Positions 1-32,000 of a DNA stretch of 32,000 nt are shown here, one piece after another. The notes under the pieces were generated by a model, which made no database searches, was not told the origin of the DNA, and saw only the letters and a list, made by a program, of their open reading frames with translations. Every line of letters starts with the position of its first letter. Position 1 is the first letter of the stretch. Origin of the DNA: Candidatus Baldrarchaeum yapensis (GTDB lineage: Archaea > Asgardarchaeota > Baldrarchaeia > Baldrarchaeales > Baldrarchaeaceae). The stretch is taken from positions 11,803 through 43,802 of the forward strand of contig JAEOSH010000015.1 of the NCBI GenBank assembly GCA_016840465.1, read 5' to 3'. A program made the translations under genes and the position numbers.

Positions 1-1
1 G

Positions 2-334
2 ACAACGTTCTTCGACGATCGAGCCGTATTGTTTTATGAAGATCTCATATTCTCCGATGATAATGGTAGGGCGAGAAAGGCCCTGAAACCGCATCCTTAT
101 GGTCTCATAAGATGCCTAGAGGCGTTATCTCCGTTCGAATTGGCCGTTTATGTAGGGGATTCTGCCGAAGATGCCCTTCTTGTCGAGAATACTCGCAAGC
201 TCTATAGGAATGTAATGTTCATTGGGGTATATGCTTATACTCTGGATCCTCCTAGTGCGATAAAGACTTTCATGAGGTTGGGGGCCGCGGCAATTCTTCC
301 AACGGTGAACGAAATTGTGGAGGTGCTGAGGTGA
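2..334 (+). CDS. HAD-superfamily hydrolase, 5'-truncated by window edge; candidate histidinol-phosphate phosphatase
   Basis: Frame is open from base 2. HAD motif IV-like YVGDSAEDA. Stop overlaps hisB start (GTGA). Confidence 0.7.
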   Translation, partial: TTFFDDRAVLFYEDLIFSDDNGRARKALKPHPYGLIRCLEALSPFELAVYVGDSAEDALLVENTRKLYRNVMFIGVYAYTLDPPSAIKTFMRLGAAAILPTVNEIVEVLR

Positions 335-909
335 GGATTGTGGAAGGATTCATTGAAGTGTCACGTGAGACTTTGGAGACAAGGGTCAGGGTGAGGGTGA
401 GGCTTCGCGGAACGGGAAAGTTTGAGATAAGGACCACAATCCCGTTTCTTGATCATATGCTCAAGACCCTAGCGCTTCATAGCCTAATGGATCTGTATAT
501 CGATGCGGAGGGGGATCTGCACCACCATATTGCCGAGGATGTTGCCATAACCTTAGGGCAGGCGATAGGGAGGGCGCTGGGCAAAAGGGAGGGGTTAAGG
601 AGGTTCGGCTATGCAAAGGTTCCCATGGATGAAAGTTTAGCGGAGGCGGCGGTGGATCTTATAAGTAGACCTTTCGCAGTCGTCAACTTGAACCTCTCGG
701 CGGGGAGTATCGAGGGTTTTGATGCCAAGCTCTTAGTGCACTTCATTAGGAGTTTTGCATGTTCAATACCGGCAACGGTGCACGTGAACGTGATTTACGG
801 AGAGGATGACCACCACAAGGCGGAAGCCGCGTTTAAAGCGCTCGCCCTTGCCCTAAGGGATGCCTGGTCAAAGGTCAACTTTCCCACAACCGTGAAGGGG
901 GTCTACTGA
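331..909 (+). CDS. hisB: Imidazoleglycerol-phosphate dehydratase
   Basis: FLDHML, DLHHHIAED, PMDES and DDHHKAEAAFKA metal-binding motifs; his operon context. Confidence 0.97.
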   Translation: MRIVEGFIEVSRETLETRVRVRVRLRGTGKFEIRTTIPFLDHMLKTLALHSLMDLYIDAEGDLHHHIAEDVAITLGQAIGRALGKREGLRRFGYAKVPMDESLAEAAVDLISRPFAVVNLNLSAGSIEGFDAKLLVHFIRSFACSIPATVHVNVIYGEDDHHKAEAAFKALALALRDAWSKVNFPTTVKGVY

Positions 910-1508
910 TGCGCATCTTCATTGTGAATACGGGAGTCGGCAACATCTTCAGTTTGAAAACGGCGTTTAAGAGGTTAGGACATAAAACCACCATAAGTTT
1001 GTCAGAGGAGGAGTTGAGGACCTCGGATGCCATCGTTATACCGGGGGTCGGCAATTTCGAGAGCGCGGTGAAAAGGATAGAACACATAAGGGTAGCTATC
1101 ATCGATGAGGTGCTTTCGGGGAAGCCTTTGTTGGGGATATGTCTCGGATATCAGTTATTGTTTGAGAGTAGTGAGGAGGGTCGCGGGAAAGGTCTTGGCA
1201 TCTTCAGAGGCAGGGTTATGAGGCTTCCAAACACAGTAAGGGTGCCACATATGGGCTGGAACACGATAGAGAACTTAAGACCTAGTCCTTTGGTCGATGG
1301 CATCCGGGATGAGAGTTTCGTGTATTTTGCACATTCTTACTACCCGGTCCCCCGCGAAAACATTACAATCGCGGAAACGACATACGGCGTCACGTTTCCG
1401 AGCATTGGCGGACGAGAACCCGTGTATGGGGTTCAATTCCACCCCGAGAGGTCCGGTAAAGTGGGTTTGCAGATACTCAGAAACTTCTGTGAGGTGGTCC
1501 ACCGGTGA
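909..1508 (+). CDS. hisH: Imidazole glycerol phosphate synthase, glutamine amidotransferase subunit
   Basis: PGVGNF, LGICLGYQ (catalytic Cys), VPHMGWN, QFHPERSG. Confidence 0.97.
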   Translation: MRIFIVNTGVGNIFSLKTAFKRLGHKTTISLSEEELRTSDAIVIPGVGNFESAVKRIEHIRVAIIDEVLSGKPLLGICLGYQLLFESSEEGRGKGLGIFRGRVMRLPNTVRVPHMGWNTIENLRPSPLVDGIRDESFVYFAHSYYPVPRENITIAETTYGVTFPSIGGREPVYGVQFHPERSGKVGLQILRNFCEVVHR

Positions 1509-2248
1509 TGGTGATTCCCAGTATCGATTTGCTTGGTGGCCGCGTGGTGAGACTTGTTAAGGGTAGGGTGGAGAACGTCAAGGAGTACGGCAGGAATCCC
1601 TTAAAAATCGCGGAGGAATTTCTCGATGCGGGCGCTGAAATAATCCATGTGGTGGATTTGGATGCTGCCATGGAGAGGGGATCAAATACCAGGATAATTT
1701 TGGAGATGGCGTCCGCGGGGGTTCCAATGCAGGTCGGCGGTGGAATAAGGTCGCTCGACCGCGCGCTTGAATTAATAGAGGGAGGGGTTAGGAGGGTGAT
1801 TCTGGGAACTGCTGCTATAAAGAGCCCAAACATGGTGGAAGAATTGCTTAATATGGTATCTGGGGACTGTGTAGCCGTGTCAATTGATTATTCGGGCTCT
1901 AGAACCATGATCAGAGGATGGATGGAGAGCGTGGGGCTTCCTCCGTTGGAAGTGGCGAGGCGCCTTGAGGAAATAGGCGTGAGGTGGTTCATTTTCACCT
2001 CAGTTGACAGGGATGGAACGTTAATGGGACCGGACGTTAGTGGCATGATGCTCGTTAGGAAGACCATTAAGGGGAAGGTTATTGCCTCGGGCGGAATCTC
2101 ATCGATTGGGCATATTCTTGATCTTAAGAGGATAGGGGTTGATGGCGTGGTACTCGGTAAAGCCATCTATGAGGGAATTATAGACCTGAGAGAGGCGATA
2201 AGGGTGGTAACTCGTGCCGCTGGCGAAAAGGATAATTCCCTGTCTTGA
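1505..2248 (+). CDS. hisA: ProFAR isomerase
   Basis: [49 protein letters not shown]. Confidence 0.96.
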
Positions 2249-3020
2249 TGTGGACAAGGGACGGGTGGTAAAAGGGGTAAAATTTGTGAATTTGAGAGAT
2301 GCTGGGGACCCGGTGGAGCTTGCGTCATATTACAGCGAGGAGGGTGCGGACGAAATAGTATTTCTGGACATAACGGCATCCGTGGAAGGGAGGAAAATCA
2401 TGGTTGATGTTGTGAGGAGGGTTGCGGAAAACATAGATATACCCTTCACGGTCGGCGGGGGAATCAGAACTGTCGATAACGCGAGAGAGTTGCTGAGCAG
2501 TGGTGCGGACAAGGTTTCGATAAACACCCTTGCCATTAGAAGGCCGGAGGCGATCACCGAATTATCCCAGGAGTTTGGATCCCAGTGCGTCGTTGTGGCG
2601 ATAGATGCGAAAAGGAACTTCGACACCTCGGCCCCTGTGCCCAAGGTAGTAATCAGGGAGGGCGATCAAGAGTTCTGGTTTGAGGCGTACATCTATGGTG
2701 GGAGGGTGCCCACCGGGATAGATGCAATACTCTGGGCTAAAAGAGCGGAAGAGTTGGGTGCGGGCGAGATCTTATTAACATCTATCGACAGGGATGGAAC
2801 TGGACTCGGTTATGACATTACCCTCTTGAGGGCGGTTGTGGGCGCGGTGAACATACCGGTCATTGCGAGCGGGGGTGCAGGGAGGCCTGAGCACCTACTT
2901 GAGGCTTTCAAAGCGGGGGCTGATGCTGCTCTTGCTGCGAGTATATTCCATTATAGGAGGTATAGCATCCGCGACGTTAAGATGTATCTCAGGAGGGCGG
3001 GGGTGGTGGTTAGACTATGA
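2214..3020 (+). CDS. hisF: Imidazole glycerol phosphate synthase cyclase subunit
   Basis: [47 protein letters not shown]. Confidence 0.98.
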
Positions 3021-3364
3021 GGAAGTTGAAGGTCGTTGGTGTGGATGAAATAGATTTTGAGAAGGGAGGTGGGCTCGTACCAGTCGTTGTACAGGATGTA
3101 AAGACAGGTGAGGTTCTGATGCTCGCTTATATGAACAGGGAGGCTCTTAAAAGAACTCTGGAGACGGGGCTTGCTCATTATTATAGCAGAAGTAGAAAAA
3201 GACTGTGGATGAAGGGAGAAACTAGCGGAAACATACAAAAGGTAAAGGAAATACTGGTGGACTGCGACAACGACGCCATACTTCTCAAGGTGGAGCAGGT
3301 GGGCGTTGCGTGCCACACTGGCGAGTATTCATGCTTTCATAAGGCGCTCAAATTGAGAGGCTAG
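3017..3364 (+). CDS. hisI: Phosphoribosyl-AMP cyclohydrolase (no HisE domain)
   Basis: [47 protein letters not shown]. Confidence 0.96.
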
Positions 3365-3471
3365 ACACACATTTTCCCATGTAATACGAATTTATTTTTG
3401 TCTATTCGATTCTTTCACGGCTACTTCTTTTAAGACGATTTTGTCACCATTATGGCATTGTATCATTTTAG

Positions 3472-3497
3472 AAATGTTTAACAAAATGTTAAATGTT
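3472..3497. promoter_or_regulatory. Candidate autoregulatory operator upstream of TA pair
   Basis: Perfect inverted repeat TTTAACA-AAA-TGTTAAA (3477-3493), overlapped by three AAATGTT direct repeats (3472, 3484, 3491). Confidence 0.5.
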
Positions 3498-3510
3498 CAT
3501 AAGATTGGTG

Positions 3511-4116
3511 ATGCCAATGTTGTCAAAGGGAGTTATGAGAGTACTGGAGGTTTTGGTGGAGGAGGGCAGGCCTCTTAGGAAGGTTGAAATTGCGAAAAAG
3601 GCAGGAATCACGCCGGCTGCGGTTACGAAAATTATAAGAAAGTTGCGTGAGTTCGGGATTGTCAGGAGGGATAACGGTGCGTATTCTTTGAACGAAGTGA
3701 ACCCCCTCGCATCGGTTCTGCGGGATTGGATCGTGGCTATGAAAATGCCGGTGGTGGAGGTGTTTCGGATCCTAGACAGGGCGGTCTTTAAGTATGGGTG
3801 CTATGCGGGGAAGTCTGCACTTCTAGTTTTCCAGAAATACCTAAAATCGGGTGTGCGATACGAGGGAGAAATAGAGGTGCTCGTGCGTAGGGACAGAATT
3901 GAAGACTTCTTGAGAGAAACAAAGATTCCGAGGTTGAGACTGACATTGAGGGTGATTCCATGCGACCCCTCCGATATTTCCGATTCTGTTGAGGAGGTAG
4001 GAGTGAGTGGGGAACTCACAAAGGTAATTCCCCCGTGGAGGCTTGTGGAGGAACTCAAAAGACACGGCATCATTACAATAGCGGAAGAACTGGAGGAAGT
4101 TTTTCTTGCACGATGA
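3511..4116 (+). CDS. Winged-helix HTH protein, AbiEi-like type IV antitoxin
   Basis: N-terminal wHTH (LRKVEIAKKAGITPAAVTKIIRKLREFGIV); overlaps downstream nucleotidyltransferase by 11 nt. Start is probably 3511 or 3517, behind GGTGAT. Confidence 0.65.
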   Translation: MPMLSKGVMRVLEVLVEEGRPLRKVEIAKKAGITPAAVTKIIRKLREFGIVRRDNGAYSLNEVNPLASVLRDWIVAMKMPVVEVFRILDRAVFKYGCYAGKSALLVFQKYLKSGVRYEGEIEVLVRRDRIEDFLRETKIPRLRLTLRVIPCDPSDISDSVEEVGVSGELTKVIPPWRLVEELKRHGIITIAEELEEVFLAR

Positions 4117-5290
4117 TCTTAGGTCCGAGATTGAAAGGTTTCTCGAGTGGCTGAAGGGAGATAGGACAGAAGAGGAGGAAAGTGATTACGCCAAGGCTAT
4201 CGCACTAAAAATACTGAACACGGCCGCCCGAGGGCAGATGTCTCTATCGGGAGGAACCGGGCTGTACTATTTCCTAATACCCGAAGAATGGAGATTTTCA
4301 AGAGATCTGGACTTTGAGGTCGACAAGCGCCGAGTTAGGAGCGTCAGGAATTTTGCAGAGAGTATTGTGACATCCGCGAATGACGTTCTGAAGCGGCTAA
4401 GCTTGTATAGAGAAATAGTTATAGGTGACGCCACCATTACAGTACTGGGCTTTGTTCTCAAGGAAAGCAGAGGAATAACTGCCAGAATGGCATTTCAATT
4501 CCCAAGTCCACGGGGTAGAGATTTATCGACGTTTGTTCCTCGGTCGGAGAGAAAGAGGCCCGATCTTGCGGGGGCGCTGATTACGCTCAAAAGAGAGGTT
4601 GGAAGAATAAAGGAAATCGAAGTATCCATTACATCTACAACAATTATAAGAAGTGAAGAGGTGGAGAGCAAAAAATTGCCCCTTTCCGTAAGAGTTTTGT
4701 GCAACAGCCTTGAGGATCATCTCTTTAACAAATTAATGGCCGTATATCGTGGTGCCGTCATAGAGGGAATAATCAGGGAGGAGGAAAAGGTTCCCTTGGG
4801 GGCAAGTGGTAGGAGGAGAGTGCATGGCAGAGACATATATGACCTCTACGCAATTCTTAGAAGAGGACAATTGAACCCACAAGCCGTGAGAGCAAAATGC
4901 TGGCGTGAGGGTGTCTCCTATCCTCACCTATTGTTATCAGTAGTATGGGCGTTGGAGAGAATAAAGATGCGTCATGATCTTTTAAGGGACGTTGAGTGGA
5001 GAGTGCCTCCCGAACGCCGTCCGACCGACCTATCCTCAATGTGTGATTACATTGCCAATAGGTTGCGTCTCCTCCTCCCTCTAAGATTCTACATATTATC
5101 AAAATATGCAGTTACAACAGGGGAGCTTCTCACCCTGGCGCCCAAATCAACTGTATACTACACCCTAGCGAGATTGAAAAAAGAGGGGCTGCTGGAGGAA
5201 GTTGTAGATGAAAGGGATGAACGTAGGAGGATCTGGATTGTAAAGTTCCGTCCGTATCCTGAAAAACGGCATTCTGAGATTGATGCTTGA
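4106..5290 (+). CDS. AbiEii/DUF1814-like nucleotidyltransferase toxin with extra C-terminal wHTH-like domain
   Basis: SGGTGL...RFSRDLDF, NKLMAV and RDIYDL motifs typical of AbiEii-family NTases. Confidence 0.75.
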   Translation: MHDDLRSEIERFLEWLKGDRTEEEESDYAKAIALKILNTAARGQMSLSGGTGLYYFLIPEEWRFSRDLDFEVDKRRVRSVRNFAESIVTSANDVLKRLSLYREIVIGDATITVLGFVLKESRGITARMAFQFPSPRGRDLSTFVPRSERKRPDLAGALITLKREVGRIKEIEVSITSTTIIRSEEVESKKLPLSVRVLCNSLEDHLFNKLMAVYRGAVIEGIIREEEKVPLGASGRRRVHGRDIYDLYAILRRGQLNPQAVRAKCWREGVSYPHLLLSVVWALERIKMRHDLLRDVEWRVPPERRPTDLSSMCDYIANRLRLLLPLRFYILSKYAVTTGELLTLAPKSTVYYTLARLKKEGLLEEVVDERDERRRIWIVKFRPYPEKRHSEIDA

Positions 5291-5473
5291 TGAGAAGTAT
5301 TTGTAATCGCCAATGCCATTATCAAGCACTCTTAGCAGGAACAACTTGCTTTTTTCGTTGAAAACCGATTATAAACGGCAAACAGCCATTGCCTCGGCAT
5401 CTTTAAATAAAGGATGAGGTATCGCTATCATTTAGTCACGTTCCTATGACTGCTTCTGAGAGGAGAAAAGAGA

Positions 5474-5956
5474 ATGAGTGCAAGGTATTGCCCGTACTGT
5501 GGATCCGTGTTGCCGCCGGGGGCAGCGTTCTGTCCGGTTTGTGGGGCTAATATCGCTCCACCTGAGGCAGTTCCTCCCGTTCCTTATGCTCGACCAACTC
5601 AGCAACCCAGCCCAGTTGCTCCCTCACCACCTCCATCACCTACTATTATGATCGACACAAAGAGCCCTGAACTTGCTGCCATCCTGTCACTGATAATTGC
5701 GGGTCTCGGACAAATATATGTTGGGAGAATCCTCAGGGGCCTCATTATAATGTTTGTCCTGGTGCCATTGTTATGGGGGTCGATAGTACTAGGTGCATTT
5801 ATGCTGATATTCGCTTTTTGCGTTGCCAGATTTATATTCTCGGTGGTATTCGCTCTGATCACCTTTGTTGTATGGATATGGCAAATAATCGACGCCTATG
5901 AGCTTGCCAAGCAATATAATAGTATTCTGATGGCCACTGGGCGGCCACCATGGTAA
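5474..5956 (+). CDS. Zinc-ribbon, Pro-rich, TM2-like membrane protein
   Basis: CPYCG...CPVCG, Pro-rich linker, AAILSLIIAGLGQIYVG plus further hydrophobic helices; RBS GAGGAG. Confidence 0.8.
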   Translation: MSARYCPYCGSVLPPGAAFCPVCGANIAPPEAVPPVPYARPTQQPSPVAPSPPPSPTIMIDTKSPELAAILSLIIAGLGQIYVGRILRGLIIMFVLVPLLWGSIVLGAFMLIFAFCVARFIFSVVFALITFVVWIWQIIDAYELAKQYNSILMATGRPPW

Positions 5957-6012
5957 AATCGAGTTGAGGACAGAGATTGAAATTTGCAGAGCGAAATCTC
6001 CGGTGGTGAGAA

Positions 6013-6660
6013 TTGCCTTTCGTAATTGTCCTGCTATATTGGACGATTGTGGTAATACTTCTATGGGCGTTCACCGTTCAGGTGGTTCTCAGAATAATCC
6101 GGCGATATGTCCACTTTCCGATGCCTGCATTCTTTAACCGCCTGATTGATAACCCTCTGAGAAGGAGAATACAGTCCCCACGAAAGATAATCGATTGGAT
6201 GGGGCTGTCACCTAATACGGTAATCCTAGAGATTGGGGCAGGACCTGGAACCTTCACCATAGAAGCCGCCAGACGTATCGAAAATGAGAGGAGGGTCGTG
6301 GCTCTGGACGTACAACCCGCAATGATATCAGTGCTTGTCAAAAAACTAGAAAAAGAGAAGATGACGAATGTCGAGTCAATAATAGGATCCGCTCTCAGCC
6401 TACCATTTTTAGACGATTCTTTTGATGGAAGCTTCATGATTACGGTCTTAGGGGAGCTCCCAGATAAGAGTGAGGCATTACTGGAAGTGAGGAGGGTTTT
6501 AAGAGGGGAAGGAGAACTTGCAATAGGAGAGCTTTTATTTGATCCCGATTACCCGCGGAAAAAGACAATATTGCGGCTGTGTAAAGATGCGGGATTCGAA
6601 CTTATCAGTGAGTACGGTCGATTTCTGCATTATCTGCTCGTATTTCGAAAGCCCGCATAG
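6013..6660 (+). CDS. Class I SAM-dependent methyltransferase with N-terminal membrane anchor
   Basis: ILEIGAGPG motif I, VVALDVQ, LPFLDDSFD. Confidence 0.88.
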   Translation: MPFVIVLLYWTIVVILLWAFTVQVVLRIIRRYVHFPMPAFFNRLIDNPLRRRIQSPRKIIDWMGLSPNTVILEIGAGPGTFTIEAARRIENERRVVALDVQPAMISVLVKKLEKEKMTNVESIIGSALSLPFLDDSFDGSFMITVLGELPDKSEALLEVRRVLRGEGELAIGELLFDPDYPRKKTILRLCKDAGFELISEYGRFLHYLLVFRKPA

Positions 6661-6672
6661 GAGGGAAAAGCT

Positions 6673-7365
6673 ATGCCCATTTCCTTAGAAGAGGCCAAAA
6701 GGATAAACCCGGACCTCAACCCTAAGTTGTTCCTTCCGGATCCTAGGGACGTTCTGAGAGCATTGGACGAGACTCCGGTCAAGGAGTGGCTTGAGTTCAT
6801 AGCGGAAGAACACGTTCCTCCCGTTGAAAATGCACGATTGGTTTTCGTCCCGTGTGCAGCCAAGAAGCCTTATGATCCTCCTAGAAATATCTTACATAGG
6901 AAGTTAATAGAACTGGAAAAGGAGCATCCTGACCTGTATTTTGTCGCAGTATCGGAGCCCCTCGCCCTCGAGCCCCGCGAATACTGGAATTTCAAGTGGC
7001 GCGGTTACAATCTGATATATGATGCACCGTTCTTCCCGTGGATCGAAAGATACGGCTACAAGTGGGATGAGAAGATAGCGGAGGAGGTCTGGCGGAAGCT
7101 CTCACTCGTGGCGGAGAAGTGGTACCGCAGGAATCGCCATCTTTTCAGAGTGGTGATATGTTACGCCGCACCCGGATCCTCATATAGAAGAATCCTGAGC
7201 AAAGTAAAAGCCGACTACTACATCCCCGATAAGGAACCATCGGTCGAGATTTCGTACGAAGAAAACGTAGAACGAATATACACGCACCCCTACTCCTGGT
7301 CGCAACTACTCAGAGTATTAGAGATCACGAAGAGAAATGCGCCTAACTCAGTACCTTCTCCTTAA
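6673..7365 (+). CDS. DUF5591-like protein (resembles central domain of archaeosine synthase ArcS/TgtA2)
   Basis: LVFVPCAAKKPY and VSEPLALEPRE...YDAP resemble the LLPCSxxKPY / TSPLGVVPRE...YD pattern. Confidence 0.55.
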   Translation: MPISLEEAKRINPDLNPKLFLPDPRDVLRALDETPVKEWLEFIAEEHVPPVENARLVFVPCAAKKPYDPPRNILHRKLIELEKEHPDLYFVAVSEPLALEPREYWNFKWRGYNLIYDAPFFPWIERYGYKWDEKIAEEVWRKLSLVAEKWYRRNRHLFRVVICYAAPGSSYRRILSKVKADYYIPDKEPSVEISYEENVERIYTHPYSWSQLLRVLEITKRNAPNSVPSP

Positions 7366-8607
7366 ACGGCCATAGCTGTTCGACATAAAACCTCTTCCTT
7401 GAGAAGATATCGGGAATCGCACCGTATATTATGCTCTGAACAACATACTTCCCAACCTCCTTGTGACGCACTACAGGCCTCTCCCCCGTCGCGCAGCGCA
7501 AAAAGTCCATGACATGATATATCTGCATCCCCGTCCTGTAAAGCCACATACCTCCCGACTGCGTTATCAGGCAACCGAGGCAGTAGGGCACAAGTATCTC
7601 CGCACCCGTTTCTCTGGCCTCTCTGAGCCTCTTCAGGATCCCGTATACAAGATCAAAAATGTTGTACCTCCTCACGCCATAACCCAGCCCGCAACACATC
7701 GCACGCATCTTTGCGTTTTTCATCTCCACTATTTCCAGCCCTAGCCCCTCCAGAATCCTTCTCTGCCCCTCCATGAACTCGTCTCCGAGAATCTTCGCAT
7801 GACAGGAATCCTGAACGGTGATGGTCCTCCTTATTTTCCTCTTAACGTCAACTCGCCCCTGTTCCCAGAGCCACTCAGTTAGATAATGCATTTCTGCACC
7901 TATGTCTATCCCGAAACGCGATGGGTATATTTTCGAGAGCATGTCGTAACATCCGGTACATAAGAAGAGAACAGTCCGTACATCGATCTTCCTGAAGAAG
8001 TCTTCAACCATTGTCGCCGCTTTAAAGGCTAGGTCTAGCATTCCCATCCTGTAATACATTTCTCCACAGCATATCTCAGGTGCCGCGATGACCGGAATTC
8101 CATCTAGAAGTTTCGTATAGGTCAAGTACGGAAGGGTCATAAGATTGCAGCCTGCGTATATAACCTCCTTTCCGCGTATTTTCAACCTCCTAGTACGCTC
8201 AACCCATTCCAAAATAGTCCTCCTATCTTCGGGAGGAAGTCTTCGGTGACGACGCTCCTGAAGTTCGGAAACCTGTGTGGAAGCATATATCTGACCCTTA
8301 GCGGCATTCCTCTCCTTCTTATGGATTCAAATTTGTTGTAAAGGATGAGTTCATATGGATTGCATCCCTCAGGACATAAAACATCACAGGTGAAACAACT
8401 AATGCATTTAGAAAGCGTGTAGCTTCTCTCTATCCCCTCTATTAGCAGTTTTATTTCTCCTCTCGCGAGATCTCTTGGTAAGTTTAATACCTGACACTCA
8501 CTAAGACACGTGCCACACAAATTGCACTTGTCGTTCGAGAAGAACCTTAATTTCCAGGTGCTCAACATTACAACACACGATACCAGTTTTTTGAGCATAA
8601 GCCTCAC
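7343..8607 (-). pseudogene. 4Fe-4S dicluster + CCG-domain (HdrD/GlpC-like) oxidoreductase split by one frameshift near 8240
   Basis: 8182-8607 has CNLCGTC and CISCFTCDVLCP. 7343-8212 has GCN, CCG, SCH and CCGLG. One added A at ACC GAA(A)GA CTT joins them as NFRSVVTERLPPEDRRTILEW. Confidence 0.75.
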
Positions 8608-8786
8608 ATTTTTATTTAGAATATGTTTTTCGATATTAAAACGTGTACGGCGGTCGCCGATTAATATTGTGATTTCGACTCGAACTTTCCCACTCTCGGG
8701 CCTCTATGGAAAATTTTGTAAATATTCACACAAAGATTACGCCCGATGTCTAAATGTGGAATGCTTATAATGTAGAGGTGGCATGA

Positions 8787-10178
8787 ATGAGATGGACATG
8801 GAAAAGGGCATTAGCCGGCCCGCGTGGTGTCGCAGTGGTCGGTGCCTCCAGAAATCCGCTCAAGTTGGGAACAAGGGTAATGTCTCAACTTATAAATCAC
8901 GGATATCCGAAGGATAGGGTCTTCCCCGTGAACCCTCGGGAACGAGAGGTCATGGGAAGGGAGTGCTACTCGTCGGTCAAGGATATCCCTGAAATCGTAG
9001 ATATTGCATGTATTGCCACCCCAGCTCGTACGGTACCCGATATTCTGAGAGATTGCGCTGATAAGGGAATAAAACTCGCAATAATATTTTCTGCCGGATT
9101 CTCCGAAGTAGGGAATGTTGAGCTTGACAGGAAAATTATGGAAATTGTGAACGAATACGGAATACGGGTGTGTGGCCCTAACTCTCAGGGAATCATTTCC
9201 ACTTATAATAATCTATGTGCGACCTTCAGCCTAAGCACCGAACTTCCAAACACACCAATAAAGGGAAACGTCGCAATAGTTTCCCAAAGTGGCGGGATCG
9301 GCGGCTCCATGCTAACCCACCTCTGGGACTCCAAGGTCGGAATCAGCCACTTCATTTCAACCGGAAACGAGTTAGATCTCTCCCTCGCGGACTTTGTGGA
9401 CTTCTTGGCGGAGGATATAAACACGAAAGTTATCATACTGCTCTTTGAGGTAATAAAGGACGTTGAAAAGTTCAAATTTAGCGTCGAAAACGCTAAGAGA
9501 AGTGGCAAGACAATCGTTGCGCTATGGGTCGGTCGAAGTAAGAAGGCTCGTGAACTCATAAAGTATCATACTGGTCTTAAGCCCCCAGAGGACGGGTACG
9601 AGGACCTTTTAGATGAACTAGAAATAATAACTCTCGAAAATGTAGAAGACTTGTGGGACTCTGCAATTGTGCTTTCGTGGCAACCGCCAGCACTTGGCAA
9701 CAGGATCGGCGTTATATCGACCAGCGGCGCTTTATGTTCGGTGATAACAGATTTGTTGGAGAAATATGGACTTTCGCTAGCGGATTTCGATGAAGAGACC
9801 AGAAACAGGCTCAGAAAAATTCTCCCGGAATTTTCTATACCAAAGAATCCGATTGACATGACCGGACAGATAATGTTAGATATTCTGATGATGAGAAGGA
9901 CCTTAGAAACACTTTTCGAGTGCCCTGAGGTTGATGCAATATTGATTGCAATAACAACAGCAGTCGGTCCGTTAGCTGAGAGGTTTATAAAAGATATCAT
10001 GATAGATGTCGGAAGCTTGCGCGAAAGATTTAATAAACCATTAATCGTATGCTGGCTCGCATCTAGGATGTTCTCCGAGAGAGCTTGGCGTATTCTGTTA
10101 GAAAAAAAGATTCCGGTCTACCCAACCCCTGAGAGGGCAGTAAGGGCGTTAAAACTTTTAACTAAAAAATATGAATAA
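8787..10178 (+). CDS. ADP-forming acyl-CoA synthetase alpha subunit (AcdA-like; CoA-binding + ligase domains)
   Basis: VAVVGASRNPLKLG, FSAGFSEVG, GPNSQG, SQSGG, STGNELD, His in KYHTG, KNPIDMTG. No ATP-grasp beta subunit in window. Confidence 0.88.
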   Translation: MRWTWKRALAGPRGVAVVGASRNPLKLGTRVMSQLINHGYPKDRVFPVNPREREVMGRECYSSVKDIPEIVDIACIATPARTVPDILRDCADKGIKLAIIFSAGFSEVGNVELDRKIMEIVNEYGIRVCGPNSQGIISTYNNLCATFSLSTELPNTPIKGNVAIVSQSGGIGGSMLTHLWDSKVGISHFISTGNELDLSLADFVDFLAEDINTKVIILLFEVIKDVEKFKFSVENAKRSGKTIVALWVGRSKKARELIKYHTGLKPPEDGYEDLLDELEIITLENVEDLWDSAIVLSWQPPALGNRIGVISTSGALCSVITDLLEKYGLSLADFDEETRNRLRKILPEFSIPKNPIDMTGQIMLDILMMRRTLETLFECPEVDAILIAITTAVGPLAERFIKDIMIDVGSLRERFNKPLIVCWLASRMFSERAWRILLEKKIPVYPTPERAVRALKLLTKKYE

Positions 10179-10193
10179 GGAGTCAAGTGCTGG

Positions 10194-10676
10194 TTATTCC
10201 TCTATTGGTTCAAAGTACTCTATGTTTAGTATGCTTCCCGTCCTCTGCTCTCTCCCCACTTCGCCTTTACCCTAGCGCCCACCTTTATCTTCTCAAGTGC
10301 CTTCTTCGGATCTGATAGGTCAACTCCTCCAACGAAATGTGGTATTCCCTCATCCGCGTCATCGAGTTTTATCCAAGCCACACAGTACGGAGGATCGGGA
10401 AGCCTCGTGAACTCCAGTAGCAAATAGTAAATGTAACGATGGTGTCCGTGTCCTTGACCTCTACCCACTCCTCCATTGGAACTAGGCATCTGTCACAGAA
10501 CAACCGTGGAGGCACTATTACTCTCTTACACTTAGGGCAACGCAATCCTAGAATCTTCTTCTGCTTCATGCCCTCGTAAAAATTTGTTCTAATTTGATCC
10601 GCAGAGTGTCTGTATGGAATCTCTACTTTGCGGGGACAACCACAAACTCCTCCTTCTTCCCTCCTATTAAACTCAC
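10194..10676 (-). pseudogene. DUF35 Zn-ribbon/OB-fold protein with three frameshifts
   Basis: Reconstructs across frames as VSLIGGKKEEFVVVP/KVEIPY...RCPKCKRVIVPPRLFCDRC...TICY/LEFTRLPDPPY...KVGARVKAKW/EQRTGSILNIEYFEPIEE*. GTG start follows AAGAG. Confidence 0.85.
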
Positions 10677-10688
10677 CTCTTAACGTAA

Positions 10689-10735
10689 GGCAGAAACGTA
10701 TAGTGTTGCATTCGTTGCTTTTATGCACTTTTCCA
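10689..10735 (+). repeat. Truncated left-end remnant of the element at 12391/20357
   Basis: GGCAGAAACGTATAG is identical to 12389-12403. The following GTGTTGCATT matches copy 2. Confidence 0.5.
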
Positions 10736-11265
10736 TGAGCCAAGTACGATGCGAGATTATCTACTCAATTTCCAAAATTGACTCACATCCAGCCGATATT
10801 TCTAAAACATGGATTATTGAAAATAGATGGTGTCTTTACCTTGAGGTACATGGCCACGAATATTCCCTATGCTACCAGTAAACCAGAAATCTTCATACGC
10901 AACCCTTTCAGGAATAATAGAGAGGATTTGCGAGAGAGTTCTCGAAAACTTTGGATGAATTTCCCAAGACGACCCATATTGCAAGTTCTTAAGAAGACTA
11001 TTTAAGTGACATCCTATTAGTTCTCTTTTTTTAATCGGTTCGAAAAAACATTTAATGTTCGATTTTTCTTTAAGAATTGACAGGAAAATGTGCGTAATAA
11101 GAATCATATAGTCATCGGAACGAGCCGCTAATTCGATAACAGTCCTTACGACATTTATAAAAAATCTTGCTTGGCTCCTCAGATAACATTTATTTTTTGC
11201 AAGAGTGTGCATATTATTGGGGGCGTGATAAGGAATACTATACATTGTTCGTGGAGGACTATAGC

Positions 11266-11862
11266 ATGAGCAATAAAAGCGCGATAGGAGAACAGGCGCA
11301 AGAGCGAGGCTTCCCAGTGGGCAAACTTAAGGAATGGATAGAGAAAGGCCACCTTAGATACGACGAGAACGGGAGGCTAATTCTCGGAGTCCCAGTTGTG
11401 ATAATTCCACGTGAGGATCTTGCGGAAATTCAAAAAGCGGCGGAAGAAATCCTAGGAGAAAATGGGGCCGCCGTGATAATGTACAGGGCTGGCTTTAAGC
11501 ATGGTTACCGACATGCCGGAATTTACAAAAATAATTTTGGACTAGAGCAATTTGATATATTAGATAAACATCTCTCGGTGACCGCAGCGACAGGATGGTG
11601 GGGAAAGCACGAAATCGTGGAAAAGTCCCTAGATCCCCTGAAGGTCGTTATTCGCTTCTATAACAGTATCGCAGAGGAATGGAAAGGTACCGACAGAAGT
11701 GTATGTCACATATGGCGCGGAGTCATCGCAGGGATTCTGACATTTATTGCCGAGAGCATGGGGAAACAGGTGAAAATCCGGTGTTACGAATCAAAATGTG
11801 TGGCAAAAGGCGACCCCTACTGTGAAATAGTTGCAGAGGAGTTGTTTGAGGTTAAAAAATGA
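11266..11862 (+). CDS. V4R (4-vinyl reductase) domain protein
   Basis: MYRAGFKHG, TGWWG, VCHIWRGVIAGIL, ESKCVAKGDPYCEI. ATG 11266 follows GGAGGA; the longer ORF-track start is unlikely. Confidence 0.88.
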   Translation: MSNKSAIGEQAQERGFPVGKLKEWIEKGHLRYDENGRLILGVPVVIIPREDLAEIQKAAEEILGENGAAVIMYRAGFKHGYRHAGIYKNNFGLEQFDILDKHLSVTAATGWWGKHEIVEKSLDPLKVVIRFYNSIAEEWKGTDRSVCHIWRGVIAGILTFIAESMGKQVKIRCYESKCVAKGDPYCEIVAEELFEVKK

Positions 11863-11932
11863 TCACACGGCTCAAAGTATCATTTTCATGTTTTTATAGA
11901 ACTGGAAAATAAACGTTGAGCAAGAAAGTACG

Positions 11933-12329
11933 TCATATGCGAAATCTTACGGAGGTCAATGCGCCCAGAACAAATAACTCCATAAGGGCTTGGAGCAGCC
12001 CGGGAAGCCTCTCAATCGCAACTTCCCCAACGGCCTGAGCATGTGCGATGTCTCATTCTCCCTGAAGAATCTCTTTCCACAGTTTTGCGGTGGTCTTTAT
12101 TGTATAGTTTGGCTTCTCAGCCTCCCCTTCGTAGAACTCCGCCTTTCCGTCCTTCAGATCTATATAGAATGGATCCTCTCCCTCAAGCTTTAGTTGTATT
12201 ACTCTGTTTATTGATACTGTTTTTCTGAAGATCCTCATGAGCATCTTGAGTTCTCCCCTCAGAATCCTTTCTGCAGTCTCTATCCTATTCCACTTTCACA
12301 TTTTTTGTGAGTTCATTCACCTCGCCCAT
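11933..12329 (-). pseudogene. SCP2 sterol/lipid-carrier domain remnant
   Basis: INRVIQLKLEGEDPFYIDLKDGKAEFYEGEAEKPNYTIKTTAKLWKEILQGE, then in-frame TGA (12053-12055), then DIAHAQAVGEVAIE. The 5' part is disrupted. Confidence 0.7.
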
Positions 12330-12344
12330 CCTTATCACCACCAT

Positions 12345-12783
12345 CACTTGACCTTCCTTAAATTTTAGCATTTCACGCATGTCATCTGGGCAGAAACGTA
12401 TAGAACTTTTGCGGCTCAGAACCTTTATAAAGGAAGGCCACGTTACGCCAAGTGAGCTCCGCCCGGGATGTGGGAAGGGCGGGGTGAAGGAGTCAGATGG
12501 ATGTGCGGAGTCATCGTTCCCCGCGAAAAGCCCATCGATGAGGCTCGAGGCGGGAAGGCTCTTTGTCATGCGTGCATCAAAAGTTATGAAAGTGGCAGAG
12601 AGTCAGAACGGTTGCAATCTCCCTATCAAACTCCTTTGCAGTCCTAACGACCTTTTCTACGAGTTCAGCGTTGCTCCTTACCAGAACTCCCTTCTTGAGG
12701 AAAACGTTATCCTTAAGTCTGACCTTCACGTGTCTTCCCATGACGATCGAAAGCGTCGCCATCGGGAACTTATACGCACCAAT
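12345..12783 (-). pseudogene. kce: 3' fragment of beta-keto acid cleavage enzyme (DUF849/kce family), interrupted by the 220-bp element
   Basis: IGAYKFPMATLSIVMGRHVKVRLKDNVFLKKGVLVRSNAELVEKVVRTAKEFDREIAT|PDDMREMLK; degenerate form of GGHVRVGLEDN. Confidence 0.8.
12391..12610 (+). mobile_element. Non-autonomous structured element, copy 1 (IS200/IS605 tnpB/omegaRNA-like derivative)
   Basis: Removing it restores ATT GCA ACC CCA GAT (IATPD) in kce with no target duplication. Homologous to 20081-20357. Starts CAGAAAC, ends GAGAGTCAGAACG. Family assignment is inference. Confidence 0.75.
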
Positions 12784-13020
12784 GTTGCTATAGTAAACTA
12801 CTCCTATGAAGGACAACCGATGAAACCACCGTATGTACTGGGAATGGTGAGGCTTGACGGGGCGGATAATGACTTTAGGCACTTCATAGGTGAGGTCGAT
12901 CTGAGCGACCTAGAGAAGGCCGCAAAGTAACTTGGAGAGTAAGCTTGGCGCGAAAGTTGAGGTTGTTTAGAACGAAGAAAGGAAAGGGATTTCACTGATA
13001 TTAGGTACATCATAAGGATT
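12781..13020 (+). pseudogene. 3' fragment of a second DUF35 OB-fold gene
   Basis: AIVNYSYEGQPMKPPYVLGMVRLDGADNDFRHFIGEVD, then broken frames giving KLGAKVEVV*NEERKG / TDIRY. Confidence 0.7.
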
Positions 13021-13097
13021 AATCGAGTGAGAAAAATACTATTAATGCAACAATGGTCGAACTTCTCTCAACACCATTTTTATACGGAGGTGCGAGC

Positions 13098-14210
13098 ATG
13101 CCGGAGAAGACAATATGGACCCCCCTATGTGATCTCCTAGGAATAAAGTATCCAATAATACAATCGCCAATGGGACCTTTTGTCACAACAAACTTGTGCG
13201 CAGCTGTCTCGAACGCTGGTGGCTTGGGAACCATCAGCCACTCCGGTGTCGGTAAAATTCTGATGATGTGTGCTCCCGAACTCTATGAGGCTGCAAAGAA
13301 GAGCATGTTAATGCCTGATCTTGACGCCGAGAGCGAAATAATGAATAGAGATCCAATAACGGAGCTCCGAAAAGTGACTAAGATGACGGACAGACCAATA
13401 GGAATTAATGTCAGAGTTTCAAGTAGAGAGGTAGATGCCCCTTACCTTATAGATATGATTCTCGACGAGTATGAGAACAATCCGAATGTTAGGAGAATCC
13501 TGAAGGTTGTCATAACGTCCGCGGGGAATCCCAAGAGATTTACGAAGAAGTTGAAGGATGCAGGACTTATAGTCTTCCATGTGGTCCCCTCAACATACCA
13601 CGCGAGAAAAGCCTTAGAGGCAGGTGTCGATGGTGTAATTGCGTCGGGGCATGAAGCAGGTGGTCACGTATCGTATGATCCGGTTCACACGAGTGTTTTG
13701 TTACCAGCAGTGGTCGATATTGTTAAGAAGGAAAACCCGGAGATGCCAGTGGTCTCCGCGGGTGGATGGTGTGATGGGAGGGGGCTTGCAGCTGCGTTAA
13801 TGTTGGGTGCGGATGGAATTGCAATGGGAACGAGATTCATAGCGACGAAGGAGAGTGACTTCGCACAAGGTTATAAGGAGAAAATACTTGAGGCCTCCGA
13901 CAGAGACACCGTGGTCGTTCCTGGGATTTTAGGTCCGATCAGAGGAATAAAAAACAAGTTCGTGATGACGTTGCTAAAGATGCTGGAGGAGGGAATGAAG
14001 GAGGACAATCCGGAGTTCCTGAGGTTCAAAAACGATCCTAAGAAGTGGGAGGCTTCATATGTGCATGGAGACAAGGAAAACGGCCCAGTGTGGGCAGGAG
14101 AAGTATCTGGTAGGATAAAGGATCTTCCATCCGTGAAGGAGTTAATAGAGAGGATAATAAGGGAGGCAGTTGAGGTTCTGGAGAGCATTCCATCGAAAGT
14201 TATTCGCTAA
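13098..14210 (+). CDS. Nitronate monooxygenase / FabK-like FMN-dependent oxidoreductase
   Basis: LLGIKYPIIQSPMG, VSNAGGLGTI, GHEAGGH, SAGGWCDGRGLAAALMLGADGIAMGTRF, WAGEVSG. RBS GGAGGTG precedes ATG 13098. Confidence 0.9.
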   Translation: MPEKTIWTPLCDLLGIKYPIIQSPMGPFVTTNLCAAVSNAGGLGTISHSGVGKILMMCAPELYEAAKKSMLMPDLDAESEIMNRDPITELRKVTKMTDRPIGINVRVSSREVDAPYLIDMILDEYENNPNVRRILKVVITSAGNPKRFTKKLKDAGLIVFHVVPSTYHARKALEAGVDGVIASGHEAGGHVSYDPVHTSVLLPAVVDIVKKENPEMPVVSAGGWCDGRGLAAALMLGADGIAMGTRFIATKESDFAQGYKEKILEASDRDTVVVPGILGPIRGIKNKFVMTLLKMLEEGMKEDNPEFLRFKNDPKKWEASYVHGDKENGPVWAGEVSGRIKDLPSVKELIERIIREAVEVLESIPSKVIR

Positions 14211-14231
14211 ATTATTTTTTCCAATTTTTAT
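14211..14231 (+). terminator. Archaeal oligo-T terminator-like tract
   Basis: ATTATTTTTTCCAATTTTTAT directly after the stop codon. Confidence 0.4.
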
Positions 14232-14527
14232 TTGCGCTCTTCGATTTCCTTTAAGCGTGATAGGTTGGGTGAAAACGGCGAAGTCAAGTATTATATTTCG
14301 CTAATTAAATTAATTTGTTGTTGAATATTATATTTACAGAACTTTTGAACTCTCATGTTTATTTTGTTGTCATATGGTGACGAGACAGGTATCTGAAATA
14401 TGCATTTTTGTTTTAAGACCTCAAATTTATAGCCTCTTCCCGCTCTTAGAGCATAATAATAAAATACGCAATATCCGGTCGTAAGGATGAACTCTCGTCT
14501 TAAAAAGAGGCGTTGGAGGATCAAGGT

Positions 14528-15544
14528 ATGGTCGAGGTGCTTTATGAGGGAGAAGGAGAGCTTTTGGGCTGGGAAGATCCAGACGAAATGAGAAAATGGA
14601 TCAGAGAGAATAAGCCGAGGGAGATGGTTGACAAGACGATGGACCTGAAGGAGGCGATTTCGAAGTTCGTGAGAGACGGGTGCTACATAGCGTTTGGCGG
14701 ATTCGGACACATTAGGGTGTCCATGGCAGCCATTTACGAGATAATAAGGCAAAAGAAGCGGAACCTGATAATGGCGGGGAAGACCGCTGTCCATGATGTC
14801 GACATACTGGTGGCAGCTGGATGTGTGAGCAAGGTCGAGGTTGCATATTGTTTCGGGCATGAACTGAGAGGTTTGAGTCCCGCAAGTAGGAGAAAGGTAG
14901 AACATGGTGAGGTCAAGGTTGCAACCGAGTGGAGCAACGCCGGCTTCCAATGGAGGTTCCTAGCGGCGGCGATGGGACTTCCGTTCATACCCACTCGTGT
15001 GATGCTCGGAACCGATACTTTAAGGAAAAGTTCTGCCAAGGTGATAAGAGATCCGTTCAGCGGAAAGCCAATTGCGCTATTGCCGGCGTGTTATCCAGAT
15101 GTTGTGATAATGCACGTCCATAGGTGTGACATTTACGGAAACGCACAGATAGATGGAATCCTTGTGGAAGACTTTGAACTTGCGAGGGCTGCGAGAAGGC
15201 TTATCATCACCACTGAGGAGATCGTAGACCACGAGCTTATAAGGAGAGAACCATGGAAAACTGTGATTCCGTACTTCTTAGTAGATGCTGTTGTCGAGGT
15301 TCCGTGGGGATCACACCCATGTAACATGCCGTACCTGTACTATTTCGATGAGGAGCACATTGCCGAGTGGTTGCGGATGTCGAGGACCGATGAGGGGGTC
15401 GAGCAGTACCTTGAGAAGTACGTTTACAGTGTGGACTCATTTGAGGAGTACCTTGAGAAGATAGGCGGAATTAAGAAGTTGAATTATCTTAAGAAGTTGG
15501 AGCATCTTAGGGCACCATTAGTTGCGCCGTGGGCCCAAGGGTGA
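14528..15544 (+). CDS. Family I CoA-transferase subunit A (glutaconate CoA-transferase-like)
   Basis: AISKFVRDG, AFGGF, AAAMGLPFIP, PDVVIMHVHRCDIYGNAQI, VDAVVEVPWGSHP. Confidence 0.9.
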   Translation: MVEVLYEGEGELLGWEDPDEMRKWIRENKPREMVDKTMDLKEAISKFVRDGCYIAFGGFGHIRVSMAAIYEIIRQKKRNLIMAGKTAVHDVDILVAAGCVSKVEVAYCFGHELRGLSPASRRKVEHGEVKVATEWSNAGFQWRFLAAAMGLPFIPTRVMLGTDTLRKSSAKVIRDPFSGKPIALLPACYPDVVIMHVHRCDIYGNAQIDGILVEDFELARAARRLIITTEEIVDHELIRREPWKTVIPYFLVDAVVEVPWGSHPCNMPYLYYFDEEHIAEWLRMSRTDEGVEQYLEKYVYSVDSFEEYLEKIGGIKKLNYLKKLEHLRAPLVAPWAQG

Positions 15545-15557
15545 GGAGGTAAGTGAG

Positions 15558-16334
15558 ATGGGTGAGAGGAAGTATACAACTCTTGAGTTGATGGCGTGTG
15601 TTGCTGCAAGATTATTAGAGGACAAGAAGGCAGTATTTGTAGGGACAGGACTTCCAATGATTGCAGCGTCCCTTGCACAGAGAATGCATGCACCAAATCT
15701 TCTGATAATTTTTGAGGCTGGCGGCATAGGGCCGCAGATACCAGTACTGCCAATATCCGTTGGTGATTCTAGAACGTTCTACAGGGCAATTGCAGCGTCA
15801 AGTATGCATGATGTGATGTCACTCTCACAAAAAGGGTATGTCGACTACGGGTTCCTCGGTGCTGCCCAGATAGACATGTACGGGAATATAAACACCACCG
15901 TGATCGGAGATTGGGAAAGACCCAAAGTCAGGCTTCCAGGTAGTGGTGGTGCAAACGATGTCGGGTCCCTCTGCCATAGGACTATCATAATAATGAGGCA
16001 AGATCCCAGAAGGTTCGTGCCCAAGGTGGACTTCATAACCACCCCTGGGTACTTAGATGGACCAGGTGCTAGGGAAAAAGCAGGACTTCCGGCAGGGTCA
16101 GGACCTTACAGGGTAATAACACAGTTGGGCGTTTACGGCTTCGATGAGAAAACAAAGAGAATGAAATTGCTGTCGGTGCATCCGGGTGTTACGATAGAGG
16201 ACATTAAGAAAAACTCAAGCTTCGAAATTATAATTCCGGACGAGGTCGATACCACAGAGCCACCGACTGAAGAGGAGCTTAAGATACTACATGAAATTGA
16301 TCCAGTGGGCATGGTTCTCGGAAGAAAGAAATGA
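15558..16334 (+). CDS. Family I CoA-transferase subunit B
   Basis: FVGTGLP, IFEAG (catalytic Glu), FLGAAQIDMYGNINTT, LPGSGGAND, VDFITTPG. Confidence 0.9.
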   Translation: MGERKYTTLELMACVAARLLEDKKAVFVGTGLPMIAASLAQRMHAPNLLIIFEAGGIGPQIPVLPISVGDSRTFYRAIAASSMHDVMSLSQKGYVDYGFLGAAQIDMYGNINTTVIGDWERPKVRLPGSGGANDVGSLCHRTIIIMRQDPRRFVPKVDFITTPGYLDGPGAREKAGLPAGSGPYRVITQLGVYGFDEKTKRMKLLSVHPGVTIEDIKKNSSFEIIIPDEVDTTEPPTEEELKILHEIDPVGMVLGRKK

Positions 16335-16379
16335 ATCACGAAATTCCTCATCACTCTTTTTGCCTGGAATCGAAATCGC

Positions 16380-16540
16380 TTAATATTTTTTTATTTTTAA
16401 GTCTGGCACTCTGAAGAAGTGCCGAATATTTCGGGTAACGAGGCGGAGATCGTGCACGAGTGCTGTTGCCGCGATGAAGAGGATGTCCTTCAGATCTATA
16501 TGCTATATGCTATTAGGAAATCGGTATCGAAGAGGTACAT
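16380..16540 (-). pseudogene. vapC: PIN-domain VapC toxin with large internal deletion
   Basis: MYLFDTDFLIAY is joined out of frame to DILFIAATALVHDLRLVTRNIRHFFRVPDLKI; the central part of the PIN domain is missing. Confidence 0.8.
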
Positions 16541-16575
16541 TAATCAGTCATCCATTTCTCGAGAATCTCCGATTT

Positions 16576-16796
16576 TCACCTTTTATAAAGCTTTGTTCTC
16601 ATCTCTCTCGTCCTTTTTAGAAATTTCTCAATTTTTCTGCTTCTTCACGACTTAGAATATTCATCTTGGCAATATCCGCGATCTTCGGACGTGATTTTAT
16701 CAACCTTCTTATTACATCACTAAAGCTCTCGCTCGGTAGTTTTGGTCTTCTTAGCATGTTATAGACATCATCGGCAATTGTAATAGCGCATGCCAT
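16576..16796 (-). pseudogene. VapB-like (DUF217-type) antitoxin, likely frameshifted in an A5 run
   Basis: AITIADDVYNMLRRPKLPSESFSDVIRRL. One extra A at 16632-16636 extends it as EKIEKFLKRTREMRTKLYKR*. As written it stops at 16617. Confidence 0.6.
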
Positions 16797-16899
16797 CTCT
16801 GACTTCCTCCGATTGGAACATTTCTGGCCTTTCATGTTATCATATTATGCATCTTCACGTTACTCTTGAGAAGTGATGAGTGGTGCAATTTTATTTTTG

Positions 16900-18450
16900 C
16901 TACTTGTACGGGGCAATCGAGCGGTTTGATGGACATAATGGACGGACTTCTACGTCCCCCCGGATCTTCTTGAACTGCTTTATGAACTCCTTGGAGTGTT
17001 GCGGTGTTATGAACAGATATATCTTCTGGAAAGATCTTATGATTCTGTGCACATCCTTATTTCGTGAGAATACCTCCATATCGTGGATCTTCCCGTCGCT
17101 TATCACGACAAGAATCTCCTTCTTCACTTCCTTATCCACAAGCCTAAATGCGGGGGTAAACATCGTTCCGCCATGGGTATATATGCCCTGTATTCTCTCC
17201 AGCGCGTAATAAAGGTTCTGCGTCGGTTTCACTATGTACCGGGAGTACTCTCCGAACCCTATTATGCTTATCTCACTGGGCTTTTCGTTCTTTATGAGGG
17301 AGGCAAGCATCCTGACAAGGTGGTATTCGTAGCCCGCCATACTTCCTGAAAGATCCAGCAGGACGGTTATCTTCCTCTTTCTCTTCTTTCTGCGGACGGT
17401 GTTGTATCCGGGAATCACCGGGTAGCGGGTGAAGGTCTTGGGGAGATCCAACTCAGATGGCGGGTCGCCACATCTCCAGATGGTGTACTCGTAATCGGGC
17501 ACGTCCCTCGACTCGTCGAGTTCCACGGTTGCGAGGATCTTCTCTATCTTGTATCTCGGTTGGAGAGGTTCTTCCTTGTCGATCACCTTCAGTGTTCCCA
17601 TTCCCACGCCTCCGCCCCTCTGGAGCAACGCCTTCAGTTTCTCCTTCTCATTACCGAGCATTCCCCGTTTCTTCAACTCCTCTAGGATCTTTCTGACGAT
17701 GTACGGTGCGGGGGTGAGACGGGATCTCAGGTTCTGCTCGAACTCCTTCCTCAACTTGTTGAAGAAGTCCTCGCCCAGTTCCTGCAGTGCCTGTTTCAGG
17801 TCGCTGAAGTTTCGGGAAAACATGTTGTAGAATCGCCAGTGCGTGTTGTACCAGAAGAGCCTGTAGAGTTCGGGGAGGTTTCCGAACATCATGAAGAGTT
17901 CGTCGAGTATGTAGGCGAGAAGTGCGGCCTTTATTTTCACGTTAACGTCCGCATTCAGCACTTCCTTTATTGCATTGTAGTAGGGGACAAACTTGTCGGG
18001 TATTCGGAACTTCTCGCCGTACAGGGAGTTATAGGTGATCTCATCGACGAGTTTCATGTAGTAGTTTCGCGAGCGCACTATGCACTCCTCGAAGCACTTC
18101 ACGTAGTGTTCAAAGATTCTGGGGGACTTTTCGCCCAGTATTTTCCTGCTCATGCTCTCGGCGAGCATCCCGTAGACTATATACCTCACCATGTAGTTCT
18201 TCTTCGAGAGTATTGGAAAGGCGGGCGTGAGATTCTTCTGGGCAATGAGATGCAGTATTCTGTTCCAGAACTCGTAAAACAGTGCGAACTTCGGAAGACG
18301 TTTTACAACAGCCCGCGTCATGTGTATTACGAGTGGGTTATCGCTCTTGTCTTCACTTTTCTCCGTAATAATTAGCCTGAATGGCTTTTTGTAGAGTTTC
18401 CTTGCGAGCATGGTCATGAAGTCCAGGTAGCTTTCATTACTTAGTTCCAA
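16900..18450 (-). CDS. VWA-domain protein, MoxR partner
   Basis: C-terminal VWA with complete MIDAS (LLDLSGSM, GGT, ISDG), Gly linker GGGVGMG, about 300 aa unknown helical N-terminus; overlaps ATPase stop by 14 nt. Confidence 0.85.
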   Translation of the reverse strand: MELSNESYLDFMTMLARKLYKKPFRLIITEKSEDKSDNPLVIHMTRAVVKRLPKFALFYEFWNRILHLIAQKNLTPAFPILSKKNYMVRYIVYGMLAESMSRKILGEKSPRIFEHYVKCFEECIVRSRNYYMKLVDEITYNSLYGEKFRIPDKFVPYYNAIKEVLNADVNVKIKAALLAYILDELFMMFGNLPELYRLFWYNTHWRFYNMFSRNFSDLKQALQELGEDFFNKLRKEFEQNLRSRLTPAPYIVRKILEELKKRGMLGNEKEKLKALLQRGGGVGMGTLKVIDKEEPLQPRYKIEKILATVELDESRDVPDYEYTIWRCGDPPSELDLPKTFTRYPVIPGYNTVRRKKRKRKITVLLDLSGSMAGYEYHLVRMLASLIKNEKPSEISIIGFGEYSRYIVKPTQNLYYALERIQGIYTHGGTMFTPAFRLVDKEVKKEILVVISDGKIHDMEVFSRNKDVHRIIRSFQKIYLFITPQHSKEFIKQFKKIRGDVEVRPLCPSNRSIAPYK

Positions 18451-19648
18451 TGGCCAGCCCCTCTAAAAACTCCTTTGAGAAGATCTTCTCCAACTCGGCG
18501 AGGATGTCATTATATATGTGTCTCACACTTAAATCTCTGTCTGCAATTTCGGCGAGTGCCTCTACGAGGGGTACGACCTCGGCTCCCTCGACGCCCTCCT
18601 CTATTTTCGCCATTATCTTCTCGACTATCGCAATGGCCTCGCGCCAGTCGTCCATGTGCTTCACAATATAGTCCCTGACGAGTTTGTAGTCCCTGACGTG
18701 CTGAGTCAGCAGAACCTCCGCCGCCTTTCTTACATCCTCCTCGGAAACCTCCTTGCGCGAATACATCCAAGCCAACGCCTTTGAGAGTCTGGCTATGTTT
18801 ATCGCGAGCCTTAGGCCGACAGGCTCATCAACACGGGAACATAGACCCTCCTCATATTTACAGACCTTTCTGCGCCCGCCGTAGAAGTCGCTAGATATGG
18901 TGCTACATATTCTCTCGTCATAGCAACATTGTAATGAGCGGCTCACGAGCGTGATGAGCAACTTGCAATGTTCGGGGATTGTGACCTTTGTTACGTCCTC
19001 CTGTGCCTCTTTTAATTCCTCATAACTTATGATTTCCTCCGTTATGAGTTCGGACACATCCACTATGTCCTTACCATCAAATCTCTCCTTTAAAACTTCG
19101 AGTTCATCAAATGCCCGTGGAACATCGAGAGTGAGTTTAATAAACCTATCAGCGAGGGCCTTATCGAGAGGGCCGCGATAGGGGTTGCCATCCGCTATCA
19201 CTATTATATCCTTACAGACTTTCTTCTCGCCGTACGCTATTATTTCCCTCTCCTGGAGCAACCTGAGAAGTTCGTCCTGTACCGCTTGGCTTGCTCGGTT
19301 CAATTCGTTAAAGAATATGAGTTCGTTTCCCTTTATTTCCCAAATTACCTCTTTACGCCCCTGCTTTATCAATTCGGGTATGTTGAGGCGGTACAGGTGG
19401 TTTTCTAGGCTGACCATCGAGGGATTGCAGAATATTATCTTCTTCTCGACACCAAGCGCCTTTTCGAGACACCTGACGATCTGGGTTTTTCCTATTCCCG
19501 GAATCCCCTCTAGGTATATGTTTGCCTTTATCAGGAGGCAGGCGACAAAAGCGTCCTCTATGTGGTATTGTCCCTTCACCATGTTGAAGAGAATGTCCCG
19601 AAGCTTCAGGATTTTGTCCTGATGTACGAATTTTGGACCGTCATACAT
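18437..19648 (-). CDS. MoxR-like AAA+ ATPase
   Basis: Walker A EGIPGIGKT, Walker B region IFFNELNRA, ADGNP, LDKALADRF. ATG 19648 is preferred because TTTTATATA lies about 45 nt upstream. Confidence 0.88.
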   Translation of the reverse strand: MYDGPKFVHQDKILKLRDILFNMVKGQYHIEDAFVACLLIKANIYLEGIPGIGKTQIVRCLEKALGVEKKIIFCNPSMVSLENHLYRLNIPELIKQGRKEVIWEIKGNELIFFNELNRASQAVQDELLRLLQEREIIAYGEKKVCKDIIVIADGNPYRGPLDKALADRFIKLTLDVPRAFDELEVLKERFDGKDIVDVSELITEEIISYEELKEAQEDVTKVTIPEHCKLLITLVSRSLQCCYDERICSTISSDFYGGRRKVCKYEEGLCSRVDEPVGLRLAINIARLSKALAWMYSRKEVSEEDVRKAAEVLLTQHVRDYKLVRDYIVKHMDDWREAIAIVEKIMAKIEEGVEGAEVVPLVEALAEIADRDLSVRHIYNDILAELEKIFSKEFLEGLAIGTK

Positions 19649-20080
19649 GAGATGAAACCCCACCTGATCGTAAAAATTAGGTGATATTGTAGTATATAAA
19701 AATAAGCATCGCACCAATTACTGCTCACGGAAAATTCTGGGATGAGCAGTGTATACACGTATTGGCGAATTTGCATTTTAGGAGATGTCTTCCTTCATTT
19801 TCCAGCGGTGGTAGAATGTCCGTATTTGTATGTTGTGCTCGGAAGTACCAATAACAGCCTCATCTGAGGAAATGAAAACCTTTTACTCCGACATGCGAGT
19901 TTTACATTCTTTTGTTCCGTAAAATGCGATGATAGATTTTCTAGTGGTTTCTTTGTATTAGTGCGTTCCCGGTGAGTTTATCCGGCGCATTTTGCAGGTT
20001 TATCAATACTTTGTAAGAGGTGGAGATTACTTTCTCTGAGGAGGCCTTGTTGAGAAATATGCTCGTTTCCCCTTTTGGAC

Positions 20081-20357
20081 CGTTCTGACTCTCCGCCACT
20101 TTCATAACTTTTGATACACGCGTGGCGGGGAGCCTTCCCGCCTCGGGCCTCATCGATGAGCCTTCGCGGGGAACGGTGACCCCGCACATCCATCTGACCC
20201 CTTCGCTCCGCTCTTTCGGGCTTTCCCTCCCTCCTACCGCCCTTTCCACAATTCCGGGCGGAGATCACTCGGCGTAACGGGGCCTTCCTTTATAAAGGTT
20301 CTAGGCCACAAAGGTTGTCGTATGTTACAAATGCAACACCATATGGACAGGTTTCTG
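20081..20357 (-). mobile_element. Non-autonomous structured element, copy 2 (longer)
   Basis: Reverse-strand homolog of 12391-12610 with the same CAGAAAC start and GAGAGTCAGAACG end; carries about 57 extra nt relative to copy 1. Confidence 0.75.
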
Positions 20358-20731
20358 AACATTCGCCTCGTGCCGAAGTAACAGGAGGTTGCGAATACGT
20401 CATTCACCAAGATTTTGGCATTTGGGTTCTTGAGAAAACGCTGATTCCGGTCACTTTAATTCTCGAGTTGTGGGTACGATCTTCGGATTGCATATGTAGG
20501 AATCGCTCGAATAATTCCGTATATGGGCTCTATAATGCCATAAAATCCCACAACTACGTCGCATAACTAATGGGTTTCGTATTATCATATTGAAATCGTG
20601 GTCGAGCAGGAATAATACCTAGCATTTGGTTCCATGCATACTCTCTCAAAGTTCGGGGCATGTGGTGACTGCGGAAGAAGTTTCGAGAAGTTTGACGTCT
20701 ATGTTAATGGAACGAAAGAGGTGCTAGACTG

Positions 20732-21868
20732 GTGAAAAAGGGAAGAGTGGAGTTTTGGAACGGCAACATTGCATGTGCCGAGGGGGCAATTGCCGCCGGG
20801 TGCAGGTTCTTTGCCGGGTATCCCATAACACCGTCATCTGAAATTTTGGAACACATGGCGAAAAGGATGCCCGAGGTTGGAGGAGTGTTTATACAGATGG
20901 AAGACGAACTTGCAGCCATAGCTGCGGTGATAGGGGCGTCCTGGGGTGGAGTGAAGGCGATGACGGCGACTTCAGGTCCGGGGTTTAGTCTCATGCAGGA
21001 GGGAATAGGGTATGCCTGCATGACCGAAACTCCATGTGTGATAGTAGATGTTCAGAGGGCTGGGCCGAGCACCGGGCAGGCGACAAAGGCGGCTCAGGGG
21101 GATGTGATGCAGGCAAGGTGGGGGACCCACGGGGATCATGAAATAATAGCGCTTGCGCCGAATTCCCCGCAGGAAATGTTCGACCTTACGGTGAGGGCCT
21201 TTAATCTGTCTGAGATGTACAGGGTTCCAGTGATAGTGCTCGCTGACGAGATAGTTGCGCACATGTGGGAGAAGGTGCGCATACCCGATGATATAGAAAT
21301 AGTCAATAGGAGAAAACCCTCCAGACCGGACGAGCAGATATTCGGCCACGAACTTGATACCGGAGTTCCGCCAATGCCAGCCTTCGGTGAGGGGTATAAC
21401 CTCCTCGTCACCGGATCGACTCACGATGGGTACGGGTTTAGAAAAACGGCAGATCCCCTGGTTCACCGCAAGCTTGTCACCCGCTTAGTAAATAAAATAA
21501 GGAAGAACGCGGAGAAAATCGTTGATTTCGAAATTTATGGTTGTGATCCCGAGGATGCCGAGGTGATGGTCGTATCTTACGGTTGCACTTCCAGATCTGC
21601 AGATGAGGCGGTCAGGCAGGCATTGGAGGAGGGGATTAAAGCGATAAATTTCAGGCTAAGAACAATATGGCCATTCCCGGAAAAAGCGCTGAGGGAGTTG
21701 GCGGAAAGAGTGAAGCTGATAGTCGTACCGGAGATGAACCTCGGGCAACTGTACTTTGAGGTGGAGAGAGTGGCGTGTGGAAGATGTCCCGTCATCCTTG
21801 TTTCTAGAATAGGCGGCGGGGAGATGGTGAGGCCGCAGGATATACTTCGTGAACTGAGGAGGGCTTAA
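20732..21868 (+). CDS. korA: 2-oxoacid:ferredoxin oxidoreductase alpha subunit
   Basis: GCRFFAGYPITPSSEI, QMEDELAA, TATSGPGFSLMQEG, QRAGPSTG. Substrate not determinable. Confidence 0.92.
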   Translation: MKKGRVEFWNGNIACAEGAIAAGCRFFAGYPITPSSEILEHMAKRMPEVGGVFIQMEDELAAIAAVIGASWGGVKAMTATSGPGFSLMQEGIGYACMTETPCVIVDVQRAGPSTGQATKAAQGDVMQARWGTHGDHEIIALAPNSPQEMFDLTVRAFNLSEMYRVPVIVLADEIVAHMWEKVRIPDDIEIVNRRKPSRPDEQIFGHELDTGVPPMPAFGEGYNLLVTGSTHDGYGFRKTADPLVHRKLVTRLVNKIRKNAEKIVDFEIYGCDPEDAEVMVVSYGCTSRSADEAVRQALEEGIKAINFRLRTIWPFPEKALRELAERVKLIVVPEMNLGQLYFEVERVACGRCPVILVSRIGGGEMVRPQDILRELRRA

Positions 21869-21869
21869 G

Positions 21870-22676
21870 ATGAAAGAGCACTTTGCTATCAAGTATTTGA
21901 GGAGAGAAATTCTCCCGACAGTCTTCTGTCCGGGATGTGGGAACGGCATAGTGATTAACTGCTTCCTCAAAGCGGTGAGCGACCTTGGCTATGAAGACCT
22001 CTCCGGGTTTGCGTTCGTTTCAGGCATAGGATGTGCCTCTTGGTGCATTTCGCCGTACTTTAAGGCGGATACTCTACATACCCTTCACGGAAGACCAATA
22101 GCATTTGCAACCGGACTTAAGTTGGCAAGACCAGATCTTCAGGTAGTTGTGATCAGTGGAGATGGTGACCTAGCAGGAATCGGGGGGAACCACCTCATAC
22201 ACGCGGCGCGGAGGAATATGGATCTCCTCGTGATATGTATTAATAACTTAAACTACGGGATGACGGGAGGGCAGGTTTCCCCTACAACCCCCGAAAATGT
22301 CACTACCACGACGAGCCCCTATGGAAATATAGAGCCGCCCTTCAGACTAGCTGAGTTGGTTGCGGCGGCAGGTGCGAATCTATCAGCCAGATGGACGACA
22401 TACCACGTGGGGCAGATTATATCCACTATAAAGAAGGGGCTTAAGAAGGAGGGCTTCCGCTTTATTGAGGTGATATCCCAATGTCCGACAAACTTCGGTA
22501 GAAGGATAGGGATTGACAAGCCGCCGGATCTCGTCAAGTGGATCAGGAGTATTTGCACCGTTAAGAAAGAGAATTCGAACGAAAAACTTAGGTTGGGAAT
22601 AATATGTGAACGCTATCGCCCGGGCTACGTTTCTGTCCTCAAAAGTTTGATGGAGAGGGTGAGAGGTGAGGGTTGA
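21870..22676 (+). CDS. korB: 2-oxoacid:ferredoxin oxidoreductase beta subunit (TPP-binding)
   Basis: FCPGCGNG, SGIGC, HTLHGRP, SGDGD...NN, YGMTGGQVSPTT, SQCPT. Confidence 0.92.
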   Translation: MKEHFAIKYLRREILPTVFCPGCGNGIVINCFLKAVSDLGYEDLSGFAFVSGIGCASWCISPYFKADTLHTLHGRPIAFATGLKLARPDLQVVVISGDGDLAGIGGNHLIHAARRNMDLLVICINNLNYGMTGGQVSPTTPENVTTTTSPYGNIEPPFRLAELVAAAGANLSARWTTYHVGQIISTIKKGLKKEGFRFIEVISQCPTNFGRRIGIDKPPDLVKWIRSICTVKKENSNEKLRLGIICERYRPGYVSVLKSLMERVRGEG

Positions 22677-23205
22677 GATTCTGATAGCCGGGGTTGGGGG
22701 ACTCGGAATAGTATTCGCGGGTTCGGTTTTAGCGAGAGCCGCCGCGATATATGAGGGTTTTGAGGTGACGTTTTCGCCATCATACGGGGCCGAAGCTAGA
22801 GGGACTGCATGCAAGAGCGAAGTTATAATTAGCGATGAGAGGATACTTTATCCTCGTGTGAGGAACTGCGATTTCATGATCTCTATGAGCGATGATGCAG
22901 TTTTGAGGTACATAAGATTTCTGAAGAAAGATGGATATCTAGTCTTAGATGAGGATTTGGTGAAACTTGATGTTAAGAGGAAGGGGATCAAGGTGGTGAG
23001 AGTACCCGCTCACAGGAAGGCTCAGGAGGTGTTAGGAACCCCGCAGGTTACAAACATGGTAATGCTCGGGGTTCTTGCAAAGTTGCTTCCCTTGGTGTCG
23101 TTCGAGTCCATCAAGCGGTCGATTAAGGATCTTTCTCCGAAGAGGCTCGTGGATTTAAATGTAAAGGCACTTGAACTCGGCAACCGGATACCATTGGGTG
23201 ACTGA
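22666..23205 (+). CDS. korC: 2-oxoacid:ferredoxin oxidoreductase gamma subunit
   Basis: AGVGGLGIV, SYGAEARGTACKSEV, NMVMLG. Confidence 0.9.
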   Translation: MRVEILIAGVGGLGIVFAGSVLARAAAIYEGFEVTFSPSYGAEARGTACKSEVIISDERILYPRVRNCDFMISMSDDAVLRYIRFLKKDGYLVLDEDLVKLDVKRKGIKVVRVPAHRKAQEVLGTPQVTNMVMLGVLAKLLPLVSFESIKRSIKDLSPKRLVDLNVKALELGNRIPLGD

Positions 23206-23206
23206 G

Positions 23207-23644
23207 GTGCTACCAGATATTGAAGACATCGTGAATTTCATATTAAGCATCTGTCCGAGTCCTAAGAAGATTGTAGAGGTGGGAGTGGGAAGACTGCCCG
23301 ACGTGGCACTCAAAATACGTGAAAGGGTACCGGATGTGGAAATCGTAGTTGTGGATGCAGATGCCTCGGTGATTGATGAATTAAAGAGGAGAACCACGGG
23401 AATTAAGGTCCTACGGGACGATATTTTGCGTCCAAAAATGGAAATATATCGTGATGCTAGTCTTATATATTCGATACGCCCGCCACCCGATATGCTACCA
23501 CACCTCAAGCGGGTCTCATTAGAGGTCCATGCACCTCTCGTAATTCGGCCGCTGTCGTCCGATATCAGCGAATTTGTTGTCGATAAGGAGTTAAAAGTTG
23601 TAAGACATGGAAAGGCAATTCTCCTCCTTTATATTCCGAAGTGA
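23207..23644 (+). CDS. UPF0146 family protein
   Basis: KIVEVGVG, DDILRPKMEIYRDASLIYSIRPP; GTG start just after korC stop. Confidence 0.75.
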   Translation: MLPDIEDIVNFILSICPSPKKIVEVGVGRLPDVALKIRERVPDVEIVVVDADASVIDELKRRTTGIKVLRDDILRPKMEIYRDASLIYSIRPPPDMLPHLKRVSLEVHAPLVIRPLSSDISEFVVDKELKVVRHGKAILLLYIPK

Positions 23645-23647
23645 GGG

Positions 23648-24382
23648 ATGAGTATGGAGGTCATTAAAGAGGCGGCGGATCTGATAGGGTCTTCGAACTT
23701 TGTGGTTGCGCTCACGGGTGCCGGAATATCTGCGGAGAGCGGTATTCCCACCTTTAGAGGCAAGAATGGTCTCTGGAGAAAGTATAGGGCTGAGGATCTC
23801 GCAACACCTGAGGCTTTCGCTAGGAATCCCAGACTCGTGTGGGAGTGGTATGTTTGGAGGATGAAGATAATAGGGTCCGCGGAGCCTAATCCCGGGCATA
23901 TTGCCCTCGCAAAGATGGAGGAAATGGGTATATTGAAGGCGTTGATAACGCAGAACGTCGACGGGCTCCACAGGAGGGCAGGATCAAGGAATGTACTGGA
24001 ATTGCACGGAAACATCTGGAGAGTCAGATGTGTGGATTGCGGATTTTCGAAGATGATAAGCAAACCGCCCGAGCAAATTCCCCCGAAATGTGAGGAATGT
24101 GGCGGGCTCTTAAGACCCGACGTTGTGTGGTTCGGTGAACCTCTTCCCAAGGACGTTTTGAATCGCGCAATTTACTATGCATCTAGGGCGGATCTCATGT
24201 TGGTGATAGGCACAAGTGCGGTGGTTCAGCCTGCGGCATCTCTCCCCTTACTGACGAAGAGAAATGGTGGGATACTCATCGAAATAAACATTTCCGATAC
24301 TCCTTTGACACCGATCTGTGATTTGACCATACGTGAAAAAGCGGGGGTTATATTACCAAAGATTCTGGAGGAAATTGGATGA
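23648..24382 (+). CDS. cobB: NAD-dependent protein deacylase (sirtuin)
   Basis: LTGAGISAESGIPTFRG, TQNVDGLH, LHG, two CxxC, RPDVVWFGE, GTSAVVQPAA. Confidence 0.95.
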   Translation: MSMEVIKEAADLIGSSNFVVALTGAGISAESGIPTFRGKNGLWRKYRAEDLATPEAFARNPRLVWEWYVWRMKIIGSAEPNPGHIALAKMEEMGILKALITQNVDGLHRRAGSRNVLELHGNIWRVRCVDCGFSKMISKPPEQIPPKCEECGGLLRPDVVWFGEPLPKDVLNRAIYYASRADLMLVIGTSAVVQPAASLPLLTKRNGGILIEINISDTPLTPICDLTIREKAGVILPKILEEIG

Positions 24383-24508
24383 AATACTATAACAAAAACT
24401 CTAACTCTTTGAAGGAGAGGAAATTCCGCAGACATATTATTTCTTACTCATGGGGCATGTGCGTTATGATTTTCTCCCGAGATTAGATGGAGGTTCTTCC
24501 TACACTTC

Positions 24509-25054
24509 TCAAAAACATCCTTCAATCTTCTTCGTATTCCATTTTTCCGCTATTCTCCTGAGAAGACCAAAGTCTATTTCGTCCACACTAACCTCTAATA
24601 TCGAAATCATATCTCGTAAACTCTGGTCTGAGTAATATGCCGAGAGTTTCGCAATTATAAGCACCTCTGGTGCCTCTACCCACGTGTTTTCCCCGAAAAC
24701 TCTCATTTGCCTCCTATGTTTCATCGCAAACTCATCAAGAGGTCCGTAGACACCTTGGGCATCTATCCAGTAAGCATAAGACTTGTAAAAAAATTGTAAA
24801 ATGAGACTTCTCTTGGAGAGATGTTATCACATGTTCCGCGCCTCCCGTTGTCTCCAAGTCATACTTTTTCATTACCTCCAGAAAACGCTCCATCTCCTCT
24901 TTATTTGCCTTAATATCCAAAATGACATCCAAATCGTGTATTGTTCTAGGAGCCCCGTATACTGACATGAGAAACCGCCAACAATCACATAATCAATGCC
25001 TGATTCGTTCAACGCCCTTATACTTCGGTGATCAAAGTCCTCAAACGTCAGCAT
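24509..25054 (-). pseudogene. Nucleotidyltransferase toxin-like gene with -1 and +1 frameshifts
   Basis: YVIVGGF / SVYGAPRTIHDLD / YWIDAQ...APEVLIIAKL...SLRD in three segments; breaks near 24970 and at the A7 run 24787-24793. Confidence 0.8.
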
Positions 25055-25258
25055 CTACCTCCTCACCTTTCTTTCCCACTCCATAAGCCTTTCCCTGAGG
25101 TAAGTAATCGCTTCCTCTTTGCTCATGCCTTTCTTCTCCATGATTCGCCGCACCTTCTCGCGTAGTATTGCATCCATCATATCCGCTAAGATTCTCAGCC
25201 TGCCCTCGGGATTAAGCCTTCTAAGTACCTCAATTTTCTTCTTCTCAGCAATATTCAT
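25055..25258 (-). CDS. Small antitoxin-like protein (Rv0078B/MenA1-like)
   Basis: IEVLRRLNPEGRLRI motif; stop abuts NTase ATG with AGGAGG inside its 3' end. Confidence 0.6.
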   Translation of the reverse strand: MNIAEKKKIEVLRRLNPEGRLRILADMMDAILREKVRRIMEKKGMSKEEAITYLRERLMEWERKVRR

Positions 25259-25393
25259 GTCGATCGCTCTTAAGCATCAATACGTCGTTGTGAGGTTTTG
25301 TTTATCATTGATTGCATCTTTGCATTATAAGAACGTTCCTCTCAGAGGTATTAGATTCTACCCGTAAACGTAAAAAGTTACGTAACAATTTGT

Positions 25394-25909
25394 ATGATTC
25401 CAGTGGGTGATACGGAGTTGGAGACCCTAGTTGTTCCTCATGTCATTGCTGAGCGCATTCGGCGAGAGGCCAAAAAAGCCGGCATGACCTTAGAGGAATA
25501 TCTTATTGAGTTGATTTCGCAGAATTTGGACCCTAAGGATAAAGTTCGAGAATACCTTGAGGCATCTCGAGAACTTCTTGAACAAGCAAATGAGGAATTG
25601 AAAAAGGGCGATATAAGGCAGGCCGCTGAAAAAATATGGGGCGCCACGGCTCTTGCAATTAAGGCTCATGCTTACTCAAGGGAAAGACGAAGACTCACTG
25701 ACCATAGGGAACTCTGGGAATATAAAAATAAGGTTGCCGATGAGCTTGGTGATTGGGTGAGGTCGGTATTTCGACATGCGAGCGCCCTGCATACATGTTT
25801 TTACGAGGGATGGTACACTAAAAGGGACGTTGAAGATGTTTTGACCGATGTAAGGAAACTTATTGAAGCCATATCGAGGGTTATTCTAAAGTCTAACATT
25901 ACTACTTGA
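25394..25909 (+). CDS. PaREP1 family protein with N-terminal RHH-like segment
   Basis: YLEASRELLEQANEELKKGDIRQAAEKIWGA...LHTCFYEG. Confidence 0.85.
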   Translation: MIPVGDTELETLVVPHVIAERIRREAKKAGMTLEEYLIELISQNLDPKDKVREYLEASRELLEQANEELKKGDIRQAAEKIWGATALAIKAHAYSRERRRLTDHRELWEYKNKVADELGDWVRSVFRHASALHTCFYEGWYTKRDVEDVLTDVRKLIEAISRVILKSNITT

Positions 25910-25953
25910 AGTTTTCTCATCCGCCGTCTTTAAGCAGTATTTGATGTTTTCAA

Positions 25954-27165
25954 TTAACGTCCGATCTCTTTTATTGAAAAGGAAAGATTACTATCCTTTT
26001 CCAGTTCTATTAAGAATTCCGGTAGATCTTCTTCTGACAGAATTACTACGTTACGTGGATACTTCCTGTGAGGCTTTCTTGCCTTCACTTCGACTTTTAG
26101 GTCTCCTGCTATGCAATCTATCTCGTAGTTATTTTTAAAGTAGTAGATTTCCCCGAACCTTCTATAGAGATGCTCTTGTACGACGCTTTCGTAAATTGCC
26201 GATTCCACAAACTTTGCGCCAGACCAGAATGCGAATAGTCTTAAAAGGAGGGGATCTCTGAAGAAGAACTTCTTCTCCTTCCTGTAATAAACCTTATTCG
26301 ACTTGAGGTACGCTATACCTATCATGTACAGGTCTCTGAAGAACTCTAAGTACTCCTGGACTATCTTATACGAATATCCGGAGGTTTCGGAGGCTATTGC
26401 CCTATAACTCATGGCGGAGGGGATTTTGCTTATCAGGGATGCAAGCACCTCCTTTGATATCTCAAGGCTCTTCCTGAACCTGATGAATTCGCCGACAAAT
26501 GCGTTTAAAATGCTATCCAGCGGCAACTCATTTATACTTGACGGGAAGCCGCCAGTTTCGAGGTATTTTTCGAATAATCTCAGCACCTCATCATACTGCA
26601 GTTTGTATCTTCTTATGCCGTGCACCCTGACGTACTGCTTGAAGCTTAATGGTAGTACTTCAATTGTCTTTCCCTTTCCGGTTCTACTTGGGAATAACTC
26701 GATATCTCCTCTTATTTTTAGGCTACTTGAGCCTGTAGCGGTCACAACATCATTTAACAGTTCGCCCGAGTCTATTAACACCTTGACGGCCTTCCACCAT
26801 TCCTTAAGGGATGTAACTTCGTCTAAGAAGATGTATGAGGTGTCTATTCCCTCATTTTTCTTAAATTCCAAATATTCCTCCAGTAATTTCCTAAGCGACA
26901 CAAAATCAGGGAAGATTTCACAGTTGATGTACACAATACTCTCTGGAGGCGTCTTTCTCAACAATTCTGCTATTAACAGTTTTATACCTGTAGTCTTTCC
27001 AACCTGTCTCGGTCCTACGATGAAATTTAGGGAAAAAGGTTCAAGAGATATCTCCTTTGTCCACTCCGGAATCCATTTGTACTTTTGCCGTTCCCATAAT
27101 TGCACATGAATATCGGGACTATCACTCCACCAAGGATTTATTCTTCTCAGGGTTTTTATACCCAT
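25954..27165 (-). CDS. COG1373-type ATPase (AAA_14 + DUF4143)
   Basis: GPRQVGKTT, YIFLDEV, TGSSS, YLETGGFP, FFRDP, YEID...EVK. Confidence 0.88.
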   Translation of the reverse strand: MGIKTLRRINPWWSDSPDIHVQLWERQKYKWIPEWTKEISLEPFSLNFIVGPRQVGKTTGIKLLIAELLRKTPPESIVYINCEIFPDFVSLRKLLEEYLEFKKNEGIDTSYIFLDEVTSLKEWWKAVKVLIDSGELLNDVVTATGSSSLKIRGDIELFPSRTGKGKTIEVLPLSFKQYVRVHGIRRYKLQYDEVLRLFEKYLETGGFPSSINELPLDSILNAFVGEFIRFRKSLEISKEVLASLISKIPSAMSYRAIASETSGYSYKIVQEYLEFFRDLYMIGIAYLKSNKVYYRKEKKFFFRDPLLLRLFAFWSGAKFVESAIYESVVQEHLYRRFGEIYYFKNNYEIDCIAGDLKVEVKARKPHRKYPRNVVILSEEDLPEFLIELEKDSNLSFSIKEIGR

Positions 27166-27196
27166 GAGAATTATTACTTCTCATTAATATATAAAT
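27164..27196 (-). promoter_or_regulatory. Inverted repeat over start codon plus TATA box (leaderless promoter)
   Basis: ATGAGAA-N7-TTCTCAT (27164-27184). ATTTATATATTA on the minus strand at 27185-27196, about 25 nt upstream of the ATG. Confidence 0.5.
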
Positions 27197-27339
27197 CATT
27201 ATCTTGCTTGTGTCGCTGGGATCCTGTAAGTTTCCATGAAACCTCGTTATGATCTTGCAGTTTGAATTTCCAAAACACCTCTACGGTCTTACTACTGAAC
27301 GTAATGATATATAGTCTCCACGGATACTCTCCGGGGCCA

Positions 27340-27615
27340 TCAGACATATTTATGACAATTTTTACTATTTTTGCCCCATTTTTTTAATAGCAATTCCACG
27401 ATATGCTTGTAATTGGCGAACTCCAAGACGTAATATCCGAGTTCCTCACGTGATATCTTCTCTAGGACGTATCTGGCTTCTAATATTGCCGCTAGGCCGC
27501 GTAATAAGTTTAAAAGCCGATGGAATATCGCCTCTGTCGTTTCAACTATGACATTTTTTAACAATCCACAATATCTTAATATTAGCGTCAGGATTCGGAG
27601 CAATTGTCTCCACAT
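27340..27615 (-). CDS. Hypothetical protein
   Basis: Fills a gap between genes with amphipathic helical composition; no recognised motif; start uncertain (27615 or 27654). Confidence 0.3.
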   Translation of the reverse strand: MWRQLLRILTLILRYCGLLKNVIVETTEAIFHRLLNLLRGLAAILEARYVLEKISREELGYYVLEFANYKHIVELLLKKWGKNSKNCHKYV

Positions 27616-27787
27616 AGTAACCGAGGGACAGCCGAACGAAGAAGATGAGATCAAACATTGTATCGCGTGGATCCCTTTACCGTTTATTTTATAAAAACCT
27701 ACCTACGGCGGCAATAATTAGTTAACGAAAAATGAGTTGGAGGGTACGAGGAATAACCCGAGTTACAACGTAGATGCAACGGGTATC

Positions 27788-28261
27788 CTAACCGGGTATT
27801 CGAGCCTCGTTTCCTCTTACTTCGACAAGCCCCTTTCTCGCGAAAATCAGGAGGTACGAGCGGACGGCATCTAATGGTATGCCTAAAGTTTTCGATATGT
27901 ACTCAACGCGGACCCACGAGGGGCGGAAGTCTCTCAGCATCCAGTACACCTGATACTTGGGGTCCTCCTCGGTAAGATTGTAGAGTTTATTCAACTCCGT
28001 CTGAAGTTTTAGCACATCCTCGGCGTACGCTGCCGAAAACACCGATTGTTGGAGATTTACCTCCTTGGTGGCCTCTTTTGCCGCCGATGTGATGGCGTTT
28101 ATTAGAGTTTTCACAATTATGTCTATTATGCCGCTTATGAAGGTATCCAACTCTTCCATTATTGCGTCTAGGACCCTCTTTCTCAGCGCTCCCTTTCTTA
28201 GCGACATTCGTCTTAGGATCTCTCTTTCGACCGCGCTTCTAATGGCGTTTGCATTGCTCAT
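27788..28261 (-). CDS. Helical protein with C-terminal winged helix; last gene of the longin/GTPase operon
   Basis: VRVEYISKTLGIPLDAVRSYLLIFARKGLVEV; start overlaps upstream gene by 23 nt. Confidence 0.75.
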   Translation of the reverse strand: MSNANAIRSAVEREILRRMSLRKGALRKRVLDAIMEELDTFISGIIDIIVKTLINAITSAAKEATKEVNLQQSVFSAAYAEDVLKLQTELNKLYNLTEEDPKYQVYWMLRDFRPSWVRVEYISKTLGIPLDAVRSYLLIFARKGLVEVRGNEARIPG

Positions 28262-29150
28262 TCTGCTCTCCTTCCTTTCTTCCCGATGTTAGGGTAACAT
28301 ACCCGTAGCGTAGTGCAAGACCCAGAACGAACTTCACGATGCTTATCGGTATTCTCTCGAGATGTGCTATCTCCCTCACACTCTTAGTACCATCACACCT
28401 ACTTATGATGGACATCCCGACATCCCCATACATGCTCTTTATGAGAACGGGGGTTATCCCGGGGACCCTAACAAGTACGTCCCATTCTTCCACCTTTGCA
28501 TGAGGAAACTCTATGACTCCCTCTTTAACTCCGAGCAACATTAGTGTTACAATATCATTTAACGGCATGCTTGCGATGTTTGCAATGTCCTCCACACTTT
28601 TCTTCCCGTTCACAAGATCCATGATCCTAATGAACTTCATTTTTACATCTCCAGGAACTGGCAAGCGACGGACGACCGCCACGGGATCTGATAGGAGTTT
28701 AGGAACGAACCTTGGATTTATCGGTTGCCCGGGGAACTCCATCATGACGTGAAGTATGAAGCGACGAAATACTGACACGTCCAGGATACACCCCCAGTTC
28801 TTAAGTTCCCGCTCGTACATTCTCTCAAACAATGCTACTATCTTCTTGAGTTTTGCACGTATTTCTTCTGTTTCCTCATCGGCTATTAACGCACCGACAA
28901 CCATTCTCCCTCTCTCTATAACTATTTTGAAGGACCCCCTGTCGATGCTTTTCAGATAGCCGCCCTTTTCTGGCATAAGTTCTCCGGCAAAGGAGTTTAT
29001 TGCTTGCAGGAAGCCGGTAACGAGCAGAGGATCAACCTCCACACTTCCAAATTTATAACTAAATAGGCATTCTCCGCTCTCTTCCAAAAATATGTAGAGA
29101 TTGTGAACTCGAACACTCGTTTTTTTGCCTTCCTGCTTCTCTACACTCAT
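28239..29150 (-). CDS. Longin domain + two winged-helix repeats (NPRL2-like architecture)
   Basis: HNLYIFLEESGECLFSYKF...DPLLVTGFLQAINSFAGEL longin pattern; repeats NGKKSVEDIA and DGTKSVREIA; ATGA overlap with upstream stop. Confidence 0.75.
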   Translation of the reverse strand: MSVEKQEGKKTSVRVHNLYIFLEESGECLFSYKFGSVEVDPLLVTGFLQAINSFAGELMPEKGGYLKSIDRGSFKIVIERGRMVVGALIADEETEEIRAKLKKIVALFERMYERELKNWGCILDVSVFRRFILHVMMEFPGQPINPRFVPKLLSDPVAVVRRLPVPGDVKMKFIRIMDLVNGKKSVEDIANIASMPLNDIVTLMLLGVKEGVIEFPHAKVEEWDVLVRVPGITPVLIKSMYGDVGMSIISRCDGTKSVREIAHLERIPISIVKFVLGLALRYGYVTLTSGRKEGEQNEQCKRH

Positions 29151-29656
29151 GCCCCTCCTCTCTCTTCTATCTCTCTCTTCTTAGCCTCAAGCTCTTTTAT
29201 AAGCTCCCTGTACTCCTCCTCACTTATGAATCCACTTTCTTTCTGGAACTCCAAATCCATGATTTGTCTCTCGAGGTCCATAAGTTCTGTCCTGGGAAGT
29301 TCTACGGATTCTACCTCCTGTGCTTCATGTACAGTCTCTTCTAGGTCGCTAGCCGCTACCATTTCGGGTACTTTGGATTCTACAGATTCTACACTCGTAG
29401 GTTGAGTTGGCTTCATTTGTGGTGTCTCCATTTTGGCCATTTCTTTAGTTTCTAATTTCTTTTCCTCGATTTCCCCTATTCCCTCGAGCATTAATGCTAT
29501 TTTTTCCGGGATCCATTCTCCAAACAGTCTTATCAGCAGATCGACTTTCCGTTCAAGTTTTTCGATCCTCTCGATGAGATCGATGACCCCTGCTTCTTTC
29601 ATTAAAGAGCGTACGAGGGCTTTCAGGGCGTTACCTAACTCGGATGGTTCTTTCAT
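29147..29656 (-). CDS. Coiled-coil protein with acidic linker and C-terminal SHOCT-like motif
   Basis: IERIEKLERKVDLL heptads; DLEFQKESGFISEEEYRELIKEL; RBS GGGGTGA before ATG 29656. Confidence 0.7.
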   Translation of the reverse strand: MKEPSELGNALKALVRSLMKEAGVIDLIERIEKLERKVDLLIRLFGEWIPEKIALMLEGIGEIEEKKLETKEMAKMETPQMKPTQPTSVESVESKVPEMVAASDLEETVHEAQEVESVELPRTELMDLERQIMDLEFQKESGFISEEEYRELIKELEAKKREIEERGGA

Positions 29657-29672
29657 CACATCACCCCATTCA

Positions 29673-30503
29673 TCAACTGAGTAATGCACTTTTTATCACA
29701 TCCATAATTTTAGATCGGTAAGCAGGGTCAATCGCAACACATCCATAAGTTTTTATTCCGAGTGTTTGCTCGATCACATCCGCGGGAAGCGATTTAGGCA
29801 GGTCCTGCTTATTTGCGATGGCGAGGATTACGGAGTACCTTGCAGGGTCCCTAATCATCGGCATTATTTGGGATTTTGTACGTTCTACATTATCAGGTGT
29901 GGAATCGGTCACTACAACCACCACGTCGCTCCCCCTTATCAGTATGTCCCATATTGGCATAAATCTCTCCTGACCACCCACGGTGAACAGTATAACTCTG
30001 TAGGGTCCAATAGGGAGTGTCATAATGGCCCGCTCCCCGAACATGGTGGGCTCGTACCTTAGCGGTATACGTTCGTGCCTTAGCAATCTGAGTAGAGTTG
30101 TCTTACCCACCCCTCCGAAGCCGACGAAGCACACTTTTGCCGGAATTGTCGCAATTACTCTTCTGCTGAGGATGCTGAGGTGCCTTTCTTCCTCGACCGA
30201 GAGAGGACTATTAAATCTCTGGGATGCGACATCTCTGAGGTACTCGGTGAGCGCACCTTCCACCTCCTCCCTATCGCACGATCTGTTGTTAATCATCACG
30301 ACAATGTAGTCTCCGAGCGTCCCGTACGATATTCTATATCTGAAGATCTCCGAGTGGTCGATCACGCCGTCGTCCATTGCCCTTGCAACAGGAAGTATCA
30401 ACTGTGAGATCTCATCGAAGTTTATCCTGCCGATATTTGCGTACTTTCTATGAAATATAAGGCGAAGATCGTCCTTCTTGTAGATGTATATCTGTCTTAT
30501 CAA
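29673..30503 (-). CDS. Longin-like domain fused to Ras-superfamily (Arf/Rag-like) small GTPase
   Basis: G1 GFGGVGKT, G2 PTM, G3 FTVGGQ (no Asp), G4 NKQD, G5-like CVA; N-terminal IRQIYIY...LIFHRKY longin-like. Confidence 0.88.
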   Translation of the reverse strand: MIRQIYIYKKDDLRLIFHRKYANIGRINFDEISQLILPVARAMDDGVIDHSEIFRYRISYGTLGDYIVVMINNRSCDREEVEGALTEYLRDVASQRFNSPLSVEEERHLSILSRRVIATIPAKVCFVGFGGVGKTTLLRLLRHERIPLRYEPTMFGERAIMTLPIGPYRVILFTVGGQERFMPIWDILIRGSDVVVVVTDSTPDNVERTKSQIMPMIRDPARYSVILAIANKQDLPKSLPADVIEQTLGIKTYGCVAIDPAYRSKIMDVIKSALLS

Positions 30504-31555
30504 CGCTTTTCCCTCATCATCTCCATGTATGACTCCTTGAGCAACATTAGATATTGGCGGAGCCCTTCATCCCATGACTCGACGTTACCGTACAGCTCTA
30601 TCATTTTTCTAAGCTGATACTCCGGGAAGAATATCAGCAACAGCGGTTCGCTCAGTGGGAAAACTTCCTCGCCTCTCATTTCTATAAACCTGTTACGCTC
30701 TAACCACCCAAGTATGTCGAACAGTTCTCCACTCGGTATGTCAACCTCGTCTCTTATCTCCTCTATCGAGACCACACCCTTTTTCCTGATGCACGACAAC
30801 ACCCGATACGTGTCCGGATCGGTGAGGGCTCTCGCCAGCACCATTGCTTCCCTGCTATCGGGCTTATACTTTGAGAACAGTGCTATTACGGAGGATCTAA
30901 TATCTCGTGGCACTTTTTTCGTTCTCGGTGGAACTCTTAATATTTCACAATCCCTCACAAGAAATGCCACTTCACTTGAGGCGCCCTCTATCCATCGTGT
31001 GACCACGAGATCCAGTTTTACTAGAGGAGAGAGTACTGACCTCATATCCACGGTTCTCAAACCGAATGCGTGTTTTATTTCTCCCGATAGTTGGTCAAGC
31101 GTCATTAGGCCTTTTTCTCTCAACTTTTGCAACACAAAGACTTTCATAGGATCCAGGAACAGACGAGCAACCTTTTGCTCGATGCTCATGTGTGGATACT
31201 GCTCTATCAGTTTGAAAAGGTCTTCAAGATGCTCGAGGTATTCACCACCCTCTATCTGGTCGAATATCCTTGAGGCAACCTCCACAACCACTTCCTCATA
31301 ATCTTCGGGATCTTCAGCCTCCGAGAGGAGGATCGCAACGTACCTGTTTATCTCTATACCTCCAAAATAGCTGATAATCCTGAGGTCGTCGACCCTTATG
31401 GAGATGAGATTCGCCTCCCGCGCCTCACCCAGCACATGACTTCCGTAAATCTTCATCGTTAGATCAGGATCAACTCTGAGGGATGGAGGGAAACGGGCTT
31501 CGAGAACCGTCCCCCTCCGGTTATCCCATTTCACTACGATCATTCCGATCGGCAA
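30500..31555 (-). CDS. uDENN/longin-like domain + two winged helices
   Basis: MIVVKWDNRRGTVLEARFP fits the uDENN opening pattern hhhh[FW]DxxxGxxhxxxYP; two wHTH-like segments; TTGA overlap with GTPase start. Confidence 0.7.
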   Translation of the reverse strand: MPIGMIVVKWDNRRGTVLEARFPPSLRVDPDLTMKIYGSHVLGEAREANLISIRVDDLRIISYFGGIEINRYVAILLSEAEDPEDYEEVVVEVASRIFDQIEGGEYLEHLEDLFKLIEQYPHMSIEQKVARLFLDPMKVFVLQKLREKGLMTLDQLSGEIKHAFGLRTVDMRSVLSPLVKLDLVVTRWIEGASSEVAFLVRDCEILRVPPRTKKVPRDIRSSVIALFSKYKPDSREAMVLARALTDPDTYRVLSCIRKKGVVSIEEIRDEVDIPSGELFDILGWLERNRFIEMRGEEVFPLSEPLLLIFFPEYQLRKMIELYGNVESWDEGLRQYLMLLKESYMEMMREKR

Positions 31556-31648
31556 GTTTATCCTCTCTAGATGCGATCTCCGGAGTTTTTACCGTTCAAA
31601 TAAAATTTTTTGTTATCCTAACGTTTATCGCGATCCTTATTTAAAAAT

Positions 31649-31660
31649 TTTTATATAAAA
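31649..31660. promoter_or_regulatory. Palindromic TATA box in a divergent AT-rich intergenic region
   Basis: TTTTATATAAAA between divergent starts at 31555 (-) and 31861 (+). Confidence 0.4.
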
Positions 31661-31860
31661 CCGAAATCTCGCAAATGATGTTTTTTAATGCATATATACC
31701 GAAATTGACGATCTTTTCCGATGGGGAGATCTTGGCGCAATCTGGCGACAAAAAACTGAAAAATGTCCAATTGCAAATAAATCTTTCATTGCTTATTTTT
31801 GCATGGAAAGATTTAAATAGAGGGTTTCTGGAAGAATACGAAATTATCGACCGAATTTAA

Positions 31861-32000
31861 ATGGAGAGCATAGTAATGATTTCGAAAAATTGGGCAAAAC
31901 GCTTTTTGACGATTTTTATACTCCTATTAATAGTCGTTGCCGCCATGCTCGTCGTTTTCGTGACATTCACCGGTGTCCCTTCTGCAATGGCAAGTAATGG
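31861..32000 (+). CDS. Secreted or membrane protein, N-terminus only (runs off window)
   Basis: MESIVMISKNWAKRFLTIFILLLIVVAAMLVVFVTFTGVPSAMAS: basic n-region, long hydrophobic h-region, AMA-S cleavage-like site. Confidence 0.6.
   Translation, partial: MESIVMISKNWAKRFLTIFILLLIVVAAMLVVFVTFTGVPSAMASN

Follow-up and report, generated by a model that had tools for sequence, protein, structure and literature searches.

The window analyzed here is a stretch of 32,000 nucleotides (C76:11803-43802) from the genome of an Asgard archaeon that is the sole member of its GTDB family, in a class of five genomes; the assembly comprises 2.27 Mb in 100 contigs and is 96% complete. Two related short elements lie in the window, copy A on the plus strand and copy B on the minus strand (Table 1). 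Copy A sits within what is left of a BKACE (kce-like) gene, a C-terminal remnant on the minus strand (Pfam, 54.7 bits), and copy B is intergenic, flanked by genes for a MoxR-like AAA ATPase and a POR alpha subunit. The two parts of the BKACE remnant cover only positions 205-263 of the 274 in the Pfam profile, and a ChsH2-type OB-fold domain is represented on the opposite strand by a weak fragment at about 12790-12927. The region around copy A looks like a patch of gene debris.

Table 1. Positions of the two mini-elements, their parts and their neighbors (coordinates are those of the window).
Feature	Position	Strand	Remarks
Solo left-end fragment, same family	10691-10733	+	AAGG followed by CAGAAACGTATAGTGTTGCATTCGTTGC...; C76:22491-22537, 85% identity
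BKACE (kce-like) C-terminal remnant	12613-12909 and 12285-12390	-	Split by copy A
TAM-like/target motif of copy A, CTGGG	12386-12390	+	5' flank
Mini-element (MITE) copy A	12391-12611	+	220-221 nt; degenerate, two internal deletions; BLAST match to copy B
Left-end terminus of copy A, CAGAAACGTATAG	12391-12403	+	From a 14-copy alignment; the TGTTGCA repeats that follow it are deleted in copy A
TATA box of copy A, TTTATAAA	12424-12431	+	5 nt before the match to the RNA model begins; putative promoter
OmegaRNA-type scaffold of copy A	12437-12611	+	Ends ...GAGAGUCAGAACGG; covariance model R1, 145.8 bits, E 1.5e-50
Putative guide of copy A, TTGCAATCTCCCTATCAAAC	12612-12631	+	Inside the BKACE remnant; inter-copy similarity stops here
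MoxR-like AAA ATPase gene	18440-19717	-	Neighbor of copy B
Putative guide of copy B, TCCAAAAGGGGAAACGAGCA	20060-20079	-	Inter-copy similarity stops here
Mini-element copy B	20080-20357	-	278 nt; most diverged full copy; intergenic
OmegaRNA-type scaffold of copy B	20080-20283	-	Covariance model R1, 182.6 bits, E 1.4e-63
TATA box of copy B, TTTATAAA	20289-20296	-	From aligned copies; putative promoter
POR alpha-subunit gene	20732-21865	+	Neighbor of copy B

An initial annotation, made from the letters of the window, had placed related copies at 12391-12610 (+) and 20081-20357 (-), and both were found there. BLAST of copy A against the genome returned copy B with an E value of 1.2e-51, and a repeat search recovered three collinear inverted-repeat blocks of 80-89% identity between 12404-12612 and 20079-20316. 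The common termini described for the two copies are real, with CAGAAAC... on the left, ...GAGAGTCAGAACG(G) on the right (both copies finish in ...GAGAGTCAGAACGG), and unrelated sequence beyond; the right boundary of copy A falls at 12610 or 12611, a one-G ambiguity. Aligned over their full length, the copies show 193 matches, 22 transitions, 4 transversions, and 59 gap columns. Our recount of the 3' 127-128 nt gave 15 transitions, no transversions, and one indel, so that the original count of 14 transitions and one indel over the 3' 127 nt was essentially right.

The description "two full copies" understates the family, for which a genome-wide BLAST check of copy number gave 13 or more full copies and fragments besides, and overstates A and B, which are degenerate and more decayed than any other full member. 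Compared with the family consensus, copy A is missing approximately 30 nt of left-end subterminal repeats and approximately 34 nt from the 5' domain of the RNA. Copy B carries about 6 extra nt past CAGAAAC, has TGTT instead of GG in its 5' flank, and is only 77-80% identical to other family members. Copies A and B seem to be of an older mini-element subfamily. In its left end (…TTGTAACATACGACAAC…; 20284-20357, minus strand), copy B is closer to a stand-alone copy in a sister-family genome (L057, in G004:C92) than to the 11 younger copies with which it shares a genome.

The mini-element family and its parent

The 13 full copies share one common architecture and deletion junction and have differing flanks, as copies mobilized after the deletion would, and several of them are located inside genes (BKACE, ATPase_2). 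Several copies lie at contig ends, and the repeat therefore probably breaks the assembly. In the aligned copies, the consensus of about 270 nt runs from a 5' flank of GG, mostly GGGG, through CAGAAACGTATAG, TGTTGCA-type repeats, AAAACC(C/T)TTATAAAGGA, and approximately 200 nt of GC-rich sequence to GAGAGTCAGAACGG, after which the 3' flank is unrelated from copy to copy. Judged by its letters, AAAACC(C/T)TTATAAAGGA reads as an archaeal BRE/TATA box; the motif C(T/C)TTATAAAGGA is kept in 13/13 full copies and in the sister-family stand-alone copy L057, and the promoter segment was not found in any of the full-length relatives compared. At a length of 220-278 nt, the mini-element has no coding capacity beyond remnants of the TnpB zinc finger and C-terminal tail. 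Its earlier description as non-coding, non-autonomous, and lacking terminal inverted repeats is supported. Two of the copies (C39:1-297 and C69:3169-3465) have an identical 29-nt left flank and 97.6% identity over 297 nt, with differing 3' flanks; contig C39 begins just 29 nt before its copy, and this likeness may be an assembly artefact at the repeat or the product of recombination between copies.

A search of the genome for a full tnpA/tnpB parent with the same ends led to contig C96, where a Pfam search for TnpB domains showed an intact tnpB that lies immediately 5' of a match to the right end. The C96 element is approximately 1.85 kb long. It starts GGG followed by CTGAAACGTATAGTGTTGCATT, the same terminus as the mini-element left end (24/25 identical), and ends GAGAGTCAGAACGG, with 81-93% identity to the mini-element right end over 115-117 nt; the tnpB origin proposed for the 3' part is thus borne out by a matching tnpB 3' end. 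Its tnpA encodes 204 aa with Resolvase and HTH domains and scores 237 bits against NF033518 (IS607-family transposase; cut-off 110), and its tnpB is an open frame of 436 aa that scores 162 bits against NF040570 (RNA-guided endonuclease TnpB). The intact RuvC D/E/D set (GVDVN, ALESL, ADRD) and zinc finger (CPICG...CECG) of this TnpB were read from its sequence, and relatives of the protein are present in the PDB. The frame ...KVMKVAESQNG, which the initial annotation had likened to a TnpB C-terminal tail, is a true TnpB remnant with matches to a TnpB from the same genome: the tail of copy B is identical to residues 368-402 of that protein at 25/35 positions (71%, E 6e-14), and that of copy A, read in the frame that follows its indel, to residues 369-402 at 22/34 (65%, E 8e-12). 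The parent tnpB (L030:628-1938; approximately 26.8-28.1 kb on C96) has no stop inside the element, running as ...KVAESQNG through the right end and stopping 33 codons into an interrupted sulfatase gene. In close relatives the tnpB stop lies either just past the right end, in the flank (L126, L131), or 12-25 nt short of that end; in the C96 tnpB subfamily the TnpB C-terminus hence depends on the insertion site.

The family first suggested for these elements was IS200/IS605, a label that does not survive the comparison with the parent. Were it correct, A and B would be PATEs moved as single-stranded DNA by a Y1 TnpA, and such elements would share with the window copies the lack of terminal inverted repeats and a tnpB-derived 3' end; the left end can also form an imperfect hairpin (GTTGCA...TGCAAC). 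However, the Y1 transposase profile (PF01797) had no match in this 96%-complete genome, whereas the same search matched in six control genomes. The genome contains three intact IS607-type tnpA genes, and the only element with the ends of the mini-element, that on C96, carries an IS607 serine recombinase. Given the serine recombinase in the parent and the lack of a Y1 match, we assign the parent to IS607 and not to IS200/IS605, and the GG or GGGG flank and the scaffold end CGG follow IS607 rules as well; a Y1-mobilized origin is almost certainly wrong. The parent is likewise neither an IS110 nor a TIR-type transposon, either of which the initial annotation had held to be incompatible with its reading. 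Further IS607-type tnpA/tnpB pairs, with ends unlike those of the mini-element family, occur at C55:21100-22690, C96:32162-33779 (minus strand), and C23:744-2637.

The mini-element would have originated by an internal deletion that took tnpA and nearly all of tnpB. What the deletion would have kept is about 50 nt of left end with the TGTTGCA-type subterminal repeats, the TATA box, and the last ~200 nt of the parent, comprising the tnpB 3' end and the right end, a part that serves as the omegaRNA/reRNA scaffold in TnpB systems.

The RNA scaffold and its conservation

A covariance model (R1) was built from 13 mini-element copies, with an RNAalifold prediction of 51 pairs. Within the window R1 matched exactly twice, in copies A and B (Table 1). 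Two other resemblances to copy A, neither of them matched by the model, were rejected: that between 12533-12560 and 1100-1127 is a chance match in an unrelated coding region, and that between 12458-12487 and 21925-21954, in a CPGCG-type coding stretch, looks coincidental. Along all of its 200 positions, R1 also aligns to the final 242 nt of the parent (C96:27785-28026; 106 bits), overlapping the coding region for the tnpB zinc finger and C-terminus; homology to the tnpB 3' end and the right end thus extends over the entire GC-rich part of the mini-element. Of 150 other genomes from the phylum, 9 contained matches to R1. They belong to four other GTDB families, and the matches in them lie at IS607 tnpB 3' ends, several with an IS607 tnpA upstream, or stand alone; in the stand-alone matches a TATA-like box again comes after a related left end, and nearly all R1 matches end in AGAACGG. 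Rfam contained no family that reached its gathering threshold anywhere in the window, and a search of 12300-12700 at E values up to 10 returned a chance lncRNA as its sole match.

The RNA fold is conserved, as supported by covariation among 31 sequences from 10 Asgard genomes. Consensus pairs form in 88% of alignment cells and, in slid controls with partners displaced by 1-3 columns, in 44-50%. Fitting of the alignment to the model favors the structure, but the margin over the slid controls is large. Compensatory changes on both sides occur at 37/51 pairs and include 13/13 pairs of the terminal stem and 9/9 of helix 3. None of 500 shuffles came up to the observed values.

How far this fold persists in the two window copies bears on whether they are inert fossils of IS607 mini-elements, having lost transcription and use by TnpB, with sequences that reflect descent only. 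The damage itself would fit such a reading: copy A has no left-end subterminal repeats and a scaffold whose 5' domain is 34 nt short, copy B has diverged to 77-80% identity and is without the GG flank, and the differences between the two are nearly all transitions, as expected from neutral deamination in a thermophile. Yet the TATA box is intact in both copies, and consensus pairs that can be scored (i.e., are ungapped) still form at 34/37 positions in copy A (92%) and 44/50 in copy B (88%). Stem substitutions between A and B are mostly C-to-U on the RNA-sense strand, and the pair is kept in both copies at 7/8 scorable sites, through G-U pairing or, once, a compensated U-A pair. A sister-family genome also carries the same older subtype (L057). 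On this evidence we regard complete inertness of both copies as unlikely. Copy A, without its left-end repeats, is probably no longer mobile, judging from its sequence, but has retained its promoter box and most of the fold.

Flanks, putative guides, and a proposed mechanism

The sequence directly before the left end is GG at 16 of 17 left ends of the family, extended to GGGG or TGGG in most. On the other side, all 15 right ends finish CAGAACGG (...GG), followed by unrelated sequence. The initial annotation had drawn attention to the differing 3' flanks of the window copies, and the sequence 3' of ...CAGAACG(G) indeed differs in every copy, as would be expected for a flank-derived guide. The 16-mer of the copy A guide occurs only once in the genome when up to one mismatch is allowed, and that of copy B is unique even at two mismatches. 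For the family as a whole, none of the 15 guides has a target elsewhere in the genome at up to one mismatch, and two-mismatch matches occur at about the number expected by chance. This lack of second targets fits homing to the element's own site and not regulation of other loci.

Both stretches are, in our judgment, likely to be copies of a gene-less MITE of about 270 nt that derives from an archaeal IS607 element and carries the transposon ends, a promoter box, and a TnpB omegaRNA scaffold, the RNA of which we propose to serve as a guide in trans. The TATA box would drive transcription of a structured RNA of approximately 200 nt that ends ...CAGAACGG and continues into the flank, so that each copy would supply a scaffold plus a copy-specific guide of about 16-20 nt. 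The 5' end of this RNA was placed from the TATA box only, and the usual spacing would put the start downstream of consensus helix 1, a point that counts against the proposal. Among public sequencing runs recorded as RNA, none was found to contain the window. The intact C96 TnpB would load the mini-element RNA in trans. Excision by the serine recombinase TnpA would leave a rejoined empty site in which the G-rich flank (GGG/GGGG, acting as TAM) stands beside sequence that matches the guide; TnpB would cut this site, and repair from the sister chromosome would restore the element. Because the ...ACGG of the scaffold, which adjoins the guide in the occupied site, is not a TAM, the occupied site would be spared. 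In copy B, TGTT stands where the TAM is expected, and on the proposed mechanism cleavage of its empty site might fail.

The broken genes allow the insertion junction to be reconstructed in part. At the BKACE site, homologues read ...REIATPDDAR..., which implies that the element adds 1 G; from the homologue frame, the empty site would have had four G and the occupied site has five. Frame arithmetic for the sulfatase gene broken by the C96 element also gives +1 G, whereas an ATPase_2 gene broken on C89 needs +2 G, which corresponds to the canonical GG duplication. Slippage in G runs, assembly error, or a flexible crossover could each explain the difference between +1 and +2 G; the sites fit either a duplicated GG core with later slippage or an overlap of a single base. 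The +1 G at two sites could also mean that the archaeal IS607 clade recombines in a manner unlike the GG-core model. As read from these sequences, the junction is consistent with a GG core to within 1 nt, and the copy A guide may accordingly start at 12611 or 12612. Empty sites were sought in contigs from four metagenome runs covering 11800-20700, and none of these contigs, in which assembly drops rare variants, joins across either element; contigs from runs X2 and X5 bridge both insertions.

Use by the host is a further reading to be weighed, in which the TATA box reads into neighboring genes or the guide steers a (possibly inactive) TnpB to other genomic sites as a regulator in a TldR-like manner. 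It would draw on the conservation of the promoter and on an RNA that runs past the element into host DNA, as well as on one near-match: the guide of the C11 copy pairs at 17/19 positions with C89:88740-88775, where GAGGG, similar to the TAM-like motif, stands directly before the match and there is no wider homology, and which may be due to chance or be a second target. This reading sits poorly with the guides, none of which has a second target at up to one mismatch and which match at two mismatches no more often than chance, and with the C96 TnpB, which retains its catalytic residues. The copies, moreover, occur in both orientations and inside broken genes, as is typical of selfish insertions, and we consider host use highly improbable. 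Another extension of the trans-guide proposal is that the ~13-20 copies with promoters of their own constitute a dispersed library of independently transcribed guides for a single matching TnpB, with guide supply uncoupled from the nuclease gene in a stage toward CRISPR-like trans guides. We think this quite unlikely; such a library might let TnpB act beyond the transposon's own empty site.

Comparison with described systems and relatives in other archaea

The closest parallels to the window elements come from IS607 and from other gene-less or stand-alone omegaRNA loci. In the CboIStron of Clostridium botulinum, the best-studied example of IS607-family tnpA-tnpB-omegaRNA elements, the TnpA_S target and the TnpB TAM are both 5'-TGGG and the core is GG (10.1101/2023.11.20.567912; PMC10690162); the occupied site is protected by the UCGG in which the scaffold ends (10.1101/2023.11.20.567912). 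The C96 parent has the same pairing of a serine recombinase tnpA with tnpB and the same absence of terminal inverted repeats; the left flank is G-rich in both systems (GGGG/TGGG here, TGGG in CboIStron), and the scaffold end is ACGG here vs. UCGG there. Unlike CboIStron, the window elements have lost both genes, contain no group I intron, have an archaeal TATA box before the scaffold, reside in an Asgard host, and match no Rfam family.

Stand-alone omegaRNAs are reported to work in trans with compatible effectors (PMC10691335, on Altae-Tran et al., 2021). Those loci resemble ours as mobilized scaffold copies without effector or transposase, with an effector locus in the same genome; the window elements differ from them in deriving from an archaeal IS607, in each having its own promoter box, and in being known from sequence alone. 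PATEs, gene-less IS200/IS605 derivatives of Haloquadratum and Geobacillus (PMC3119063, PMC10055086), are likewise short, protein-less, and multi-copy, with transposon ends, and often encode omegaRNAs (PMC10055086). They need a Y1 TnpA and subterminal hairpins, in contrast to the serine recombinase, TGTTGCA-type repeats, and GG junctions found here. For ISFba1, the portion of PMC11061315 consulted describes an IS607 TnpB with a reRNA derived from RAGATH-18 and the TAMs AGGAG or GAGGG. The IS607 TnpB, a guide RNA downstream of or overlapping the gene, and the G-rich TAMs are points of likeness, whereas ISFba1 is bacterial and its RNA belongs to another family (no Rfam match was obtained here), and that portion of the source does not describe gene-less copies.

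The window elements are a clear Asgard example of an element type that has already been described. They provide a clean archaeal (Asgard) case of a promoter-bearing, gene-less IS607 derivative with a TnpB guide-RNA scaffold, and they account for GC-rich "orphan structured RNAs" across the genome as well as for part of the fragmentation of its assembly. No principle is changed, as both trans-acting stand-alone omegaRNAs and the homing logic of IS607 TnpB are already published. The practical yield is a covariance model and a set of natural scaffold variants, including the shortened one of copy A, for a TnpB family found under the labels of several archaeal phyla; such variants could help to minimize guide RNAs for thermostable TnpB editors.

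Relatives of the C96 TnpB with 55-81% amino-acid identity occur in MAGs labeled Bathyarchaeia, Thermoproteota, Archaeoglobi, Thermococcus, Undinarchaeota, and others. From sequence comparison, this distribution suggests horizontal spread among archaea of hot habitats, with bin contamination as the alternative. Recent transfer of the IS607 lineage between archaeal phyla, or again bin contamination, is suggested by TnpBs that are 70-81% identical to the C96 protein (loci L126-L160); these are from MAGs labeled Bathyarchaeia, Thermoproteota, Archaeoglobi, and Undinarchaeota, and at three of these loci (L126, L137, and L153) the left ends share approximately 25 nt with the mini-element family.

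Follow-up and report, generated by a model that had tools for sequence, protein, structure and literature searches.

Does a single archaeal locus encode a small-GTPase switch together with relatives of the eukaryotic complexes that regulate such switches? The question is raised by a tightly packed set of genes in a 32,000-nucleotide stretch of Candidatus Baldrarchaeum yapensis DNA (hereafter the window), which an original prediction had read as a GATOR1/Rag- or DENN/Rab-like GTPase module. The ORF list and translations bear out the five predicted minus-strand genes (g1-g5), coordinates and overlaps included, and place them in one tight operon. The g1/g2 junction is a 4-nt TTGA overlap, g2 and g3 are separated by a 16-nt gap (assuming the ATG start of g3), g3 and g4 share an ATGA overlap, and g4 and g5 overlap by 23 nt. 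Family N-termini back the TTG start codons assigned to g1 ('MPxG..WD') and g2 ('MIRQIY'); g3 has a Shine-Dalgarno-like site (GGGGTGAT) upstream of its ATG and an alternative GTG start at 29689. Upstream of g1, an AT-rich divergent intergenic region of 305 bp (31556..31860) is a candidate shared promoter region. As read from the sequence, its minus strand carries a TATA-like TTTATATA at 31659-31652 that may serve as a promoter element, an A/T box at 31610-31598, and a Shine-Dalgarno-like GAGAGGA at 31567-31561, upstream of the g1 TTG. On the same strand 3' of the g5 stop (region 27683..27732), T5 runs at 27732-27728 and 27697-27693 and a TATA-like TTTTTATAAAATAAA likely mark where the operon ends and the next ORF has its promoter.

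AlphaFold2 models of g1 (351 aa; 30500..31555, minus strand; pLDDT 95.4) and g4 (303 aa; 28239..29150, minus strand; pLDDT 87.0) each consist of a longin domain followed by two winged helices, in agreement with the tandem winged helices predicted for both. In g1, the longin (residues 4-122) precedes winged helix 1 (125-208), winged helix 2 (234-309) and C-terminal helices; in g4, whose architecture is NPRL2-like, the longin spans residues 15-122 and the winged helices about 125-228 and 235-287. Both longins have the topology beta-beta-alpha-beta-beta-beta-alpha-alpha (i.e., plain longin folds), so the distinction that had been drawn between 'uDENN' in g1 and 'longin' in g4 falls away. A DENN/Rab reading was rejected because these longins lack a cDENN or dDENN domain downstream: g1 has no DENN match in Pfam, two winged helices and terminal helices follow residue 122 in its model, and the VIA alignment of DENND1 to g1 covers residues 1-123 only.

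The predicted likeness to GATOR1 held up at the level of structure, with NPRL2 and NPRL3 being the best full-length structural matches for g1 and g4 (Foldseek E 1e-5 to 4e-9). They were the top g1 matches in both the PDB and the Swiss-Prot AFDB (NPRL3, E 1.3e-5); for g4, the best 13 PDB matches were all NPRL2, NPRL3 or Npr2 chains, and AFDB NPRL2 aligned at E 4.3e-9 (residues 1-287 on 26-358). PDB-wide, NPRL2 and NPRL3 were the sole VIA matches to reach from the longin across the two winged helices (Z 10.8 over 256 residues, the full-length match of g4 to 8adl_S; Z 10.6 over 242). Solved longins, including those of NPRL2/3, matched the longins of g1 and g4 at Z 11-13.4 (12.6-11.3 for g1) with an rmsd of about 3 Å over about 120 residues (VIA); for this domain alone, NPRL chains tie with SNARE, AP, TRAPP, Mon1-Ccz1, SRX and DENN longins, and the NPRL assignment thus rests on domain order. 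In sequence searches, g4 scored 14.8 bits against Pfam NPR2 (PF06218; cut-off 27.5) and E 0.16-0.44 to Npr2/NPRL2 in a profile search of the PDB, and HTH_NPRL3 (PF24064) matched 8 of 50 g4-family members (best E 9.6e-9), window g4 not among them.

As modelled, g1 and g4 share the NPRL3/NPRL2 layout though they are unrelated in sequence: hhalign found no relation between them, and they form separate families. The NPRL2-NPRL3 (Npr2-Npr3) pair of GATOR1/SEACIT, a GAP for RagA/Gtr1, likewise has an N-terminal longin and then winged helices; NPRL2 and NPRL3 are mutually homologous, whereas g1 and g4 are not detectable paralogues. No conserved Arg was found in the g4 family at a place resembling that of NPRL2 R78, the catalytic arginine finger. 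Its invariant Arg is R98, in helix alpha2, and R80 and R82, near the beta4-beta5 loop, are not conserved in the family. The third GATOR1 subunit, DEPDC5/Iml1, was not found with PF12257 in the window's genome (G000, 96% complete), and control genomes likewise gave no match.

The product of g2 (276 aa; 29673..30503, minus strand) is a longin-GTPase fusion, as predicted, with an N-terminal longin at about residues 1-112 and an Arf-like small GTPase at 119-252. The GTPase matches Arf in Pfam (E 5.8e-16) as well as Roc and Ras, and its best solved relatives are Arf1 (E 3.8e-12); the N-terminal longin is homologous to that of the g4 family (hhalign 97%, E 5e-11). The 'Rag' label did not survive, since g2 is Arf-like in sequence, has no Gtr1_RagA match at E<=1 in Pfam and is not recovered by a genome search with PF04670. 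The locus resembles GATOR1/SEACIT in that a small GTPase is encoded beside g1 and g4, but the GATOR1 GTPase is a Rag with a C-terminal roadblock whereas g2 is Arf-like with an N-terminal longin. Members of the Arf family themselves begin with an amphipathic helix, where g2 has its 112-aa longin. The motifs G1 (GFGGVGKT) and G4 (NKQD) and the catalytic Gln178 are retained; G3 reads FTVGGQ, Thr standing where Asp is usual (WDxGGQ in the Arf family). In the alignment, this replacement is confined to the window's clade, and other g2 relatives keep the Asp.

Two small proteins complete the operon. From its translation, g3 (169 aa; 29147..29656, minus strand) is an acidic coiled coil with a conserved C-terminal motif, and its orthologues are 41% and 46% identical to it. 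The predicted coiled coil stands, with a SHOCT-like or CdvA-like character below threshold: SHOCT (PF09851) scored 20-23.9 bits in the orthologues (best 3.3e-5), below the cut-off of 27, and gave no match to window g3 at E<=1. CdvA matched a more distant orthologue at E 5.2e-6, also below threshold. The last protein, g5 (157 aa; 27788..28261, minus strand), has N-terminal helices, and weak leads point to a C-terminal winged helix (about residues 84-157) that resembles MarR/IclR, in partial agreement with the winged-helix protein predicted here. It is kept with the module as far as Atabeyarchaeia, and it is 42% identical to the product of a 239-aa gene of locus L104.

The original prediction placed the complete switch in a single transcript, but a further, conserved component, a giant surface protein encoded divergently from g1, was missed and brings the set to six. 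The 5' end of this receptor-like gene lies at 31861..32000 on the plus strand, and the remainder is on contig C100 (L182:5-3427); contig C76 ends with coding sequence for the same 46 residues with which C100 begins, which joins the two contigs. The whole single-pass protein has 1140 aa, with an N-terminal TM segment (16-34), an ectodomain of ~1000 aa containing PA14, CarboxypepD_reg and Ig-like domains (Pfam), a second TM segment (1049-1067) and, on the cytoplasmic side, a ~75-aa tail that contains a conserved motif. Homologues lie within or adjoin the module at L019, L021, L020, L104, L105, G004 and L084, and linkage is also seen in G000; genetic linkage of receptor and module held in each of the related lineages covered. 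In other Asgards, the receptor is covalently fused, via the same tail, to a g1-type module, which sits behind the TM helix and receptor-homologous tail in proteins of 588-2548 aa. GATOR1, by comparison, is tied to the lysosomal Ragulator, whereas the g1-g5 module is tied to a surface receptor-like protein.

The order g1-g2-g3-...-g4-g5 is retained in independent contigs at 42-56% identity, so the arrangement is not due to chance. The g1 family (229 representatives) is present in 114 of the 151 genomes of the phylum, and g1 and g2 are adjacent in Baldr-, Frey-, Jord-, Atabey-, Hermod- and Hodarchaeia, with a g1 gene within 9 kb in 20 of 80 g2-centred loci. The full gene set is found only in Baldrarchaeia-type relatives, where the receptor gene lies between g3 and g4; g3, g4 and g5 join the operon only in close relatives. 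The synteny that the original prediction had called for thus holds for the g1-g2 linkage across Asgard classes, but not for the five-gene order beyond these close relatives. Asgard NPRL2-like proteins with a longin and an NPRL2-type C-terminal part, and GTPase-longin fusions, have been described (Liu et al. 2021, bioRxiv 10.1101/2020.10.19.343400, Fig. 5c; Tran et al. 2024, PMC10933270), and the GTPase genes of MK-D1 generally share no operon with genes for roadblock or longin proteins (Tran et al. 2024, PMC10933270). These studies describe the families singly, whereas here they share one locus in a Baldrarchaeia-like genome; the occurrence of both NPRL-like families, the fused GTPase, two small partners and the receptor-like protein at one locus is new.

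We favor, as somewhat more probable than its opposite, the reading of the locus as coding for an Asgard type of receptor-coupled small-GTPase switch. The longins of g1, g4 and g2 would pair into a platform, with g4 partnering the g2 longin, and the G domain of g2 would dock there by analogy with GATOR1-Rag, C9orf72-SMCR8-Arf and MglB-MglA. The candidate for the catalytic or regulatory (GAP-like) subunit is most plausibly g1, which carries a C9orf72-like WD..G hairpin and, in its family, a mostly basic residue 13; g1 is also the likeliest adaptor to the receptor tail. The winged helices may act as protein-protein modules, as they do in NPRL2/3 and ESCRT-II, and g3 (coiled coil) and g5 (helical with a winged helix) may be scaffolds or outputs. 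Through this chain of receptor, adaptor and longin platform, g2 would be switched between nucleotide states according to the state of the surface protein.

The C9orf72-SMCR8-WDR41 complex (CSW), a longin GAP for Arf1/Arf6, provides a close comparison for the g1 hairpin. In C9orf72, W33-D34 and G38(-P39) of the beta1-beta2 hairpin are essential (PMC12290439 sec. 2.4). The hallmark of the g1 family, W10-D11-x3-G15 ... P23, lies in the same hairpin, and its W-D-x3-G matches the W33-D34...G38 spacing. Conservation is high at W10 (67/74), D11 (59/74), G15 (71/74) and P23 (73/74), and position 13 is R or K in 53 of 74 members; Pro follows the Gly in 14 of 74, and window g1 has Thr there (GT, not GP). 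CSW chains 7mge_C and 6lt0_C are among the structural matches found here, and the GTPase partner of CSW is Arf-like, as g2 is. CSW differs in having a DENN domain after the longin, which g1 lacks, and WDR41, for which the module has no similar subunit.

It is unlikely, but deserves weighing first, that the locus belongs with prokaryotic modules of the conservon/MglAB type and is no forerunner of GATOR1, its likeness to NPRL2/3 reflecting shared ancient parts only. Conservons (CvnA-D) and MglA/MglB resemble it in combining, in an operon, a roadblock/longin-superfamily protein, a small GTPase and a membrane component with a winged helix that here is DUF742-like near threshold. Here g4 would correspond to a roadblock-like protein (CvnB/MglB) plus DUF742 (CvnC) and g2 to CvnD/MglA, and the membrane protein of the cluster would replace the sensor kinase CvnA; no histidine kinase was found within or beside the operon. 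The second winged helix of g4 (residues 246-293) indeed scored 26.6 bits against Pfam DUF742 (cut-off 27), which 6 of 50 family members match, and alignments of the longin models extend to MglB and roadblock proteins of Streptomyces (Z 8.8-10.8). The Thr in G3 of g2 may be reminiscent of MglA, but beyond the window's clade g2 relatives retain the Asp at G3, and g2 is nearest to Arf1, not MglA. The topology of g1 and g4 is moreover that of a longin (beta-beta-alpha first) and not of a roadblock, longin and winged helices stand in one chain here, as in NPRL2/3 and unlike conservon/MglAB systems, and the full-length NPRL2/3 alignment outscores all others.

We consider it quite improbable that the locus is instead a GTPase-controlled transcription unit, in which five winged helices (two in g1, two in g4 and one in g5) would bind DNA under the gate of the longin-GTPase switch, perhaps autoregulating a promoter shared with the surface-protein gene. 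Taken singly, the winged helices do match ArsR/MarR/TrmB/AsnC-type regulators (Z 9.3 to 2oqg_C), family members match TrmB, HTH_24 and HTH_5 in Pfam, one source labels P0015 an ArsR-family regulator, and both the MarR/IclR-like C-terminus of g5 and the divergent intergenic region would suit such a role. The best full-length matches, however, are winged helices of protein scaffolds (NPRL2/3, ESCRT-II Vps36, FAM91A1, DENND10/11) and not DNA-bound regulators, and a diffusible DNA-binding regulator would be a poor fit for the g1 module of other Asgards, which forms the membrane-tethered tail of giant surface proteins. An SRX-SRbeta-like targeting pair, in which the longin-Arf-like fusion aids insertion or secretion of the neighboring giant surface protein, is very improbable: SRbeta is an Arf-like GTPase, the neighbor is a secreted or membrane protein and SRX domains of SRalpha (6frk_y, Z 11.5; 5ck3_A, Z 11.1) are among the matches to the g4 longin, but a dozen further classes of longin tie with these values, g2 lacks an N-terminal TM anchor, and the conserved cytoplasmic tail and the g1 fusion behind the TM helix argue for signaling or anchoring after insertion, not targeting.

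Returning to the receptor-coupled switch, we raise as a tentative and rather doubtful possibility that a relative of the ancestor from which the eukaryotic longin GAP complexes (GATOR1, CSW and FLCN-FNIP) arose still lives on in this locus, where a heteromeric NPRL-like longin platform would control an Arf-like GTPase answering directly to a single-pass surface receptor. The locus offers ready-matched regulator, GTPase and receptor-like candidates. If this descent is correct, these archaea would possess a prokaryotic receptor-to-small-GTPase pathway older than the endomembranes of eukaryotes.

The five-gene arrangement of the original prediction was confirmed by the ORF list and translations. 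All five genes lie on the minus strand: g1 (30500-31555, 351 aa), g2 (29673-30503, 276 aa), g3 (29147-29656, 169 aa counted from the ATG, with a GTG at 29689), g4 (28239-29150, 303 aa) and g5 (27788-28261, 157 aa). Their junctions are exactly as claimed: g1 and g2 overlap by TTGA, g2 and g3 are 16 nt apart, g3 and g4 overlap by ATGA, and g4 and g5 overlap by 23 nt. Unusually, g1 and g2 start at TTG codons; we consider these starts correct because both reproduce N-termini conserved in the family alignments ('MPxG....WD' for g1 and 'MIRQIY' for g2). Reading of the sequence revealed a 305-bp AT-rich region 5' of g1 that contains TATA-like boxes as well as the ribosome-binding site GAGAGGA, and T5 runs followed by a new TATA-like box 3' of g5. 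These flanking signals suggest that g1-g5 may form a single transcription unit. Just downstream of the operon are two genes that appear unrelated to it, encoding an AAA_14/DUF4143 ATPase (25954-27165, minus strand; 1.7e-24) and a PaREP1/HEPN-family protein (25394-25909, plus strand; 3.6e-26). The former was excluded from the module as a common archaeal ATPase; a 104-aa ORF (27340-27654) was also excluded, because no similarity was detected between it and the 102-aa gene located after g5 in relatives.

The AlphaFold2 model of g4 (pLDDT 87, from a 50-row alignment) bore out the predicted longin domain and two winged helices, the same layout as in g1. The top 13 PDB matches in Foldseek were without exception NPRL2, NPRL3 or Npr2 chains (1.7e-7 to 6.6e-5), and the AFDB matches included NPRL2 of fly, fission yeast and human (4e-9 to 1e-8), with nearly the whole protein covered. 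In an independent PDB-wide VIA search, only Npr2 (256 aligned residues, Z 10.8) and NPRL3 (242 residues, Z 10.6) spanned the longin domain together with the two winged helices, and generic longins (Z 11-13.4) matched the first domain alone. The sequence of the window's own g4 suggests a faint NPRL link; against Pfam it scored 14.8 bits for NPR2 and 26.6 bits for DUF742 (cut-off 27). HTH_NPRL3 was matched by 8 of the 50 g4-family members (best E 9.6e-9). A comparison of the g4 beta4-beta5 loop with NPRL2 Arg78 served as a lead and carries no weight in the assignment.

Relatives of g4 were gathered by whole-genome searches; an exact-word protein search, with g4 alone or with a profile, returned almost nothing because few exact words are shared. 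At E<=1e-30, 69 of 151 genomes encode full-length g4-type proteins, frequently paired in tandem. In one Asgard family (f7; loci L055 and L059-L081), many genomes carry two tandem g4-type genes of ~275 and 290 aa, which look like a paralogous NPRL2/3-style pair. The window's source genome (2.27 Mb, 96% complete) contains another g4-type gene (328 aa, 29% identical; ORF 7448-8434 of locus L018, which spans 17000-33000 of contig C89) and, ~6 kb downstream of it, a small GTPase gene (L018 14598-15182); the two could represent a paralogous module of this genome.

For g1, the original prediction had proposed a uDENN-like domain followed by two winged helices. The winged helices stood, and the N-terminal domain proved to be a longin fold by both AlphaFold2 and VIA-align, which leaves the uDENN label unsupported. 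In the model (pLDDT 95.4, pTM 0.89; 74-row alignment), the longin fold comprises strands 4-11 and 15-22, helix 30-41, strands 49-77 and helices 83-122, and is followed by winged helix 1 (125-208), winged helix 2 (234-309) and C-terminal helices. The best PDB matches in Foldseek were NPRL3 and NPRL2 chains of GATOR1/SEAC (1e-5 to 1e-3), with ESCRT-II, Fuzzy/Inturned, an Asgard longin, FLCN-FNIP and C9orf72 ranking lower; Swiss-Prot entries of AFDB ranked NPRL3 and NPRL2 first, then DENND10/11 and Vps36. VIA-align gave Z 12.6 against a Lokiarchaeal longin, 12.1 against NPRL2 over residues 1-296 and 11.3 against DENND1, and many longin classes tied when the longin domain was aligned by itself. 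The family is widespread, with 229 representatives in a full HMMER search and members in 114 of the 151 genomes sampled from the phylum (<=11 copies per genome). hhalign showed no detectable relation between g1 and g4 (Prob 2%), and we thus no longer regard them as recent paralogues in the manner of NPRL2 and NPRL3.

The prediction that g2 joins a longin domain to a small GTPase was upheld, and its 'Rag' label was not. Residues 119-252 match Arf (Pfam, 5.8e-16), the nearest solved relatives are Arf1 (3.8e-12), and neither the Pfam scan nor the genome search matched Gtr1_RagA. Homology to the g4 longin extends over the first ~112 residues (hhalign 97%, E 5e-11); a protein atlas search with this N-terminus gave no usable match. 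The GTPase domain retains the P-loop, Gln178 and NKQD, and its G3 motif (residue 174) reads FTVGGQ, in which Thr replaces a near-universal Asp; in the alignment this change is confined to the window's clade, and the Asp is kept in Freyarchaeia, Jordarchaeia and L020 (a relative's module locus) as WDLAGQERF or FDFAGQERF. All named relatives found through the g2 family are Asgard (Promethearchaeota). g3 is a coiled coil, as proposed, and is acidic; the 'SHOCT-like' part of the proposed description stays below threshold even in orthologues, whose C-terminal motif falls just short of SHOCT, and a more distant relative falls just below the CdvA-coiled-coil threshold. g5 may weakly be assigned a C-terminal winged helix, and g5-like genes come next after the module in Atabeyarchaeia.

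Gene order was compared across Asgards, with relatives including a Baldrarchaeota MAG (G004), Freyarchaeia (CP147778) and Atabeyarchaeum (CP147780); the contig scan for related loci returned nothing with a single protein (P0002) as query and yielded loci with an alignment (A4). Linkage of g1 and g2 held in several classes: g1 is directly followed by the longin-GTPase gene in Baldr-, Frey-, Jord- and Atabeyarchaeia and LC30, a convergent g1 flanks it in Hermod- and Hodarchaeia, and g1 lies within 9 kb in 20 of 80 g2-centred loci. Beyond the window itself, only Baldrarchaeia-type contigs were found to carry all five genes, g1-g5.

A plus-strand gene that is divergent from g1 and was missing from the original prediction begins in the window's final 140 bases (31861-32000). 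The same 46 N-terminal residues are encoded there, at the end of contig C76, and at the start of contig C100 (L182 1-140); the two contigs therefore join, and the gene is complete across the joint. It encodes a receptor-like protein of 1140 aa with an N-terminal TM, a ~1000-aa ectodomain containing PA14 and CarboxypepD_reg/Ig-like domains, a second TM (1049-1067) and a ~75-aa cytoplasmic tail. All related lineages examined have a homologue within or next to the module: it lies between g3 and g4 in G004 and at two other relatives' loci (L019, L021), precedes g2 in L020 and g1 in Atabeyarchaeum and LC30, and also occurs near the paralogous module in G004. Proteins of 588-2548 aa in other Asgards end in a C-terminally fused g1 module that follows a TM helix at a distance of ~100 residues, and the intervening linker shares its juxtamembrane motif with the receptor tail of the window. 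These fusions provide Rosetta-stone evidence for a joint function of the receptor tail and g1. Giant fusions of the whole g1 module (1330-2548 aa) are P0026, P0039, P0043, P0046, P0048, P0050 and P0057. G004 carries a second, rearranged module (L084/L106, contig C18), in which a GTPase gene (288 aa) is followed by a g1-type gene (398 aa); a large homologue of the surface protein is encoded close by.

We infer that the locus is best read as a receptor-coupled small-GTPase switch, in which the longin domains would form a docking platform for the G domain of g2. This reading is suggested by the NPRL2/3-type architecture of g1 and g4, by the common origin of the longins in g2 and g4, and by the g1 hairpin W-D-x3-G, whose spacing matches W33-D34 and G38-P39 of C9orf72, which in the Arf GAP complex CSW (C9orf72-SMCR8-WDR41; PMC12290439) are either essential or conserved. 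Complex prediction of g1, g2 and g4 scored 0.01 for g4 as partner against a mark of 0.32, a value that counts neither for nor against binding, since the alignments were unpaired and a job of three full-length chains departs from the calibration set. Rival readings with some support are a DNA-binding output through the winged helices, a conservon/MglAB-type module and an SRX-SRbeta-like role.

NPRL2-like proteins and longin-GTPase fusions have already been reported in Asgards (Liu et al., bioRxiv 10.1101/2020.10.19.343400), and longin- and roadblock-fused Rag/Arf-like GTPases have been described as generally not in operons with putative regulators (Tran et al. 2024, PMC10933270). None of the papers examined that name both Asgard and GATOR1 contains a description of such a locus. 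What is new is the occurrence of both NPRL-like families, a fused GTPase, two small partners and a receptor gene at one locus. Asgard genomes encode dozens of small GTPases and longin/roadblock proteins, which, as Tran et al. note, seldom lie in operons, so that regulators cannot be matched to GTPases. Here, a matched set of two NPRL2/3-like proteins, a longin-fused Arf-like GTPase, two small partners and a candidate upstream receptor occupies <5 kb; all members save the receptor are soluble-sized, and g1 and g4 are modelled with high confidence. The set opens a direct test of whether longin-based GAP/GEF chemistry, including the C9orf72-type WD hairpin, predates eukaryotes, and a second question, that of which input such switches sense.
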